The notes under the pieces are model-generated. The model did no database searches. It was given only the letters and a program-made list of their open reading frames with translations, and was not told the origin of the DNA. From a virus, in the IMG/VR virus record IMGVR_UViG_3300013901_000001: 64,000 bases of DNA. The stretch is one strand, 5' to 3'. The position numbers were made by a program, and so were the translations under genes. Shown one piece after another: positions 1-64,000 of the stretch; position 1 is the first letter of the stretch; each line of letters begins with the position of its first letter.

Positions 1-1
1 G

Positions 2-490
2 GAGAACAGAATTACTTCTATTCACTGGAAGAATCCTATTGAATATCACGATGAAGATATTTCTCTTTACACGGAAGATGAATGGAAGAATTACATGAAA
101 GAAAATCAGCCTTGCTTGCTCGGAATTGGCTTTAGAAAAAGTTTTAAAGAAGCATTTGTTACTTTTTACAAGGACAGTACAGGTAAAAACGGAACTGATT
201 TTACAAGAGCATTGTGTATGGGAGATACCATTTTTCCTATTACGTTTTCTTCTGTAAGAATTGAAGATACTCTTGTTCCGACTAATGAAATGTGCACAAC
301 CTCTGTTATACAGACACAGAATGTTTTTAGCGGTTGGAAATGCGATATTTTGATTAGTTGCGTTGATATTGTTTTCCCACCTGAAACAATCTTATCTGTT
401 ATTAATACAACAGGAAAATATATTGGCATTGGATCGCAACGCAAGAACGGGATGGGAAGATACCACATTGAAAATGTAAAAATGGTTTAG
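2..490 (+). CDS. hypothetical protein, 5'-truncated by window edge, C-terminal glycine-rich loop
   Basis: Frame of listed ORF 95..490 stays open back to nt 2, so the gene starts upstream of the window. It ends ...YIGIGSQRKNGMGRYHIENVKMV. Confidence 0.5.
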   Translation, partial: ENRITSIHWKNPIEYHDEDISLYTEDEWKNYMKENQPCLLGIGFRKSFKEAFVTFYKDSTGKNGTDFTRALCMGDTIFPITFSSVRIEDTLVPTNEMCTTSVIQTQNVFSGWKCDILISCVDIVFPPETILSVINTTGKYIGIGSQRKNGMGRYHIENVKMV

Positions 491-504
491 AAAGGAGTTT
501 TTTG

Positions 505-732
505 ATGAGAGTTATAAGTCAGGACGGAACACTTGATATTCCATATGAAGGTCATATATTCGGTGCAAGCACGGAAGAAAATTGCATAATAGCGGTACAT
601 TTTAAAAACCCTAGCCCATGTATGGATTGGTATTCTACGCAAGAAAAAGCACTTAAGGCTCTTAAAATGTTGCGCGAAGCGCGTAAAAACGGATGCGTAG
701 TATTTCAGTTTTCAAAGGAAGATGAGGTGTGA
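505..732 (+). CDS. small hypothetical protein
   Basis: ORF track 502..732. First ATG at 505 with aaaggag upstream. Tightly packed in a same-strand operon. Confidence 0.45.
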   Translation: MRVISQDGTLDIPYEGHIFGASTEENCIIAVHFKNPSPCMDWYSTQEKALKALKMLREARKNGCVVFQFSKEDEV

Positions 733-734
733 AA

Positions 735-1091
735 ATGAAGATTATTGAGGGAAAAGAAAAAGAATACAAGGAATGGTACGACAAAAACAGCGATTCTTAT
801 AGCAGAGCGTGTTTTACATTCGCTGAAAGATGGGCGGGACTTTTGGAAGAAAAAATAGACAACTCTTCCGATTGTCCGATGAAGGTAATTGTCGATAACG
901 CAAAACAATTAAGTGATGAAGCAAACACAGAAAGAATCACGGGATTTATGTATGGTTGTTCTGTTAATATTCTATCAAGAGTGTGGAAATACGGTGATGA
1001 ATTAAGAATGTGGCACAATGGAAAATACAATTATCAGGGCGAAGGAACTGTAAACCCGGCTATTCTTACGGTTGGTGGCAAAGATGATTAA
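735..1091 (+). CDS. hypothetical protein
   Basis: ORF track 729..1091. ATG at 735. Abuts neighbouring genes. Confidence 0.5.
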   Translation: MKIIEGKEKEYKEWYDKNSDSYSRACFTFAERWAGLLEEKIDNSSDCPMKVIVDNAKQLSDEANTERITGFMYGCSVNILSRVWKYGDELRMWHNGKYNYQGEGTVNPAILTVGGKDD

Positions 1092-1788
1092 TCTGAAATG
1101 CTTATCTTCCGGAAGTAAAGGAAATTGCTATCTTCTGGAAGCTGATAACGGAGAAGTCCTTATCATTGATGCCGGAATACCAATCATGGATATTAAGCGT
1201 GGTCTGAACTGGAATGTGAGAAGTGTAGTCGGTGCGGTTATTACGCACCGGCACACAGACCATAGTAAAAGCATTGATGATTTACGGCACATGGGAATAA
1301 GAGTTGTTGCACCGTATGAATCCGGAAACGTAAAGTCCATGAGTTTTTCACTGGGAAGTTTTAGAATACAGGCTTTTGATGTTTCGCACAACGGCTGTTG
1401 GAATAACGGATTTCTGATTAAGACTTCGGACGGACAGAAAATCTTGTATATGACCGATTTGGAGTACTGCCCGTATTCTTTCCGGAAGCAGAGCGTAGAC
1501 CATATGCTTATCGAGTGCAATTACATGAAATCACTGGTTGACACGGACGCTCCGAATTACGTCCACAAGATTCGAGGTCACTGTGAACTGGAAACGACAA
1601 AAGGAATTGTCAAGGAGAATGCGACAGATAGCCTTGTAAACGTTATATTGTGCCATTTAGGACGTGATACTTGCGAAGAGGACAAAGTTATCGAAGAAGT
1701 GAAAAAGATCGTTCCTAGAGTCATTGTGGACGTTGCGAAAGGCGGCAAGGAATGGATTTTAAGAAAGGTCGGTGAGTGTCCGTTTTGA
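1084..1788 (+). CDS. MBL-fold metallo-hydrolase
   Basis: HxHxDH motif (ITHRHTDHS) after an N-terminal GSKGNCYLL strand. Typical position next to ssb in phage recombination/replication modules. Confidence 0.75.
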   Translation: MINLKCLSSGSKGNCYLLEADNGEVLIIDAGIPIMDIKRGLNWNVRSVVGAVITHRHTDHSKSIDDLRHMGIRVVAPYESGNVKSMSFSLGSFRIQAFDVSHNGCWNNGFLIKTSDGQKILYMTDLEYCPYSFRKQSVDHMLIECNYMKSLVDTDAPNYVHKIRGHCELETTKGIVKENATDSLVNVILCHLGRDTCEEDKVIEEVKKIVPRVIVDVAKGGKEWILRKVGECPF

Positions 1789-1957
1789 GCGTTTGGATTT
1801 CTCTGATTGATGCAATATCAATGGTGTCTTGCAGTTTCTTGGTGGCATTTTGGTATTTGCAGTTTAAAAAGAACAATAAGTTAAAAGATTTGTTTTGGAT
1901 GATTATATTTTTGTCATTATTGATAAGAACAATTATTTGAAAGTGAGGTAAAACGCC

Positions 1958-2389
1958 ATGAACAAAGTAATTATATGCGGACGACTTGTCCGAGATCCGG
2001 AAGTGAGATATTCACAGGGAGAAAAGTCAACGGCTATCGCAAGGTACACGGTTGCGGTAGATCGGAAATTTAAGAAAGACGGAGAACAGAGCGCAGACTT
2101 CATTAGTTGCATTTCGTTTGGCAAGACCGCAGAATTTGCAGAAAAGTATCTCCGTAAGGGAATTAAGATGCTGATTGTCGGTCGCATTCAGACCGGAAGT
2201 TACACGAACAAGGACGGTCAGAAAGTCTACACGACAGACGTTGTTGTTGAGGAACAGGAGTTTTCAGAAAGTAAGAATTTTTCTCAATCTGCAAATCAGA
2301 ACACGCAAGCACCGCCCGTTGGGGAATCTACTGGCGATGAATTTATGAGCATTCCGGACGGAATCGACGAAGAACTACCATTTAACTAA
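1958..2389 (+). CDS. ssb: single-stranded DNA-binding protein
   Basis: N-terminal OB-fold pattern MNKVIICGRLVRDPEVRYSQ. Gly/Gln-rich linker and acidic tail ending DEELPFN. Confidence 0.9.
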   Translation: MNKVIICGRLVRDPEVRYSQGEKSTAIARYTVAVDRKFKKDGEQSADFISCISFGKTAEFAEKYLRKGIKMLIVGRIQTGSYTNKDGQKVYTTDVVVEEQEFSESKNFSQSANQNTQAPPVGESTGDEFMSIPDGIDEELPFN

Positions 2390-2401
2390 GGAGTGTGCGA
2401 T

Positions 2402-2788
2402 ATGAAGAAAAAGGAACTTGCATATACCATGCTTCAAGGTGGTGCATCCATTAATGAAGTGGCCGAAAAGACAGGATTCAGCAAAGTTTACGTTAGAGAA
2501 ATAAGAAGAAGCGCCATTCCCAAAATTACAATTTCGGATTATGAAGACAAAATTTGTTCCATGAGGGAAGACGGAAAATCATATGAAGAAATAGGCAGAG
2601 AAATCGGATATAGTTCATCGACAATCAAAAACTTCTTGCAGAAGGTTAGACAGGAAAGGAAGATCGTAGAAAACGCCGAGGAAGAAAGGGATCTTACATA
2701 CGCTTCCAATAAACCGCCAAGAAGCTATAGGGTTTCCTATCAGGGGAAACGGTATCTTTGTGAAAACGAGTTTTATATTCCGAGATAG
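2402..2788 (+). CDS. DNA-binding protein with two helix-turn-helix-like segments
   Basis: ASINEVAEKTGFSKVYVREI and SYEEIGREIGYSSSTIKNFL segments. ATG at 2402 inside listed ORF 2393..2788. Confidence 0.45.
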   Translation: MKKKELAYTMLQGGASINEVAEKTGFSKVYVREIRRSAIPKITISDYEDKICSMREDGKSYEEIGREIGYSSSTIKNFLQKVRQERKIVENAEEERDLTYASNKPPRSYRVSYQGKRYLCENEFYIPR

Positions 2789-3064
2789 GAGGGTGCTTCC
2801 GTGAATCAGATGAACATATTTGATTTAATTAGAAAACCTATACAGATTACAAAGCCGATTCGTCTCATAGAATTATTTGCCGGGTATGGAAGCCAATCAA
2901 TGGCATTGAAAAGAATTGGTGCAAACTTTGAGCATTATAGGGTTGTGGAATTTGATAAGTTTGCCATTGCAAGCTATAACGCAGTGCACGGAACAAATTT
3001 TCAAGCATTGGACATTACAAAAATTCATGCAAATGATTTGAACATCTGTGATACAGAATCATTC

Positions 3065-3087
3065 ACTTACTTACTTACTTACTTACT
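3065..3087 (+). repeat. tetranucleotide repeat (ACTT)x5.75 inside the C5-MTase gene
   Basis: Read directly as acttacttacttacttacttact. The reading frame changes from that of 2801.. to that of 3048.. across it. Loss of one unit would join the frames. Confidence 0.9.
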
Positions 3088-3560
3088 CGTTTCCTTGCAC
3101 AGATCTTTCCGTAGCTGGGAAACGAGCCGGAATGAGTAAAGAAAGTGGAACAAGATCTGGACTTCTGTGGGAAGTGGAAAGAATACTTACTGAAATCAAA
3201 GAAGAAAAAGAAGAACTTCCACAGATTTTATTTATGGAGAATGTACCACAAGTGCATAGTTCGGATAATATGCCGGATTTTAGAAAATGGATAGATTTTC
3301 TTGAAAGCCTTGGTTACAAAAATTATTATCAGGACCTTAACGCAAAAAATTATGGAGTGGCGCAAAACCGTGAACGATGTTTTATGTTTTCGTTTCTTGG
3401 AGAATATAATTACCATTTTCCACAGCCGTTTCCTCTTGAAAAGAAGTTAAAGGATTATTTGGAAGATAATGTTGATGAAAAGTATTACATCAATAATGAA
3501 AAATCCAAAAAGTTGATAAAGCAGCTTATTGACAACGGAACACTTCCTCAACACAATCTT

Positions 3561-3617
3561 GAGAGCAGAGCAGAGCAGAGCAGAGCAGAGCAGAGCAGAG
3601 CAGAGCAGAGCAGAGCA
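3561..3617 (+). repeat. pentanucleotide repeat (GAGCA)x11 inside the C5-MTase gene
   Basis: Read directly. Eleven full units span 3563-3617. The upstream frame ends 12 nt after the tract and the TRD-bearing frame continues. Gain of one unit would join them. Confidence 0.9.
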
Positions 3618-3906
3618 AACTTGCGTTGACGGAACAATCTGCAATCCACAAAGAAGAAAGATTGCGAACTGTATCATGGCAAGAGACTACGGAATCTCAA
3701 CACAGTCACAGACAGGAAACCTTGTTGTTAAAAGGAATGTCAAGTAATAAATACGATCCATATGCAGAAAAAGCAGATATTTCAAGAACCATATGCGCTA
3801 GGGATTATAAGGGCTTAAATAATTTTGGACAGAATGGAGTAATTGAATGGAAATCATAGGAAGTATATACACGGGAGTTTCAGACGGATATCAGCACGGA
3901 ATCTTA

Positions 3907-3916
3907 GGGGGGGGGG
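3907..3916 (+). repeat. G10 homopolymer inside the C5-MTase gene
   Basis: ttaggggggggggatt. G10 to G9 would join ...YQHGILGGG to ISRCVKAENHD. Confidence 0.9.
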
Positions 3917-4030
3917 ATTTCCCGTTGTGTCAAAGCTGAAAATCATGATTTAGGAGTAGTTATGGCAGATGTGAATGTTTTAGGTAGTCTTGAATCGAAA
4001 TTTGAGAGTACCAGTAGAATTTATGGAGTA

Positions 4031-4039
4031 GGGGGGGGG
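4031..4039 (+). repeat. G9 homopolymer inside the C5-MTase gene
   Basis: gtagggggggggtgag. G9 to G10 would join ...RIYGVGGG to VSPTLSTMQGG. Confidence 0.9.
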
Positions 4040-4601
4040 TGAGTCCTACGTTAAGCACAATGCAAGGTGGTAATCAAAAACCGAAAATACTTGAAGTAAA
4101 ACAGCTAGGATTTATGGAAAACGGAACTGGAAAACATCAGTCCAATACTGTATACGATGAAAACTCATTATCCCCTAGCATAACAACGGTTGAAAATGGT
4201 GGTACGCAACAGATTAAAATATGCGAAAGCCAAATAGTTGCCATGCGTGGAAGAAATCCAGATAATCCGTCCGACAGAACTGCAGGAAGTCCAACGGAAC
4301 AAAGACTTGAATTAAATAAACATGAAACAAGTAATTGCATTACAAGTGTTCAAAAAGACAATATGGTTATGGAAAATCCCACATATCGCATAAGAAAACT
4401 TACCCCGAGAGAATGCGGTAGACTTATGGATGTATCAGACGAAGATATTTCCAAAATGGAAAAGGTAAATAGCAACACGCAGCTATACAAACAGTTTGGA
4501 AATTCTATTGTAGTAGGTGTTATGTGCGAGATGTTTAAAAATTTAAACATAAATCAATAAGACCGGACAGTTCCGGTTTGCATAGTTTGGAGGAAAAGAA
4601 A

Positions 4602-5168
4602 ATGAAAGTAAAAAGAACAGTAACAATGAAAGTTAGCCATTTTGGGGTTGGAGACCAGATTACCGTAAAACTTCCAGAATACGGAAAGTTTACGGCTATG
4701 GCACATGAGATCACGGACAAAGGAACATTATTTATCTTCGATGATTGTGTTTGCGAAAGATGGATGAACAAAGAAAATACGAATGAAGGTGGATATTTGG
4801 AATCTGACCTTAGAAAGTTTGTAACACAGGAGTTGCTAAAGGCATTTCCAGATAAACTGCTTGTAAGGATGGTAAAGGACGATAACGGAGATCTACTTTC
4901 CATTCCGACTTACGGACAGGTTTTGGGTAAAGACTGGGACGATGAGTGGGATGAGAAAAACATTGAGATCGACAAGAGAGAACAATTGCCACTGATGCAG
5001 AAAAGAAAGAACCGGATTGCAGATTTACAAAACGAATGGACATGGTACTGGTTGCAAAATAAAGTCCGGTCGTCGTCTCACTTCGCTCGCGTCGATGGCG
5101 ATGGCCGTGCGGCCAACTACGGCGCGTCTGGCTCCGGCGGGGTTCGTCCGGCTTTCCTAATCAAGTAA
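4602..5168 (+). CDS. DGR target protein 1 (small protein with C-terminal variable C-type-lectin-like region)
   Basis: ATG at 4602 after ggaggaaaag. The C-terminus WYWLQNKVRSSSHFARVDGDGRAANYGASGSGGVRPAFLIK is encoded by VR1. Paralog of 11318..11887. Confidence 0.85.
   Translation: MKVKRTVTMKVSHFGVGDQITVKLPEYGKFTAMAHEITDKGTLFIFDDCVCERWMNKENTNEGGYLESDLRKFVTQELLKAFPDKLLVRMVKDDNGDLLSIPTYGQVLGKDWDDEWDEKNIEIDKREQLPLMQKRKNRIADLQNEWTWYWLQNKVRSSSHFARVDGDGRAANYGASGSGGVRPAFLIK
5064..5150 (+). repeat. DGR variable region VR1
   Basis: 87-nt hand alignment to TR 53002..53088. 19 differences, 18 at TR adenines. Confidence 0.85.
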
Positions 5169-5177
5169 TCATTAATC

Positions 5178-5196
5178 CGCGCCCCTTGTGGGCGTG
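5178..5196 (+). promoter_or_regulatory. GC-rich hairpin downstream of VR1 (DGR homing-associated stem-loop candidate)
   Basis: cgcgccc-cttgt-gggcgtg, 7 bp including one G-T pair. Identical copy after VR2 and a compensated copy after VR3. Confidence 0.6.
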
Positions 5197-5233
5197 GAAA
5201 TGGAAGTAAATTGAAGATTAATGGAGGTAAACC

Positions 5234-5542
5234 ATGAAATATTTAATTGAATTAGAGCCAATCAAAGGAACAAACCTTTATAAGGCGAAGGGATTTAACA
5301 CACTGGTTTTTGATGAATACGGATTGCAACAGCTTACACCGGTTGAAGAGTTTCATAGGATTCCGGTAGTCGGAGATACCATAAGAACAGAAAACGGAAC
5401 CACCCTTTATGAATTTAGAGGTTACGACGAAAACGGAAGAACCAATGCGGTAAATATAACAAATGGATCGTATGTGAATTTGAGAAGCGACCATATCATC
5501 GTTGTAGACGATAAAACTAATCCGGAAAAAATAGAGTGCTAA
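5234..5542 (+). CDS. hypothetical protein
   Basis: ORF track. ggaggtaaacc precedes the ATG. Confidence 0.55.
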   Translation: MKYLIELEPIKGTNLYKAKGFNTLVFDEYGLQQLTPVEEFHRIPVVGDTIRTENGTTLYEFRGYDENGRTNAVNITNGSYVNLRSDHIIVVDDKTNPEKIEC

Positions 5543-5558
5543 AGGAGAACGATGCAGA

Positions 5559-6143
5559 TTGAGTTATCAAGATATAAGAAAGCAAAAGGCGATAGAGCAG
5601 AAGAACCGGAAACGCCTGTTGGAAGTTAACGGGAGCCTTGATGATAGTAGCGGAATTTACTTTTTGACACGCACGGACGAAAACGGCATTAAATACGCCT
5701 ACATCGGACAGGCAAAGCACATTCTCACAAGGCTTGCACAGCACCTTGTCGGTTATCAGCATATCGACCTCTCGTTGAAGTCTCATGGTTTGTATTCTGT
5801 TGATAATATTTACGGTTGGAAGATTGGGTTTCTGCATTTTCCGTTAGAAAAACTGGACGAAAAAGAACAATATTACATAAGGCAGTATGCAGTGAATGGT
5901 TATCAGCTTCGGAACAAAACCGGTGGCGGTCAAGGAAAAGGGAAAGAGAAGATTGACGAATATCGACCGGCGAAAAGCTATTATGACGGCTTAAAACAGG
6001 GCAGAAAGAACCTTGCGAGGGAATTGTCCTGTATCATTGAAAAACACCTTGTTATTTCTTTGAAAGCGGAGAAACAGGGAAATAAGGTTTCACAGAAGCA
6101 GTACGAAAAGTTTATGGATTTGCTAAAGGTTGGTGATGAATGA
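5559..6143 (+). CDS. GIY-YIG domain nuclease
   Basis: SGIYFLTRTDENGIKYAYIGQAKHILTRLAQH (GIY ... YIG) followed by YYIRQY..GYQLRN. Confidence 0.7.
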   Translation: MSYQDIRKQKAIEQKNRKRLLEVNGSLDDSSGIYFLTRTDENGIKYAYIGQAKHILTRLAQHLVGYQHIDLSLKSHGLYSVDNIYGWKIGFLHFPLEKLDEKEQYYIRQYAVNGYQLRNKTGGGQGKGKEKIDEYRPAKSYYDGLKQGRKNLARELSCIIEKHLVISLKAEKQGNKVSQKQYEKFMDLLKVGDE

Positions 6144-6318
6144 CATGGAAGAGATCAAAGACGAAAGAGAGTATTGCGAATGGGAAGAGGTTTATACACC
6201 GAAAACACTTCCGTTTTTCAATACTTCATGTGGAAAAATTAGATTAAATTATTCCACAGGTTATGATATTTACTGCAATGCTTGCGGAAAGAAAATCAAG
6301 TTGATTAAGAAAAAATAA
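6130..6318 (+). CDS. small zinc-ribbon-like protein
   Basis: Cys pairs (YCEWE...NTSCGK...YCNACGKK). Overlaps the upstream stop. Confidence 0.4.
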   Translation: MVMNDMEEIKDEREYCEWEEVYTPKTLPFFNTSCGKIRLNYSTGYDIYCNACGKKIKLIKKK

Positions 6319-6370
6319 AGAAAGGAATAAGGTTGTGCGCACATAAAACCATGGTTTCCTTTCAAGAGAA

Positions 6371-7747
6371 ATGGATTACGAAGAGTTTTTAAAGAATAAA
6401 AGATTTGTTTTAGAAAGTAGTGGATTCGATATTGATAAATCCCAATTAAATCCGATGCTATACGACTTTCAGAAAGACATAGTTCGGTGGGCATTGAAGA
6501 AAGGAAAAGCCTGTATATTTGCAGATTGCGGACTTGGGAAAACACCTATGCAGTTATCGTGGGCGCATCAAGTTCACATGCATACTGGTGGGGATGTTCT
6601 TATTCTTACACCATTAGCTGTTGCCGAACAGACAAAGCGAGAGGCTGAAAAATTCGGATATGATGCAAAAGTAGTTGATAAACAGGATGATTGCATCAAC
6701 GGAATAAATATAACGAACTATGAAAAGCTGGACAGGTTTGCTGCGAATCATTTTTCCGGAATTGTTCTTGATGAGAGCAGTATTTTGAAATCTTACAGTG
6801 GAAAAGTAAGAACTGCCATTATTCAGAATTTCCATGAAGTTCCTTACAAATTAGCTTGCACAGCTACTCCAGCACCAAACGATTATATGGAATTGGGGAA
6901 TCATTCGGAATTTTGTGGAGTGATGACAAGACCAGAAATGCTATCAATGTTCTTTGTGCATGATGGTGGAGAAACATCGAAATGGAGATTGAAAGGTCAT
7001 GCAGAGGATGTGTTCTGGCAGTGGCTATCTACATTTAGCGTATTTGTTGATAATCCGAACAATATCGGATACGAGATTGATGGATATAATCTACCAGAAC
7101 TTAAAATAAAAGAAATAATTGTGGATGGGGATACGACAACAACAGAGAACTTGACATTAACAGAACGGAGACAAGCGAGAAAGGATAGCTTGCAAAAAAG
7201 ATGCGAATGTGCATCAGAACTTGTAAATAATTCTAATGAGCAATGGCTTGTATGGTGTGACTTGAATGATGAAAGCCATAAGCTGCATGAATTAATCGAA
7301 GAAAGCGTTGAAGTTGAGGGAAGTGATAAAGAACAACACAAGTCTTCAGCCATGCTTGATTTTAGCAATGGGAATATAAAGTGTCTTGTTACAAAACCTA
7401 AAATTGCCGGATTTGGGATGAATTGGCAGAACTGTCATAACATGATTTTTACCGGACTTTCGGATAGTTATGAGCAGTATTATCAGGCTCTCCGCAGATG
7501 TTGGAGATTTGGCCAGAGTGAACAGGTGAATGTTTATATTATCATTTCATCAAAAGAAGGATGCGTGAAAGAAAACATTGAAAGAAAGCAGAAAGACTTT
7601 GCAAAAATGCAGAAAGAAATGACAGAACTCACAAAGGAAATAACAAAAAAAGAACTAAGGAGTACGTGTAGGATTTCCACACCATATGAACCGCAAATAC
7701 ATCTAACTTTACCGATGTGGGATGAATTTAAGAAAGGAAATGAATAG
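6371..7747 (+). CDS. SNF2/DEAD-like superfamily 2 helicase
   Basis: Walker A ADCGLGKT, motif II LDESS, C-terminal helicase lobe (KPKIAGFGMNWQNCHNMIF...RCWRFGQ). Confidence 0.8.
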   Translation: MDYEEFLKNKRFVLESSGFDIDKSQLNPMLYDFQKDIVRWALKKGKACIFADCGLGKTPMQLSWAHQVHMHTGGDVLILTPLAVAEQTKREAEKFGYDAKVVDKQDDCINGINITNYEKLDRFAANHFSGIVLDESSILKSYSGKVRTAIIQNFHEVPYKLACTATPAPNDYMELGNHSEFCGVMTRPEMLSMFFVHDGGETSKWRLKGHAEDVFWQWLSTFSVFVDNPNNIGYEIDGYNLPELKIKEIIVDGDTTTTENLTLTERRQARKDSLQKRCECASELVNNSNEQWLVWCDLNDESHKLHELIEESVEVEGSDKEQHKSSAMLDFSNGNIKCLVTKPKIAGFGMNWQNCHNMIFTGLSDSYEQYYQALRRCWRFGQSEQVNVYIIISSKEGCVKENIERKQKDFAKMQKEMTELTKEITKKELRSTCRISTPYEPQIHLTLPMWDEFKKGNE

Positions 7748-8675
7748 AATGGACGTTTTAGCACAGACAATAGAAAAGAATTATGCAATTTACAATGGAG
7801 ATAGTTGCGAACTGATTAAGGCAATTCCGAATAATAGCATTCATTACACTATTTTTAGTCCACCATTTGCAAGCCTATATACTTACTCCAACAGTGATAG
7901 GGATATGGGAAACAGCAAGGGAGATGATGAATTTTACGAACACTTTAAATTCCTAGCAACAGAACTTTATAGGGTAACGATGCCTGGACGATTGCTTTCG
8001 TTTCACTGCATGGATTTACCACTAATGAAAGAAAGGGATGGCGTGATCGGATTAAAAGATTTCCCGGCACTTGTAAGACAGATTTTTGAAGATTGCGGTT
8101 TTATTTATCATAGTAAGGTGACGATTTGGAAAAATCCGGTCACAGAAATGCAGAGAACTAAGGCACATGGGCTTCTTCACAAGCAAATAAGGAAAGACAG
8201 TACAATGAACAGGCAAGGAATCCCAGATTACATTGTTACGATGCGGAAACCGGGCGAGAATCCAGAGAGAGTATCGCATACACATGAAACATTTCCTGTT
8301 GATGTGTGGCAGAATTACGCAAGTCCTGTATGGATGGATATTCGGCAGTCTGATACATTGCAAAAGAAGTCTGCAAGGGAAAACAAGGATGAGCGTCATA
8401 TCTGTCCGTTACAATTAGAAGTAATTCAAAGATGCATTGAATTATGGACGAATAAAAATGACATAGTTTTAGATCCGTTTGCCGGAATTGGCAGCAGCCC
8501 ATACGTTGCTGTTACGATGGGGAGACGTGGCATAGGATTTGAACTTAAAGAAAGCTACTATAAACAGGCTGTTGCAAACCTTGAAGCAGCAGTAAGTTTT
8601 AATAAGATGGATTGCCCGGTAGGTCAAATGTCAATTGAGGATTTTTTAGGGGAGAATGTCTTGCAGTGCAGTTAA
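7722..8675 (+). CDS. N6-adenine/N4-cytosine DNA methyltransferase (beta class)
   Basis: Catalytic SPPF (IFSPPFAS) lies upstream of the AdoMet motif VLDPFAGIGSS. The start may instead be the ATG at 7749. Confidence 0.85.
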   Translation: MNLRKEMNRMDVLAQTIEKNYAIYNGDSCELIKAIPNNSIHYTIFSPPFASLYTYSNSDRDMGNSKGDDEFYEHFKFLATELYRVTMPGRLLSFHCMDLPLMKERDGVIGLKDFPALVRQIFEDCGFIYHSKVTIWKNPVTEMQRTKAHGLLHKQIRKDSTMNRQGIPDYIVTMRKPGENPERVSHTHETFPVDVWQNYASPVWMDIRQSDTLQKKSARENKDERHICPLQLEVIQRCIELWTNKNDIVLDPFAGIGSSPYVAVTMGRRGIGFELKESYYKQAVANLEAAVSFNKMDCPVGQMSIEDFLGENVLQCS

Positions 8676-8745
8676 CCATATTCGATTATGAATAAAAATA
8701 TTCTGATTGGAATAAAAAAATTCATGGAACTTGAAAGGAGTAAAA

Positions 8746-9309
8746 ATGCCAAAACATTATGATGATCCACAGGAAATTGCAAGAATGATGTTGGAATTGA
8801 AGCGTTTACGGCAGACGGCGCAGAGAAGTCCGTTTACAGGATTGCTTACCATTTTCTGCTATGTCTTGTGGAAAGATTACAAATACAGTCAGACGAAACT
8901 TGCGAAATTCTGCGAGGACTTTTCAAAGTACGATGCAGAATATGACGGACAGAATATTTCCAAACTTGATAACGGGTTATGGGATTATGCCGATTGGAAA
9001 GTGGAATTTACGCCGTATACTGAAAAGGATTATCCGTTTTACAAGTCCCCTATGGCACAGAAAGTAGTACGGGAACAGGTGAAAGCCAACAACGAAATTA
9101 ATGAGAAAGCGACGAGGTATTTAACCTACGGATTTACGGTTTTGATGAATGACGGAACGAAGAAACAGAAGTTGACAAACATCAAAGATAAAATCCAGAA
9201 GCGCATTGATGAAGTGACCGCCGATGAAAGAGACAAGTGCATCATGGATTTGTGGAAAGAGTTGGTTGACGAAGCCGGAATTTACATTGAGAAACCGGTG
9301 ATCGATTAA
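8746..9309 (+). CDS. hypothetical protein
   Basis: ATG at 8746 after gaaaggag, inside listed ORF 8731..9309. Confidence 0.55.
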   Translation: MPKHYDDPQEIARMMLELKRLRQTAQRSPFTGLLTIFCYVLWKDYKYSQTKLAKFCEDFSKYDAEYDGQNISKLDNGLWDYADWKVEFTPYTEKDYPFYKSPMAQKVVREQVKANNEINEKATRYLTYGFTVLMNDGTKKQKLTNIKDKIQKRIDEVTADERDKCIMDLWKELVDEAGIYIEKPVID

Positions 9310-9328
9310 AGGAAAGGAGTTGTTATGA

Positions 9329-10024
9329 GTGAAAGGAAAACGAACGTTTGACATAAAGCTTGTTAGTTCCGACGCTTTTCTTAATATGCCGATATCTGCA
9401 CAATGTTTATTCTTCCACCTTTGCATCAGGGCAGACGATGAAGGATTTGTTGACCGTGTAAAAAGCATTATAAAACAGTGCGGTGCTACGGATGAAGATT
9501 TGGAAGTGTTGAAGAAAAAGAGATACGTTCTTACATTTCCAGAATCGAATGTCATCGTGATTAAACACTGGAAACTTCACAATCTGATTGACAAGGACGA
9601 GTTTGAACCTACGGTATATGCCGAGGAAAAGTCAAAACTGTACGAAAAAGAGAACGGTGCTTATACCTTTGATTCACGCAAGGCTGAAAAGTTGAGTGAA
9701 AAATTGAGTATCTGTGAACGGAAAACTCAATTAGATACTGTAAAAGAAGTGATTTCCTATTTAAACGAGAAATGCGGTACGAAATACCGTTACTCCACGC
9801 TTGCTAATCAGAGAGGAATCGTTGCAAGGCTTAATGAGGGAAATTACACCGTTGAAGATTTTAAGGCAGTGATTGATAAAAAGGTGGCTGATTGGGGCAA
9901 TAACCCTACAATGTGCACCTATTTACGACCGGAAACTTTGTTCGGAAACAAGTTTGAAAGCTATCTTAATCAGTTATCTTCTTCCGGAAAAACTGAATTT
10001 GACGAATGGGGTGATTGCCGTTGA
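9329..10024 (+). CDS. phage replisome organizer / DnaD-like replication protein
   Basis: C-terminal block VISYLNEKCGTKYRYS...IVARLNEGNYTVEDFKAVIDKKVADWGNNPTMCTYLRPETLFGNKFESYL resembles the conserved phage replication-protein C-terminus (from memory). Confidence 0.6.
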   Translation: MKGKRTFDIKLVSSDAFLNMPISAQCLFFHLCIRADDEGFVDRVKSIIKQCGATDEDLEVLKKKRYVLTFPESNVIVIKHWKLHNLIDKDEFEPTVYAEEKSKLYEKENGAYTFDSRKAEKLSEKLSICERKTQLDTVKEVISYLNEKCGTKYRYSTLANQRGIVARLNEGNYTVEDFKAVIDKKVADWGNNPTMCTYLRPETLFGNKFESYLNQLSSSGKTEFDEWGDCR

Positions 10025-10647
10025 CACGTGATGAAACAATAGAAATTTTGATGATGGTTCAAGCAGCTTACCCGAATTTTAACGTACCGGACAAAAAAGT
10101 CACGGTCAACACATGGTTTCTCTTCTTTGAGAATTACTCGGTTGATGTGATTAAGGGAGCATTAATGGCATACATCACAAGTGATAAGAACGGATTCGCT
10201 CCGGCAATCGGACAGATTATCGAAATTGCAGAGTCCATGACAAACGCACAGGAACTTGACAGTATGGCGGCGTGGTCTCTTGTCAGTAAGGCATTGCGAA
10301 ATGGATATTATCACGCAAGGGAAGAGTTTGAAAAACTGCCGAAACTGGTACAACAAGCGGTCGGAAGTCCGGACAATCTTCGAAATTGGAGTACATCGGA
10401 TTATAGTGCGATTGAAACCGTGATTCAAAGTAACTTCTTACGGTCTTACCGGATATGCGTTGAACGTGATAAGAAGATGCGTTGTATGCCGGAACAAATC
10501 AGAAACCAGATCGAAAACAATATACCTGTTTTTCATCTTCCGGAATCAGAACCGAAACCGATGATTGAGCAAAATAAAACGGACGGAATTTCAGAAAAAA
10601 CGGAAAAGTTGCTGGAAGAGTTTAAAAGAAAGGAAATGATGAATTGA
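10015..10647 (+). CDS. putative helicase loader (G39P-like)
   Basis: N-terminal pattern ETIEILMMVQAAYPNFNV...TVNTWFLFFENYSVDVIKGALMAYI resembles the SPP1 G39P family (from memory). Sits directly after the replisome organizer. Confidence 0.5.
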   Translation: MPLTRDETIEILMMVQAAYPNFNVPDKKVTVNTWFLFFENYSVDVIKGALMAYITSDKNGFAPAIGQIIEIAESMTNAQELDSMAAWSLVSKALRNGYYHAREEFEKLPKLVQQAVGSPDNLRNWSTSDYSAIETVIQSNFLRSYRICVERDKKMRCMPEQIRNQIENNIPVFHLPESEPKPMIEQNKTDGISEKTEKLLEEFKRKEMMN

Positions 10648-11054
10648 TGAAAGATTATTGTATTTTCCACGAACGAATGAAAAGCAGAATGAATCTTTGT
10701 TGTATGACCGGAAGAGAACTTTCCGAAAAGACGGGAATAACAGAAGTTTCAATAAGCAGATATTTAACAGGGCAAAGAGTTCCAAAAGCGACAGAAATAA
10801 TAAAAATTGCAAATGCTTTGAATTGCTCTTGTGATTATCTTTTAGGAAAAAATCCGAAGAAAAATTTATCCGTCAAAGAAGCTATCAATATTCTTGAATT
10901 AAATAGACCTTTTGAAGAAAATGAACTTCAAAATGCGCTTGATATTGCGATCGAATCGTTAAAAATGCAAATAAAAATGGAAAAAGAATGTTCTGCTTAT
11001 GATGAGTGCCGCAAGTGTAATATTTGCCTTAGCGATTTCATTATAGAAAAGTAA
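10644..11054 (+). CDS. XRE-family HTH protein
   Basis: MTGRELSEKTGITEVSISRYLTGQRVPKATEIIKIANALNCSCDYLLG. Confidence 0.7.
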   Translation: MMKDYCIFHERMKSRMNLCCMTGRELSEKTGITEVSISRYLTGQRVPKATEIIKIANALNCSCDYLLGKNPKKNLSVKEAINILELNRPFEENELQNALDIAIESLKMQIKMEKECSAYDECRKCNICLSDFIIEK

Positions 11055-11096
11055 ATGAACGGAAATATGAATATCCGGTATTGAGAAAGGATCTTT

Positions 11097-11300
11097 ATGA
11101 AGCAAACATTTATAGTAGGAATCGAAACTAATCACAAAAGTTTTAATTCTTGGATTGCGGAACATGACAAGACAGTAAGAGAGAAAGCACTCGATGATGC
11201 GATTCTTTATTTTGAAAAGCACGCACACGAGATATACGATCATGTGAGTGCAAGAGATTTTATTTGTGACAGGTTGGAAGAACTGAAAAACAAAAAATAA
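11097..11300 (+). CDS. hypothetical protein
   Basis: ORF track only. Confidence 0.45.
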   Translation: MKQTFIVGIETNHKSFNSWIAEHDKTVREKALDDAILYFEKHAHEIYDHVSARDFICDRLEELKNKK

Positions 11301-11317
11301 AAATGGAGGGTTTTAAA

Positions 11318-11887
11318 ATGAAAGCATGGAGAAAAGTAAAAATGGAGATCAAAAACTATAAGGTCGGAGATCAGATCGCGGTGAAACTCAAAGGTTTTGG
11401 GAAATTTACGGCTACGGCGCAGAGAGTTTATGACGATGGAAAAACGCTGTTTCTTTTCGATAACTGCGTTGCAGAACGGCATATGAACGAAAACGGTTCA
11501 AATTCCGGAGGTTTTTATGAATCCGACTTATGCAAGTGGATGAATACAAAATTGGTGAAAACTTTTCCTGCTAAACTTCTTGACCGCATGATTTATACGG
11601 ACGAAGAGCATGAATGTCTGCTTCGAATTCCGACAAGAAAGGAAATGTTCGGAGAGAATGAATATAGCGAAAATTACGAACCTGATTTAGACAAACAGCT
11701 TGAACTTATGAAAGACAGAAAAAATCGTGTATGCTCACTTCCTGATGATGAATATGCATGGTATTGGTTGATGAACGCGAATATCCGGTCGTCGTCTGGC
11801 TTCGCTTGTGTCCCTAGCCGTGGCACTGCGCTCACCGGCGACGCGTCTGCCTCCCTCGGGGTTCGTCCGGCTTTCCTAATCAAGTAA
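11318..11887 (+). CDS. DGR target protein 2 (paralog of 4602..5168)
   Basis: ATG at 11318 aligns with the paralog start (MKAWRKVKMEIKNYKVGDQ vs MKVKRTVTMKVSHFGVGDQ). The C-terminus WYWLMNANIRSSSGFACVPSRGTALTGDASASLGVRPAFLIK is encoded by VR2. Confidence 0.85.
   Translation: MKAWRKVKMEIKNYKVGDQIAVKLKGFGKFTATAQRVYDDGKTLFLFDNCVAERHMNENGSNSGGFYESDLCKWMNTKLVKTFPAKLLDRMIYTDEEHECLLRIPTRKEMFGENEYSENYEPDLDKQLELMKDRKNRVCSLPDDEYAWYWLMNANIRSSSGFACVPSRGTALTGDASASLGVRPAFLIK
11783..11869 (+). repeat. DGR variable region VR2
   Basis: Hand alignment to TR. 19 differences, all at TR adenines. Confidence 0.85.
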
Positions 11888-11896
11888 TCATTAATC

Positions 11897-11915
11897 CGCG
11901 CCCCTTGTGGGCGTG
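11897..11915 (+). promoter_or_regulatory. GC-rich hairpin downstream of VR2
   Basis: Same sequence as 5178..5196. About 60 nt from the VR 3' end through the hairpin is identical in both loci. Confidence 0.6.
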
Positions 11916-11953
11916 GAAATGGAAGTAAAATTAAAATTTCGGAGGTAAAGTAG

Positions 11954-12541
11954 ATGGCACGATATAGAGCAAAATCATGTGAAATTGAAGCAATTCAATG
12001 GACTGATAATACAAATGAAATAAAATCATTTTGTGGAAATAGTTGCACATATTCCGTAGAAGAACAGTGCATGGGAAGTTGGAAAGGCATTCCGATCGAG
12101 AGATTGGTTATTCACACATTGGAAGGAGATATGGTTGTAAGCAGAAACGACTACATCATAAAAGGATTGAAAGGTGAATTTTATCCATGCAAGCCAGATG
12201 TATTTAACCAAAAGTATAAATTAATAAATGATACTATGGAAATACAAGAAGAGCAGAGATGGATACCGGTAACTGAAAGGCTGCCGGAAGAACTTACACC
12301 AGTAAATATTACGTGGATAAATAGAAATCCTGAACAATATTATGCGGATATAAAGGATGTTCCTTTTTCCGCTACAGGAGTTTTTCATCGCGGAAAGTGG
12401 TATTGGTGGTCGGTAGTAGTTGTTGATTATCTTTCGGAATATGGAAGATATGACATGGATTTAGTAGATAAAGATATTGAAATTGTAGCATGGCAACCAT
12501 TACCGGATCCCTACAAAGGAGAAAATAACCACAATATGTAG
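11954..12541 (+). CDS. DUF551-like domain protein
   Basis: RWIPVTERLPEE...VAWQPLPDPY pattern typical of DUF551 (from memory). Confidence 0.55.
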   Translation: MARYRAKSCEIEAIQWTDNTNEIKSFCGNSCTYSVEEQCMGSWKGIPIERLVIHTLEGDMVVSRNDYIIKGLKGEFYPCKPDVFNQKYKLINDTMEIQEEQRWIPVTERLPEELTPVNITWINRNPEQYYADIKDVPFSATGVFHRGKWYWWSVVVVDYLSEYGRYDMDLVDKDIEIVAWQPLPDPYKGENNHNM

Positions 12542-12568
12542 CAATCCCGGATCGCAAGATTTGGTATG
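12526..12568 (+). repeat. 43-bp direct repeat, copy 1 (imperfect palindrome)
   Basis: taaccacaatatGtagcaatcccggatcgcaagatTttgGtatg. Matches 24986..25028 at about 40 of 43 positions, same orientation. Confidence 0.8.
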
Positions 12569-12584
12569 GAAAGAGAGGAAAATA

Positions 12585-12956
12585 ATGGCAAGGAGAAAAT
12601 TGTTACACATAAGTAAATTAAATGATTTTGGGGAATGGCTTGAAGAACAAGGATATATGATTTTACCAACGAGCAAAAATCCATATGAGGTTTTAAGAGC
12701 AAAAAAGGATAAGGATATAGTGATCATTTATTGCAAAGCAAGTAATAAGGAATATTTGTCCATAATGGATAAGGATTATTCCTTAATTCGTAGATTTATC
12801 AATGAAAGTAAGAAGCAAACCAATGCAGACCGGATCCGGAGCATGACGTATAAAGAGTTGGCGAGATTTCTTCTAGGATTTAAAAATACATTCGGTGAAG
12901 AATATGAAGGCGAATCGAGTTGCGTTGATTGGTTAAAATCAGAAAGTGAGGAATAA
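12585..12956 (+). CDS. hypothetical protein
   Basis: ATG at 12585 after agagagg, inside listed ORF 12561..12956. Confidence 0.5.
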   Translation: MARRKLLHISKLNDFGEWLEEQGYMILPTSKNPYEVLRAKKDKDIVIIYCKASNKEYLSIMDKDYSLIRRFINESKKQTNADRIRSMTYKELARFLLGFKNTFGEEYEGESSCVDWLKSESEE

Positions 12957-13163
12957 CATGAGCAAAACATATTATAAACCGCTTACGCCAAAATTAAGAG
13001 AAGAAATTAATGATGAGATAATTTCCAATATGGCAGAGTTACAAACTTGTCAAAGTAATGTGTTTGTAAACGCGCAGATGATTGGATATGAAGCGTTTTA
13101 AACTATTATCAATGCACTGCCAGACGGATATTTAATTCCATTTGAAAGAGAGTGAGGTATAGC

Positions 13164-13802
13164 ATGGAATATGGATATGTTAGAGTTTCTTCTAAAGAAC
13201 AAAATGAAGCTAGGCAACTTGACGCGCTACGCAAACAGGGCATAGAGGATTGTAATATCTACACGGACAAGCAATCCGGAAAAGATTTTAATAGACCAAA
13301 ATACAAAACTTTATATCGAAAATTAGGAAAAGGAGATATTTTGTACGTAAAAAGCATTGATCGTATGGGGAGAAATTACGACGAGATAATTCAAGAATGG
13401 CGTAGAATTACGAGATTCCGTGAGGCTGATATTGTAGTTCTAGATATGCCATTACTTGATACGAGACGAGGAAAGGATCTCATGGGTACATTCTTAAGTG
13501 ACATTGTTTTACAAGTTCTTTCTTTCGTGGCAGAAAATGAACGTACCAACATTAAGCAAAGGCAGGCAGAGGGAATTGCTGCAGCAAAAGCAAGGGGAGT
13601 GAAATTTGGTAGACCACCATTGCCAATACCGGAAAACTTTTATCAGATGTACAAAGACTGGCGGGCAGGGAAAATCACAATAGAAGAAGCTGCAAAGGCT
13701 TGTAATATGTGCCCTAAGACATTTTATAGTAAAGCTGTAAAATATGAAAGAGAGGAACAAGATGAACCAGTGTTGTGGAACGTGCAAATGGCACAGTTTT
13801 GA
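13164..13802 (+). CDS. small serine recombinase (resolvase/invertase family)
   Basis: MEYGYVRVSSKEQNEARQ catalytic-Ser N-terminus, ...DRMGRN..., C-terminal HTH (ITIEEAAKACNMCPKTFYSK). Confidence 0.85.
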   Translation: MEYGYVRVSSKEQNEARQLDALRKQGIEDCNIYTDKQSGKDFNRPKYKTLYRKLGKGDILYVKSIDRMGRNYDEIIQEWRRITRFREADIVVLDMPLLDTRRGKDLMGTFLSDIVLQVLSFVAENERTNIKQRQAEGIAAAKARGVKFGRPPLPIPENFYQMYKDWRAGKITIEEAAKACNMCPKTFYSKAVKYEREEQDEPVLWNVQMAQF

Positions 13803-14346
13803 AAATATCAGTGACGGTTGGGTATGTGTGAACAATGACAGTGATTATTGCTCGGACTGGACGGAATATGAGGACAGTTGCGAAGAATGGGGAGGGAAAG
13901 GAGTAGCCATGACAGAGAATGAAACAATAGAAATAATTGGCAATATTCCTATTGATGGAAAAGACAAGTGTTATACCATAGAGCAGTATCAGGACGCAAA
14001 AACAAAAGCAATCGAAGCACTGGAAGAGGTTAAGCAGTACCGTAGTCTTGGAACACCGAAAGAATGCCAGACCGCAATGGAACTTTATAAGGAAATGCAT
14101 AAGCGGAAGTTTACACTTGAAGCCGTGGAAGAGTACATGAAGTTTGAGGACGAACTTGTGGAACGCGGACTTACATTTAGTGACCTGATTGATCTTATGG
14201 AGAAGAATACACCGAAAAAACCGAAGTTTAACGGTAAAAACTGGTACAGATGTCACAATGGTTGCGAGGTTCATAAAAAGGAATTTGAAATGGATCGGTA
14301 TTGTCCGAAGTGCGGACAAAAAATTGGCTGGGAAGGGGTTAGATGA
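13762..14346 (+). CDS. hypothetical Cys-rich protein
   Basis: MNQCCGTCKWH... and C-terminal CHNGCEVH...YCPKCGQK zinc-ribbon-like pairs. Confidence 0.5.
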   Translation: MNQCCGTCKWHSFENISDGWVCVNNDSDYCSDWTEYEDSCEEWGGKGVAMTENETIEIIGNIPIDGKDKCYTIEQYQDAKTKAIEALEEVKQYRSLGTPKECQTAMELYKEMHKRKFTLEAVEEYMKFEDELVERGLTFSDLIDLMEKNTPKKPKFNGKNWYRCHNGCEVHKKEFEMDRYCPKCGQKIGWEGVR

Positions 14347-14848
14347 TGAAACGAAAAGAAGATTTTATGGATATTGACAAAGCAATAAGGATAGCACAAG
14401 AATACGGAAAGTGGATTTCGGTAGATAAGAGACTTCCAAAAAGAATAAGGGGGAAAAATGGAGAATATCTTCCGTCAAGTGATTATGTTGCTATATTGTC
14501 TGATTATGGAGGTGTATTTATTACTAAATACAATTTTGATTTTAAGACTTGGATAGGAAGATCGGATTATAAAATTACCCATTGGAAGCCAGTTAGGAAT
14601 AAAAAATATAGGCGCAGAAAACTAATTGATTTTATGTGGATTCCTGTTTCAAAAAGGCTACCGAAAGAAGATACTTATTGCACAAGGGATCAAGTAAACC
14701 TTGTTTAGTTGCGGCTGGAAAATACGGAGTTTTTGATGCATATTATTATTTTGAAAACCATGAATGGGTTTTTCTTGAAGAAGAATGCTATATTTCTACA
14801 AATGAAGTCACCCACTGGATGCCAATGCCAAAAGCACCGGTAAAATAA
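14343..14848 (+). pseudogene. tandem DUF551-like protein interrupted by a -1 frame change
   Basis: 14343..14708 holds WISVDKRLPK...ITHWKPV and then WIPVSKRLPKEDTY. The module continues in ORF 14636..14848 (LVAAGKYGVFDAYYYFENHEWVF...THWMPMPKAP). Confidence 0.5.
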
Positions 14849-14884
14849 AAATTATCTGCATAATAAAACAAATAATCTCATATA

Positions 14885-15115
14885 ATGAAAGGGAAACGGC
14901 TTATGAAGTTTTCAAGACTTACAAAGCCGGAACTTGAAAAAATACTTCAAAATGCCAATTTTACGAAAGACGAAGAAGAAATATTTAAGGACCTGTCTAG
15001 GGGAATTTCTGAAAAAGAAATATCCCTTAGACATTCTATATCCGTAAGTACGGTTGAAAGAAGAACACGCCGTATCAAGGAAAAAATAAAAAGATTAAAC
15101 AGGAGTGAGAAATGA
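14885..15115 (+). CDS. small sigma-70 region-4-like HTH regulator
   Basis: EEEIFKDLSRGISEKEISLRHSISVSTVERRTRRIKEKI. Overlaps the integrase start. Confidence 0.5.
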   Translation: MKGKRLMKFSRLTKPELEKILQNANFTKDEEEIFKDLSRGISEKEISLRHSISVSTVERRTRRIKEKIKRLNRSEK

Positions 15116-16359
15116 GTCTTTCTGATAACGAATTATTGAAGTATGCCGTTGAAAATGGTATGATTGACACGGCACTTTTACGAAAAGAATTAGAAATGCG
15201 CAGAAGAGAGGAGATATTATCAAAACACCCATATCGTATATGGCAAGGAAATGACGGAAGGTGGAGAACATATTTACTTCCGGAAGACGGTAAAAGGAAA
15301 ATGGTAAACCGTCAGACCGAAAAGGATTTAAAGGATGTTGTTGTTAGCTTTTATGAAGAAAACGAGAAGCATTCTTTTAAAAACCGATACGATGTATGGG
15401 TACAAAGACAAGAAAATTGTGGACGAGCAGAAAACACAATATACAAATACGAAACGGACTATGATCGTTTTTTCAAAGGAGATCCTTTTGAAAGAATGAA
15501 AGTAGAAAATATTACAGACGAAGATATTTCTTTAATGATTATTGACCTTTTAAAAAGAAAAGATATTCCATACAAGGCATTAAAGGGAATGTTTGGGTAC
15601 ATGAACGGAGTCTTTGAAAAGTGTATCATTGACAAAATTATCAAAGAAAATCCTTGTAAATACATAGATTTGCCGATATATAAGAAATACTGCAAGGAAT
15701 CAGGAGATAACAGAGTCGAAAGCAGAACATTATCTAGGGACGAAAGTAAAAGCCTTTTGGAGAAACTGGACGATTCTTACCAAAAGAAACCGAATTACAT
15801 TGTTCAATACGCTTTGGAATTTTCAATGTATACCGGAATGAGAGTGGGGGAGTTATCAGGGTTAAGTTGGGATTGCATTGATTTTGAAAGGAAGACATTG
15901 ACTATTTGCAAATCAGAAAAATTTAATCGGAAAAGCAAGACGTATTATATTTCTTCAACTAAAAATGACAAAACAAGGGTAATTCCTCTTACAAAACAAA
16001 TGGAAGAAGTGCTTTTAAAAGTCCGAAGTATAGAAGAGGAAAATGGGTTTTTAAGCGAATTTGTTTTTTCTGATTCAAACGGGAGAGTTCATTGCAGAAG
16101 AATTTCTGATTGTGCAAGAAACAGAACAATGTCGAAAGAATTTTCCAAGCCAAAAAGTATACACGCAATAAGGCGAACTGTAAACTCGGAATTACGTTGC
16201 AAAGGTGTTCCGGCAGTCGTAGCTGCATCACTTATTGGTAATACGGAAAGAGTCAACGAAAGCAATTACAGCTATGACATATCCGGAATGGAATATAAGT
16301 CTTCCGTATTCGCTGAAATAAACAAAGATATTCGTGATTACAGAAATAATCAAAAGTAA
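15112..16359 (+). CDS. int: tyrosine site-specific integrase
   Basis: Catalytic-domain landmarks (MYTGMRVGELSGLSWDCID, KSIHAIRRTVNSEL, TERVNESNYSYD). Followed directly by arm-type repeats and a tRNA 3'-end core. Confidence 0.85.
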   Translation: MSLSDNELLKYAVENGMIDTALLRKELEMRRREEILSKHPYRIWQGNDGRWRTYLLPEDGKRKMVNRQTEKDLKDVVVSFYEENEKHSFKNRYDVWVQRQENCGRAENTIYKYETDYDRFFKGDPFERMKVENITDEDISLMIIDLLKRKDIPYKALKGMFGYMNGVFEKCIIDKIIKENPCKYIDLPIYKKYCKESGDNRVESRTLSRDESKSLLEKLDDSYQKKPNYIVQYALEFSMYTGMRVGELSGLSWDCIDFERKTLTICKSEKFNRKSKTYYISSTKNDKTRVIPLTKQMEEVLLKVRSIEEENGFLSEFVFSDSNGRVHCRRISDCARNRTMSKEFSKPKSIHAIRRTVNSELRCKGVPAVVAASLIGNTERVNESNYSYDISGMEYKSSVFAEINKDIRDYRNNQK

Positions 16360-16539
16360 TCAAAAATAATCAAAATTTCAGCAAACGCGAAAGCCGAAAA
16401 ACCCAGTAAAATCAAGGGTTTGCGGACTTTTTAAAGAGTGCCGGCAGTGGGACTTGAACCCACACCGCGCCCCGAAACCCCAGTAAAATCAAGGGTTTCA
16501 GAAATGCGTGTAATCAAAATAATCAAGAAATAATCAAAA
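16347..16539 (+). other. attP-like recombination site
   Basis: Three TAATCAAAA arm repeats (16347, 16357, 16367), then a 20-nt repeat cccagtaaaatcaagggttt (16402-16421). A tRNA 3'-end core follows (16439-16469), then the same 20-nt repeat (16479-16498) and three TAATCAA(A/G)A repeats (16511, 16520, 16531). Confidence 0.7.
16439..16469 (-). other. tRNA 3'-end fragment (T arm plus 3' acceptor strand); not a complete tRNA
   Basis: The minus strand reads CGCGGT-GTGGG-TTCAAGT-CCCAC-TGCCGGC-A. No matching 5' acceptor, D arm or anticodon arm upstream. Confidence 0.7.
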
Positions 16540-16620
16540 ATTTATTACGAAAGGAGATTTCGTAAAAGTGCCGTAAATAAAAGGGTTGAGGGATATGTGA
16601 AGGAAAGTTGACGTAAAAGT

Positions 16621-16645
16621 GACGGTTTTACCGTCTTTTTTTATG
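16621..16645 (+). terminator. intrinsic terminator candidate
   Basis: gacgg-tttta-ccgtc followed by ttttttta. Confidence 0.55.
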
Positions 16646-16783
16646 TCAAAATTTAGTTACAAGGAGAAACAGTTATGTTATTTAATTTCAGTTCAGTAGA
16701 TTCTCCGGAACAACCACTTTTTCTTACGCAAGATGAAACGGACATTCTGGTAGAATCAGAAAAACTTGATAGGAGGTCAGATC

Positions 16784-17284
16784 ATGCAACCGTATGTAAA
16801 CCCGAACTACTTTAATTCTCAACCGCAATATGGAGTTGGCAATTATTATTCGTATCAACCGCAGAGGATTAATCCGGCAGAACAGAATTATACTTCTTAT
16901 GCTCCGCAGATGCAGACCGGTCCCATTCAGCAAAATCAAGGCATTCACGGAAAATTTATTCAGATGCCGGAAAACATCGTTGCAAATGATGTACCTATGG
17001 ACGGATCCGTTGCCATTTTTCCTATGCAGGATATGAGCAGTATATTTGTTAAAAGTTGGGGAGCAGACGGAAAAATCGCCACAATCGTTTTTAAGCCTGT
17101 TTTGAACGATAACCCTAACAATTTACCGTCCGATGCAGAAAAGGCGAAATTTGACCTATCAGACGAAGCCACAGCGGTATTTATGAAACGCTTTGATGAA
17201 TTGGAACAGAAGATTGAGCAGTTAAAAACTTCGCAGACGCAGAAGAAAAATTCAACTTCGCAGAGAAAGGATGACGCAGAATGA
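16784..17284 (+). CDS. hypothetical protein with Q/N/Y/P-rich N-terminus
   Basis: ATG at 16784 after ataggaggtcagatc. MQPYVNPNYFNSQPQYGVGNYYSYQPQRINPAEQNY... Confidence 0.55.
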   Translation: MQPYVNPNYFNSQPQYGVGNYYSYQPQRINPAEQNYTSYAPQMQTGPIQQNQGIHGKFIQMPENIVANDVPMDGSVAIFPMQDMSSIFVKSWGADGKIATIVFKPVLNDNPNNLPSDAEKAKFDLSDEATAVFMKRFDELEQKIEQLKTSQTQKKNSTSQRKDDAE

Positions 17285-17520
17285 TGAATATAAATCCAAT
17301 GCAGTTTATGCAGATGTTTAAAGGAAATCCACAACAGGCCATGCAACAGCTTATGGGAAATAGCCAGATCATGTCAAACCCAACAGCTAAAAACGCTTTG
17401 AATATGGCTCAAAAGGGAGATTTCAAGGGAATAGAGCAGATAGCAAGAAATATATGCAAAGAAAACGGTGTAAACCCGGAAGAAATGTACAACAACGTAA
17501 AAAATCGTTTTGGTATGTAG
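17281..17520 (+). CDS. hypothetical Q/M/N-rich small protein
   Basis: ORF track. ATGA overlap with the upstream gene. Confidence 0.5.
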   Translation: MMNINPMQFMQMFKGNPQQAMQQLMGNSQIMSNPTAKNALNMAQKGDFKGIEQIARNICKENGVNPEEMYNNVKNRFGM

Positions 17521-17587
17521 CATATTAGAGGTGCGCGCAAATCTTAAGACCTCTTTATGAAATAATTTTATTAAGGAGGACAATAAT

Positions 17588-18373
17588 ATGTTCGAATCAA
17601 ATACACCCTTTACAATGCCTGTAATGCCGGCAAATGCCGGTTATGGCAATGACGGAGCATGGGGAGACGGTGGCTGGTTATGGATTATCGTTGTGTTTGC
17701 TTTACTCTTTGGCTGGGGAAATAACGGCTGGGGAGGATTCGGCGGTGGCAACGGTGGCGGTTATGTCGCAACGGCAGCTACACAAGCAGACATTCAGCGT
17801 GGATTCGATAATTCCGCAGTAATCTCAAAACTTGACGGTATTACAAACGGATTATGTGATGGTTTCTATGCAGTAAATAACGGTATGCTTACCGGGTTTA
17901 ATGGAATCAACACAAACATCTTGCAGACCGGATACGGAATTCAACAGGCAATCAACGCAGACACAATAGCCAATATGCAGAACACAAACGCATTACAGGC
18001 TCAACTTGCGAACTGTTGCTGTGAAACACGTGAAGCTATTCAGGGCGTAAACTACAATATGGCGCAGAATGCCTGTGCATTGCAGAACACCATGAACAGT
18101 AACACAAGAGACATTATTGACAGTCAGAACGCAGGAACAAGAGCGGTGCTTGACTACTTATGTGCAAAAGAAAATGCTGATTTAAGAGATAAAGTTCAGA
18201 AACTTGAACTTGCTGCTTCTCAATCAGCACAGAACGCATATATTGCCGCTAATCAGGAAGCACAGACAGCGGAATTAATTCGTAGAATTAATCCTATGCC
18301 GGTTCCTTCATATAACGTTCCGGCACCATATCCTTATTCTGGATACGGTTGCAATGGAGGTTGCAATATTTAA
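17588..18373 (+). CDS. hypothetical membrane-anchored Gly/Trp-rich, Cys-containing protein
   Basis: aaggagg RBS. WLWIIVVFALLFGW hydrophobic segment flanked by G/W/N runs. Long Q/N/A-rich region with a CCC motif. C-terminus YGCNGGCNI. Confidence 0.6.
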   Translation: MFESNTPFTMPVMPANAGYGNDGAWGDGGWLWIIVVFALLFGWGNNGWGGFGGGNGGGYVATAATQADIQRGFDNSAVISKLDGITNGLCDGFYAVNNGMLTGFNGINTNILQTGYGIQQAINADTIANMQNTNALQAQLANCCCETREAIQGVNYNMAQNACALQNTMNSNTRDIIDSQNAGTRAVLDYLCAKENADLRDKVQKLELAASQSAQNAYIAANQEAQTAELIRRINPMPVPSYNVPAPYPYSGYGCNGGCNI

Positions 18374-18448
18374 TTTTCTGATTAGAAAATGCGGAATTGA
18401 GTTTGTGCCTAATTTCTGATATAATATATGTAAAAGGAGGTTAGGCAC

Positions 18449-19294
18449 ATGTCAATAAATGATTTATCAGGAAAAAGATTTGGTATTCTTACAGTATTGG
18501 AATACGAAGGAAAGAGCGGAAGAGGTTATAATTTTTGGAAGTGTAAATGTGATTGCGGAAATATTGTCACAAAAAATGAAAAATTATTGAAAAATGGACA
18601 CACAAAAAGTTGCGGTTGTATTCATAGGGCAAAAGACTTAACTGGAAGTAAATTTGGAAACTTGACTGTTATGGAAAAAGTTGGAAGAAAAAACCGTCAT
18701 ACGCAATGGCTATGCAAATGTGATTGTGGAAAAGAAGTTTTTTGCTATCAATATAATCTTGAAAGAGGAACTAGTACATCTTGTGGATGCCTTAGAAGCT
18801 ATTATGCCAGAAAAACAAGACCTTGTCATGGGGAATCCACGGGAAAACTTTATAAGAAATGGAGTTCTATAAAAACAAGATGTTACAATTCAAACACTCC
18901 GAGCTATAAAAATTATGGCGGAAGAGGAATAAAAATGTGTGATGAATGGCTTAAATTCTGGAATTTTAGAGAATGGGCATATTCAAATGGATATTCTGAA
19001 GGACTTACACTGGAAAGAATAGATGTTAATGGAAATTACGAACCTTCTAACTGCAAGTGGATACCGATGAAAGAGCAAGCTAGTAATAAGCGCAATAATT
19101 CATTTATAGAATATGGCGGTAAAAAACAAACTTTGTCTCAATGGTCAAAAGAACTTGGGGTTGGAAAAGAAGTTTTAAGTTATCGTTATAGAGCCGGTTG
19201 GAATCCGGAAGAATGTCTTTTTGGAAAAGAAACAAAAGGAAAACATCAACTTCCAAGAATTGAAATACCAAATTATTTAAAGAATCATGAATGA
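18449..19294 (+). CDS. hypothetical protein with duplicated Cys-knuckle modules
   Basis: WKCKCDCGN...SCGC and WLCKCDCGK...SCGC repeats, then a YGGRGIKMCDEW...NCKW block seen in many phage proteins (function unknown to me). Confidence 0.5.
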   Translation: MSINDLSGKRFGILTVLEYEGKSGRGYNFWKCKCDCGNIVTKNEKLLKNGHTKSCGCIHRAKDLTGSKFGNLTVMEKVGRKNRHTQWLCKCDCGKEVFCYQYNLERGTSTSCGCLRSYYARKTRPCHGESTGKLYKKWSSIKTRCYNSNTPSYKNYGGRGIKMCDEWLKFWNFREWAYSNGYSEGLTLERIDVNGNYEPSNCKWIPMKEQASNKRNNSFIEYGGKKQTLSQWSKELGVGKEVLSYRYRAGWNPEECLFGKETKGKHQLPRIEIPNYLKNHE

Positions 19295-19514
19295 TAACAA
19301 CAACGGGTGGTCCTTTCTCGATATGCTTACCGTGTTTTCGGTCTTATTGCAAATGCTTGGTTATCAAAGCGACCAGAAGCAAGCGTCCAATGACGATATT
19401 TTAAGAGAGTTGCAAAGACAGAATATGGATTATCTGGAAAAGATCACGGCACAACAAAAGAAAATCATGGAAATTTTATCTGAAATAAAGTCAGATTTCG
19501 CCAATAATGGCTGA
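19287..19514 (+). CDS. hypothetical protein
   Basis: ORF track. Overlaps the upstream stop. Confidence 0.45.
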   Translation: MNDNNNGWSFLDMLTVFSVLLQMLGYQSDQKQASNDDILRELQRQNMDYLEKITAQQKKIMEILSEIKSDFANNG

Positions 19515-19519
19515 TAACA

Positions 19520-19548
19520 AAGGGTAGGCGAAAGTCTACCCTTATTTT
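19520..19548 (+). terminator. intrinsic terminator candidate
   Basis: aagggtag-gcgaaagt-ctaccctt followed by atttt. Confidence 0.6.
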
Positions 19549-19569
19549 AATAACAGGAGGTAAAAATTT

Positions 19570-19998
19570 ATGGCTTGCAGAAATGTATGTAAATTGTGCG
19601 ACAATCTTATCATTTCCCAGTCGGTCACGTTTACAGACGGAAACCTTATCATCAATCTTCCGGCCGGAAGTTATGCAAACGGAAAGAAAGCCTGCATCGT
19701 TGTAGCACAGGCAATTCCAGATGCAACAACGATTAATGCTCCGGTGTACATTACCATCGGAACAGGAACGGTTCTTTATCCACTTACAAAGCGTAATTGC
19801 CGACAGGTAACGGCTTGTGGATTAAGAATACGGACAAGATACAGTACTTGCGTAGAAACCACACCTACAGGCGGTTTATTCCGACTTCTTGGAGATCCTT
19901 GCTGTTCTCCAAATAACAATCTTACATCAATTAATGGAACGGCTCCGGTTGCGCCGACAAATGATGTACAGACTCAAAGTGTGAAAGGAGTGAAGTAG
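19570..19998 (+). CDS. hypothetical Cys-rich protein
   Basis: caggaggtaaaaattt RBS. MACRNVCKLCDN... N-terminus and ...GDPCCSPNN near the C-terminus. Confidence 0.55.
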   Translation: MACRNVCKLCDNLIISQSVTFTDGNLIINLPAGSYANGKKACIVVAQAIPDATTINAPVYITIGTGTVLYPLTKRNCRQVTACGLRIRTRYSTCVETTPTGGLFRLLGDPCCSPNNNLTSINGTAPVAPTNDVQTQSVKGVK

Positions 19999-19999
19999 T

Positions 20000-20686
20000 A
20001 TGCATATCAAAAGAATCCACGAAATGTTAGAATGTCTTACCGAAGTGGCAAAGACACAACTTGATAAAGGAGCCAGTTGCGTAAACACGGACGAAATGGG
20101 TAAGGCGGTAGACATGATTAAAGACCTTACCGAAGCGGAATATCATGCCCTCATTGCAAAGTCCATGGAAGAATACGAAGAAGAAGAAAAGGAAGCCGAG
20201 AAATTCCGTCTACATCTTTTTGAGGAAAGATTTGGTGAAGATGAAGGAAGAAGATTTTACGACCATTACAGATACGCCAACGGAAGATTCGCCCCTAAAG
20301 GATCCGGGACATATAGACGTAATTATACTCCTTATCTTGGCAGTTCTTCTTTCATGCCCGAATGGAACGACAATGAACCCATGTCCCAAAGAAGAATGAG
20401 AGACATGGACCGGAACGACGGAAGAATGTATTACACAGAGCCGTCCTATCAAGGAAGCAACCGTGAATACAGTGAAAGCCGATATGACAAGGCAAGGCGT
20501 ATGTACACGGAAAGTAAGGAACTGCATAAGGCAAATACACAGACCGATAAAGACCAGAAGATGAAAGACCTTGAAAACTATTTCAAGGAAATTTCCGAGG
20601 ACTTGACCGATGTGATTTCTGACGCTACGGCAGAGGAAAAAGCCATGTTGCGGACAAAATTAACCGGACTTGCCGGACGCATTTAG
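20000..20686 (+). CDS. hypothetical acidic/basic low-complexity protein
   Basis: ORF track. Starts 1 nt after the upstream stop. Confidence 0.5.
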   Translation: MHIKRIHEMLECLTEVAKTQLDKGASCVNTDEMGKAVDMIKDLTEAEYHALIAKSMEEYEEEEKEAEKFRLHLFEERFGEDEGRRFYDHYRYANGRFAPKGSGTYRRNYTPYLGSSSFMPEWNDNEPMSQRRMRDMDRNDGRMYYTEPSYQGSNREYSESRYDKARRMYTESKELHKANTQTDKDQKMKDLENYFKEISEDLTDVISDATAEEKAMLRTKLTGLAGRI

Positions 20687-20690
20687 ATGA

Positions 20691-20716
20691 TAGGGGCAGA
20701 AATGCCCCTATTCTTG
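20691..20716 (+). terminator. intrinsic terminator candidate
   Basis: taggggca-gaaa-tgccccta followed by ttcttg. Confidence 0.55.
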
Positions 20717-20823
20717 CACATTGACAACTAAATAGTGGCTAGTGATTAAAGCGTCTAAAGTTGATTAATTTTATCGAATATGGTAGAATTTTTGCATCAT
20801 AAAAGAGAGGGGGATATATACAT

Positions 20824-22062
20824 ATGAAGATTTGTCCTATTTGTGGTGCGGAAAACGAAGATAACCGCATCATCTGTAAAGAATGCGGTTTTGGAATGGA
20901 ATTGGAGGAAGATACGCAACCAGTAATGCAACAGCAAAGCGTTCCTTATCGTAAACCAGAGAGGAAAACCGGTCTTGCACTTGCTTCGCTGATTTGTGGA
21001 ATTATCGGTTTGGTTCTTTCATGTGTCGTTATTGGCATGGTTCCGTCTGTAATCGCATTAATTCTTGGAATTATTGCACTTACCCTAACAGAAGTTAAAA
21101 AGCAGAAGGTAATGGCGATTGTAGGAATCTGCTGTTCCGTTCTTGCCACTTTGATTTCTATTGTGGCACTTGCGCTGTTTTTTGGTTCTGGCAGTTCTTC
21201 GAGTAGCGGAGATTCAAACAGCAAGGCAGACAACGACACCAAAGAAGAAACGATAATTGATATGATTCAAGGTGATTCCAAAGAGCAGTTTATTAGCGAA
21301 TGCGAGGACTTTAACTACAAAGATCTTGCCCGTGATCCGAACGGAAACATTGGAAAGAAGATCAAACTGGAAGTAAAGGTTCAACAGATTTTAACACAGG
21401 GCAAGAAAACCTATTACAGAGTCAATATGAACGATGAGTATGGATTCTGGGGCGGTGGCGAGTTTATCATGTGGGATAACCGCAAAGACGATGACATGAA
21501 AATCCTTGTCGATGATATTCTCATGGTTTATGCGGAATTTGACGGTACAGAAAGAATGGTAAGGGCATTTACAGACACCGAAGAAGATGTTCCGTCCATA
21601 AAGGCATATTATGTGGAACTTCTGGACGAAGATGATTACACCTATGATTTTACTGGTGGTTCAACGGCAAATACCTTAAGCGAAGAAGTTTTGAATGACG
21701 GTACGATTGATACGGATTTTGGAAACTTTACTCTGAAATATACCAGATATGAACTGTCGGAAGATTACGAGGGTAAGCAATGTGTCATAATCTATTTTGA
21801 CTACACGAATAATTCCGAAGAAAATTCCTGTTATTCATGGATGGCAAATGTGCAAGTGTTCCAGAATGGTATAGAATGTGGCGATGCATTTATACTGGAC
21901 GATGACAACAAAGCATTGAATAATGATATGACGGAAGTCAAGAAAGGAACAACTATCAGTGTCGCATCTGCATTTTATATTGACGGATTGGACGATATTG
22001 AACTTGAATGTGGTGTTCTTTACGGCGGTTCGGTCGATACCATGACAATACAATTACAATAG
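20824..22062 (+). CDS. zinc-ribbon membrane protein with extracellular C-terminal domain
   Basis: MKICPICGAENEDNRIICKECGF, two hydrophobic helices (LALASLICGIIGLVL..., VMAIVGICCSVLATLISIVALALFF), Ser-rich linker, about 270-aa soluble domain. Confidence 0.6.
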   Translation: MKICPICGAENEDNRIICKECGFGMELEEDTQPVMQQQSVPYRKPERKTGLALASLICGIIGLVLSCVVIGMVPSVIALILGIIALTLTEVKKQKVMAIVGICCSVLATLISIVALALFFGSGSSSSSGDSNSKADNDTKEETIIDMIQGDSKEQFISECEDFNYKDLARDPNGNIGKKIKLEVKVQQILTQGKKTYYRVNMNDEYGFWGGGEFIMWDNRKDDDMKILVDDILMVYAEFDGTERMVRAFTDTEEDVPSIKAYYVELLDEDDYTYDFTGGSTANTLSEEVLNDGTIDTDFGNFTLKYTRYELSEDYEGKQCVIIYFDYTNNSEENSCYSWMANVQVFQNGIECGDAFILDDDNKALNNDMTEVKKGTTISVASAFYIDGLDDIELECGVLYGGSVDTMTIQLQ

Positions 22063-22080
22063 GTGCAGAATAAGGGAATT

Positions 22081-22112
22081 GGGGCGGTTTAATCCGCTCC
22101 TTTTCTTTTTTT
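22081..22112 (+). terminator. intrinsic terminator
   Basis: ggggcgg-tttaat-ccgctcc followed by ttttcttttttt. Confidence 0.7.
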
Positions 22113-22185
22113 AAATTTGTGCTTGACTTTTTGTAGCGACAGTATTATATTTATTGTAGCGACAAAAAAGAAATGAGGTGAGAAG

Positions 22186-22371
22186 GTGTCGCCAGAAAGA
22201 GAAAGAGGAAGACCAAAATTAAACAATAAAAAAGACACTATGCTTAGAGTTCGTATTGATGATGATGTGGTTAAAAAATTGGAAATCGCTTCAAATAACT
22301 TGAACATAACAAAGTCTGATGTTGTTAGAAATGGTATAGAAAGTGAATACCAAAGGTCATTAAAAAAATAA
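22186..22371 (+). CDS. ribbon-helix-helix (CopG/Arc-like) protein
   Basis: TMLRVRIDDDVVKKLEIASNNLNITKSDVVRNGIE fits a beta-strand, helix, helix pattern. Confidence 0.5.
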   Translation: MSPERERGRPKLNNKKDTMLRVRIDDDVVKKLEIASNNLNITKSDVVRNGIESEYQRSLKK

Positions 22372-22496
22372 AGCGTTGCACCGCTACCAACGAAAACAAC
22401 GCTTTAAGAACCGAGATTTCTCTCATGTGAAATATTCTATCACATGGGTAAATCTCTTTCAAGTAAATTTTAATTTTTGAAAGGTGGTAGAATACT

Positions 22497-22736
22497 ATGA
22501 ACAAATTTTTAGAAATCATTTACATGAATCAGATTATGGACGAGGACTGGGACAAATGCGAAGAAAACTTCGCAAAGTTTAAGAACAGGCTGAAAGAAAT
22601 CGTCAGCGAAGAAGTTTTCGAGGAATTAGACGAACTTCTCACGGACTGCATCACCGAAAACAATGCCATGTATGCCGTAGACGGTATGAAACTTGCAATC
22701 GGCGTTCTTGACGGAACATTTATTCCGAAAGCGTAG
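22497..22736 (+). CDS. hypothetical protein
   Basis: ORF track. Confidence 0.45.
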   Translation: MNKFLEIIYMNQIMDEDWDKCEENFAKFKNRLKEIVSEEVFEELDELLTDCITENNAMYAVDGMKLAIGVLDGTFIPKA

Positions 22737-22882
22737 GAGGTGACCGACATGAAAACATATAAAATGGTTACCATTCCACAGGAAAGATATGATCGTATGG
22801 TGGAATCCTACGACAAGGCACTGAAAGAACTGGAAGAACTTGGGAAAGAGTTGGAACAGCTCAAGAAAGGCGGTGCTTGCTG

Positions 22883-23575
22883 ATGAACGAAGTAATTACC
22901 ATTGAAAACACCGAAATGCAGATAAGGGAGTACAACGGACAGAGAGTTGTCACGTTCAAGGATATTGACACGGTACATCAAAGAACAGACGGAACAGCTA
23001 GAAGAAACTTTAGGCAAAATAAAAAGCACTTTATAGAGGGAGAAGATTACATTATCGTACATAGGAATAATTCAATGGACGAATTTCGTCCATTGGATTT
23101 TCCCATTCCACCCAAAGGTATAACCCTTATAACAGAAAGCGGTTATTTGATGCTAGTAAAATCATTCAACGATGATCTGTCATGGAAAGTACAAAGGAGA
23201 TTAGTCAATTCCTATTTTAACGCCAGAGAACAACAGGTAACCTGTGAAGAGGTAGAAAAGGAAAACGATGCGGACATTGACTTGATCGAGGAAAAACCGC
23301 AAGTGCCACTTATCAAAGGGTGGCACAACCGTAACAAGGGCAGACTTGCAAGGATTCAGAGCCGGACCGGACTTACATTGACAAGGATTTATCATTGCAT
23401 CCTTAAGAATGTCGGTGAAAAATACGACCTTAAGGAAGCAAACAATATGTACAAGAAATGCACCGGAAAAGAACCGGAATACGCAATGGACATTGTAGAA
23501 TACTTTCCGGAACTTGCGGAAGCTGCTGACAGGTATCTGGACGGCGTAGAACGAGCATTGAACGCAAGGAGGTAG
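22883..23575 (+). CDS. ORF6N-domain antirepressor-like protein
   Basis: IREYNGQRVVTFKDIDTVHQRTDGTARRNFRQNKKHFIEGEDYIIV matches the ORF6N N-terminal pattern (from memory). Confidence 0.65.
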   Translation: MNEVITIENTEMQIREYNGQRVVTFKDIDTVHQRTDGTARRNFRQNKKHFIEGEDYIIVHRNNSMDEFRPLDFPIPPKGITLITESGYLMLVKSFNDDLSWKVQRRLVNSYFNAREQQVTCEEVEKENDADIDLIEEKPQVPLIKGWHNRNKGRLARIQSRTGLTLTRIYHCILKNVGEKYDLKEANNMYKKCTGKEPEYAMDIVEYFPELAEAADRYLDGVERALNARR

Positions 23576-23582
23576 ATAAACG

Positions 23583-23864
23583 ATGACAGAACCTAAAATA
23601 TTGAACTGTTGCCCGTTATGCGGTGCAAAACTGAAATATATGGCAGTTAAGCAATATGGGGAAGTCCACGAAATTACTTCAAGAGGTCACATCAAGGCAA
23701 ATTCAAGACGGGAAAGCATAGATTCGGTTAACACAAACTATCTGATCTGTTGCAATGATGAATGTAATTTCATAGCGGAAAATCTTCTGTTGGAAGATCA
23801 CCCAGAAATCAAGATTTTCAAAGAAAGAGGTACATTTTATTACACCATGGAGGATAAGGCATGA
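23583..23864 (+). CDS. zinc-ribbon protein
   Basis: CCPLCGAK ... CCNDECNF Cys pairs. Confidence 0.45.
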   Translation: MTEPKILNCCPLCGAKLKYMAVKQYGEVHEITSRGHIKANSRRESIDSVNTNYLICCNDECNFIAENLLLEDHPEIKIFKERGTFYYTMEDKA

Positions 23865-24181
23865 GAAAGAAATATCAGGATTTTCTGCTTGAAGCACTGG
23901 ACTTACTGGACTGCATACCTCCGGCAGAGGAAGATAGACCGCCGGAAATGGTAGCAAGGGACTACAGTAACGCCGTGTTCCTGATGCAGAGAATGAGACA
24001 GTACGTAGATGCCATGAACCGGATTGAACCGAAGATTTTACACGAAAGAAAGTATCGAAACGGAAAATACAACCTTGAAGAACTTACAGGAATGTTTAAC
24101 AAGTACGGGGAAGAAGCCGAAAAGGAAATGGTGCGGTACAAGGCTTTTATCAATCAGAGAAAAGCTGAGAAATGGAGATAG
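23861..24181 (+). CDS. hypothetical protein
   Basis: ORF track. ATGA overlap. Confidence 0.45.
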   Translation: MRKKYQDFLLEALDLLDCIPPAEEDRPPEMVARDYSNAVFLMQRMRQYVDAMNRIEPKILHERKYRNGKYNLEELTGMFNKYGEEAEKEMVRYKAFINQRKAEKWR

Positions 24182-24241
24182 CAGTAAAGACCACTAGCCA
24201 GTATTGGTTGGTGGTTTTTATTTTGACAAAGGAGGTAGAAG

Positions 24242-24565
24242 ATGTATTTTACAGTAAACAATAATTCGTGGGTGCTGAAATTCGTATACCCACACAGCAA
24301 AGACTTAAAGAGAAGTGACGGTACTTACACGTTCGGAGTCACGGACAACTCCGTGAAAACCGTATTTATCATGCGTGGAATGTCTCCGGAAATGACCGAA
24401 AGGGTGTTATGCCACGAAATCACACACGTTTTCTGCTTCGAGAATGGTATTTCTATTCCGATTGAACTGGAAGAACGGCTATGTAACTTCATGGCTGATT
24501 ATGGGAAAGAAATCATTTATCTGTTGGATGATTTGTTGAAAAACATTGAGAGGATCGCAATATAA
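24242..24565 (+). CDS. small HExxH zinc-metallopeptidase-like protein
   Basis: VLCHEITHVF motif. ggaggtagaag RBS. Confidence 0.45.
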   Translation: MYFTVNNNSWVLKFVYPHSKDLKRSDGTYTFGVTDNSVKTVFIMRGMSPEMTERVLCHEITHVFCFENGISIPIELEERLCNFMADYGKEIIYLLDDLLKNIERIAI

Positions 24566-24663
24566 GTAAAAATCGTAGTAATCGCGTACTAATGATTTTT
24601 AAGATTTTCCGTGAAAACCGATTTTCAAAAATCTCGGGAAAAACGCCAAAAAAAGATTCCACC

Positions 24664-24705
24664 CCAAAAAAGTCCGGGAGAAAAAAATTTCTTTCTTCCT
24701 CCCGG
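24664..24705 (-). terminator. intrinsic terminator candidate for minus-strand transcription
   Basis: On the minus strand, CCGGGAG-18 nt-CUCCCGG followed by ACUUUUUUGG. Confidence 0.55.
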
Positions 24706-24747
24706 CTCCCTTTGTCAACAACAACGGCAATGCGATTATATTGTACC

Positions 24748-24803
24748 CATACCGACTACACACCGGCGCAACTCCGGCATCATACCGGCGTCAATACGGC
24801 GGT
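24748..24803 (+). repeat. about five degenerate 11-bp tandem repeats with phased CCGG
   Basis: CCG/CCGG/CGG cores at 24752, 24763, 24774, 24785 and 24796, exactly 11 nt apart. Confidence 0.6.
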
Positions 24804-24985
24804 GGTTATGTACGCTACTACATAGGGCGTATTTAAACGCGTAGAAATCCGTACACCGCACTAGAGGGGCACAATCAGACCATACAGACATAAATATATT
24901 ATGGTATGGTACAATGCCATAATAAAGCCTATCGGTGGCGTTGTCAAGGTGCTATCTGTTCTCAAGTGTGACAATCTGACACTTT

Positions 24986-25028
24986 TAACCACAATATATA
25001 GCAATCCCGGATCGCAAGATATTGTATG
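24986..25028 (+). repeat. 43-bp direct repeat, copy 2 (imperfect palindrome)
   Basis: taaccacaatatAtagcaatcccggatcgcaagatAttgtatg. Internal inverted arms acaatat...atattgt. Confidence 0.8.
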
Positions 25029-25040
25029 ATTTTGAATAAA

Positions 25041-25084
25041 ACCACCGCCCGGAATCGAACCGGGCAAGCATCCAATACGGTGGT
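25041..25084 (-). ncRNA. tRNA-like acceptor/T-arm minihelix 1 (also terminator-like)
   Basis: Minus strand reads ACCACCG-UAUUGGAUGCUUG-CCCGG-UUCGAUU-CCGGG-CGGUGGU followed by UUUUAUU. The loop is a canonical T-loop. No D or anticodon arm. Confidence 0.55.
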
Positions 25085-25197
25085 TAACGCTCAAGTTCAA
25101 AGATCGCCCAACGCAAAGCTGCGACCGCTTCGGCGTCCTTTTCTTTCTCCGCTCTTTCTAGCAGGGTGTACAATGTATCTAGCTTTTTTCTTTCCAT
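25084..25197 (-). CDS. mini-ORF 4 (37 aa)
   Basis: aaaggagtatgaaacc RBS. MERKKLDTLYTLLERAEKEKDAEAVAALRWAIFELER. The stop codon overlaps the first nt of minihelix 1. Confidence 0.45.
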   Translation of the reverse strand: MERKKLDTLYTLLERAEKEKDAEAVAALRWAIFELER

Positions 25198-25229
25198 GGT
25201 TTCATACTCCTTTCTTTTATTTTGGATAT

Positions 25230-25276
25230 GGCAAAGCCGGGGAATCGAACCCCGGATAATACCGTCTATTCTTGCC
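25230..25276 (-). ncRNA. tRNA-like acceptor/T-arm minihelix 2
   Basis: Minus strand reads GGCAAG-AAUAGACGGUAUUAU-CCGGGG-UUCGAUU-CCCCGG-CUUUGCC. Same T-loop as minihelix 1 with different, compensated stems. Confidence 0.5.
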
Positions 25277-25318
25277 TAGGCCAAGATCATCCTAGCTGTA
25301 CTATACACACATTGACGG

Positions 25319-25549
25319 TTAAAACCGTGATGCTTGAAATCTCCAACGCTTGCGATTGTCTGTGCCGTGTTCGGATATTTCAAAAAAAAAAACCGTGAAA
25401 TACTTGTCGAGCAGATCGTCCGGACACTCTAAACAGTTTATTGCGCCCTGGATCTCGTTCTTGTTGCTGTTCTGATAGATCCCGTCAATCTTCACGCCTT
25501 TTTCTTCTTGTAATTGCTCTAATTTCTTTAGCATTTCGTATTTTGTCAT
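25319..25549 (-). CDS. mini-ORF 3 (76 aa) containing a T11 run
   Basis: Start MTKYEMLKKLEQ... at 25549 after gaaaggaag. The upstream part of listed ORF 25319..25621 overlaps the ribozyme-like spacer. The A11 run at 25382-25392 on the plus strand encodes VFFF. Confidence 0.55.
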   Translation of the reverse strand: MTKYEMLKKLEQLQEEKGVKIDGIYQNSNKNEIQGAINCLECPDDLLDKYFTVFFFEISEHGTDNRKRWRFQASRF

Positions 25550-25572
25550 AATATTTTCTTCCTTTCTGCCCT

Positions 25573-25630
25573 GTCTCATCGGTACAGGTGGGGCGGTTCC
25601 TGTAGACGGTGGATTTTCCACCGTTTCGAC
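25573..25630 (-). ncRNA. hammerhead type II-like motif B (core variant CCGAUGA)
   Basis: Minus strand reads GUC-GAA-ACGGUGG-AAAAU-CCACCGU-C-UACAGG-AACCGCCCCA-CCUGUA-CCGAUGA-GAC. Confidence 0.4.
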
Positions 25631-25800
25631 TAAATTAATTTTCCGTAACCGAGAATTTTCTCGGCTTCTGGAATCGCAAAAAACATCGCTCTATATTTTG
25701 CAACGAAAGAGCATTTATACACATTTCCGCTTTCGCATATGGCTAAAAAGTCGCCGTCTTTGTTTTCTTTTATAATGTCCTTAATACTGTAAAGATCCAT
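25630..25800 (-). CDS. mini-ORF 2 (56 aa)
   Basis: gaaaggagaacttagatc RBS. MDLYSIKDIIKENKDGDFLAICESGNVYKCSFVAKYRAMFFAIPEAEKILGYGKLI. Too short for the ORF track. Confidence 0.5.
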   Translation of the reverse strand: MDLYSIKDIIKENKDGDFLAICESGNVYKCSFVAKYRAMFFAIPEAEKILGYGKLI

Positions 25801-25826
25801 GATCTAAGTTCTCCTTTCGCTTGCTT

Positions 25827-25881
25827 GTCTCATCAGTGGCAAGGTTGCAACCCTACGCCAGACCGCCGAAGCGGTTTCGAC
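25827..25881 (-). ncRNA. hammerhead type II-like self-cleaving ribozyme candidate A
   Basis: Minus strand reads GUC-GAA-ACCGC-UUCG-GCGGU-C-UGGCGUAGGGUUGCAACCUUGCCA-CUGAUGA-GAC. All invariant core positions are present, including the GUC cleavage triplet. Stem II is only GUC/GAC. Confidence 0.6.
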
Positions 25882-25882
25882 T

Positions 25883-26080
25883 TTATGCACATAAAATATA
25901 TACATAGTATTCATCGTTTTCTTTGTATTCTGCTTCAACTTTTCTGTCGCCGTCTTCTGTTACAACATCACCGTTAAGGGTGTTATAATATCCAATCGAA
26001 AGACTTTTTAAAATCTTTCTGATATTATCGTTTATGCTTCCGGTTTTCCATTCAAACTTTCCTATATACATTTTTTCCAT
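25883..26080 (-). CDS. mini-ORF 1 (65 aa)
   Basis: ORF track. aaaaggagataaaacaat RBS. Confidence 0.55.
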   Translation of the reverse strand: MEKMYIGKFEWKTGSINDNIRKILKSLSIGYYNTLNGDVVTEDGDRKVEAEYKENDEYYVYILCA

Positions 26081-26134
26081 ATTGTTTTATCTCCTTTTTG
26101 GTTTGTTCTTTGTTATGGTCTTATTATATTGTAG

Positions 26135-26208
26135 TTATGTACATAACACAATAGGCAAGTTGCACAAAGTTGTGTACATAATATTGGTTGTTTTTGATAT
26201 GTACATAA
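26135..26208. promoter_or_regulatory. three TGTACA-centred palindromic operator candidates in a divergent control region
   Basis: ttatgtacataa (26135-26146, perfect palindrome), tgtgtacataat (26171-26182), atatgtacataa (26197-26208). Located between the minus-strand mini-ORF operon and a plus-strand RHH gene. Confidence 0.55.
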
Positions 26209-26256
26209 CATTTTAATATTGCTACAATGATACCTGATAAAAAGGAGGTATTTCTA

Positions 26257-26442
26257 ATGGCAATAACAGAAGAAAGACGAAAATATTTATACGATTACCA
26301 CAAGAACAACTTGAAGCGCGTGCCGCTTGATCTGCAATTATCAGACTATGAATTACTGAAAGCAGAAGCACAAAATGCCGGGGAATCGGTAAACGGTTTT
26401 ATAAAACAGGCGATAGCCGAAAAATTGGAACGAATGAATTAG
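26257..26442 (+). CDS. ribbon-helix-helix protein
   Basis: ATG at 26257 after aaaaggagg. KRVPLDLQLSDYELLKAEAQNAGESVNGFIKQAIAEKLE. Confidence 0.55.
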   Translation: MAITEERRKYLYDYHKNNLKRVPLDLQLSDYELLKAEAQNAGESVNGFIKQAIAEKLERMN

Positions 26443-26483
26443 GACGGGAAACCGCCCTTTTTCTTTGCGATTCTGGACGATAA

Positions 26484-26630
26484 CGCTATATAGAATGTTA
26501 TATAACAAGATATATAATAAGCTATATAATAATTCATATATGGTAATTCTTATATAGTAATTCTGTATGATATTTACTATATAATAATTCTGTGTTATAA
26601 TTACTATATAGTAATTCATATATAATAATC
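26484..26630 (+). repeat. AT-rich iteron array (about 7 copies of YTATATARTAATTC)
   Basis: Copies start near 26522, 26536, 26550, 26577, 26592 (degenerate), 26604 and 26618. Confidence 0.7.
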
Positions 26631-26648
26631 ACAACAGGAGGTTTTACA

Positions 26649-27023
26649 ATGCCATTACCAAAATACGTTAAAAATGCGCAGAATAACTATAATTCTAAGT
26701 TTGATCTTGTGCAGATTAAACTACCAAAAGGAACAAAGGAAAAGATCCGGGAAATAATCAAAGAAAATGATACTATAAGCGGATTCTGTTTAAAAGCTGT
26801 CCTAAATGCAATCGAAAACGGGGATCAGTTCAAAAAATACGACGAAAAGAAGCAACAGGACGAACTACAAGCCATGTTGGACGCTGCCAGGGCGAGACAC
26901 GCAGCCAATAATTACGAGGACAGTGAGCAGAAGCGCAGAGACACCATCGCGGCAGCTTCGGACATCAACGAAGGACTCGCTGACTACAAGAAACCCGACC
27001 CGGAGACCTACTTAAACGATTGA
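26649..27023 (+). CDS. ribbon-helix-helix-like protein with acidic tail
   Basis: FDLVQIKLPKGTKEKIREIIKENDTISGFCLKAVLNAIENG. caggaggttttacaatg RBS. Confidence 0.5.
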   Translation: MPLPKYVKNAQNNYNSKFDLVQIKLPKGTKEKIREIIKENDTISGFCLKAVLNAIENGDQFKKYDEKKQQDELQAMLDAARARHAANNYEDSEQKRRDTIAAASDINEGLADYKKPDPETYLND

Positions 27024-27335
27024 AATTCGCTTTTAACCCCTTAGGTGGATAAATTATCAAGAAAAAATTATGCTACCTTGAAACACGATGTTAAGAGTCT
27101 TTAAAGCGGTCTTTAAGGTGACGATACCACCATAAGAGAAAACCGGACAATTTTTTCTCAACCCGGCACTTTTATTCCTGATCTCTGCCCCTATTATATT
27201 TATAACAGTAGTGTATATTAAAGGTCTCTGTATGTAAATTCTTGGCTACTCACTACAGTTTAGAAAAAATATAGATTATGAGGGGGAATAATGGCCGGAG
27301 TTGCGGATGCAACCCGGAGCGCAGCGGAACATGGA

Positions 27336-27451
27336 GGATATAAATAAACATCTTTTCAGTTTATTTATATCCGACCGAGTGATAAATAAACATCTTTTCA
27401 GTTTATTTATCACGAGTACAGATATTGAACATCTTTTCAGTTCAATATCTG
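27336..27451 (+). repeat. three tandem hairpins sharing the loop ATCTTTTCA
   Basis: 27336-27372 (14-bp stem), 27379-27413 (13 bp), 27419-27451 (12 bp). The third stem has a different sequence, but the loop and the closing AAC/GTT are identical. Confidence 0.8.
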
Positions 27452-27475
27452 AACACTACTGATATACCTAAACAA

Positions 27476-27593
27476 TCTCAACGTAAATAAAGCCAATAAA
27501 CTATCGTTTAGCCAATACATTGTTTTTATAACACTCTCAACGTAAATACTACTAATAACTTACCGTGTAGCCAATAACTTATATTTATAACAC
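27476..27593 (+). repeat. two degenerate 59-bp tandem direct repeats
   Basis: Both units start tctcaacgtaaata, contain tagccaata and end tttataacac. Confidence 0.7.
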
Positions 27594-27943
27594 CATTATT
27601 TACACTGTATATATTATATATAAAGGGAGTGCACTTAAAACCGACAGATTGTTGACGAAAATTAGTTGTTGCATCATTTCGGTATTTAGCGTATCGTTAA
27701 ATCATAAGTTGAACATCGAAAACCTAATATCGTACAACACACATTAGTTTTACCAGTTATACAAGTTTTATTTTTGTTTGATTTACCAAAAGATTTTTAC
27801 AGTTTATAGTTACACCATTTACGATTTGATTACATTTGATTACCAAGGAAGTGTTGAGGAATGGACGCGAATATATTTCTATGCGTTTATTTCTTGATGC
27901 TTCCTTTTTGTTTACCCAAAATGCCGAGAAAGGAATCGGAACG

Positions 27944-28723
27944 ATGAGCGAAGAAAAGAAAGTTGAAGTTGTCAGTTTTGCAGATCAGGTAGAAGCCGAA
28001 TTTATCCGGCTTTATCAACAGTACCGCATAGCAGACGCCCCGGAGCGAAGAGTCCCGGACATGATCGACGCTATTTGGCCGAAGATCTACAAGAAGATCT
28101 TTGAACTGGACGAGTCCGAATCCTGGATCAATTGTAGCCATACCAGATTGAGAACTTGGAGATATTTAGACGTTGAATCTGTATGTGACACCTATATAAA
28201 TCTTTGCCGTGTATATGGTGGAAAGATAAAGATTAATTCTTTCTGTGAGTTAACCGGTATACATAGATATACTTTAGATCTATGGCACGAAAAGAATGTA
28301 AATAAAACCATTATATTTGAATTATCTGAAAAGGATATAGAAAAAGAATATAAGGAGACAGTATATATATTTAATAATATAAATGGCGAGGATGTTGTAA
28401 GGAGGCCTGAATGGAATGAGATGAGGCTAAGTACTAAAAGAATTGACGTGCGACAAAAAATTGTCACTGCCGCCCGTGAGCAGAGCCGAAACGCAAGGTC
28501 AATTGATACCGTCGGCAATATCCAGATGAGCAACAATGACGAAGAACTCGGTTTCCTGTATGATACTAAACGGGATTTCAGAAAGGAGAGCATCAGACAG
28601 GCGTTAACGGTGGATGATTTACCAAAACTGGGAAATCTTAACAGGAGCACAGAGATACAAGATATAGTATGTAACGCAATACCGAATACTACATATACGA
28701 AAATGACAGAAAATAGCGAATAA
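27944..28723 (+). CDS. putative terminase small subunit (HTH protein)
   Basis: ATG at 27944. The segment CDTYINLCRVYGGKIKINSFCELTGIHRYTLDLWHEKN resembles small-terminase HTH regions. Lies upstream of the packaging module but 3.2 kb from terL. Confidence 0.35.
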   Translation: MSEEKKVEVVSFADQVEAEFIRLYQQYRIADAPERRVPDMIDAIWPKIYKKIFELDESESWINCSHTRLRTWRYLDVESVCDTYINLCRVYGGKIKINSFCELTGIHRYTLDLWHEKNVNKTIIFELSEKDIEKEYKETVYIFNNINGEDVVRRPEWNEMRLSTKRIDVRQKIVTAAREQSRNARSIDTVGNIQMSNNDEELGFLYDTKRDFRKESIRQALTVDDLPKLGNLNRSTEIQDIVCNAIPNTTYTKMTENSE

Positions 28724-28950
28724 AAATAGGGTATGGTCTATTTTTACGCATGAAAAATTGTGCAATATGACTAACGAATCCGGAATGACTCCTTGACCAC
28801 CAGAAGCACCCGGGAGGGGGTTACACGGGAACCGCCGAAACCGCCCACTTAGCCCCTCAACCACCCCAAAAATCAAAAAGCCACTTATCCAAAACGGATA
28901 AACAAAGCAAGGATAATCCAATTCTTAAAAATTTTTTAAAAACAAAAAAA

Positions 28951-28960
28951 GGGGGGGGGG
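28951..28960 (+). repeat. intergenic G10 homopolymer preceded by A7
   Basis: aaaaaaagggggggggga read directly. Confidence 0.9.
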
Positions 28961-29040
28961 ATGAAATGAGAAAAATCACAGAAACACATACAGGGAAAGC
29001 TCCAAAATAAAAGACCTCTCCGAAGAGAAGTCCTTTACAA

Positions 29041-29199
29041 TTATTTCCCAATGCTTTTTAAATAAGCATCCAGGGATTTATCCAATATTTTACTCATTGG
29101 TATGCTACTTTCATCGGAATACTCCTTTAATCTCCGGTGTATTTCCTTGTCAAGAGAACTTGAAATGAAAATACGGTTTTTTAATCTTCTGTCAGCCAT
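29041..29199 (-). CDS. ribbon-helix-helix protein (52 aa)
   Basis: MADRRLKNRIFISSSLDKEIHRRLKEYSDESSIPMSKILDKSLDAYLKSIGK after an aaggaggtgattac RBS. Divergent from the recombinase gene. Confidence 0.5.
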   Translation of the reverse strand: MADRRLKNRIFISSSLDKEIHRRLKEYSDESSIPMSKILDKSLDAYLKSIGK

Positions 29200-29325
29200 G
29201 TAATCACCTCCTTTGGTGGATTATACAATAAAATTCCATACAGTTCAATAAGCTACTTGAAATTTCATTTGAAATGCTATATACTTATAGAAAAGTACAT
29301 AAGCATTTATGAAAAGGATTGAACT

Positions 29326-29910
29326 ATGAAGATTGGATATGTAAGAGTTTCAACAGTGGATCAGAATGAAGATCGACAGATTGAAGGACTTGAAAAGTAT
29401 GGGATTGAAAAGTGGTACATGGAAAAGGTTTCTGGAAAAAACATGAACCGGGAACAATTACAGGAAATGCTTTCCTGCATAAAAGAAGGAGATACGGTTT
29501 ACGTACATGATTTTAGCCGATTGGCAAGAAGCACCAAGGATTTGTTGGAAATTGTAGAATCCCTTAATAAAAAGAGCGTGCACCTTGTAAGCAATAAGGA
29601 AAACATTGATACATCTACTCCACAAGGAAAATTGATGGTGACAATGCTTGCTGCAATTTATGAGTTTGAGCGAACTAATATGCTTGAACGTCAGGCAGAG
29701 GGAATTGAAATTGCAAAGAGAAAAAAGGTTTACAAGGGAAGAAAGCCGAAAGATATTTCCAGAGAGCAAGTAATTGACGGTCTTAAGAGATACAAAGCCG
29801 GACTTGTTACGAAAAAGGATCTTGCAAAAGAAATCGGGGTTTCGATCCCCACACTTAACAAGAACTTTGATGAATTTGATTTTTGGAACAGTGAAGATGG
29901 TGAAGAATGA
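29326..29910 (+). CDS. small serine recombinase (Hin/Gin invertase-resolvase family)
   Basis: MKIGYVRVSTVDQNEDRQ, ...FSRLARSTKDLLEIV..., C-terminal HTH (TKKDLAKEIGVSIPTLNK). Confidence 0.85.
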   Translation: MKIGYVRVSTVDQNEDRQIEGLEKYGIEKWYMEKVSGKNMNREQLQEMLSCIKEGDTVYVHDFSRLARSTKDLLEIVESLNKKSVHLVSNKENIDTSTPQGKLMVTMLAAIYEFERTNMLERQAEGIEIAKRKKVYKGRKPKDISREQVIDGLKRYKAGLVTKKDLAKEIGVSIPTLNKNFDEFDFWNSEDGEE

Positions 29911-30053
29911 AAGTTTTTGGAAAAGAAATAAACGATGAATGTAAAAACTGCGGAAAGATTCTTGAATGCGAATTGTTCCGTCAAGGTCACGGGATTGGCG
30001 TTGAGCGTACCAACGTATCAGAAATGGTGCGCTGCCAACTAGACCACTATCAA

Positions 30054-30126
30054 AGGGATATCGCCAAGCGGTAAAGGCACAGGATTTTGATTCCTGTATT
30101 CGTGGGTTCGAATCCCACTATCCCCG
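30054..30126 (+). tRNA. tRNA-Gln (anticodon UUG), A1-C72 unpaired, no encoded CCA
   Basis: Hand-folded cloverleaf: AGGGATA-TC-GCC-AAGCGGTAAA-GGC-A-CAGGA-TTTTGAT-TCCTG-TATTC-GTGGG-TTCGAAT-CCCAC-TATCCCC-G. Anticodon at 30087-30089. Confidence 0.75.
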
Positions 30127-30590
30127 TTTGGGTTACTTGTTTCATAACCCATGACATTTTTCTCCTTTATACGTAAACCCACTAGCGGAAGGCTGTTAAG
30201 GATCGTCACAAGATCCGGTGGGATTTCTATGGATAGTGCATTCCATAACCGTAAAGACGGACACCAAAGAAATCCTTTCTAAGTGTGAAATAGCTAGTGC
30301 CGGTTCAGATGCACGGAGCCGGTGCGCATGGATAGTATGCAAACGGGCAAGCAGGAGGTCGAAAGACCAGATCAGCATTGCAAGGTTCGAGTCCTTGCCT
30401 ATCCATTCTCCGTAAGGCCATACGGAGCCTAGGAGCCAGTCATAGATCTGTTGCAAGCGAAAATGACGGTGAAAAACTTTATTCGTGGAGATAAGGAGAA
30501 AACGTGAGACAACATATCCGTTTGGTAGCGAATAGCATTCTTGAAGTTTCAAATGGGTTTATAGGGAATGCCATGGAAAGGGAGTGATTG
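30127..30590 (+). ncRNA. about 460-nt ORF-poor, stem-rich region (unclassified structured RNA candidate)
   Basis: Many local and long-range complementarities, including GGGTTA/TAACCC, CCCAC/GTGGG, GGATC-GTCACAA-GATCC, GGATTTCT/AGAAATCC, ATGGA/TCCAT, GGTC-GAAA-GACC and CTCCGTA-AGGCCA-TACGGAG. The only ORFs are short, overlapping and antisense. Confidence 0.45.
30330..30405 (+). ncRNA. 76-nt tRNA-like module lacking an anticodon loop
   Basis: GGATAGT-A-TGC-AAACGGGCAA-GCA-GGA-GGTC-GAAA-GACC-AGATCAGCATTG-CAAGG-TTCGAGT-CCTTG-CCTATCC-A. It has a 6-bp acceptor, a D-like arm with GGG and a canonical T arm. A GNRA hairpin stands where the anticodon arm should be. Confidence 0.45.
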
Positions 30591-30594
30591 AGGA

Positions 30595-31359
30595 ATGATC
30601 TTGAATTGCATAAACTGTGGTGCACCGATTGATAATACAAAAACAAAATGCCCGTATTGCGACACTCCATATAAGTTAAATGGATTTGCTGGTGAGATTT
30701 CAGAGGAAAGTAACTGCGGAGTGTTGAATATAGGCGGTCATTTCTACGATGACTATTTGTCCAGTGTAGAGGTAGGGGATTACGGATACATGGGATATAG
30801 GGATGCCACAGGAAGGTCGATAAGAGAAGTAAGAAACATTCACAGAACGTTACGTTGGAGACTTACTAACATGATGATAAATATTTTGTTTCTTGTGGAT
30901 TCAATAGAAGACGCTGCATTAGAAACATACATAACTGAAAATGTCGTGAAAGATAAACGAGGGATTTTTGACATTGATTACGAATATGCGATGATAAGCA
31001 TTAATAACATAAAAGTGTGGTTTTGCGCTCCAGAAGCTGAAAGATGCATTTCTCCAATATTGTTTTGTGATTGTGTAGTTGTAGATGTAAATACGGCTAA
31101 AGGAATTTTGGAAAAAGAAAATCTGCAAAGAATGCGTAAAACGATACCGTTTTATGACAGATCTTGTTTTTATAAGACAATGATTGACGAATGGGAGAGG
31201 AAGAACGTGAAAAAGAGTATTATTGACCGTTGGAAGAAGCATGGAGAATTTACAAGGCGTTGCATGATAGCCGGATTTTCAAAAGATTTTATTCCTACAC
31301 GGTTTGAATATGCAATTACAGGCACTAAACTTCATAAGTTAATCTATGGGAGAAACTAA
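30595..31359 (+). CDS. hypothetical protein with N-terminal zinc ribbon
   Basis: MILNCINCGAPIDNTKTKCPYCDTPY. Confidence 0.55.
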   Translation: MILNCINCGAPIDNTKTKCPYCDTPYKLNGFAGEISEESNCGVLNIGGHFYDDYLSSVEVGDYGYMGYRDATGRSIREVRNIHRTLRWRLTNMMINILFLVDSIEDAALETYITENVVKDKRGIFDIDYEYAMISINNIKVWFCAPEAERCISPILFCDCVVVDVNTAKGILEKENLQRMRKTIPFYDRSCFYKTMIDEWERKNVKKSIIDRWKKHGEFTRRCMIAGFSKDFIPTRFEYAITGTKLHKLIYGRN

Positions 31360-31704
31360 ATGAGAGGGATATTTAGATTAAAAAAGTGCAGAAAATGCCC
31401 AATGCACACAATTTATAAAAATGTAAAAGGAATACCGGAAGATTATTGCGTTCCAGTTCCATGGTTTTTCTTTAGTATTCCGTGTGTGAAAAGGTCAATA
31501 AAGGAATGCGAGGAAGTTAGAGATGATTATGAGGAGCATAAAAGGGGTATGACGAAATTTACAGAAAGAGAGATGAAATTGAAAATCGAAGAATGCGCCG
31601 AACAGATAGCTGAGTCTTTGTGCAAAGGTAAGGATATTGAGATTCGCAAGTCCACAAATGGAATCAGCGTTGCGGAAATAAGCAAGAAAGTTGTGAGACG
31701 ATGA
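31360..31704 (+). CDS. hypothetical protein
   Basis: ORF track. Starts directly after the upstream stop. Confidence 0.5.
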   Translation: MRGIFRLKKCRKCPMHTIYKNVKGIPEDYCVPVPWFFFSIPCVKRSIKECEEVRDDYEEHKRGMTKFTEREMKLKIEECAEQIAESLCKGKDIEIRKSTNGISVAEISKKVVRR

Positions 31705-31878
31705 AAAAGAAAATGGAACGGATTATTGACTTTTTGGATTCTTTTTTCTATTATCCAAAGATGAAGAGATATTTTATCAATAAGGGGTTGTTTAGCTACA
31801 ATCCTTGGCAAGATGAAAAATTTGCCAGAATAAAATATGCGTGGTGGCATTGTCATCACGGAAGATTGAGAGATTAAA
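31702..31878 (+). CDS. hypothetical 58-aa protein
   Basis: ATGA overlap with the upstream stop. MKKKMERIIDFLDSFFYYPKMKRYFINKGLFSYNPWQDEKFARIKYAWWHCHHGRLRD. Below the ORF-track length cutoff. Confidence 0.4.
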
Positions 31879-31960
31879 TCTAACGGCACAACAGATATGG
31901 TTGTTGTGCAACAAGTCAAAATGGAGACTTCTTTTATTTTGCAAAGGAGGTCTCTTTTTT

Positions 31961-33736
31961 ATGTCTGTTGAACTCCAACAAACAGTTCAAGGGTATGAAA
32001 ATTACATAAAACAAAACGGAATTGATGCACAAGCAATAGACGCATACGTTGAAGCGTGCAATTTTGCCATAAGAAAAGAAAAAGATATTTCATACGGATT
32101 GAAATTGACTAATCATGCTAAAAAGTTGATAGAAAATTATTGTGTTTCAAAAACCGGAGTTTCAATTTGGAAACTTGAAAAATATGCACAAGAAAATAAA
32201 TCTGAATACGGATTGATAGATCAATATTATGAACTGCTAAAACTGGAAAGCTTCTGGAAACTTGAAAGCTATATATTTTTTATGGAGCGTAAAAGACCTT
32301 GCGGAAAAAGGTTTTATTACCCAAGAAAGAAAACCTTAAAAAAGGTTTTGGACGATCTGGAAGATCTTGAAAACAGAGTTATCTCTTTTTATGGTTTATC
32401 ATTGCCGTCAAGAACCGGAAAATCAACTTTATGTATCTTTTTTCTTTCGTGGATAGCATTAAAAAGACCTAACAGCCATTCCGCTATGGGAGGTCATTCC
32501 GGAATACTTGCAAAAGGATTCTATAAAGAATTAATGAATCTTTTTACGACAAACGAATATTGTTTTGCAGAATTATATTACTTCTGGCATCCGGAATATG
32601 AAAACACTATTATACCAACAGATAAAAGCGCAGATGAATATACAATTACTTTAGGTGATCCGGATAGATTTGCAACGATTACTTGCAGAGGTATTGACGG
32701 AACATGGACGGGAGCTGTTGATGTATCAGGGGACGGATATTTGTACGTAGACGATTTAGTAAGAGACAGAGAGCATTCATTAAGTCCGTCACGTATGGAA
32801 AATACATATCAAGAGTACTTGAACAAAATGGTTGACCGAAAAAATGACGGTTCCCGTGAATTAATGGTTGGTACTTTGTGGAATGTGCTTGATCCTCTTG
32901 AAAGATTAAGAAAACAGTATGACGGAAACCCAAAATACAGATTCAGAAAGATTCCGGCGCTTGATGATAATGATGAGAGCAATTTTGACTATGAAATAAA
33001 TGGATTTTCAACAGAATACTACCGCGATATGAGAGAGAAACTTGATAAAGCAGAATGGGAAGCAAAATTTATGCAACGTCCTTTTGTACGAGAAGGACTG
33101 CTGTTTCCTACTGATGAATTAAGATATTTTAACGGAATTTTACCAGAGGGAGATTTTAGAAGAATTGGTGTTACTGATATTGCGTGGGGAGGTGGAGATA
33201 GCCTGTCGATGCCTATCGGAGCGGAATATGAAAACGGAGACGTATATATTTATGACTGGGTATTTAATTCCGGGCCAAAAGAAGTAACAATTCCTCTTGT
33301 CGTCGGAAGAATCATGGGAAATGAGATACGACAAACAAGATTTGAGGGAAACGTTGGTGGAGATCTTTATTGCCAGTACGTAGATGAAAAACTGCAAGAA
33401 CAAAATTACAAATGCTCTTGTACAAGCAAAAAAGCGTCAAATAAAATCGAAAAATTATCCAAAATCATCGCATATTCTGGAGATATAAAGCGAAAGTTTA
33501 TATTTCTTGAAAGCAAAAAGCCTACACAAGAAGAACTTGAACACGATGCAGAAATGGGAATTGTACGATACAGACGTACAGATGAGTACCAAAAAGCAAT
33601 GGACGAATTGACAATGTTTGTAAGTATTGGAGGAAATGAACATGACGATGCGGCGGACGGACTTACACAGCTTGAAATGTTCATTGAAAATCCGGCATCG
33701 GTAAAAGTAGCAAAAATTATTCAGAGTCCAATTTAA
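31961..33736 (+). CDS. terL: terminase large subunit
   Basis: ATG at 31961 after aaaggagg. Walker A LPSRTGKSTL. Acidic nuclease-half motifs (DIAWGGGDSLS, GGNEHDDAADGL). Portal gene follows. Confidence 0.8.
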   Translation: MSVELQQTVQGYENYIKQNGIDAQAIDAYVEACNFAIRKEKDISYGLKLTNHAKKLIENYCVSKTGVSIWKLEKYAQENKSEYGLIDQYYELLKLESFWKLESYIFFMERKRPCGKRFYYPRKKTLKKVLDDLEDLENRVISFYGLSLPSRTGKSTLCIFFLSWIALKRPNSHSAMGGHSGILAKGFYKELMNLFTTNEYCFAELYYFWHPEYENTIIPTDKSADEYTITLGDPDRFATITCRGIDGTWTGAVDVSGDGYLYVDDLVRDREHSLSPSRMENTYQEYLNKMVDRKNDGSRELMVGTLWNVLDPLERLRKQYDGNPKYRFRKIPALDDNDESNFDYEINGFSTEYYRDMREKLDKAEWEAKFMQRPFVREGLLFPTDELRYFNGILPEGDFRRIGVTDIAWGGGDSLSMPIGAEYENGDVYIYDWVFNSGPKEVTIPLVVGRIMGNEIRQTRFEGNVGGDLYCQYVDEKLQEQNYKCSCTSKKASNKIEKLSKIIAYSGDIKRKFIFLESKKPTQEELEHDAEMGIVRYRRTDEYQKAMDELTMFVSIGGNEHDDAADGLTQLEMFIENPASVKVAKIIQSPI

Positions 33737-33750
33737 ATGGGAGGCATTTT

Positions 33751-34161
33751 ATGACAACACAGGAATACTTAAGTCAGGTAGAAAGATATAACCGCATGAT
33801 TAAAAACAAACTGGAAGATATTGGAAAACTTCGGGCAATGGCTACGTCCATTACTTTAAGTCCAAAAGATGTTGATGTTCAGAAAACAACAGAAAAAGAT
33901 AAAATCGGATCCGTTGTTGTAAAAATTATCGACATGGAAAAAGAAGTTGACGCCCTGATTGACAAAAGATGCCGAATTATTAATCAGATTGAAAGCGTGA
34001 CGGATCAGAATATGTATGAGGTTCTTGCGCAGAGATACATAAAAAACATTCAGCCTAAGTCAATTTGTATTGAAAAAATTGGTTCGGAGAGACACATTCG
34101 CCGGATTTTAAGATCAGCAGAGACGGAATTTGAGCGTATGTATGGAGCGGAATATATGTAA
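33751..34161 (+). CDS. sigma-70 region-4-like / DUF1492-like putative late regulator
   Basis: N-terminal YLSQVERYNRMIKNKLEDIGKLRAMA and C-terminal HTH MYEVLAQRYIKNIQPKSICIEKIGSERHIRRIL. Confidence 0.4.
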   Translation: MTTQEYLSQVERYNRMIKNKLEDIGKLRAMATSITLSPKDVDVQKTTEKDKIGSVVVKIIDMEKEVDALIDKRCRIINQIESVTDQNMYEVLAQRYIKNIQPKSICIEKIGSERHIRRILRSAETEFERMYGAEYM

Positions 34162-34331
34162 TGTCCGCAGATGTCCGCATTTGTCATTATATGTCAGTTG
34201 AAATACGAAAAACCGTATTTTATAATTAAAATCGAAATAGTACCGATAGAAGTATTCCTCATTTGTATCACCCCAATGTGAAAGCACCGTCTTTATGGAT
34301 GGTGCTTTTTGCATGTTGAAAAGAGGTTTTT

Positions 34332-34529
34332 ATGAAATACAAACCAAAAACCATATACTGTCCACAATGCAACCGCAAGGTAGGAACACATGATGGACGA
34401 TCAACAAACAATCTTATTTGCAGATGTAAGAAGTGTAAAAAGAGAGTTATTTATTATCCAGCAACTATGGAAACGGAAGTAAAGCCACTTCCGAAAAGAA
34501 CCACAAGCAGCGGAATGACATTTATCTAG
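34332..34529 (+). CDS. Com-like zinc-finger protein
   Basis: YCPQCNRKVG...LICRCKKCKKRVIY arrangement resembles Mu Com (from memory). Confidence 0.45.
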   Translation: MKYKPKTIYCPQCNRKVGTHDGRSTNNLICRCKKCKKRVIYYPATMETEVKPLPKRTTSSGMTFI

Positions 34530-34537
34530 GAGTAATT

Positions 34538-36073
34538 ATGCAGACAGGAAGAACCGTTTTATACACTGATGTGCCAGAAATTACATACGATAACGTTATT
34601 GAAGTCTTAAGAAAAGCAATGTCGGGGCATACAGTCAATTCTGCAAGAATAAAGTTTTTGCTTGAATATGATGCCGGATATCAGCCGATTTTAAGAAAGA
34701 AAATAGTACGTCCTGAAATTGATTGTCAATGCGTAGATAACGTGGCAAATGAAATAACAGAATTTTGGTGTGGTTTTTGTGGAGGAAATCCGATTACCTT
34801 AGTCCAGAATGGAGATAGCACTAATCCTAGAATTGCAGAAGGAATCAAGGCATTAAATAAAGAATACGATTTAGCAAAGATAAAAACCAAAACGCAAGAA
34901 ACATTTCGATATATGTTTGTTTGCGGAATTGGCTATGTACTGATTGACGTAAATACGGAATGGAAAAAAGGAAAAAGCCATTTTACTTACGATGTTCTTG
35001 ATCCTAGAACAGCATTCGTTGTTAAGTCAAGTTATTATCCGGATCACAGGGTAATGCTTGGAGTTACTTATAGACATGATGATTCATCCGGAAATACATA
35101 CTTTACTTGCTATAGCAAAGATGAGCGATATGAAATCAAGAATCAAGTAGAGCATATGGAAAGAAGCGGAGAAATCAATTTATTAGGAACCATTCCAATT
35201 ATTGAATATTTCAGATCCTATGATCGTATGGGAGTATGGGAAAGACAGATTCCGGAAATGGATAACTTGAATTTAATGATATCTGATTTTTCCAATGATG
35301 TAGACCAGAACACACAGGCTATTTTTCATTCAAACGATATAGAATTTCCTAAAGTTACTGTAGAAAATGAAGATGGAACAGTTACAGAAGAAGTTAAAAA
35401 GCCCAAAAACGGTGACTGGCTACAAACTTTTACTACGTCAGAAGGAAAAACACCAATTATTGAACCAATATCAATAGATTATGATTATTCTGGAATGCTG
35501 AATAACATACAAGTAAGAAGGCAAATGATATTGGAAAAATGCAACGTTCCACAAAGAAATGATAATTCCGGTGGAAGTACGGGAGTTGCCATGAGTGACG
35601 CTACCGGGTGGAGTCATGCGGAAATGGCAGCTTCAAAGCAGCAGATGATTATTGATTCCTGCAAAATGGAAGAAGTAGAAGTTGTTCTCGCAGCTATTAA
35701 TATTTCTCAAGAAGTGGAACAGGAGAATCCACTTAGGGAACTTAGCTTGGAAGATATAGAGCCAAACATTAAACGGCAAAAAACATATGAAATGTCTACA
35801 AAAGTTAATTCTATGGCAACTTTGTTAAGCCATGGATTTAGCCTTGAAGATGCTGTCAATTCAATTCCTTTCTTTGATGATCCAAATGAGGTTTGCTTGA
35901 GAAGCGGAGAAGGAATAAAGAAATATCAAGATAGCATATTTAATAAAACTTCACAGAATCAAGCGCAAGGTGGAGATGGAGAACAAAAACCAAACTCTGA
36001 CAGGACAATGCAGGATCTTTCCGATCAGGTTTCCAATAGTCCGGTAATTGATAAGAGCCGAACAGATAAGTAG
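34538..36073 (+). CDS. portal protein
   Basis: 511 aa. Lies between terL and the head-morphogenesis gene. Confidence 0.7.
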   Translation: MQTGRTVLYTDVPEITYDNVIEVLRKAMSGHTVNSARIKFLLEYDAGYQPILRKKIVRPEIDCQCVDNVANEITEFWCGFCGGNPITLVQNGDSTNPRIAEGIKALNKEYDLAKIKTKTQETFRYMFVCGIGYVLIDVNTEWKKGKSHFTYDVLDPRTAFVVKSSYYPDHRVMLGVTYRHDDSSGNTYFTCYSKDERYEIKNQVEHMERSGEINLLGTIPIIEYFRSYDRMGVWERQIPEMDNLNLMISDFSNDVDQNTQAIFHSNDIEFPKVTVENEDGTVTEEVKKPKNGDWLQTFTTSEGKTPIIEPISIDYDYSGMLNNIQVRRQMILEKCNVPQRNDNSGGSTGVAMSDATGWSHAEMAASKQQMIIDSCKMEEVEVVLAAINISQEVEQENPLRELSLEDIEPNIKRQKTYEMSTKVNSMATLLSHGFSLEDAVNSIPFFDDPNEVCLRSGEGIKKYQDSIFNKTSQNQAQGGDGEQKPNSDRTMQDLSDQVSNSPVIDKSRTDK

Positions 36074-36080
36074 GTGACCT

Positions 36081-36677
36081 ATGGACAAATTAAATGCATT
36101 GTCGTTTGATCGGTATTTTGGAGAAATGGAACTATCCGAAAGCCAAAAGAAAATGAGAATTGAAGAAGCAGACCAGTTTGAAGAAATGATGTTTTTTATC
36201 TTTGAACTGGTTTCTATTATGTCAGATTACCAGTACATAAACAAGGGATATCTGGAACAAGAACTGAAACAGCGTTATTTAAATATAGCTGAAAAGTATT
36301 CCGGCATTGATGATTATGTAGAGGATTATGCACGTGAATTTGCTTCTTTAACCATTCAGGTTACATTAGAAAACCTGTCCGATGATTATTATACGTCAGA
36401 AGAGAGAGCAACGCTGATAGCGGAAAATGAAGCCAATAGCAATATAAATTATTTTGACATGAAACAGGCTATTGAAGAAAGAAAAACAAAAAAGCGTTGG
36501 AAAACACAACGGGATAAGAAAGTAAGGGAAACACATAGACGGATTGACGGACAAGAAATTGACATTGAAGACGCTTTTCTTGTAGGTGACAGTTTAATGA
36601 GGTTTCCAAAAGACATTTATTACGGTGCAAGACTTGAAGAGATAGCCGGATGTAGATGTGTAGTTGAATATTTATGA
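36081..36677 (+). CDS. minor head / head morphogenesis protein (SPP1 gp7 / Mu F-like)
   Basis: KKRWKTQRDKKVRETHRRIDGQEIDIEDAF matches the W.T..D..VR..H...DG signature. Confidence 0.65.
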   Translation: MDKLNALSFDRYFGEMELSESQKKMRIEEADQFEEMMFFIFELVSIMSDYQYINKGYLEQELKQRYLNIAEKYSGIDDYVEDYAREFASLTIQVTLENLSDDYYTSEERATLIAENEANSNINYFDMKQAIEERKTKKRWKTQRDKKVRETHRRIDGQEIDIEDAFLVGDSLMRFPKDIYYGARLEEIAGCRCVVEYL

Positions 36678-36681
36678 TATC

Positions 36682-36714
36682 AAGCCATTAGGAATTTTTC
36701 TAGTGGCTTTTTAT
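36682..36714 (+). terminator. intrinsic terminator candidate
   Basis: aagccattag-8 nt-ctagtggctt followed by tttat. Confidence 0.55.
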
Positions 36715-36803
36715 ATGCCCCAGAGAAGGGGTTTTTAAATTTCGCAAACGTCAGAGAAAGACGGAATAACGAGCAAAATTATTGAAAGAACGAGGTAAAA
36801 AAC

Positions 36804-37409
36804 ATGGAAGCAACAGAAACCAAAACACAGTTACCAGATCAGCAGGTAAAGACGGATGTAAAACAGGTTCCGGAAGATTCTTCAAAAGAAAAGAATCAGG
36901 AAACTCCTAAAGCACCAAGCGTAGAGGAACTTATGGCACAGCTTGCCGCACAGAAAGCAGAAACTGAAAAATACAAAAATCAGTACAACAAAGCCAGTTC
37001 CGAAGCAGCAGAATCCAAGAAGCAGTTAAGGTCTAAGCAGACAGCAGAGGAAATTGAAGCGGCTGCAAAAGCCGAAGCGGAGAGAATCAAGGACGAAAAA
37101 CTTGAAGCCATGAGCAAAGAACTTAATCACATTAAGGCTGTTGCTGCTTATAAGAATGTTTCTGAAAAATCAATTGAAACCTTAATTGAAGCGGTTTCTG
37201 AAAACGACCATGCAGCAATCGCAACCATTATTGAAAACGAAGTGAAAGCTGGAATCACGAACGCACAGGCAGAATGGATGAAGAGCAGACCGAGAGTAAA
37301 TGCCGGGAACACTGCTTATTCCGGAATGACTGCGGATCAGATCATGGCTATCGAGGATAGAAGCGAAAGAAGAAAAGCAATCGCTTTAAATCCGGAATTA
37401 TTCACCTAA
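36804..37409 (+). CDS. scaffolding protein
   Basis: Lys/Glu/Ala-rich coiled-coil protein immediately upstream of the capsid gene. Confidence 0.65.
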   Translation: MEATETKTQLPDQQVKTDVKQVPEDSSKEKNQETPKAPSVEELMAQLAAQKAETEKYKNQYNKASSEAAESKKQLRSKQTAEEIEAAAKAEAERIKDEKLEAMSKELNHIKAVAAYKNVSEKSIETLIEAVSENDHAAIATIIENEVKAGITNAQAEWMKSRPRVNAGNTAYSGMTADQIMAIEDRSERRKAIALNPELFT

Positions 37410-37425
37410 AACAGGAGGTTAGGAA

Positions 37426-38571
37426 ATGGCAGCAGAAGAGAATTTAATTAAGAAAGAAGACCTTGCGAGAGCAAGAGAGATTGAATTTGTAAACCTTTTT
37501 GGATATTCCATTAAAAAGTTAATGGAAGCATTAGGGGTTACTAGAAAGATTCCGAAGGAAGCCGGGACTGTACTTAAGTCTTACAAGGCTACCGGAACAT
37601 TGCAGGACGGAAACGTTGCAGAAGGTGAGATTATTCCACTTTCCAAGTATAAGACCGAACCTGTCAACTATGATGAAATTACATTGAAGAAGTGGAGAAA
37701 AGCCACTTCCGCAGAAGCAATTATTGAGAGAGGTTACGATCAGGCAGTCCAGATGACAATGGATAAAATGCTTCAAGATGTGCAGAAGGGAATCAGAAAG
37801 AATTTCTTTGATTTTCTTTCTACTGGAACCGGATCTTGTTCAGGAAAAACATTCCAGGCAGCTTTAGCACAGGCTTGGGGACAGTTGCAGGTTTTGTTTG
37901 AGGATGATGAAATCGGAGCGGTTTATTTTATGAATCCGCTTGATGTAGCTGATTATCTTGCAACAGCGCAGATCACCATTCAGACTGCTTTTGGTATGAC
38001 TTACGTTGAAAACTTCCTGAATCTCGGAACCGTTATTTTTAACGCTTCCGTACCAAAGGGAACTATCTACGCAACGGCAAAGGATAATATTGTCCTTTAC
38101 TACATTCCTACCAACGGAGCAGATCTTGATGAGGTATTCTCCTTTACCAGTGACCCGACCGGATATATCGGAGTGCATGAAAGTCCGGATTACGACAACA
38201 TGACCGCAAAAGACACCGTAATTTCCGGTATTGTTTTGTTTGCAGAAAGAATTGACGGTATCGTTGTTTCTACAATTACCGGTGACAACACCCTTGGAAC
38301 ACTTACTGTAAACAGTGTTGCAGGAACAGCGGTTGGAGATACAAAAGTAACCGTAAGTCCGTCTCTTACAAGTGGAAATTCCTATAAGTACAAGGTTGCA
38401 GACACAGAGCAGGAAGTGACCTATGGAAAGAGCGTACAGGTATGGAGTGCTTGGAACGGAACCTCTGATATCACCGCAGAATCCGGAAAGGTAATTACGG
38501 TCGTTGAGTGCGACAGTGCTTACAAGGCAGTAAAAGCCGGTCACGCAACAGTAACATCTAAGCAGTCTTAA
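37426..38571 (+). CDS. major capsid protein with C-terminal Ig-like extension
   Basis: Size and position after the scaffold gene. C-terminal TLTVNSVAGTAVGDTKVTVSPSL...KYKVAD segment. Confidence 0.7.
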   Translation: MAAEENLIKKEDLARAREIEFVNLFGYSIKKLMEALGVTRKIPKEAGTVLKSYKATGTLQDGNVAEGEIIPLSKYKTEPVNYDEITLKKWRKATSAEAIIERGYDQAVQMTMDKMLQDVQKGIRKNFFDFLSTGTGSCSGKTFQAALAQAWGQLQVLFEDDEIGAVYFMNPLDVADYLATAQITIQTAFGMTYVENFLNLGTVIFNASVPKGTIYATAKDNIVLYYIPTNGADLDEVFSFTSDPTGYIGVHESPDYDNMTAKDTVISGIVLFAERIDGIVVSTITGDNTLGTLTVNSVAGTAVGDTKVTVSPSLTSGNSYKYKVADTEQEVTYGKSVQVWSAWNGTSDITAESGKVITVVECDSAYKAVKAGHATVTSKQS

Positions 38572-38581
38572 GGAGTAGATT

Positions 38582-38959
38582 ATGTCAGCATACACAGTAT
38601 TGGAACAGGTAAAGATCCGTTTAAAACAATTTCATATGGAAACGGTTGAAAGCGATGGCTTTACTTCCAGTACTGTGATGTTTGACCGTAAGGAAGATAA
38701 TCCACTTTTGGAGCAGTTAATCAATCAAGCTACGGAAGATATCAAGAACAAAAGAAGATATCCAAGCGATTATACAAAAGAAGAAATCGAGGAAGACCTT
38801 AAGCGGTATGAATCCGTTCTTATCAATGTTGTCGTTTATGACCGTATGAAGTTGGGGGGAGATTTCCAACAGTCAGACAGTGAGAATGGGAAATCGAGAA
38901 CATGGGTTGACCGAAATACGTTATTCAAAGAGATATATCCGATAGCTAGGATTGTTTAG
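38582..38959 (+). CDS. head-tail connector (gp6-like)
   Basis: Size and position. N-terminal LEQVKIRLKQ pattern. Confidence 0.5.
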   Translation: MSAYTVLEQVKIRLKQFHMETVESDGFTSSTVMFDRKEDNPLLEQLINQATEDIKNKRRYPSDYTKEEIEEDLKRYESVLINVVVYDRMKLGGDFQQSDSENGKSRTWVDRNTLFKEIYPIARIV

Positions 38960-39065
38960 AAGATTGAGCGTTATGTTTTGCTGAAAACGGCAGAATGTAG
39001 CAGGGCGCATACTTTTAAGTGGCGGTGGGCAGTATGCAAAATAAACGAGAAAGGCGGTATATGAT

Positions 39066-39380
39066 GTGACTATAGAAATTTCTACGGCAATCATTATCAG
39101 CGTTTTATCGCTTGGTTTTTCTGTATTTATGGGTTTGAAGAACAGCAAGAGAACAGATACAAAAGACATTGAAGAGAGAGTAAAGGAAAATACTCGTATC
39201 AACATGAAACTTGACGGAATCACCAGTAATACGGCAGAAATCAAAGCTGAACTTTCTGAAATGAGAAAAGAGATTAATTCTCACGATTCAAGACTTGTAA
39301 AGATTGAAGAAAGCGTTAAGTCGGCGCATCACCGGATTGACGGAATTGAAAAAGCGGTTCGGTGTGAAAAAGAGGAATAG
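39066..39380 (+). CDS. membrane-anchored coiled-coil protein
   Basis: GTG start. TAIIISVLSLGFSVFMGL hydrophobic helix, then heptad-like sequence. Unusual inside a head-tail joining module. Confidence 0.45.
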   Translation: MTIEISTAIIISVLSLGFSVFMGLKNSKRTDTKDIEERVKENTRINMKLDGITSNTAEIKAELSEMRKEINSHDSRLVKIEESVKSAHHRIDGIEKAVRCEKEE

Positions 39381-39382
39381 CG

Positions 39383-39814
39383 ATGCTTGATATTAATAAG
39401 CAGAAAATGTTTTATTCGCTGATTGGCGGTAAAGTACCAGTTTACGAACTGGGTAAAGACGGAAAAGTTAAGACGGTTATTGTTGACGGTAAAGAAGTTC
39501 CGAAGACAACAGGAGAGTATCGGACAGGTTATGGAAAGCCTATCTGTTTTTATGCCAATATCAGCAATAAATTAGATGAAGCACTTGCTAAGTCTTTTGG
39601 TATTGATGATTCAACCAACTATGTGCAGATTTGCGCAGAAAAGAATGAACTGCCGTTGACCGTAGGAAGCGTAATTTGGAAAAGATCTGTAGTAGCATAT
39701 GAAGATGCCGACCAAACGATTGTAGACGCTCTATCAGCCGATTACACGGTTAAGGGCGTAGCTGATGAAGGACTTACCGTTGATTTGTTCTTATTACAGA
39801 GAAATGTAAAGTAG
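39383..39814 (+). CDS. head-tail joining protein
   Basis: Position and size only. Confidence 0.4.
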   Translation: MLDINKQKMFYSLIGGKVPVYELGKDGKVKTVIVDGKEVPKTTGEYRTGYGKPICFYANISNKLDEALAKSFGIDDSTNYVQICAEKNELPLTVGSVIWKRSVVAYEDADQTIVDALSADYTVKGVADEGLTVDLFLLQRNVK

Positions 39815-39822
39815 GTAACCGT

Positions 39823-40371
39823 ATGTCAAAGACAATCAACGTAAACATTTTATCGCAAAAATCCATACAGAACGCCATTAAAGAAATCCGTGATTATCAG
39901 AATGACTTCCACAGAAAATTGGAAGTTTTTGTTTCGCGACTTGCAGATGCCGGAATTGAAGTGGCACAGAACAACGTTGGCGGTTTTGGAAGATACATTG
40001 TCTTTTCAAAAGAAGTTGACCCAAAAGAAACAGGGTGCACGGTTATTATTCATGCGAAAGAAACCGGAAAGATTATTAGCAGTTGGCAGACAAAAGACGG
40101 AGTTAAAAGTGCAGAAGTATCACCATTGCTTATGGCAGAGTTCGGATCCGGTTTCGGTGCTGAAAATCCCCAAAACATTCCGGGAGTAGGACAAGGAACA
40201 TTCCCGGAACAGAAACATGCTTTTGATAAAGAAGGTTGGTATTGGAAAGATTTAGACGGAAATCTGCATCATTCCAGAGGAATAGAAGCCAGAATGCCAA
40301 TGTACAAGGCAAGCCTTGAAATCATTGAGCAGTGCGGAAGAATTGCAAAGGAGGTGTTTTCCAATGGTTAG
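39823..40371 (+). CDS. head-tail joining protein
   Basis: Position and size only. Confidence 0.4.
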   Translation: MSKTINVNILSQKSIQNAIKEIRDYQNDFHRKLEVFVSRLADAGIEVAQNNVGGFGRYIVFSKEVDPKETGCTVIIHAKETGKIISSWQTKDGVKSAEVSPLLMAEFGSGFGAENPQNIPGVGQGTFPEQKHAFDKEGWYWKDLDGNLHHSRGIEARMPMYKASLEIIEQCGRIAKEVFSNG

Positions 40372-40792
40372 GGAAGATAACTGGGCGTTTGAAATCGAAT
40401 CGGAAATCTTTACAACCGTAAAAGCGAAAGCAATGCCGATTTTGCAAGAACAATTTCCGGACACAGATTTTTCAGAATCTTTTACGAATGTTAAGGGAAG
40501 CCTTGATAAAGCTGTTTTTCCAACAATTTACATTCACGAATTGCCAGGAGTGCAAAAGGGGCAAGCACTTGATGTAGTTGGAATTGATGCAGTCCTTGAA
40601 AGTTTTCAAGTCGATGTTATCACAAATACAAGTCAAGGAGATACAAAAAAGATTCTCGGAATTATCTTGAACGTTTTTAGTATGCTTCGGTTTTCCGTAA
40701 CGGCAATGCCGGAGTTTAACAATGAAAGTGAAAAGAAATTCCGATGTACGGGAAGAGTACGGCGTCTGATTGGCGCAAGCGATTCTTTATAA
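40364..40792 (+). CDS. tail completion/terminator-like protein
   Basis: ATG at 40364 after aaggagg. The listed start at 40316 overlaps the upstream gene by 56 nt. Confidence 0.4.
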   Translation: MVREDNWAFEIESEIFTTVKAKAMPILQEQFPDTDFSESFTNVKGSLDKAVFPTIYIHELPGVQKGQALDVVGIDAVLESFQVDVITNTSQGDTKKILGIILNVFSMLRFSVTAMPEFNNESEKKFRCTGRVRRLIGASDSL

Positions 40793-40804
40793 AAACAGTA
40801 ACAA

Positions 40805-40829
40805 AGAGCCGATAGGCTCTATTTTTTTA
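40805..40829 (+). terminator. intrinsic terminator
   Basis: agagcc-gata-ggctct followed by attttttt. Confidence 0.75.
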
Positions 40830-40852
40830 TGCAAATTTAAGGAGGTATAGAT

Positions 40853-41326
40853 ATGGCAGTAGCTGGTTTAGCGTCACTCGGCATTAGACTGGGTTATGCA
40901 GTAGAATCAACAAAAGATACGAAGCCGACCGCGTTTACTGGTCTTACCAGAATTAATACGATCGGTGGAATTACCATTGATCCGGAGACAATTGATGCGT
41001 CTGCATTGGAAGATCTGATTACACGTAACATTAAGGGACGCGCGGACACAGGCGGTTCATGGCCGGTAACCGTAAATATCACAGATGATACGATTACAGA
41101 ATGGACTACACTGATTGCGGCTTACAAGGCATTGACTGGCGGAAAACGTATGTGGTTTGAGGTTTACCACCCGGATCTTGAAAAAGCGTTTTTTGTTATT
41201 GCACAGCCACCGGAACACATCCCGATGCCTGAAAGTTCTCAAAATGCTCTTTGGACGGTTGACATGAACCTTGTCATTGAAGAGTATAAGGGACTTGATA
41301 CAAAGGTAGAAGTATCGGGGGAATAA
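40853..41326 (+). CDS. major tail protein
   Basis: aaggaggtatagat RBS. 157 aa. Directly upstream of the chaperone pair and the tape measure gene. Confidence 0.6.
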   Translation: MAVAGLASLGIRLGYAVESTKDTKPTAFTGLTRINTIGGITIDPETIDASALEDLITRNIKGRADTGGSWPVTVNITDDTITEWTTLIAAYKALTGGKRMWFEVYHPDLEKAFFVIAQPPEHIPMPESSQNALWTVDMNLVIEEYKGLDTKVEVSGE

Positions 41327-41464
41327 GTAGTCAATCACGCTCCAAGAAAAGCAAAGCCGTTGTGATTGACGAAGAAGAAACGGCAGACACTTATTGACAG
41401 AGTTTAGGGCGGTCTCCGGACTGCCCTTTTCCCTATAACTAGGGAGGGAAAAGCGAGGTAGAAT

Positions 41465-41797
41465 ATGAAAACATTTGAAATCAACGGGAAAAAGTACAAG
41501 TCAAAGGAATTTGACCTTAACATGATCTGCGATCTGGAAGACATGGGAATTTCCATGGAAGATGCGGAAAAGAAGCCTATGTCCATGGTGCGTGCATATT
41601 TTGGGCTTTGCGCCGGATTTAACAAGGAAAAAGCCGGAAAAGAGATTCAGGAACACATGATTTCCGGTGGTAAGTTTGACGGAATCATGGAAGCTATGGG
41701 GGATGAAATGAATAACTCCGATTTTTTTCGCGCTCTCTCAGAGAAGAAGAAAGAGGAAAATCCAGAGGGAGAGACAACGGAGAATACGGAGAAATAA
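41465..41797 (+). CDS. tail assembly chaperone (gpG-like)
   Basis: Position upstream of the tape measure gene. Acidic C-terminus. Confidence 0.65.
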   Translation: MKTFEINGKKYKSKEFDLNMICDLEDMGISMEDAEKKPMSMVRAYFGLCAGFNKEKAGKEIQEHMISGGKFDGIMEAMGDEMNNSDFFRALSEKKKEENPEGETTENTEK

Positions 41798-42192
41798 CAA
41801 GAAAACGATACGGTTCGTTCCGGGAACTGTTTTTAGACCTGTGGTATCCGGAGTTGTACCCAATGGGAATAACGTTGGAACAATTCTGGAGTTTAAACCC
41901 ACGGAAAATAAAGGCAATTCTTAAGGGGCATAACAATCTGCTTAAGGAAAGAGATCGTGAGAATTGGATTAACGGTCAATATATGATATCTGCCATTGCT
42001 ACGGCATTTAACAGCAAGGCAAAGTATATTGAAGAGCCGCTTCTTGAAAAGGCTGAAAGGGAAAACAAACCATTTAGCCATGAAGAGCAAATGGAAAAGG
42101 TTAAGAGGGTATTCCAGTCCTTACAGATTATGCAGAGTAACTTTGAATTGTCGAAGATGAAAAAAGAAAATGAGGGCGGCGTGGTGTCATAG
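41465..42192 (+). CDS. tail assembly chaperone frameshift product (gpGT-like, -1 shift at 41722-41728)
   Basis: The -1 frame is open from 41716 to 42192 and includes listed ORF 41854..42192. A T7 slippery run sits in the X_XXY_YYZ phase of the zero frame. Confidence 0.6.
41722..41728 (+). promoter_or_regulatory. -1 programmed ribosomal frameshift slippery heptamer U_UUU_UUU
   Basis: ga-ttttttt-cg. Zero-frame codons are gat ttt ttt cgc. Confidence 0.6.
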
Positions 42193-42221
42193 CTATGCCG
42201 TCTATTTTGCGAGGTGAGATT

Positions 42222-45200
42222 ATGGCAGAAATTGATGATTTAACCGTGAAAGTCAATGCCGATGCGAAACAAGCGGATAGTGCACTAGAAAAACTGGTAT
42301 CTCAATTAGAAACAGTCAACAGCGCACTTGGCAAGATCATGTCTGGAAATGCTTTTTCAAATATGGAAGAGAGTGCAAAAGCGGCATCTGCATCTATGCA
42401 AGGTATATCTACCTCTACAAAGCGTGTATCAGACGAAATAGGCTCTCAAATGAAAAAGGCAAGCAATTCTATTAAGGGAGTTGAAACGCCCGTAAAAGAG
42501 ACGTTTAAGAGCATTGAGGACGTTATTGCCAAGCTTGGACAGAAGTCTATTGATATAAAGCCACAAATTGACACTGCCAATCTTGCCGGAGAACAGAAGA
42601 AATACACTGAACAGTTAAAAAATATGCAGAATGGAATCAACCGTGTTTTAAATTCTGCACATCCGGAAAAGAAAATCGGAACTTTAGATTCTCTTGTTGT
42701 GAAGCTAAATGAAGCAAAGAATGCTTTGAAAGAAATTGAGAGTCTTCAAGGTTCTGTATCGACTTCTACATCGGAAATTCCGGAACCACATTTTTACTGG
42801 GAAGATACAAGAGATCCTAAAGATGTTATAGAGGATTATAAAAACAGCCTTGAAAGTTGGAAAAGCTATCTTGAAAACTTTAATCAAGGAAGCTACAATG
42901 CTCCGACAACCGGATTTGTGGAATCCGTAGAAAGAAGCATAGAAGAATTAAAAGCAAAATTTCCAGATGCAAAATCGCTTATTGCCGAATATGAAAAATT
43001 ATTCGAGGATCTTTCTGCCGTTGCAGTTCCTAAAGTAGAAACAAGCAATGTGGAAATTGAAAGTCCGTTAAAGAATATAGAAAATGAAGTTGATAATTTT
43101 AAAAAAACCATTGATTCCATTAAGCCACTTGAATTTACTGGAAACTTCTATGAAATGGAAAAGTGGGTAGACGATCTAAACACCAAACTTATATCTTTAC
43201 TTGATAAAAGAGAAAAGTTGACGGATTTAGGTGCAAATATGGACACTCAAAGAATCCAGTCCATGACGTACGACATTGAACAGCTTTCAAAGACCATTGA
43301 GAAATACGAAGTCAAGGTTGAAGAAGCACGGAAAGCCGGACAACTCGACATTAAGATTCCGAGTATTGATGAATCGCTGTCTAAAACTGGACTTTCTGCA
43401 CAGAAATCTGCATCTAAAGTAGCGGAAATCTTTAAAAATAATAAAATCATTGTTCAAACTGACGGATTTAAAAAAGTTCAGAGTGAGATACAGAAAGTAA
43501 AGAGGCAGTACGAAGAACTTGTAAAAACCATTCAGTTAAAGTCTCAAACCATAAGTTTTTATGGTGCAAGTAGTGATTTCAAAAAGAAACAGACAGAGTT
43601 GGCCGCTTTGCGTGAAGATTATCAGAGATTAATCAATAAGCAGAAAGAAATGGCTATTCTGCGATTTGATTCTAAAGGATTTACTGACGGTCTTACAAAA
43701 CTGCAAGGATTTGTTTCTAAGACCTCAAACACACTTGGAAGAATTAACAAGAGAATTAATGAGTTTGGAAGAAAGCTATTATCCCTTGTAGCACCAACAC
43801 AGAAAGCTAGAGCGGCACTTAAGGGATTAGATGTTACCAATATCGGACTTGCAAACAGTCTACTCCGCACAACCAAAATGTTAAAGCTGATGATTGTAAG
43901 AATGGCTTTGCGTGGTGTGATTGACGGAGTAAAAACCGGAATGCAGAACCTGGCAATGTATTCGGACGAAACGAATGCAAGCCTTTCTCTGCTAATGAAC
44001 AGCCTTAATCAGCTTAAAAATTCCTTTGCGGCGGCAGTAGCACCTATTTTGAATGCCTTTGCACCGGCATTAGATAAGATTATTCAGTTATGCATTAAAG
44101 CCGTAAATGCCATTAATCAAGTGATTTCCGCATTACTTGGAAATGGTACTTTTATTCGTGCTAAAAAACTGACAGACAGTTATAGGGATTCTATCAGTGG
44201 CGCATCAAGCGCGGCAGAAGAACTTAATAAGCAGTTACAGGGATTTGATAAATTAAATAATCTTACCACTTCAAAAAGCGGCGGTGGAGCCGGTTCTACA
44301 ACAACGAATCCGGAAGATATGTTTGAAACTGTCAACATTGAAGATAAGTGGAAAGATTTGGCAGATAAAATCAAGAATATCTTAAGCAAAATTTTCGATC
44401 CGTTAAAAGAAGCGTGGAAACGTGCCGGAGATTTTGTAATGAAGTCTTGGAAGTTTGCGCTTCAAGAAGTATGGAAACTGGTTAAAAGCATTGCAAAAGA
44501 TTTTCTTGAGGTATGGAATGAAGAAGAGACCATACAGGTTCTTGAAAATATACTTCTGATTATTGGAGATATTGGTTTAACAATCGGATATCTTGCACAA
44601 GGATTTCGTGAAGCGTGGGAAGAAAACGACACCGGACTTCATATTTTGCAGAATATCCGAGACATTATCGGAGTAATCGTTGAGAACATTCTTCATGCGG
44701 CTGACGCAACGGTTGAATGGGCAAAAAACCTTGATTTTTCACCATTACTTACAAAGATCGAAGAATGGACTGCATCATTAGTTACGGTATTCGATAATTT
44801 ATCCGGAATTGTTACTGATTTTTATGAAAAAGTTTTACTTCCACTTGCAAAATGGACGCTAGAAAAAGGTCTTCCTGACTTGCTACAAGTGTTTATTGAT
44901 TTCAACGAAAAAGTTGACTGGGAGAAACTTCGTAATAATTTAAAGACTTTGTGGGAACACGTAGAGCCGTTTGCAGAAACAATCGGAGAAGGGTTGATTA
45001 TTTTTGTAAGGGATATATCAGATGCTCTTGCAAATTTTATAAACAGTCAGGAATTTGAGGATTTTCTGACAAAAATTGAAGAGTGGATGGACAACGTTTC
45101 TGCAGAGGATGTAGCAAATACTTTGAAAGATATAGCCGCCGGAATTCTTGTCTTAAAAGTCGCAACAGCAACGTTTAGTACATTATCACCGGCTATTGAA

Positions 45201-46526
45201 GTTATCAAGTCACTTGTAAACGTTTTAAGTGGAATCAAAATGGCAAAAGCCTTACAGAACCTTGCTAAATTAGGCGGTGGCGGTGCAACTGCATCGGCAT
45301 CTACCGGAGGCGTACTTAGCAGTCTTGGTGGGCTTAAAGGATTGCTTTTTGGTGATCTTGGCACTATTTTCGGTGCCGGAACAGCAACAGAAATTGCAGC
45401 CACAATAGGAGTTGGTCTTACTGGTTCATTAGCGGCGTGGTTTGTTGGAAATTGGACAGGAAAGCAGTTAGGCGCACTTCTTTTCCCGGAAATGAAAGAA
45501 GAATACCTAAACTTCCATTGGCTTGGCGAAGGTGGATTTTTTGATCAGTTATTTGATAAAGAGGATTTTGCATCATTTGATAGCATTAAAGATAAATTCA
45601 AAGAGTTATCCGATGCTTGGGATATGATGAAATCTGATTTTGCAGACAACCCATTAATTGCTTCGTTTACAACATTTATAGATACTACAGTAAACAGTCA
45701 AAATCATTTAGGAAATTTGATTGAAAAAATAAAAGAAGTTCCGGAAGCGTGGGAAACAGCAAAAACGCAGTTTTTGGAAATTGTAGAATCTGTGAAAGCA
45801 AAGTGGGAAGAAATCAAGACAGGGTTTACAGACACCGTAGAAGAATGGAAGCAAAAAGCACTTGACCTAAAAGAGAATATCCAACAAAAAATCACAGATT
45901 TTGTAGACGGAATTAAGGAAAAATGGGAAAACATCAAGGCAGACTTTGATGAACTGAAAGAATCTATCGTACAAAAGTACGAAGATTTCAAAGAAAAAGT
46001 CGCAAACAAGTTAGATGAAATGAAGCAGTCATGGAATGATACGTGGTCTGCAATTGGAGAAGCCGTAGGCGGTACAGTAAAATCTATCATTGATGCAGTT
46101 ACCAGTGCAATTTCGTGGATTCAGAGTTTGATTGGAAACATCAACGCAATTCCGCAAACGGTAAACATCGGCGTGAATATGGGTACGGAAATCGGAAAGA
46201 ACGCCGCAAAAAAAGTCCGAGGTTATGCTTCCGGTGGATTTATCGAACCGGCAACGTACTTCAAAGCCGGAGAAAACGGTGTACCGGAAATCCTTGGAAC
46301 AGTCGGTGGTAAGTCGGCGGTAGCAGGTGGACAGGAAATCACCGGAATTTCCAATGCGATTTACAGTACAGGACAGACCGAAGCACAGCTTTTGTCAGCG
46401 GCGGTACAGTTTTTACAGACTATTGCGCAAAAAGATTTCAGCATCAATTCTTCCGATGCGTTCAACGCAATTCGGGAAGAAGCGCATTCATACGAGAAGC
46501 GGACAGGAGATAAGGCATTCACTTAA
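42222..46526 (+). CDS. tape measure protein
   Basis: About 1430 aa, coiled-coil rich with hydrophobic central segments. ATG at 42222 after gaggtgagatt. Confidence 0.85.
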   Translation: MAEIDDLTVKVNADAKQADSALEKLVSQLETVNSALGKIMSGNAFSNMEESAKAASASMQGISTSTKRVSDEIGSQMKKASNSIKGVETPVKETFKSIEDVIAKLGQKSIDIKPQIDTANLAGEQKKYTEQLKNMQNGINRVLNSAHPEKKIGTLDSLVVKLNEAKNALKEIESLQGSVSTSTSEIPEPHFYWEDTRDPKDVIEDYKNSLESWKSYLENFNQGSYNAPTTGFVESVERSIEELKAKFPDAKSLIAEYEKLFEDLSAVAVPKVETSNVEIESPLKNIENEVDNFKKTIDSIKPLEFTGNFYEMEKWVDDLNTKLISLLDKREKLTDLGANMDTQRIQSMTYDIEQLSKTIEKYEVKVEEARKAGQLDIKIPSIDESLSKTGLSAQKSASKVAEIFKNNKIIVQTDGFKKVQSEIQKVKRQYEELVKTIQLKSQTISFYGASSDFKKKQTELAALREDYQRLINKQKEMAILRFDSKGFTDGLTKLQGFVSKTSNTLGRINKRINEFGRKLLSLVAPTQKARAALKGLDVTNIGLANSLLRTTKMLKLMIVRMALRGVIDGVKTGMQNLAMYSDETNASLSLLMNSLNQLKNSFAAAVAPILNAFAPALDKIIQLCIKAVNAINQVISALLGNGTFIRAKKLTDSYRDSISGASSAAEELNKQLQGFDKLNNLTTSKSGGGAGSTTTNPEDMFETVNIEDKWKDLADKIKNILSKIFDPLKEAWKRAGDFVMKSWKFALQEVWKLVKSIAKDFLEVWNEEETIQVLENILLIIGDIGLTIGYLAQGFREAWEENDTGLHILQNIRDIIGVIVENILHAADATVEWAKNLDFSPLLTKIEEWTASLVTVFDNLSGIVTDFYEKVLLPLAKWTLEKGLPDLLQVFIDFNEKVDWEKLRNNLKTLWEHVEPFAETIGEGLIIFVRDISDALANFINSQEFEDFLTKIEEWMDNVSAEDVANTLKDIAAGILVLKVATATFSTLSPAIEVIKSLVNVLSGIKMAKALQNLAKLGGGGATASASTGGVLSSLGGLKGLLFGDLGTIFGAGTATEIAATIGVGLTGSLAAWFVGNWTGKQLGALLFPEMKEEYLNFHWLGEGGFFDQLFDKEDFASFDSIKDKFKELSDAWDMMKSDFADNPLIASFTTFIDTTVNSQNHLGNLIEKIKEVPEAWETAKTQFLEIVESVKAKWEEIKTGFTDTVEEWKQKALDLKENIQQKITDFVDGIKEKWENIKADFDELKESIVQKYEDFKEKVANKLDEMKQSWNDTWSAIGEAVGGTVKSIIDAVTSAISWIQSLIGNINAIPQTVNIGVNMGTEIGKNAAKKVRGYASGGFIEPATYFKAGENGVPEILGTVGGKSAVAGGQEITGISNAIYSTGQTEAQLLSAAVQFLQTIAQKDFSINSSDAFNAIREEAHSYEKRTGDKAFT

Positions 46527-46561
46527 AAGGTGGGTGCCTTTTTCGTTATGGAGGTAAGCCA

Positions 46562-46966
46562 GTGAGTTATCAAGGATATATGTTTCAATTTGGTTCATAC
46601 AAGTTTTCCAAAATGATTCGGGCAGATACTTACAAGATTACCCCGAATGCAAGACAGGATTTGGATTCATACCGTGACGCAAACGGAGAATTGCACCGGA
46701 CGGCATTAGACCACACGGCAACAAGCGTCACATTTACCATTCCGGCGCATAAAGAAAGAGAGCACGAAGAAATGATGTCTGCTATTCGTAGCAGCTACAT
46801 TAACGAAAAAGAGCGTGATGCACAGTGTTCTTATTATGATCCGGAGACTTGCACCTACAAGACCGGACATTTTTACATTGACTCAAACTGGACTTTTCAA
46901 GTCTATGGAACATATGACGGACAGATTACGTTTCAAGAATACGAGGTTAGTTTTGTTGAGTATTAA
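46562..46966 (+). CDS. tail component in the distal-tail-protein position
   Basis: First gene after the tape measure gene. GTG start. Only 134 aa, which is short for a Dit. Confidence 0.4.
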   Translation: MSYQGYMFQFGSYKFSKMIRADTYKITPNARQDLDSYRDANGELHRTALDHTATSVTFTIPAHKEREHEEMMSAIRSSYINEKERDAQCSYYDPETCTYKTGHFYIDSNWTFQVYGTYDGQITFQEYEVSFVEY

Positions 46967-46981
46967 TCAGAGGGAAAAGGC

Positions 46982-48325
46982 ATGAACGTATCAGATGCAA
47001 CCAAAACAGAATACAGAAATTCCAGTGTTCATAAGAACCTGACTATTAAATTTCCGGAACTTGGACTCACGATTGATAACACAAAAATTTATCAAGAAAG
47101 CATGAAATTGAAAGAGTCCATTCTGGAAAAGAATAACATTGAGTTTGTCGGTTGCATCGCCAGTTCCTTTTCCGTCCAGATTCAAGGACTTAAGGAAGAT
47201 GTTAAGGGAAAGAAAATTGAAGCATCTATTACCACGGACGGAAGCACCGATGAGCCGATACCGTTGTTTCATGGCATCGTAGACAGTGCCGTATTGCAAG
47301 ACAACCGGTTGAGCAAGACCATAACGGCATATGACATTCTTTATACCAAAGGAAATACAGAGGTTTCCGGTTGGTACAATTCTCTGACATTTCCTATCAC
47401 TATAAAGCAGTTTCGGGATTCCCTGTTTTCTTACCTTGGGATTACACAGGACGAAACATCACTTGTCAACGATGATATTTCCATAAGCAAGCAGTACGAT
47501 CCAAAGACGCTTAAGGCTTTGAACGTGATTAAGGCTATCTGCCAGATAAACGGAGTTTTTGGGATCATTAACCGTGACGGTATCTTTGAATACCGGACAA
47601 CGCAAAGCGGTCTTTATCCGTCTGGAAACCTTTATCCGTCCGATGATTTGTACCCTTTTTCCGGTGAAGAAACGGAACTTACCGAAGAAGAAGTTGCGGA
47701 AGCAATGCAGTATTACAAGAAAATCCGGTATGAGGAATTTAAGGTAAAGCCGGTTGACAAAATCACTATTCGGCAGAACGAAAACGATGACGGAGTGACT
47801 TATGGAAGCGGAACAAACAACTACATCATTCAAGGAAATATGTTCACCTACGGACTTTCCAATGAAACGCTTTTGCAAATGGCACAGAACATTTATCCGT
47901 ATGTCGAAGGCTATTCCTACTATCCGTTTCAGGCATCAAACATGGGATTGCCGTTTGTGGAGTGCGGTGTTGATATTTTGTCCTACAAGGTGCGAAACCT
48001 TGACACCGGAGAAACGGAAAAGAAGTATTACAACGTGTTTAGCCGTGAGTTGACCGGAATACAGGCGTTGAGTGACAGTTACACGGCAAAGGGTGAAGAG
48101 TACCAAAGTGAGTTTATTACAGACTTGCAGACTTCGATTGATGTTATCAAGCAACAAGACCAACAGTATCAGCAGACTTTTAATGACTTTGATTCAAGGA
48201 TTTCTGCATTGGAAAAAGGCGGCGGTGGTGGCGGTGGAATCAATATAGTTTCCGTTGATGTATTACCGGCTATCACAGCTGCAAATACAGTTTATCTGAT
48301 TCAAGGAATTGTGGTGGTGGAATAG
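46982..48325 (+). CDS. tail-associated protein (Tal position) with C-terminal coiled coil and Gly7 hinge
   Basis: Second gene after the tape measure gene. ...ISALEKGGGGGGGINIVSVD... Confidence 0.45.
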   Translation: MNVSDATKTEYRNSSVHKNLTIKFPELGLTIDNTKIYQESMKLKESILEKNNIEFVGCIASSFSVQIQGLKEDVKGKKIEASITTDGSTDEPIPLFHGIVDSAVLQDNRLSKTITAYDILYTKGNTEVSGWYNSLTFPITIKQFRDSLFSYLGITQDETSLVNDDISISKQYDPKTLKALNVIKAICQINGVFGIINRDGIFEYRTTQSGLYPSGNLYPSDDLYPFSGEETELTEEEVAEAMQYYKKIRYEEFKVKPVDKITIRQNENDDGVTYGSGTNNYIIQGNMFTYGLSNETLLQMAQNIYPYVEGYSYYPFQASNMGLPFVECGVDILSYKVRNLDTGETEKKYYNVFSRELTGIQALSDSYTAKGEEYQSEFITDLQTSIDVIKQQDQQYQQTFNDFDSRISALEKGGGGGGGINIVSVDVLPAITAANTVYLIQGIVVVE

Positions 48326-48330
48326 AAATA

Positions 48331-49548
48331 ATGGGAAAACAAAGTTCGAGAATTTATTTTCAAGGAAAAGACCATAAGGATATTTATTTTAATACATATT
48401 ACAGTTCGTCAATGGTGGTTAATAATGAAGTTTTTTGGAAAAAAATTTACGAATTAAATGGAATATATCAGAACGATGTTCCGGCTTCACGTAGGTGGTT
48501 TTGCAATTATATTGACAAAAAACAATATAAAATATACGGAACAGGAAAAACAAGTTCCTTGATATATTACTATCCTATATCAAATGGATTTGCATTTTGT
48601 TATAAGTCGGAATCAAGAAATTACAAAAATGTAATAGCAACCACCGGTGATCTTGCTGTTTTTAAAGAGGCTTGTGTGCTCGAGGAAGACTTCGATTATG
48701 ATGAGACTGTAATAATTGATGATGATGTTTTGTGTATGTGCAATGTGTCTCGTTATAGTAGTATAAAAAAAGATATTACATTTTTGTTGTATTCATTTTC
48801 TCAAAAAAAATTAAAAAAGTATGTAATACAAAACGCAAGATTAGTAGAAAACGTAAACGAAGAAATTAGCAATCGTTATGGAAAGGCTGTTTATTTAATT
48901 GAAATTGGAAATGATGATTATGAGTATTTGTCAATTGACATGGAAGGCTACACACTTACAAAATGTTATATGTTAGATGAATATAATGATAAGAGAGCTC
49001 CATTTTTATATTATAATGATAATTTCTACTATATAAAACAGACAATAGAAAAGGTAGGGACTGGTTCAAAAGCGTATAAAACGACGTATAAAGTATGTTG
49101 TTTTGATACAAACAATGAAGAGCGTACCTTGTGTAGCATAAAAGAACTATTTAGTTCGAGCCAATATACGTATTATGAAACCAGTGAAATGTTAAGAAGA
49201 TATACAACAAGAGTAAACAACAATACCTACATTTTATTTGACAGAGTAATAAGGTTTAATGATGAAAAAACTTCTGCTACAACAGAGGAATTTACGGGCG
49301 TAAACTTTGAAATAGATAAATATAAAGAACAAAAAAAGGTAGGAACTATCAATTATTCGTTTGAAGAAAGCACGGCTGGAAATCTTTATAGCGGCCCTTA
49401 TGTAATAGAAAACGGGCAAGTCAATAGGAATTGTATGGTCGATTATATGACTAAAAATGAAAACGGAGAAAGGACAAGTTATATTGTTTTAGTTAAGGAC
49501 TTATTTGAGAGTGATAACAATATAGCCATTTGCATTGATGAATTATAG
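48331..49548 (+). CDS. hypothetical protein, markedly AT-rich gene in the tail module
   Basis: ORF track. Asn/Tyr/Lys/Ile-rich. Composition visibly differs from flanking genes (by eye). Confidence 0.55.
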   Translation: MGKQSSRIYFQGKDHKDIYFNTYYSSSMVVNNEVFWKKIYELNGIYQNDVPASRRWFCNYIDKKQYKIYGTGKTSSLIYYYPISNGFAFCYKSESRNYKNVIATTGDLAVFKEACVLEEDFDYDETVIIDDDVLCMCNVSRYSSIKKDITFLLYSFSQKKLKKYVIQNARLVENVNEEISNRYGKAVYLIEIGNDDYEYLSIDMEGYTLTKCYMLDEYNDKRAPFLYYNDNFYYIKQTIEKVGTGSKAYKTTYKVCCFDTNNEERTLCSIKELFSSSQYTYYETSEMLRRYTTRVNNNTYILFDRVIRFNDEKTSATTEEFTGVNFEIDKYKEQKKVGTINYSFEESTAGNLYSGPYVIENGQVNRNCMVDYMTKNENGERTSYIVLVKDLFESDNNIAICIDEL

Positions 49549-49562
49549 AAAGGTGGTAGAAC

Positions 49563-50426
49563 ATGGCATATGTAAAGCAAACGTGGACTGACAGACCGTC
49601 AAAGACAACGCCGATTAATGCGGCACGGCTTAACTACATGGAACAGGGGATTTATGATGCAAGTCAAGGAAGTGACTTGTTTAATTCAAACGGCATTAGT
49701 TTTGGTAGAAAAGACGGAACAACAGCCGGATATAGAAGCACGGCAGAAGGTTTTAACACGACAGCTTCTGATACATATACACATGCCGAGGGTTTTCAAT
49801 CTGTGGCAAGTAGCATTTCAAGTCATGCCGAAGGTCAAAACTCCGAAGCCAGCGGATATTATTCACACGCGGAAGGGTACGGAACAAAAGCCACAGAAGA
49901 AGCTACTCATGCGGAAGGATATTACACAGAAGCATCCGGTTCGGACGGTGCACATGCCGAAGGTTATTATACAAAAGCAACCGGTTCAAACTCTCATGCC
50001 GAAGGACGTGAATCGGTGTCTTCCGGATATTATTCCCATGCCGAAGGTTATAAGTCTAAAGCGCAAGGTGACGGTTCGCACGCGGAAGGTCAGAAAACAA
50101 CGGCTTCTGCTTACGGATCCCATGCAGAGGGAGAAGAAACCACAGCTTCTGGAAGCGATTCACATGCGGAAGGCAGAGGAACTATTGCCAAAGGAATGTA
50201 TCAGCACGCGGAAGGAAAATACAACATTGAAGATACACAAAATCAATATGCGCATATTGTAGGCGGAGGTTCAGAGTCGGAAAAAAAGAATATTCATACT
50301 CTTGATTGGGACGGAAATGCGGTGTTTGCCGGAGATGTGACAAATGGTGAAGGAATTACCATGAACGGATTAAAGTCACTAATTGATGCTTTGCAAGTAG
50401 AAGTAGATGCGTTAAAAACAACATAA
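49563..50426 (+). CDS. tail fibre protein with about 11 tandem SHAEG-type repeats
   Basis: A period of roughly 14 aa (xxHAEGxxxxAxGxxS) between residues 70 and 215 resembles Hep_Hag/YadA-head repeats (from memory). Confidence 0.6.
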   Translation: MAYVKQTWTDRPSKTTPINAARLNYMEQGIYDASQGSDLFNSNGISFGRKDGTTAGYRSTAEGFNTTASDTYTHAEGFQSVASSISSHAEGQNSEASGYYSHAEGYGTKATEEATHAEGYYTEASGSDGAHAEGYYTKATGSNSHAEGRESVSSGYYSHAEGYKSKAQGDGSHAEGQKTTASAYGSHAEGEETTASGSDSHAEGRGTIAKGMYQHAEGKYNIEDTQNQYAHIVGGGSESEKKNIHTLDWDGNAVFAGDVTNGEGITMNGLKSLIDALQVEVDALKTT

Positions 50427-50442
50427 AGCGAGGTGATGTTTT

Positions 50443-50751
50443 ATGAAACGAGGTACAACGCCAACTCTTGAAATAGCGGTAGACGGCGTAAAGGTCACGG
50501 ATTTGTCAAATATCTATGTCACGTTCAAACAAGATGATTTGATAATCACAAAGTCCGGAGAGGACATACAAGTAAATGAAGAGGATAATTTGTTAGGAGT
50601 TTCTTTAAGTCAAAAGGAAACTCTTTTTTTTCGCCCCGGATTCGTTTACTTGCAGATGCGAGCGGTTACAAGCGGTGGAAATGCCATTGCAACAGATGTT
50701 CAGAAAATGGATGCATTGGAAATCTTGCAAGAGGGGGTAATTGACCTATGA
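50443..50751 (+). CDS. hypothetical tail-module protein
   Basis: ORF track. Confidence 0.5.
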   Translation: MKRGTTPTLEIAVDGVKVTDLSNIYVTFKQDDLIITKSGEDIQVNEEDNLLGVSLSQKETLFFRPGFVYLQMRAVTSGGNAIATDVQKMDALEILQEGVIDL

Positions 50752-50969
50752 GTTGCGGATGTGGAATCAAGTTAACGGTTTCTGAAAAATTTCAAGAAGT
50801 AATTGGAACTGATACCTACAAAGGGGATTACACTGTTATTCCCAAAGTGGAAGAACAAGTAATGGAAACAAAAAATAAAACAATGACCGACAACGTGAAA
50901 GTTTTAAAAATACCTTACAGCGAGGTTGATAACTTGTCTGGCGGTCAAACAATTACCATAGGAGGTTAA
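50748..50969 (+). CDS. hypothetical tail-module protein
   Basis: ORF track. ATGA overlap. Confidence 0.45.
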   Translation: MSCGCGIKLTVSEKFQEVIGTDTYKGDYTVIPKVEEQVMETKNKTMTDNVKVLKIPYSEVDNLSGGQTITIGG

Positions 50970-50973
50970 AAAC

Positions 50974-51546
50974 ATGGCAGTTAACAAAGTAGTTTACGGA
51001 GAAGAGGTACTTATTGATTTAACAGGAGATTCCGTTACGGAAGATACTCTTGCAAAAGGAATCACTGCACATGATAAGTCCGGCGCAGTTATTACCGGTA
51101 CAAGCACAAAAGATGTGGATTCCGCAGATGCAACAGCGGCAGTGGCTGAAATTCTTCTCGGAAAAACCGCATACGCAAGAGGTCAGAAGCTGACAGGTAC
51201 AATGCCGAATAACGGAGCGGTTACAGGAGAAATCACTGATAAAAATACGGATTACACGGTTCCTCTTGGTTTCCATGACGGATCCGGAAAAGTCGGAATC
51301 GCAACGGCAGAAAAGGCAAAGATTATTGCCGGAAATATTAAGCAAGGCGTAACCCTTCTTGGAGTTGAAGGGACATATTCTGGTGAGGGGGTAAATTTAC
51401 AGGCTAAAACGGTTACTCCGTCAAAAACCGCACAGACGGTACAGGCAGATGCCGGATACGATGCCTTATCATCTGTTACTGTAAATGCGATTCCTTACAC
51501 GGAAACAGATAATGCCGCCGGAGGAAAGACGGCAACAATCGGTTAA
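50974..51546 (+). CDS. tail fibre/receptor-binding module protein
   Basis: Shares its N-terminal module with the next gene (MAVNKVVYGEEVLIDLTGDSVTEDTLAKGITAHDKSGAVITG vs MAINKVEYSGNTLIDLTSDSVTPESLLSGVTAHDASGNLIIG). Confidence 0.55.
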   Translation: MAVNKVVYGEEVLIDLTGDSVTEDTLAKGITAHDKSGAVITGTSTKDVDSADATAAVAEILLGKTAYARGQKLTGTMPNNGAVTGEITDKNTDYTVPLGFHDGSGKVGIATAEKAKIIAGNIKQGVTLLGVEGTYSGEGVNLQAKTVTPSKTAQTVQADAGYDALSSVTVNAIPYTETDNAAGGKTATIG

Positions 51547-51560
51547 AGGAGCAACGGATT

Positions 51561-52400
51561 ATGGCAATTAATAAAGTGGAATATAGCGGAAATACATTAA
51601 TTGACTTGACTTCTGACAGCGTAACACCGGAATCTTTACTTTCCGGCGTTACCGCACATGATGCGTCTGGAAATTTGATTATAGGAGAACTTAATCCGCA
51701 AAGAATATTTGATAATGCCGGATATCACAACAGTATTTTTCGTGGAAAGAACTTGGGAACGGCTGTTCCGGAAGAACAATACGAAGCTATTTCTTCCGGA
51801 GAGTTCACGGATTTGTATGTAGGTGATTACTGGACTTTAAACAACGTTGTTTACCGTATTGCCGGATTTGATCTGTTTTTACATACGGGGGATACAGAGT
51901 TAACAACGCATCATGTTGTTATTGTGCCGGATAAAAATATGTACAGTCACGTGATGAATGATACAAATGTGACCACCGGCGGTTACTACAATAGCAAAAT
52001 GAAACAAAGTGGTCTGACACAGGCTCTGACTACGGTAAAGGCGGCATTCGGTGAAAGCCACATAGTAAAAAGAAGAGTAATTTTAACAAATGCCACAAAT
52101 GGAGATAATCCATCCGGATGGGCGTGGTACGATACCTACATTGACCTTATGACAGAACGGCAGGTATATGGATCTCCTGCATGGGGACAGGCGGCACATA
52201 ATGGATATGATGCCGGATGTGAGTATTCAAGACTTCCGTTGTTTGCACTTGCACCGGAATTTATCACAAATAGAGAATGGTATTGGCTACGAGATATCCG
52301 GTCGTCGTCTGGCTTCGCTGGTGTCTCTGGCCAGGGCCGTGCGACCGACGCCGACGCGTCTCGCTTCGGCGGGGTTCGTCCGCTTTTTTTAATCTCTTAA
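51561..52400 (+). CDS. DGR target protein 3 (tail-fibre-like, C-terminal variable lectin-like region)
   Basis: The C-terminus WYWLRDIRSSSGFAGVSGQGRATDADASRFGGVRPLFLIS is encoded by VR3. Confidence 0.85.
   Translation: MAINKVEYSGNTLIDLTSDSVTPESLLSGVTAHDASGNLIIGELNPQRIFDNAGYHNSIFRGKNLGTAVPEEQYEAISSGEFTDLYVGDYWTLNNVVYRIAGFDLFLHTGDTELTTHHVVIVPDKNMYSHVMNDTNVTTGGYYNSKMKQSGLTQALTTVKAAFGESHIVKRRVILTNATNGDNPSGWAWYDTYIDLMTERQVYGSPAWGQAAHNGYDAGCEYSRLPLFALAPEFITNREWYWLRDIRSSSGFAGVSGQGRATDADASRFGGVRPLFLIS
52296..52382 (+). repeat. DGR variable region VR3
   Basis: Hand alignment to TR. 21 differences, 19 at TR adenines. Confidence 0.85.
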
Positions 52401-52410
52401 TCGTCAATCA

Positions 52411-52427
52411 CCGCCCCATGTGGGCGG
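52411..52427 (+). promoter_or_regulatory. GC-rich hairpin downstream of VR3
   Basis: ccgccc-catgt-gggcgg. Confidence 0.6.
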
Positions 52428-52450
52428 AGTTGACGAAGAAAGGAGCATAT

Positions 52451-52978
52451 ATGTCAGAAATACCAAAGTCAAGAAGAAAAGAATCAAAATTAGAAGTAAT
52501 TCACAAAGCGTATAAATTACGAGCTAGAATAACAAATGAACTAATATGCAGCTTCGGATATTCTCAAAAGAAATATGAAGCACATTTAAACAAAGCGGTA
52601 AGACATATTCGGGACGAAACAGAACGCGAGGAAAAGAAAGAAGTTCTGCGCAAAATGGAAGGAAATTTTGATTTCTGGATTATTGAAAAAGAAAGAGACG
52701 ATATTCTACATTACACAAAAGGAATCGTAAATCATCTTATATCTGCAAACACAATATATCCGGTTAATGTATCGGAATATGAAGAACGCAGATTGGAAAT
52801 GGATAGAGCGTTGGTGTGTTGCACGTGTCTTCAACAGGAATTGCAGTACATCGCAGAAGTTCTTCCGTCTGACAAGAATAAGTACATGAACATAGTGCTT
52901 GAAATTCAAACGATCCGAGAAATGATAAAAGGGCTTCGCCAATCCGACAACAGATTTTTAAGAGATATCAATAAATAA
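52451..52978 (+). CDS. DGR accessory protein candidate (Avd-like)
   Basis: ATG at 52451 after gaaaggagcatat. Basic, helical 175-aa protein between VR3 and TR. The upstream part of listed ORF 52277..52978 overlaps VR3. Confidence 0.5.
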   Translation: MSEIPKSRRKESKLEVIHKAYKLRARITNELICSFGYSQKKYEAHLNKAVRHIRDETEREEKKEVLRKMEGNFDFWIIEKERDDILHYTKGIVNHLISANTIYPVNVSEYEERRLEMDRALVCCTCLQQELQYIAEVLPSDKNKYMNIVLEIQTIREMIKGLRQSDNRFLRDINK

Positions 52979-53001
52979 ATAGCACATTGGGTAACCTTTG
53001 T

Positions 53002-53088
53002 ATCCAGTCGTCGTCTAACTTCGCTAATGTCAATAGCAATGGCAATGCGAACAACAACGACGCGTCTAACTCCAACGGGGTTCGTCCG
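53002..53088 (+). repeat. DGR template repeat (TR)
   Basis: atccagtcgtcgtctAActtcgctAAtgtcAAtAgcAAtggcAAtgcgAAcAAcAAcgAcgcgtctAActccAAcggggttcgtccg. It has 24 adenines, mostly in AAY codons. Confidence 0.85.
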
Positions 53089-53223
53089 ATTTCACAACTA
53101 CCTACTTGACATAGATTCTACTGGTAGCAATGGGAAAGGAAAGGTTATCCGTTCAGCGGAAGCTGATAAAAGAAAATTCCGATATGCCGAGTTACGACAA
53201 GGTATTAGAAACGGGGTTAAAAT

Positions 53224-54447
53224 ATGAATCCATTAATAGATGCAAATAGTTTATATGACGCCGGAACATTGGCGATAAAAAGTAGCAGCTTCAAGTACAA
53301 AACGCAATTATTTGAAATGAACCATCTTTTGGAAACTGCATTATTACAGAAAGAATTGCAAGAAGGAACGTACAGACCGGAAAAAGGAACAAAATTTCTG
53401 ATCCATGAAAGAGGAAAAATCAGATACATCACAAGCAATACCATGAGAGATAAAACAGTCAATCATGTGTTGTGTGATGAAATCGTCACACCATCCATAG
53501 AAAAATATTTGATCTATGATAATAGTGCTTCACAGAAAGGCAAGGGGATTTCTTTTGCCAGAAAGAGACTGGAAGAACATTTGCATAGTTATTATAGGAA
53601 ATACGGGACAAATGACGGCTACATCTTGTTGATGGATTTTTCAGGTTATTATGCGAATATTCCACACGATAAATGCAAGGACATTCTGTATAGAATGGTT
53701 TTCCGAGACGGACTTGAAGAAGAACCGACCAAAGCAGTGATTGAAAATATTTTTAAATCCTACGAAATGGATGTTTCATATATGTCTGATAAAGAAATAA
53801 AAGTCTTGTATAGCACAAAGGTAGATCCTGTAATGAACCAAAACGTTCCGAAAGAATTGCTTACAGAACAAAAGATGCTAAAGAAAGGAGCGGACATAGG
53901 AAATCAGCTTGCTCAAGCAATAGGAATTACTTTTCCTTATAAGATTGATAATTATGTGAAAATCGTAAGAGGATGCAAATTTTACGCCAGATATACGGAT
54001 GACAGCTATATTATTTCGAGCGATAGGGAATTTTTGTTTGATGTTTTGGACGGTATTAAAGAAATTGCGGATGAACATGGAATCATATTGAACAAAAAGA
54101 AAACGAGGATAGTAAAGATTTCCTCGTTTTTCAGATTTATGCAGATAGGATATTCCCTAACTGCCACAGGAAAAGTGATAAAGAAAATAAATCCTAAAAA
54201 TGTGAGAAGGGAAAGGGTGAAGCTGAAAAAATATAAAAATTTGTTAGATAATGGAAAAATGACATATGCAGACATAGAAAATTGCTTTAAGTCTTGGATA
54301 TGTACATACTGGAAAATTATGTCGCACCAACAATTATACAATATGAACGCCCTGTATAAGGAGCTGTTTGGAAAGGGAATAAAATGGAAAACGAAAAATT
54401 CACGATTACATTGGCTGATGGAACACAAATCACCGGACTTTCGATGA
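53224..54447 (+). CDS. DGR reverse transcriptase
   Basis: RT motifs include IGNQLAQ (DGR-type [ILV]GxxxSQ-like motif 4) and YARYTDDSYIIS (YxDD). Confidence 0.85.
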   Translation: MNPLIDANSLYDAGTLAIKSSSFKYKTQLFEMNHLLETALLQKELQEGTYRPEKGTKFLIHERGKIRYITSNTMRDKTVNHVLCDEIVTPSIEKYLIYDNSASQKGKGISFARKRLEEHLHSYYRKYGTNDGYILLMDFSGYYANIPHDKCKDILYRMVFRDGLEEEPTKAVIENIFKSYEMDVSYMSDKEIKVLYSTKVDPVMNQNVPKELLTEQKMLKKGADIGNQLAQAIGITFPYKIDNYVKIVRGCKFYARYTDDSYIISSDREFLFDVLDGIKEIADEHGIILNKKKTRIVKISSFFRFMQIGYSLTATGKVIKKINPKNVRRERVKLKKYKNLLDNGKMTYADIENCFKSWICTYWKIMSHQQLYNMNALYKELFGKGIKWKTKNSRLHWLMEHKSPDFR

Positions 54448-54683
54448 ATGGAAATTGTTTTATCAGCAACACGGAGATTGAGGAATACAAACTTACTGAC
54501 GACAACCTTTTGACTGTCACAATTAATGAAGAAACATATGAGAATATGACTTGCGACAACCTTTGGGAGGACAACGGCGAGTGGTGGTTTATTCTCCGTG
54601 AAAAGACAAAAGAAGAATTAAAAGAATTGGAATTGAATGCAAAGATTGAGTTTTTGATGGCTATGCAAGGGGTGATCGAATGA
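54384..54683 (+). CDS. hypothetical protein
   Basis: ORF track. Overlaps the RT 3' end. Confidence 0.45.
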   Translation: MENEKFTITLADGTQITGLSMNGNCFISNTEIEEYKLTDDNLLTVTINEETYENMTCDNLWEDNGEWWFILREKTKEELKELELNAKIEFLMAMQGVIE

Positions 54684-54814
54684 GTAAGAATTTTAAAAAA
54701 GTACAGATGTACTACAAGATGGGTATTTACAATAAGCAGATGGTTAAAATGCTCGTTTGGAAACTTATTACTTCTGATGAATACGAACTAATTACCGGAG
54801 AAAAGTATGAATAG
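54680..54814 (+). CDS. XkdX-like small protein (44 aa)
   Basis: MSKNFKKVQMYYKMGIYNKQMVKMLVWKLITSDEYELITGEKYE. The ...IT..EY..ITGE ending is typical of XkdX (from memory). Confidence 0.5.
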   Translation: MSKNFKKVQMYYKMGIYNKQMVKMLVWKLITSDEYELITGEKYE

Positions 54815-55046
54815 CACAGAAGAAAGATTCACAAGATCCGATGTGGAGATTGCGATAGAAGAAGCAATTGACAGCTATACGTTGCGCCTTATGGTTGCGG
54901 GTAGTAAAAAGCCGGATCTTCTTATCCAATCATACAAAAGACTATATGAAAGCGGAAAGATATTAAAGAAAGATCTTCTGGATCGCGTGATTTGGGAAAT
55001 TATCACACGGGAAGAATACAATTACATAACCGGACAGGAGGTATAG
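54807..55046 (+). CDS. XkdX-like protein
   Basis: Ends ...VIWEIITREEYNYITGQEV. Confidence 0.5.
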   Translation: MNSTEERFTRSDVEIAIEEAIDSYTLRLMVAGSKKPDLLIQSYKRLYESGKILKKDLLDRVIWEIITREEYNYITGQEV

Positions 55047-55048
55047 TT

Positions 55049-55414
55049 ATGGAAGAATGTATTAAATTAATCGTTGTATTGGCAATCTTAGCGTTAGCCA
55101 ACATCGTCGGCGGCGTTGTAAACAATGTTAAGCTGAAAAAGTTTTCTTTTAGTTGGAAAAAACTGTTGAATGGAGTGATTCAGTTTCTTGGAATTGGCTT
55201 CATGTTTGTGGCGTTGGCATACTGCATAGAAACTATTCCGGAGATTGGGAATGCTCTTGGCGTGCAACCGAAAACAATGATCTTGGCCGCCATTACCATA
55301 TATGCAAAAAAGATTTTCGAGCAGCTTAATGACTTTATCAATTTGAAGAAGGAAATCAAGGCAAATTTGGAAGAAGAAAAAGAAGAAGTAGACACAGAAT
55401 ACATGGATATGTGA
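55049..55414 (+). CDS. holin
   Basis: ATG at 55049 after ggaggtatagtt. Three hydrophobic segments and a charged tail. Directly upstream of the endolysin. Confidence 0.65.
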   Translation: MEECIKLIVVLAILALANIVGGVVNNVKLKKFSFSWKKLLNGVIQFLGIGFMFVALAYCIETIPEIGNALGVQPKTMILAAITIYAKKIFEQLNDFINLKKEIKANLEEEKEEVDTEYMDM

Positions 55415-55424
55415 GGTGGTAGAT

Positions 55425-56735
55425 ATGGAAGTAAAAGAGTTTATTGAACTTATAGCACCAATTGCGGTTAAAGATTGGAAAGAAAGAAAAAATGTTCTTC
55501 CGTCACTTACCATTGCACAATGTATTAAAGAATCCGGGCACGGAACATCTGAACTGGCAACAAAAGCCAATGCATTGTGTGGAATTAAAGCCGGAAATAA
55601 CTGGACAGGTGCTACATATACTAAGGTTTCCAAAGAATGGGAAAATGGCAAGTATGTGGATAAAAAGAGTACATTCAGGGCGTATACAAGTTGGGGAGAG
55701 TCTGTTGTAGATCACAATTCTTACATTGCGGAGCAAAAGATCGGAAAACAGAAAGAGCCAAACTTTAAAGAGGTTGTTGGGGAAACCAATGTAAAAAAGG
55801 CAATAGCCGGATTGGTTGGAAATGGCTGTCGAGAAGATAATATTGCAAGTTGTACGGATTCCGAACTGGCTGAATTTGTAAAGAACGGAAAAACAGAATA
55901 CACATATGCAACAGCACCAAACTATGCTCAATCCTTACTTACAGATTACATTGAAAAATACAACCTCACGCAGTATGATTCCGATGCGGACCAGTCCGCA
56001 GAGCCGGAACAACAGAAAAAGATTCGGTCATTCAATGTTCATGCTGGGCATAACCCTAGCGGTAAAGTCGCTTGCGGTTCGGTTGGTTATCTGAACGAGT
56101 CCGATGAAAACCGGAATGTCTGCAATGGATTGATTGAGAAGATCAAAAATGCCGGGCACGTAGCTTATAACTGCACCTGTGATGACGGTATAAGCCAAAA
56201 AGATGTATTGCAAAAGATTGTAGCAAAGTGCAATCAACATACGGTTGATCTTGATATTTCCGTTCACTTCAATGCCTTGTCAAAGGAATACATTTCAGAC
56301 GGTAAGACAAAGGGCGTTGAGGTGTGGATTCATCCGAATAACAGAGGAAAAGAAGTCGAAAAAACCGCACAGGCAATTTGTAACAGTGTTGCTAAATTGG
56401 GATTTACAAACCGTGGCGTCAAGTATTCCGACGGCCTTTACGTGATTAAAAACACAAAATCTCCGGCGATGCTGATTGAATGTTGCTTTGTAGACGATGT
56501 AGACGATTTCCAACTTTATGAATGTTCAAAAATGGTACAGGCTATTTATGACGGTCTTTCCATTGAAACAGTGGAAGATAAGGAAGAAAAGAAGTTGTAC
56601 TATGTCATTGCCGGGGTATATTCTTCGGAAGAAAACGCAAAGGCATTTGCAGAATCGCTTGCAAGCAAGGGATACCTGATGAACGCAGACGGAAATCTTA
56701 TCCGTGGAATTACAACGCAGATTAAAGAAATGTAA
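55425..56735 (+). CDS. multidomain endolysin (glucosaminidase, MurNAc-L-Ala amidase, SPOR-like)
   Basis: AQCIKESGHGTSELATKANALCGIKA (GH73-like). HAGHNPSG...ISVHFNA...GVEVWIH (Amidase_3-like). YYVIAGVYSSEENAKAFAESLASKGY (SPOR-like). Confidence 0.8.
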   Translation: MEVKEFIELIAPIAVKDWKERKNVLPSLTIAQCIKESGHGTSELATKANALCGIKAGNNWTGATYTKVSKEWENGKYVDKKSTFRAYTSWGESVVDHNSYIAEQKIGKQKEPNFKEVVGETNVKKAIAGLVGNGCREDNIASCTDSELAEFVKNGKTEYTYATAPNYAQSLLTDYIEKYNLTQYDSDADQSAEPEQQKKIRSFNVHAGHNPSGKVACGSVGYLNESDENRNVCNGLIEKIKNAGHVAYNCTCDDGISQKDVLQKIVAKCNQHTVDLDISVHFNALSKEYISDGKTKGVEVWIHPNNRGKEVEKTAQAICNSVAKLGFTNRGVKYSDGLYVIKNTKSPAMLIECCFVDDVDDFQLYECSKMVQAIYDGLSIETVEDKEEKKLYYVIAGVYSSEENAKAFAESLASKGYLMNADGNLIRGITTQIKEM

Positions 56736-56742
56736 GAAAAAT

Positions 56743-56774
56743 GGGGATGTCATTACGGCATCCCCTTATTTTTA
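56743..56774. terminator. bidirectional terminator between the endolysin and repressor genes
   Basis: ggggatg-tcattacg-gcatcccc with a T-run on the plus side. Confidence 0.65.
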
Positions 56775-57566
56775 TCTTACACCTAAAGTTCCGTCAGAAT
56801 TTAGAAATCCGACAATATATCCAATTTTATCATCAATGTCTTTCTCCCTGAATACAAGGTTGCTGTTGATAACGGAAATGTATTCCCACATTTTCTTTCC
56901 ATTAACAATTTTACGGATTTTCTGAACCAGATAGATATATCCGTCAAGGGTAACTATGCACAGTTCGTTATTAAGTGCGTCACGGTCAGCAGAAATCAAG
57001 ATAATTTCGCCTTGCATAAAATGTGGCATATAATAGTCGCATGGCATTTTCAGACCGCAGTAAACCTTATTTCTAATGGATTCGGGTAAGTCATTGATGC
57101 ATAGAGTTTCCGTAACATTGGTTGTCATTAAGTGACTGTCAAGATATTTGGGAGTAAAGATGGAAATGTATTTTTTCTTCCATTCAAGTTTTGAGTATAT
57201 TTTCTGTTGATGCCGGATAAAATATCTTACCATATACAAGGAATGTTCCGGAAGCGTTTTGCATATGGCAATAGATTCTTGCGTAACCGGGTTGATACAA
57301 TTTGCGCCAATCAAATCGTCAACACTAATTTTAAGAGCCTTTGCAATGGAAACGACCGTTGATAACTGAATATCCTTTTTCCTCTTATCATAAAGGATAT
57401 TGTTTAGCGTTGCAGTAGATATTCCGGTAAGGTCTGCAAATTCGCTTTGCGTCATATCCGGTTGTCTGGTATACAACATGATGTTGTTTCTCAAATTCTC
57501 GATACAATTTTCCGAATCATTTGAGAGTTTTGTCGATAAATAACGTATTCTTTCTTCCGATAGCAT
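56772..57566 (-). CDS. CI-like repressor (XRE HTH plus LexA/S24-like C-terminal domain)
   Basis: Start MLSEERIRYL at 57566 after gaaagggg. HTH MTQSEFADLTGISTATLNNILY. C-terminal beta-rich domain, catalytic Ser/Lys not verified. Confidence 0.65.
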   Translation of the reverse strand: MLSEERIRYLSTKLSNDSENCIENLRNNIMLYTRQPDMTQSEFADLTGISTATLNNILYDKRKKDIQLSTVVSIAKALKISVDDLIGANCINPVTQESIAICKTLPEHSLYMVRYFIRHQQKIYSKLEWKKKYISIFTPKYLDSHLMTTNVTETLCINDLPESIRNKVYCGLKMPCDYYMPHFMQGEIILISADRDALNNELCIVTLDGYIYLVQKIRKIVNGKKMWEYISVINSNLVFREKDIDDKIGYIVGFLNSDGTLGVR

Positions 57567-57898
57567 AGTTTTCCCCTTTCGTAAACGTGTTAAGATGTAA
57601 GTGTCTTCCAAAAGGAAGATACAAGTTCCGGTTTGAGGGCGGTGTTTATTGGCGTTTTCACCGTCCTCATTTAAAATATTATAAATCGGTAAGAAAAATC
57701 GCACAAGAAAAGATTGTGTAAAATATTGCATTATGTGATAAATTGTTTAATAATTTAACTGTGCAGAAAGGGAATTGAGAGGTGCGAAGTGGAAGAAGAT
57801 TACAAAAAACATATAATTGATATGATAAATAAAATAAATGATGCAGGTACATTAGAATACCTGCATACATTCATAAGGTTATTTTTGATGAAATGGGG

Positions 57899-58276
57899 TT
57901 AGTCCTCGTTTTTACTTCTGGATAACATTGATTCTATCATGTCCATTACAATTTCCTTATCTCTTTGGGAAAGCAAAGAGTATTTATAATAGAAATCAAA
58001 ATCTTGTTCTGCTTTAGCGGCAGAATCTTTTCTTTCAAAAGGAACATCAAAACCCATTAGCCATGCTTCCGTTACGTTAAGAGCCATACCGAGCATAACT
58101 AGTTTATCTTGGCTTGGTTCTGATTTCCCAGAAAGATATTGGCTAATATCAGATTTATTCATCTTAACATCAAATTTTGCGCAATATGGAAGTGCTTTAT
58201 TAAGAATATCCACTTGCCTTAAATTCTGTTCTTCCATTATCTGTTTTAATCTTTCCGAGGTAGTGAACCTTTTCAT
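57899..58276 (-). CDS. XRE-family repressor
   Basis: LRQVDILNKALPYCAKFDVKMNKSDISQYLSGKSEPSQDKLVMLGMALNVTEAWLMG. Confidence 0.7.
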   Translation of the reverse strand: MKRFTTSERLKQIMEEQNLRQVDILNKALPYCAKFDVKMNKSDISQYLSGKSEPSQDKLVMLGMALNVTEAWLMGFDVPFERKDSAAKAEQDFDFYYKYSLLSQRDKEIVMDMIESMLSRSKNED

Positions 58277-58314
58277 TGTTTATAACCTCCTTTCCAATAA
58301 GAATATATCATTGT

Positions 58315-58330
58315 TTGAACAAAAGTTCAA
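58315..58330. promoter_or_regulatory. palindromic operator candidate TTGAAC-AAAA-GTTCAA
   Basis: Perfect 6+4+6 palindrome in the repressor/cro intergenic region. Confidence 0.5.
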
Positions 58331-58370
58331 GATATAAAACTTAAAAAGTTAAAATAATTGAATTTTTATA

Positions 58371-58399
58371 TTGACATGGCTTATGTGTGGTGATACTAT
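58371..58399 (+). promoter_or_regulatory. sigma-70-type early promoter candidate
   Basis: TTGACA (58371-58376), 17-nt spacer, TACTAT (58394-58399), about 40 nt upstream of the cro-like ATG. Confidence 0.5.
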
Positions 58400-58440
58400 A
58401 CAATTAGTTAAAAGAATTGAACTTGAAGGGAGGTTTGAGG

Positions 58441-58665
58441 ATGGCTTTTAATTATAGCAAGTTAAAGGGAAGAATAGTGGAAAAGTATTCGAATCAATCC
58501 AATTTTGCAAAAGCATTTGGATGTTCGGAGCGTACACTATCTTTAAAAATGAACGGAAAGAGACCTTGGAAGCAACAGGAAATCTTGAATGCTATTAAAC
58601 TTCTTGATTTATCAGAGAATGATATACAGGAATATTTTTTTACCACAGAAGTTCAAAACATTTAA
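58441..58665 (+). CDS. Cro-like HTH protein
   Basis: ATG at 58441 after gggaggtttgagg. QSNFAKAFGCSERTLSLKMNGKRPW. Confidence 0.6.
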   Translation: MAFNYSKLKGRIVEKYSNQSNFAKAFGCSERTLSLKMNGKRPWKQQEILNAIKLLDLSENDIQEYFFTTEVQNI

Positions 58666-58698
58666 CTTTCCGGTAGAAAAATTTAGCGAAGAGTTGAG

Positions 58699-58923
58699 AT
58701 GTCCGAAAAACGGACATCCGGAATTGAAGAAGTGGATAATGGGGGAACGAGAATGCAAATTTATAGTATTGATGATTTAAAAGGAACTCTCTACCAACAG
58801 TTGCAGCTATTGGCAGAGAGAAGCAAAAAAGAGGATATATCGGTGAAAGAACTTTGCGATATATCTAACGAAATGAACAAACTGGTAAGTGCTATTTACG
58901 GATTAAGCGTTCGTTCAATATAG
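58699..58923 (+). CDS. hypothetical protein
   Basis: ORF track. Confidence 0.4.
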   Translation: MSEKRTSGIEEVDNGGTRMQIYSIDDLKGTLYQQLQLLAERSKKEDISVKELCDISNEMNKLVSAIYGLSVRSI

Positions 58924-59086
58924 ATTGAATGTCGCTAATATTTCTTTGGATTGCTGGTAGTTCGGTAAGCATATCGTTTTGAGCCATATTTTGAACTGCA
59001 CAACATTTCCTATTAAGACTATTAAAATACCAAGCGCATTTATCTTTAATGCAATCTTGGAAGTTGTTCATAGGACATTTAGACAC
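58892..59086 (-). CDS. hypothetical Cys-rich small protein
   Basis: ORF track. aaggaggtgatac RBS on the minus strand. Confidence 0.45.
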   Translation of the reverse strand: MSKCPMNNFQDCIKDKCAWYFNSLNRKCCAVQNMAQNDMLTELPAIQRNISDIQSILNERLIRK

Positions 59087-59135
59087 AGTATCACCTCCTT
59101 ATAGGAGAGTATAGCACACGGAAAGGAGAAACGAA

Positions 59136-59936
59136 ATGAAGGAACTTGTTAAGTCAGATATGAAAACGCCTATTGAGATTGCCCTTGGCGTAGACGAGAA
59201 CGGAACGACTACTGCAAGAGCGTTATATGAGTTTTTGGAACTTGCACAGGGGCAGTTTTCCAGATGGGCGAAAGCCAATATCGAATCCAACGAATTTTAT
59301 GAAGAAAACAAGGATTGGTGGGGGTTCGACATCGTGTCGAACGGTAATAATTGCAAAGATTATCGTTTGACTACTGATTTTGCAAAGCATCTTTCTATGG
59401 AGAGTCATTCTGAAAGAGGTAAGGAAGCAAGGCGGTATTTTATTGCCATTGAGGACAGGGCAAAACAGGAAGTAATAAATCGTTCACAGCTTTCTCCGCA
59501 GACACAACTTATTTTGCAGTTGGCACAAAGCATTGCCAATAAGGAAATGGAAGACAAGGAAAGAGACCGGAAGATTGCCATTGCACAGGAAACAGCACAA
59601 AAGGCGGTAGAAACAACCAACAACATCAAGGAAGCCGTAAAGCCTGTCCTAGATAATTGGCGAGCAGAGATAAAAAGCAGAATAGCGAAGATAGCGCCTA
59701 AAGCGAACATGAACTACGGAATCTTACAGGCAGAAATGTACAAGGAACTCGAACGTAGGGCAGGTGTTGATTTGAATAGGCGTGTCAACAATATGAAACA
59801 GAGAGCCAAAGATTCTTGCAGTACAAAGAAACAGGTAGATGATATCAGAAAAATTGATGTGATTGAACAGGATAAGAAGTTGCGCGAGATTTACTCCAAA
59901 ATTGTTACTGAATACGAAATCAGATATTGTGCTTAG
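59136..59936 (+). CDS. AntA/AntB-type antirepressor-like protein
   Basis: TARALYEFLELAQGQFSRWAKANIESNEFYEENKDW...DYRLTTDFAKHLSM...ARRYFI. Confidence 0.65.
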   Translation: MKELVKSDMKTPIEIALGVDENGTTTARALYEFLELAQGQFSRWAKANIESNEFYEENKDWWGFDIVSNGNNCKDYRLTTDFAKHLSMESHSERGKEARRYFIAIEDRAKQEVINRSQLSPQTQLILQLAQSIANKEMEDKERDRKIAIAQETAQKAVETTNNIKEAVKPVLDNWRAEIKSRIAKIAPKANMNYGILQAEMYKELERRAGVDLNRRVNNMKQRAKDSCSTKKQVDDIRKIDVIEQDKKLREIYSKIVTEYEIRYCA

Positions 59937-59951
59937 GAAAGGGGTGAAATT

Positions 59952-60164
59952 ATGAAGAAAAATGAAGCATTGGCGGTGTTCAATTCAAGAATTGTAAATA
60001 ATCAGGTTGAAACTGAATTTTTGCATGACAAGCAGGAACTTAAAAGTGAAATAAGAAAACTTTCAAATAATGATGAGGGTTTTGAGGACGTAGTTTTTGA
60101 ACTGGGATGCTCTGTATTGGCAAAGGAATACTTAAAGCAGATCAACAATAACGAATCGGAATAA
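59952..60164 (+). CDS. hypothetical protein
   Basis: ORF track. Confidence 0.45.
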   Translation: MKKNEALAVFNSRIVNNQVETEFLHDKQELKSEIRKLSNNDEGFEDVVFELGCSVLAKEYLKQINNNESE

Positions 60165-60186
60165 CGATTCTTAGAAAGGAGCAGAA

Positions 60187-60600
60187 ATGAAAAACCGAGA
60201 GAAATACGCAGATTTTCTTATTGAGTGTGCGATACGTGGAACAGGTGTTGCGGTCACAAAGGACGGCAAGCCTTGTAATTGCATGGATTTAGAGTGCGAA
60301 GATTGTCTTTTTAACAATCCGTCTGTGGATTGTGCAGAAATGACGAGAAAATGGGCGGACGCAGAGTACGAAGAACCGAAAGTCGATTGGAGTAAAGTGC
60401 CGGTTGATACGAAGATGTGGGTTAGGGATGAATTTTCAGATAAATGGCTTCCGAGATATTTTTCGGGAGATGTAACCGAAGACGGAAAACCATCTGTGTT
60501 TTTAGACGGAAGAACTTTATTTTCTTGCGATAGAAATGTAAATGGATTTCCATTTACAGCAACATTTCCGTACTACAAACTTGCGGAGGATATCTTATGA
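60187..60600 (+). CDS. hypothetical protein
   Basis: ORF track. Confidence 0.5.
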   Translation: MKNREKYADFLIECAIRGTGVAVTKDGKPCNCMDLECEDCLFNNPSVDCAEMTRKWADAEYEEPKVDWSKVPVDTKMWVRDEFSDKWLPRYFSGDVTEDGKPSVFLDGRTLFSCDRNVNGFPFTATFPYYKLAEDIL

Positions 60601-61004
60601 GAAAGAAATTGATTGTGTTTCTTCCTATTATAATGGCGTTTCTTTTATCCATTCCGGTCAAAGCTAATAACGAACCGTTTGTGATGCACACCACGGCATA
60701 TTGTCAGGGAACGATAACTGCAAGTGGTACAAAGGTCAGACGTGGCATATGCGCTGTGAAAAGGGAGTGGATAGGAAAACTCGCCATTGTCTACGAATAC
60801 AAGGATGGAGAGATTGGAGATGTTATCGGATATTATGAATGCCTTGATACAGGATTTGGTGGTGATTCTGACGGTGACGGTATTGGAAGCATAGAAGCCG
60901 GAAGGTGCATTGATATTTATTTTCCAACTTTGGAAGAATGTAAGGATTGGATGAAGCAGACAGGTGGAAAGGTCTATGTTCAGCTTGTGGATGCAGAAGG
61001 TTAG
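60597..61004 (+). CDS. secreted 3D-domain protein
   Basis: Signal-like N-terminus (KKLIVFLPIIMAFLLSIPVKA). TAYCQGTITASGTKVRRGICAV...LDTGFGGDSDGDGIG...IDIYF. Confidence 0.6.
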   Translation: MRKKLIVFLPIIMAFLLSIPVKANNEPFVMHTTAYCQGTITASGTKVRRGICAVKREWIGKLAIVYEYKDGEIGDVIGYYECLDTGFGGDSDGDGIGSIEAGRCIDIYFPTLEECKDWMKQTGGKVYVQLVDAEG

Positions 61005-61346
61005 GGAGAAGGTGAAGAAATGTACATACCACCGTTTTGGTGCGGAGTGATTGCGACAATCTTATTTGAACTGGCAGTAACAATTATTATGGCATTTGCC
61101 GTAAGGACGAAATCAGAGAAAGGAGAGGAAGACGATGATCGTAACTAATTTTAATGAAATGAGCATTGAAGAACTGGAAGCTATTTGTGACACGCTCCAC
61201 ATGGAATTATCCATCAACGATGGAAAGATCGTAGGGGCAGAGAAATAGCACCTACAACGACCGGTAATCAGAATAGGTGCTATAAAGTGAATCAGCTATT
61301 GCTTTTTCATGCCCTATTATACCGGAGAAAGGAGAAAAAGTCAAAC

Positions 61347-61715
61347 GTGACAAAGGATAGGATAGAAAAAATTCTTATGAATATGGGGATATATCCATAT
61401 CATGTTGGGTTTAAGTATCTTGTAGAAGCGATCCCGTTAGCTTTTGAAACTTTAGGAAAAACGTCGTTTGCAATGTATATCTATTGCGAGGTTGGAGAGA
61501 AATGCGGAGTTGATTACAGGTGCGTAGAACGTGGAATAAGAGAGTCGCTAAAGAACATCAAAAGAGATAGCAGCGATTTCAAAAAGTACATCGGGATTAA
61601 CGAAAATGAAAAGGTCACCACAAAGAAATTTCTTTCCATGTTTGCATACAATTCTTTAAAAGAAAGGGGTGAAAGAATTGAACGAGATACAAATAACAGG
61701 AACGGTACAGGATAA
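61347..61715 (+). CDS. Spo0A C-terminal (DNA-binding) domain homolog
   Basis: IEKILMNMGIYPYHVGFKYLVEAI...YRCVERGIRESLKNI...KKFLSMFAYNSL parallels B. subtilis Spo0A [21 protein letters not shown]...ASRVERAIRHAIEVA...SEFIAMVADKL (from memory). The GTG start at 61347 is tentative. Confidence 0.6.
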   Translation: MTKDRIEKILMNMGIYPYHVGFKYLVEAIPLAFETLGKTSFAMYIYCEVGEKCGVDYRCVERGIRESLKNIKRDSSDFKKYIGINENEKVTTKKFLSMFAYNSLKERGERIERDTNNRNGTG

Positions 61716-62292
61716 TCCAAAGTACTCACATTCGATCGGAGATTGCGTGATTTATTCATTTCCACTTGCGACCAGAAGGTTAAGCAGAAATGTAGATTAT
61801 GTAACGGTACATATTTACGAAGAAATTAAAGACCAGTTTTACTTCGGTAAAAAGATTTCTATTTCTGGCGAAATGAGAACTTACAGGGGAAGAGGGGATG
61901 ACGATAAACTTCACCTTCACCTTTATATAATGCCCTATGCAATAGATACAAATTCGGAGTTAATTGGAGAGGACGAAGACACCGGAGTTATCGAAGGGGA
62001 AATTCAATGGATTATTCCCTTGAGGAAGACTCCCAGAGGTCGAACAATCGTTGATTTTTGCTTGAAAAGCAAAAGGTTTAACGGAAAATACGACACCATT
62101 CCTTGTATTGCATGGGAAGAAAATGCGAAAGATATTTCCTTACTAAAGACGGGACATAAATTGAAAGTGAAAGGACGGTTGCAGAGCCGTGAATATGTAA
62201 AGAAATTTGAAAGTGGAGAAGTGGAAGTGAGAACCGCATATGAATTTTCTGTTTTCAAAATAGAAGGGAGAGGAAATGAAGATGAAAATTAA
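61669..62292 (+). CDS. OB-fold ssDNA-binding-like protein (two OB-like halves)
   Basis: IQITGTVQDNPKYSH... and ...VKGRLQSREYVKKFESGEVEVRTAYEFSVFKIE patterns. Confidence 0.45.
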   Translation: MKELNEIQITGTVQDNPKYSHSIGDCVIYSFPLATRRLSRNVDYVTVHIYEEIKDQFYFGKKISISGEMRTYRGRGDDDKLHLHLYIMPYAIDTNSELIGEDEDTGVIEGEIQWIIPLRKTPRGRTIVDFCLKSKRFNGKYDTIPCIAWEENAKDISLLKTGHKLKVKGRLQSREYVKKFESGEVEVRTAYEFSVFKIEGRGNEDEN

Positions 62293-64000
62293 ACACGTAT
62301 TTGCACAGAATTTCTGCAAGTTTACAGGAACAAAGACGATTGACTTTGATTTTTCGGACAAGACGATCGTTTCCGGAGCAAATGAAGCCGGAAAGTCTAC
62401 GATTAAGACATTGATTTACTGGATCCTGAATTGCCGTGATGAAAACGGTAAGGAGATTACCGGAATCAGACCGCATGATAAAGACGGCGTGTACATGGAC
62501 AACGTGGAAACGGTCGGTTCGGTCACCTTTGATATTGACGGTGAAGAAAAAACCATGAAAAAGGTATTTCGGCAGAATATCAATAAGAAAGGCGAGTTTA
62601 CCGGAAATGTTACAGATTATTACGTCAATGATATTCCGAAAAAAGCCACGGATTATGCGGATTTCATTAGTGAACGGATTGTTTCTGACGGTAAATTACC
62701 GTACTGCATTAATTCTATGACGTTACTGCTTAAAAATTCCACAGAACAGCGTGCGATGTTGCATGATACGTTCGGTCAACATACCGATGCGGATATCTGC
62801 GATATGTTCCCGGAATTTGAACCGTTGAAATCCATTCTTTCAGACGGAACAATCGAGGAACTGAAAAAGCGTTGCAACACACAGTTGAACGGAACAAGAG
62901 GTAAGAACGGCAGTAAGGGATTGAACGACTTACTTGACGAGATCCCTAGCCGTATTGATGAAGTCAGCCGACAGAAAGTTGACCTTGATTTTGCAGAACT
63001 GGAACTGCAAAAGAACGAGATCCTTGAAAGAATTGCACAGATTGACAAGTCATTATCAGACAATGAAGAACTTCTTGAAGAGGAAAAGAAGAAATCCGAC
63101 GGCATTCTGGAATTAAAATTTAAGGTTTCGGAATTGCAGAACAAAGCCAACAATGAAAATGACAAGAAACGTGCTGATATCCGGTCAAAGATCAGTCGTT
63201 TGGCGAACAACAGAGTGCAGTTAGATGCCGAAATTAAGGATCTTACTTTCAAGGACAAGTATCTTTCCAATTCGATTCTTGAGAAAGCAGAAGAACGTAA
63301 GAAACTTGCGGAGAAATGGAAGACGGAACATGACCGTGTATTTGACGATTCTACACTGGTTTGCCCTTATTGCGGTCAAGAATACCCAGAAGAGAAAAAA
63401 GACCAGTTAAAGGCTGAATTTCAGCAACACAAGGCTGATGAATTGAAGCGCATCGAAGAAGAGGGCATGAATCTGAAATCTTATATTGATGACGGAAATG
63501 CAGAGATTTCAAAGATGCATGAGTCTATTGAAGAAAAGAACACAGAATTGCAGAAAATTCTTGATGAGATTGCAAATCTGAACGCAGAATACAATGCAAT
63601 TCCGGCTGTCGTGGATATTTCCGATACGGAAGAGGTAAAGGAAATACAGAAACAGATTTTGGAAATGGAAGCTGCGATGAAAAAAGAAAATTCCATTGAT
63701 GATATCAGAGTGAAACACAAAGCAGAAAGAGACCTTGTGAATGCAGAATTGGCAGAGGTTCAAGCTAAAATTGCGAAGTCGGCGTTCAATGCACAATTAG
63801 ATGACAGAATCGCAGAACTGGAAGAGGAAAAGAGAGATATTGCACAGAAAATCACAGACGTTCAGGCACAACTTGACCTGTTGAAACGGTTTAGCTGGAA
63901 GAAAAATGAACTTCTGGAAGCTGATGTGAACAGTTACTTGAATTTCTGCAAGGTGAAAATGTTCCGTCCTCTTATTAACGGTGACACAGAAGAATGCTGT
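62276..64000 (+). CDS. SMC/SbcC-like AAA ATPase, 3'-truncated by window edge
   Basis: ATG at 62276. Walker A GANEAGKST, then long coiled-coil sequence. Open to nt 64000, so absent from the ORF track. Confidence 0.7.
   Translation, partial: MKMKIKHVFAQNFCKFTGTKTIDFDFSDKTIVSGANEAGKSTIKTLIYWILNCRDENGKEITGIRPHDKDGVYMDNVETVGSVTFDIDGEEKTMKKVFRQNINKKGEFTGNVTDYYVNDIPKKATDYADFISERIVSDGKLPYCINSMTLLLKNSTEQRAMLHDTFGQHTDADICDMFPEFEPLKSILSDGTIEELKKRCNTQLNGTRGKNGSKGLNDLLDEIPSRIDEVSRQKVDLDFAELELQKNEILERIAQIDKSLSDNEELLEEEKKKSDGILELKFKVSELQNKANNENDKKRADIRSKISRLANNRVQLDAEIKDLTFKDKYLSNSILEKAEERKKLAEKWKTEHDRVFDDSTLVCPYCGQEYPEEKKDQLKAEFQQHKADELKRIEEEGMNLKSYIDDGNAEISKMHESIEEKNTELQKILDEIANLNAEYNAIPAVVDISDTEEVKEIQKQILEMEAAMKKENSIDDIRVKHKAERDLVNAELAEVQAKIAKSAFNAQLDDRIAELEEEKRDIAQKITDVQAQLDLLKRFSWKKNELLEADVNSYLNFCKVKMFRPLINGDTEECC

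What the first reader, a model, noticed from the sequence alone, without database searches (positions are those of the whole stretch)
25041..26080. Minus-strand mini-ORF operon punctuated by hammerhead-like motifs and tRNA-like minihelices
**Layout.** On the minus strand, four short ORFs (65, 56, 76 and 37 aa), each with its own GGAG-type RBS, are separated by structured spacers.

**Spacer 1 (25881 to 25827).** It reads GUC GAA ACCGC-UUCG-GCGGU C UGGC-GU-AGG-GUUGCAA-CCU-U-GCCA CUGAUGA GAC.
- It contains every invariant hammerhead core element: CUGAUGA, GAA, the A15.1-U16.1 pair and a GUC cleavage triplet.
- The order matches a type II hammerhead, with stems I and III closed by loops and stem II open.
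- Stem II is weak, only GUC/GAC plus a possible UGC/GCA extension.

**Spacer 2 (25630 to 25573).** It has the same architecture with entirely different, compensated stems (III ACGGUGG/CCACCGU, I UACAGG/CCUGUA). Its core reads CCGAUGA, a change at normally invariant U4, so it may be inactive.

**Stop-codon placement.** In both spacers the upstream ORF's stop codon (UAA or UAG) lies 0-2 nt from the 5' GUC.

**Spacers 3 and 4.** These are instead 47- and 44-nt minihelices. Each has an acceptor-like stem stacked on a stem capped by the same canonical T-loop UUCGAUU (CCGGGG/CCCCGG and CCCGG/CCGGG), with no D or anticodon arm. Acceptor/T-arm minihelices are known substrates for RNase P and CCA-adding enzyme.

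**Interpretation (inference).** The operon looks built to be cut into monocistronic pieces by two different RNA-processing routes. I do not know of a described system combining ribozyme and tRNA-like punctuation around mini-proteins. Self-cleaving ribozymes are known to occur in phage and prophage DNA, which makes the hammerhead reading plausible.
Basis: partly seen in the sequence, partly recalled or inferred. Interest (0 to 1): 0.85.

Follow-up and report, generated by a model that had tools for sequence, protein, structure and literature searches.

The report
Ribozyme and tRNA-mimic punctuated phage operon
A small gene cluster in a gut-bacterial virus has each tiny gene followed either by a self-cutting hammerhead RNA or by a stripped-down tRNA look-alike, and related viruses swap these two elements and ordinary transcription terminators at the same spot, which suggests all three make messenger-RNA ends.

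Summary
On the minus strand (26080 to 25041) four small ORFs are each followed closely by a structured element.

- **Spacers 1 and 2** are type II hammerheads of a phage subclass with a 3-bp stem II and a pseudoknot between loop I and the 3' tail. A model built from 52 unrelated phage hammerheads scores them 49.6 and 49.3 bits. Rfam's model stays below threshold, as it does for their canonical relatives. HH-B's U4C change occurs in 30 of 45 distinct members of its family.
- **Spacers 3 and 4** belong to a recurrent, undescribed family of tRNA mimics without an anticodon arm. They have a 12-bp acceptor/T stack, a UUCGAUU T loop, no encoded CCA and a U74 trailer. The family occurs in at least 120 viral contigs and in Lachnospiraceae MAGs, typically 200-660 nt downstream of hammerheads.
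- **Key result:** after orthologous ORFs, the post-stop slot holds a minihelix, a hammerhead, an intrinsic terminator or nothing.

Best reading: these are interchangeable mRNA 3'-end modules. Hammerheads self-cleave. Minihelices are probably cut by RNase P and RNase Z, like plant mitochondrial t-elements. No cleavage was tested.

Hammerhead arrays are already known; the tRNA-mimic partner appears new.

The parts
26081..26226 (-). Divergent promoter/operator region upstream of ORF1. It holds three copies of TTATGTACA (26208-26200, 26181-26173, 26146-26138) and a TATAAT box. It faces a plus-strand RHH-like gene at 26227-26442.
   Evidence: Sequence read. Weak DUF6290 match for 26227-26442. The consensus scan gave only weak promoter matches. 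The promoter assignment is inferred.
25883..26080 (-). ORF1, 65 aa, GGAG RBS. Its UAA stop (25885-25883) lies 1 nt before HH-A.
   Evidence: An 89% identical ortholog in L126/L123 is followed by an HH-B-type hammerhead instead. No Pfam or PHROG match.
25819..25881 (-). HH-A, a type II hammerhead. Stem II is GUC/GAC, then GAA. Stem III is ACCGC-UUCG-GCGGU and H17 is C25861. Stem I is 25860-25837 and the core CUGAUGA is 25836-25830. The pseudoknot pairs loop I UUGC (25850-25847) with GCAA (25824-21). Predicted cut: 25861|25860.
   Evidence: Rfam Hammerhead_II 26.4 bits, below the gathering score of 37. Model R2 built from 52 other phage hammerheads: 49.6 bits, E 2e-13. Pattern 2 matches against 0 expected. 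Pseudoknot statistics.
25630..25800 (-). ORF2, 56 aa, GGAG RBS. Its UAG stop (25632-25630) shares its G with the GUC of HH-B.
   Evidence: Only 4 weak homologs among the loci. No family match.
25565..25630 (-). HH-B, a type II hammerhead with a U4C core (CCGAUGA, 25582-25576). Stem III is ACGGUGG/CCACCGU and H17 is C25605. Stem I is UACAGG/CCUGUA. The pseudoknot pairs loop I GCCC (25594-91) with GGGC (25571-68). Predicted cut: 25605|25604.
   Evidence: Model R2: 49.3 bits, E 3e-13. Close relatives L121/L124/L126 carry CUGAUGA. U4C occurs in 30 of 45 distinct family members.
25276..25549 (-). ORF3. It is annotatable as 76 aa (25549-25319) but is frameshifted at the T11 run 25392-25382. The ancestral 90-aa frame ends at UAG 25278-25276, overlapping minihelix 1.
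   Evidence: Three-frame translation compared with the L124 90-aa ortholog. Homologs at 45-94% identity in 23 loci.
25230..25276 (-). Minihelix 1, a member of family F1. Acceptor GGCAAG/CUU(U)GCC has 6 bp with one bulged U. The linker AAUAGACGGUAUUAU contains GG. The T arm is CCGGGG-UUCGAUU-CCCCGG (6 bp). The discriminator is A25229, followed by U. There is no anticodon arm and no CCA.
   Evidence: Model R1: 29.5 bits, E 2e-5; not in the seed. The best Rfam match is only mascRNA at 20.8 bits, below its gathering score of 42.5. ARAGORN calls no tRNA. The family occurs in at least 120 viral contigs.
25084..25197 (-). ORF4, 37 aa, GGAG RBS. The last A of its UAA stop is nucleotide 1 of minihelix 2.
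   Evidence: Homologs at 61-92% identity in 17 loci.
25037..25084 (-). Minihelix 2, family F4. Acceptor ACCACCG/CGGUGGU (7 bp), linker UAUUGGAUGCUUG, T arm CCCGG-UUCGAUU-CCGGG (5 bp), then UUUU. It is terminator-like and occupies the slot where distant ORF4 orthologs have a canonical intrinsic terminator.
   Evidence: Model R1: 47.9 bits; this sequence is in the seed. Folding z-score -2.58. Terminator-like match in the consensus scan. ORF4 ortholog comparison.

Best explanation
This is an accessory-gene operon of a temperate gut phage of Lachnospiraceae. Each small cistron ends, within 0-2 nt of its stop codon, in an RNA module that creates an mRNA end.

**Modules 1 and 2 (hammerheads).** These are type II hammerhead ribozymes of the phage 'GUC...GAC-A + pseudoknot' subclass. 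They should self-cleave after C25861 and C25605.
- The upstream cistron is left with stem III as a 3'-terminal hairpin ending in a 2',3'-cyclic phosphate.
- The downstream cistron is left with a 5'-OH and stem I as a 5'-terminal hairpin.

**Modules 3 and 4 (minihelices).** These are tRNA mimics without an anticodon arm. They have a 12-bp acceptor/T-arm coaxial stack, a canonical T loop, a GG-containing linker in place of the D loop, no encoded CCA and a U at position 74. They present the parts of a tRNA that RNase P, RNase Z and the CCA-adding enzyme recognise.
- Host RNase P is predicted to cut 5' of nucleotide 1.
- RNase Z is predicted to cut 3' of the discriminator.
- This would separate the cistrons in the way tRNAs and t-elements punctuate organellar transcripts.
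- The last minihelix, with its U tract, also takes the place of the operon terminator.

**Shown here:** sequence and structure membership, recurrence, association with hammerheads, and positional interchangeability.

**Inferred:** all cleavage events, the enzymes involved and the effect on mRNA stability.
For: **Hammerheads.**
- HH-A has the complete core and both copies have type II topology.
- A model built from 52 class-1 phage type II hammerheads, with these two families excluded, hits only these two sites in 64 kb: 49.6 and 49.3 bits.
- The loop I/tail pseudoknot covaries across 122 distinct hammerheads: mean Watson-Crick run 4.77 against 2.89 for permuted partners. Both window copies have 4 bp.
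- Clustered prophage hammerheads flanking single genes cleave in vitro and in E. coli (PMC3088659).

**Minihelix structure.**
- Of 149 distinct non-tRNA T arms, chosen without regard to their flanks, 120 have 7/7 acceptor pairing. With shuffled upstream sequence the figure is 6.5%.
- 86 of 97 F1 contexts have exactly a 12-bp stack, as 7+5 or 6+6.
- Acceptor and T stems differ between families while the T loop stays constant. That set was selected for pairing, so this point is weaker.
- Trailers match the phages' real tRNA genes: 158 of 163 tRNAs lack CCA and 135 of 163 have U74. About 95% of F1 tails have U74.

**Association with hammerheads.**
- In loci retrieved by the minihelix pattern alone, 46 of 76 have a hammerhead 200-660 nt upstream on the same strand, and 0 of 73 have one downstream.
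- The hammerhead finder gave 1 false hit in reversed DNA.

**Interchangeability.**
- After ORF3 orthologs the post-stop slot holds an F1 minihelix (13 of the 19 distinct downstream sequences), a hammerhead of one of three families (L217, L120, L068), an intrinsic terminator (L095) or nothing (L018); one further copy (L126) is partly degenerate.
- After ORF4 orthologs it holds minihelix 2 or a canonical terminator.
- Systematically, 9 of 46 ORF clusters carry at least two kinds of element, and 6 carry both a hammerhead and a minihelix.

**Downstream end.** F1 minihelices are followed 4 nt after nucleotide 72 by a covarying 3-7 bp hairpin in 72 of 84 tails, against 19% in shuffles. This fits a protected 5' end after an RNase Z cut.

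**Precedents.** Plant mitochondrial t-elements direct RNase P/Z cuts that form mRNA ends (PMC1920247). In B. subtilis, RNase P and RNase Z process precursors that lack CCA (PMC1874595).
Against: - There is no experimental or transcript-end evidence of any kind.
- Rfam's Hammerhead_II model scores HH-A at 26.4, below its gathering score of 37, and misses HH-B. Minimum-free-energy folding of the hammerhead regions is no better than for shuffles.
- HH-B lacks the normally invariant U4.
- The window's minihelix 1 has a bulged acceptor stem. Its closest relatives (L125, L126) have T-stem mismatches, and ORF3 upstream of it is frameshifted.
- In about a third of F1 copies, and at both window minihelices ancestrally, a canonical RNase P cut would remove the last base of the stop codon and leave a stop-less mRNA.
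- Hammerheads always lie upstream of minihelices and never the reverse. Full functional equivalence would not predict this, though shared synteny may explain it.
- Most loci come from one metagenome project and one phage lineage, so the counts are not independent events.
Confidence: 0.55

Rival explanations
1. The minihelices are not RNase P/Z substrates. They act as leaky intrinsic terminators and/or 3'-end stabilising structures that happen to have tRNA shape, and only the hammerheads cut the transcript.
For: - Minihelix 2 is followed by UUUUAUU and is called terminator-like by the consensus scan.
- Distant ORF4 orthologs have a canonical terminator hairpin, AAGACGG..CCGUCUUUUU, in exactly this slot. 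One ORF3 ortholog also has a terminator.
- Three ORF clusters alternate between a minihelix and a terminator.
- F1 copies are followed by UUU.
- Minihelices always lie at the distal end of the arrays.
Against: - A terminator or stabiliser has no need for a canonical UUCGAUU T loop, a G53-C61 closing pair, a GG linker or an exact 12-bp stack. All are conserved across families with unrelated stems.
- F1 minihelices sit in mid-array, followed 40-49 nt later by a further ORF with an RBS.
- Their U run is only 3-4 nt.
- Minihelix 1 gives no terminator call.
Confidence: 0.2
2. The released ~45-nt mini-tRNAs are themselves the functional product. After RNase P/Z processing and CCA addition they could act as decoys or regulators for proteins that bind the acceptor/T arm. 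Candidates are tRNA-targeting defence nucleases, CCA-adding or modification enzymes, and EF-Tu. Separating the cistrons would then be secondary.
For: - The minihelix sequence is more conserved than the flanking ORFs. F1 copies are identical next to ORF3 homologs that are only 60% identical.
- Features that matter for protein recognition are conserved: the T loop, the 12-bp stack and the discriminator/U74.
- They occur in accessory-gene arrays of ORFans, as is typical of anti-defence loci.
- Precedent: mascRNA is released from MALAT1 by RNase P and RNase Z (PMC4919922).
Against: - A product RNA would not be expected to be replaceable by a hammerhead, a terminator or nothing at the same slot.
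- Acceptor sequences differ freely between families, so there is no conserved identity set.
- Some copies are visibly degenerate.
Confidence: 0.1
3. The elements matter mainly at the DNA level. They would be short conserved joints at which homologous or site-specific recombination shuffles single-gene cassettes between phages, with RNA activity incidental or relict.
For: - Mosaic breakpoints coincide with the elements. The window has ORF1-[HH-A]-ORF2-[HH-B]-ORF3, while L126 has ORF1-[HH-B]-orf59-[HH-A]-ORF3.
- L124 has an extra [orf128 + minihelix] unit between minihelix 1 and ORF4.
- Each ORF carries its own trailing element, which recalls integron cassettes.
Against: - The conserved features are those of RNA function: the hammerhead catalytic core, compensatory stems, a covarying pseudoknot and G-U pairs.
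- The elements always lie on the coding strand.
- Related prophage hammerheads cleave in vitro.
- Recombination at conserved RNA modules can be a by-product of their conservation.
Confidence: 0.07
4. In this particular window the operon is partly decayed. HH-B would be inactive because of U4C, ORF3 is a pseudogene because of the frameshift, and minihelix 1 is impaired by its bulged acceptor stem. Only HH-A and the terminal minihelix/terminator would still work.
For: - U4C at a normally invariant position.
- The T11 frameshift relative to 90-aa orthologs.
- The bulged U in the acceptor stem and the lower model score of 29.5 bits.
- T-stem mismatches in the closest relatives L125 and L126.
Against: - U4C is the majority state of the HH-B family, with all other features intact across copies that have different stem III sequences.
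- A U4C viroid hammerhead is impaired in vitro but still supports infectivity (PMC3088659).
- The T arm of minihelix 1 is a perfect 6 bp and the stack is still 12 bp.
- The T11 run could be an assembly error or could be corrected by transcriptional slippage.
Confidence: 0.15

Closest known systems
Clustered type II/III hammerhead ribozymes in prophages (Perreault et al. 2011, PMC3088659; Rfam RF02276)
   Same: Several hammerheads in tandem flank single small genes of varying identity in phage DNA. The type II topology has a pseudoknot between loop I and the tail 3' of stem II. The proposed role is to process long phage transcripts into gene-length mRNAs. Core variants, U4C among them, are tolerated in nature.
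   Different: The window's two hammerheads belong to sequence families that Rfam's model scores below threshold. One family carries U4C in most members. The same arrays continue with tRNA-like minihelices, which that work does not mention.
Plant mitochondrial t-elements (Forner et al. 2007, PMC1920247)
   Same: These are tRNA-like structures that are not canonical cloverleaves and carry the GGUUCRANYCC T-arm motif. They lie next to protein-coding sequences, and their 5' and 3' boundaries coincide with mRNA ends made by RNase P and RNase Z. Some cuts fall upstream of the stop codon, leaving stop-less mRNAs. This parallels the stop codon overlapping nucleotide 1 here.
   Different: They are organellar, not phage or bacterial. 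They are not arranged in arrays with ribozymes. The window's elements are smaller (44-47 nt, with a 13-15 nt linker instead of D and anticodon arms). Processing is demonstrated for t-elements and only predicted here.
tRNA punctuation of animal mitochondrial polycistronic transcripts; MALAT1/MEN-beta mascRNA (PMC4919922)
   Same: A tRNA or tRNA-like fold embedded in a long transcript recruits RNase P and RNase Z to define the ends of the flanking RNAs. The best, though sub-threshold, Rfam match of minihelix 1 is mascRNA.
   Different: Those systems use complete or nearly complete cloverleaves in eukaryotic cells or organelles. mascRNA membership fails Rfam's threshold (20.8 against 42.5 bits).
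Bacterial and phage non-tRNA RNase P substrates: tmRNA tRNA-like domain, 4.5S RNA, operon mRNAs, phage regulatory RNAs such as P1/P7 C4 (listed in PMC4919922; C4 named from my own knowledge)
   Same: Bacterial RNase P is known to cut tRNA-like folds in non-tRNA transcripts, including phage-encoded RNAs and intercistronic regions.
   Different: None is a repeated acceptor/T-arm minihelix placed after each cistron. ARAGORN finds no tmRNA in the window.
Rho-independent (intrinsic) terminators
   Same: They occupy the same position directly after the stop codon of orthologous ORFs. Minihelix 2 has a GC-rich closing stem followed by a U tract.
   Different: The minihelices carry a branched or stacked T arm with a canonical T loop. 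Most are followed by further cistrons of the same array.

Membership tests
Hammerhead ribozyme, type II (RF02276) | Conserved core: C3 U4 G5 A6 N7 G8 A9, G12 A13 A14, the A15.1-U16.1 pair, and H17 not G | tested here: met
   HH-A has CUGAUGA, GAA, A15.1-U16.1 and C17. HH-B meets every position except U4, which is C (CCGAUGA). HH-B therefore fails this feature strictly.
Hammerhead ribozyme, type II (RF02276) | Three helices around the core with stem II open and stems I and III capped; the base pairs next to the core are intact (10.1-11.1, 1.1-2.1, 15.1-16.1) | tested here: met
   Both copies have G10.1-C11.1, U1.1-A2.1 and A15.1-U16.1. HH-A has stem III of 6 bp and stem I of 5 bp; HH-B has stem III of 8 bp and stem I of 6 bp; stem II is 3 bp in both.
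Hammerhead ribozyme, type II (RF02276) | Pseudoknot between loop I and the tail immediately 3' of stem II, as in the type II consensus of Perreault 2011 | tested here: met
   UUGC/GCAA in HH-A and GCCC/GGGC in HH-B, each 4 bp and starting 1-2 nt after GAC. The class-wide mean is 4.77 bp against 2.89 bp for permuted partners. A run of at least 4 bp occurs in about 21% of permuted pairs, so each single case is modest evidence.
Hammerhead ribozyme, type II (RF02276) | Score at or above Rfam's gathering threshold (37 bits) | tested here: not met
   HH-A scores 26.4 bits (E 0.011 in a 1.7-kb search). HH-B gives no match at E up to 10. Relatives of both families with canonical cores also fail the threshold, whereas a third family in the same arrays scores 47-69 bits.
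Hammerhead ribozyme, type II (RF02276) | Match to a model built from independent phage type II hammerheads | tested here: met
   Model R2 was built from 52 sequences with the HH-A and HH-B families excluded. It scores 49.6 and 49.3 bits (E about 2e-13 and 3e-13), and the next hit in the window scores 7.3 bits. The seeds were collected with the same core pattern, so core agreement is partly by design.
Hammerhead ribozyme, type II (RF02276) | Site-specific self-cleavage that yields 2',3'-cyclic phosphate and 5'-OH ends | not testable with these tools
   This needs in vitro transcription or end mapping.
Transfer RNA (RF00005) | Cloverleaf with D arm, anticodon arm, T arm and acceptor stem | tested here: not met
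   ARAGORN and Rfam call only tRNA-Gln at 30054-30126. The minihelices have a 13-15 nt linker in place of the D, anticodon and variable regions.
tRNA-like processing elements (t-elements, mascRNA type) | Acceptor stem stacked on a T arm with the GGUUCRANYCC motif; a 12-bp helix | tested here: met
   Minihelix 1 is 6+6 bp with one bulged U and minihelix 2 is 7+5 bp, both with GGUUCGAUUCC. In the family, 86 of 97 contexts have a 12-bp stack. Acceptor pairing is 7/7 in 120 of 149 T arms, against 6.5% for shuffled upstream sequence.
tRNA-like processing elements (t-elements, mascRNA type) | A 3' trailer like that of RNase Z substrates: no encoded CCA after the discriminator, and U at position 74 | tested here: met
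   Minihelix 1 has A73-U74 and minihelix 2 has U73-U74. The phages' real tRNAs lack CCA in 158 of 163 cases and have U74 in 135 of 163. That RNase Z acts on CCA-less precursors comes from PMC1874595.
tRNA-like processing elements (t-elements, mascRNA type) | Ends of the flanking RNAs coincide with RNase P and RNase Z cuts at the element boundaries | not testable with these tools
   No transcript data are available. The only support is indirect: interchangeability with hammerheads and terminators.
mascRNA-menRNA (RF01684) | Rfam gathering score of 42.5 bits | tested here: not met
   Minihelix 1 scores 20.8 bits, E 0.35.
Intrinsic terminator | GC-rich hairpin immediately followed by a U tract | tested here: inconclusive
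   Minihelix 2 is called terminator-like by the consensus scan (TTGCCCGG..CCGGGCGG + TGGTTTTATT) and replaces a canonical terminator of distant orthologs. Minihelix 1 is not called.
tmRNA tRNA-like domain | tRNA-like domain together with a tag reading frame and pseudoknots | tested here: not met
   ARAGORN finds no tmRNA. Rfam tmRNA_permuted matches only the 17-nt T arm, at 12.8 bits.

The most novel reading that the evidence does not exclude
Gut Lachnospiraceae phages carry a previously undescribed class of 'phage t-elements'. These are 40-55 nt tRNA mimics without an anticodon arm that recruit host RNase P, RNase Z and possibly the CCA-adding enzyme. They would be functionally interchangeable with hammerhead ribozymes and intrinsic terminators as modules that form 3' ends and insulate single-gene cassettes. 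If so, phage hammerheads gain a concrete biological role as mRNA end-makers that travel with individual accessory genes. It would also show a bacterial virus using tRNA punctuation of mRNAs as organelles do.
Probability: 0.45. Interest if true: 0.8.

Novelty: new variant of a known kind. Interest (0 to 1): 0.62.

Why it matters
**An open question becomes testable.** What the hundreds of bacterial and phage hammerheads are for has been unclear since they were catalogued in 2011. Here, the same slot after orthologous ORFs is filled by a hammerhead, a tRNA-like minihelix or a plain terminator. This points to one shared job, making and protecting mRNA ends of individual accessory genes, and it can be tested directly.

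**A new way for phages to use host enzymes.** If the minihelices are confirmed, a phage would be recruiting the host's tRNA-maturation enzymes to mature mRNAs. Until now that strategy has mainly been documented in mitochondria and for a few eukaryotic long non-coding RNAs.

**Practical consequences.**
- The family would merit its own covariance model, so that it is no longer left unannotated or mis-called. ARAGORN called one copy tRNA-Leu.
- It could supply compact insulator parts for synthetic operons in Firmicutes.
- The U4C-rich hammerhead family is a natural test case for a tuned or slow ribozyme core.

Tried and rejected
- **Rfam at gathering thresholds, window:** only tRNA-Gln was found.
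- **Rfam at E up to 10 on 24600-26300:** Hammerhead_II below threshold. The other matches (Plastid-ycf2, mascRNA, rdlD, RAGATH-36, tmRNA_permuted) only pick up the T arm or a hairpin and were rejected as families.
- **Minimum-free-energy folding against shuffles:** uninformative for the hammerheads, with z-scores of +0.31 and -0.73.
- **blastn against GenBank phages:** no match. The nearest terminase matches are 46-48% identical uncultured human faecal phages.
- **Pfam and PHROGs on the four ORFs and eight cargo ORFs of relatives:** no hits. The heavier protein searches were not run because cargo identity does not bear on the RNA question.
- **Plain MAFFT alignment of the minihelices:** it put the 5' acceptor strands out of register (A1). 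It was replaced by N-padded, equal-length sequences (A2).
- **Covariation counts on A2:** they look strong, but the sequences were chosen for pairing. I rely instead on the test that selects T arms only and on sets defined by orthology.
- **Origin from co-resident phage tRNAs:** rejected. The best identity is 16 of 24 outside one ARAGORN mis-call.
- **int-alpA RNA next to the tRNA arrays of relatives:** unrelated fold.
- **The 'F3' minihelix family near tRNA arrays:** its boundaries are ambiguous, so it was not used as evidence.
- **attP remnant idea:** unlikely. The 5' acceptor strand is present, there are 2-3 different minihelices per array, and they are far from the integrase gene at 15112-16359. 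Identity to a host tRNA 3' end could not be checked.
- **Literature searches for a hammerhead plus tRNA-like combination:** nothing found. The supplement of the RAGATH paper is not held.

Full report
**1. What is in the window**

The window is phage DNA. It carries an integrase (15112-16359), a large terminase subunit (31841-33736), a helicase, and a long ORF (42195-46526, 1443 aa) that by size and position looks like a tape-measure gene; that last assignment was not tested. Almost all genes lie on the plus strand.

The finding lies in one of the few minus-strand units. Read 5' to 3' on the minus strand, the order is:
- an AT-rich divergent control region with three TTATGTACA repeats (26208-26138);
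- ORF1 (26080-25883);
- spacer 1;
- ORF2 (25800-25630);
- spacer 2;
- ORF3 (25549-25319);
- spacer 3;
- ORF4 (25197-25084);
- spacer 4, ending at 25041 and followed by UUUU.

**2. The two hammerheads**

Both spacers read GUC-GAA-[stem III hairpin, A15.1...U16.1]-C17-[stem I hairpin]-C(U/C)GAUGA-GAC.

*Chance.*
- The bare core pattern is not unusual in 64 kb: 3 matches against 2.89 expected.
- The full pattern occurs twice, against zero in 100 shuffles.

*Rfam.*
- Rfam's Hammerhead_II model gives HH-A 26.4 bits, below the gathering score of 37, and misses HH-B. This would count against membership.
- However, relatives of both families with fully canonical cores (for example L101 4737-4794 and 5047-5104) also fail the threshold. 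A third hammerhead family in the same arrays scores 47-69 bits.
- The low score therefore reflects how the Rfam seed was built, not a defect of these copies.

*An independent model.* I built a model from 52 other phage type II hammerheads, leaving out the two families in question. It finds exactly these two sites in the window, at 49.6 and 49.3 bits (E about 2e-13 and 3e-13).

*Stem II and the pseudoknot.*
- The 'weak stem II' is normal. Of 249 distinct hammerheads collected from 233 viral loci, 182 have this 3-bp stem II.
- In that class, the nucleotides just 3' of stem II pair with loop I, which is the type II pseudoknot described by Perreault et al..
- The pairing covaries. The mean Watson-Crick run is 4.77 bp, against 2.89 bp when loops and tails are re-partnered.
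- HH-A has UUGC/GCAA and HH-B has GCCC/GGGC.

*Predicted cuts.* They fall after C25861 and after C25605.

*The U4C change in HH-B.*
- It is not a private lesion. 30 of 45 distinct members of the HH-B family carry it, with varied stem III sequences and otherwise intact cores. None of 185 hammerheads of other families carries it.
- The closest relatives of the window (L121, L124, L126) have U4.
- Perreault et al. note that a U4C viroid hammerhead is impaired in vitro yet still supports infectivity.

*Precedent.* Tandem hammerheads flanking single small prophage genes, and cleaving in vitro, are already published. This half of the finding adds new members to a known kind.

**3. The two minihelices**

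- ARAGORN and Rfam call no tRNA at either site.
- Minihelix 1 (25276-25230) is GGCAAG / 15-nt linker / CCGGGG-UUCGAUU-CCCCGG / CUU(U)GCC.
- Minihelix 2 (25084-41) is ACCACCG / 13-nt linker / CCCGG-UUCGAUU-CCGGG / CGGUGGU.
- Both give a 12-bp acceptor/T stack (6+6 and 7+5), which is the length of the tRNA acceptor/T helix.
- Neither encodes CCA. Both have U after the discriminator.

*Recurrence.*
- A descriptor scan of loci that had been retrieved only through the hammerhead pattern unexpectedly found the same architecture many times.
- A pattern for the commonest family (F1, to which minihelix 1 belongs) retrieved at least 120 viral contigs, mostly about 55-60 kb.
- The same pattern retrieved seven genome contigs: four Lachnospiraceae MAGs (Roseburia, Acetatifactor and two unnamed Lachnospiraceae), Clostridium sp. 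CAG:510, an uncultured Eubacteriales MAG and a Treponema MAG.
- A covariance model of 17 such elements finds only the two minihelices in the window. Minihelix 1, which was not in the seed, scores 29.5 bits with E 2e-5.
- The model finds one to three copies per array in relatives.

*A structure test free of selection bias.* My sets had been selected for pairing, so I made an independent test. I took all 149 distinct non-tRNA T arms without regard to their flanks. In 120 of them, the 7 nt after the T stem pair 7/7 with a 7-mer 5-30 nt upstream. With shuffled upstream sequence the figure is 6.5%.

*Other family features.*
- 86 of 97 F1 contexts keep exactly 12 stacked pairs.
- The trailers look like those of the phages' genuine tRNA genes. 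Of 163 tRNAs, 158 lack CCA and 135 have U74. About 95% of F1 tails have U74.
- The minihelices do not derive from co-resident tRNAs.
- F1 elements are followed, 4 nt after nucleotide 72, by a small covarying hairpin in 72 of 84 tails (19% in shuffles). An RBS follows, and the start codon lies 40-49 nt from nucleotide 72.

**4. Context and the key comparative result**

*Array layout.* Arrays have the form RBS-ORF-stop|element, repeated.

*Association with hammerheads.* In loci retrieved by the minihelix pattern alone:
- 46 of 76 have at least one hammerhead 200-660 nt upstream on the same strand;
- 0 of 73 have one downstream;
- the hammerhead finder gave one hit in reversed DNA.

*ORF3 and the stop-codon rule.*
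- The window's ORF3 is frameshifted at a T11 run. Its 90-aa orthologs end in a UAG whose G is nucleotide 1 of the minihelix.
- Across F1, the stop codon ends at nucleotide 1 in 34 of 97 contexts and within 7 nt upstream in most of the rest.

*What follows orthologous ORFs.*
- After ORF3 orthologs (58-100% identity), 13 of the 19 distinct downstream sequences hold an F1 minihelix.
- Three hold a hammerhead, each of a different family (L217, L120, L068).
- One holds an intrinsic terminator (L095) and one has no element (L018).
- After ORF4 orthologs, the window's clade has minihelix 2 plus a U tract. Eight more distant versions have a canonical terminator hairpin.

*Systematic version.* Among 46 ORF clusters with at least four distinct downstream contexts, 9 carry two or more kinds of element. 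Six carry both hammerheads and minihelices.

*Cassette exchange.*
- The order of HH-A and HH-B is swapped between the window and L126.
- L124 has an extra [ORF + minihelix] unit.
- Cassette exchange therefore happens at these elements.

**5. Mechanism**

Hammerheads, terminators and minihelices share one output: an RNA 3' end just after a stop codon. My best explanation (confidence 0.55) is that all are mRNA end-forming or insulating modules.

*Hammerhead cleavage.*
- It leaves stem III as a 3' hairpin with a cyclic phosphate on the upstream cistron.
- It leaves stem I as a 5' hairpin with a 5'-OH on the downstream one. This follows from hammerhead chemistry; the effect on stability is inferred.

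*Minihelices.*
- They present the acceptor/T-arm part of a tRNA that RNase P, RNase Z and the CCA-adding enzyme recognise. This rests on my own knowledge of minihelix substrates.
- In B. subtilis, RNase Z cuts CCA-less precursors 3' of the discriminator. It is hindered by long 5' leaders, so RNase P acts first. Type B RNase P cuts CCA-less precursors in vivo (PMC1874595).
- The closest precedent is the plant mitochondrial t-element. It is a non-canonical tRNA-like fold with the same T-arm motif, and its boundaries coincide with mRNA ends, sometimes upstream of the stop codon (PMC1920247).

None of the cleavages has been observed for this locus.

**6. Rivals and caveats**

- Minihelix 2 may simply be a terminator.
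- The released mini-tRNAs could themselves be functional decoys.
- The elements could matter mainly as recombination joints.
- The window's own copy shows signs of wear: U4C, a frameshifted ORF3 and a bulged acceptor stem in minihelix 1.
- A canonical RNase P cut would clip the stop codon in about a third of F1 copies.
- The strict order 'hammerheads first, minihelices later' is unexplained and may only reflect synteny.
- Most loci come from one metagenome project and one phage lineage, so the counts overstate the number of independent events.

**7. Novelty**

- Hammerhead arrays in prophages are known, and tRNA-like processing signals are known in organelles and eukaryotic nuclei.
- I found no Rfam family for the minihelices.
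- I found no paper combining the two or describing such phage elements. The supplement describing the RAGATH motifs could not be read.
- I rate the finding a new variant of a known kind. Interest is 0.62, mainly because the interchangeability result gives the long-unexplained phage hammerheads a testable function.

Noticed in passing
window 25382-25392 (minus strand T11; A11 on plus): A homopolymer run inside ORF3 shifts the frame relative to the 90-aa orthologs, which have T6-C-T3 here. It could be an assembly error, a real pseudogenising mutation or a site of transcriptional slippage.
   Followed up: partly
window 24661-24950, minus strand: Directly downstream of minihelix 2 there is a near-consensus promoter, TTGACA-17-TATTAT (24947-24919), and a strong intrinsic terminator (24705-24674). 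Together they bracket about 240 nt with no convincing ORF. The stretch is 77-83% conserved in relatives, and amino-acid identity is no better than nucleotide identity. It is a candidate small non-coding RNA, with only a weak RAGATH-36 match (14.4 bits).
   Followed up: partly
window 26138-26208: There are three copies of TTATGTACA, which contains the palindrome TGTACA, between the minus-strand operon and the divergent plus-strand gene 26227-26442. That gene has a weak DUF6290/RHH-like match. The repeats look like operators of a divergent promoter.
   Followed up: no
window 30127-30440, plus strand: About 310 nt without a convincing ORF follow tRNA-Gln. They contain another tRNA-like fold at 30329-30406: acceptor ATGGATAG/CTATCCAT, T arm GCAAGG-UUCGAGU-CCUUGC, and a GGUC-GAAA-GACC hairpin where the anticodon arm would be. 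No Rfam family matches at E up to 5.
   Followed up: partly
HH-B family across loci (e.g. L002 8519-8577, L009 2673-2731, L118 2965-3019) and window 25576-25582: The U4C core variant (CCGAUGA) is carried by 30 of 45 distinct members of one hammerhead family, by 2 of 19 of the HH-A family and by 0 of 185 others. This is a family-specific, apparently maintained departure from an 'invariant' core position.
   Followed up: partly
related loci, e.g. L101 4498-5443, L013 4243-3222 (minus), L124 2915-3982: Within arrays, hammerheads always precede minihelices. No hammerhead was found within 2 kb downstream of any of 73 minihelices. Whether this is functional polarity or inherited gene order is unexplained.
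   Followed up: partly
F1 minihelix tails, e.g. L040 7795-7830, L124 3318-3345: A 3-7 bp hairpin (CCGG/CCGG, CCCGG/CCGGG, CCUC/GAGG, CUCA/UGAG and others) begins 4 nt after the acceptor 3' end in 72 of 84 distinct tails. It precedes an A/U-rich stretch and a GGAGG RBS. The window's minihelix 1 lacks it.
   Followed up: yes
related loci L129 5483-5550, L137 13574-13639, L156 9756-9821, L163 2322-2389 and 1981-2048: int-alpA RNA (RF02996) lies immediately after tRNA arrays in relatives of this phage. ARAGORN also suppressor ('Stop') tRNAs among the 191 tRNAs of the loci. One F1 minihelix was mis-called tRNA-Leu(taa).
   Followed up: no
window vs L126 (3197-3509) and L124 (3348-3785): Mosaic breakpoints fall at the RNA elements. 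HH-A and HH-B are exchanged around a non-homologous middle ORF in L126. L124 carries an extra [128-aa ORF + minihelix] unit between minihelix 1 and ORF4.
   Followed up: partly
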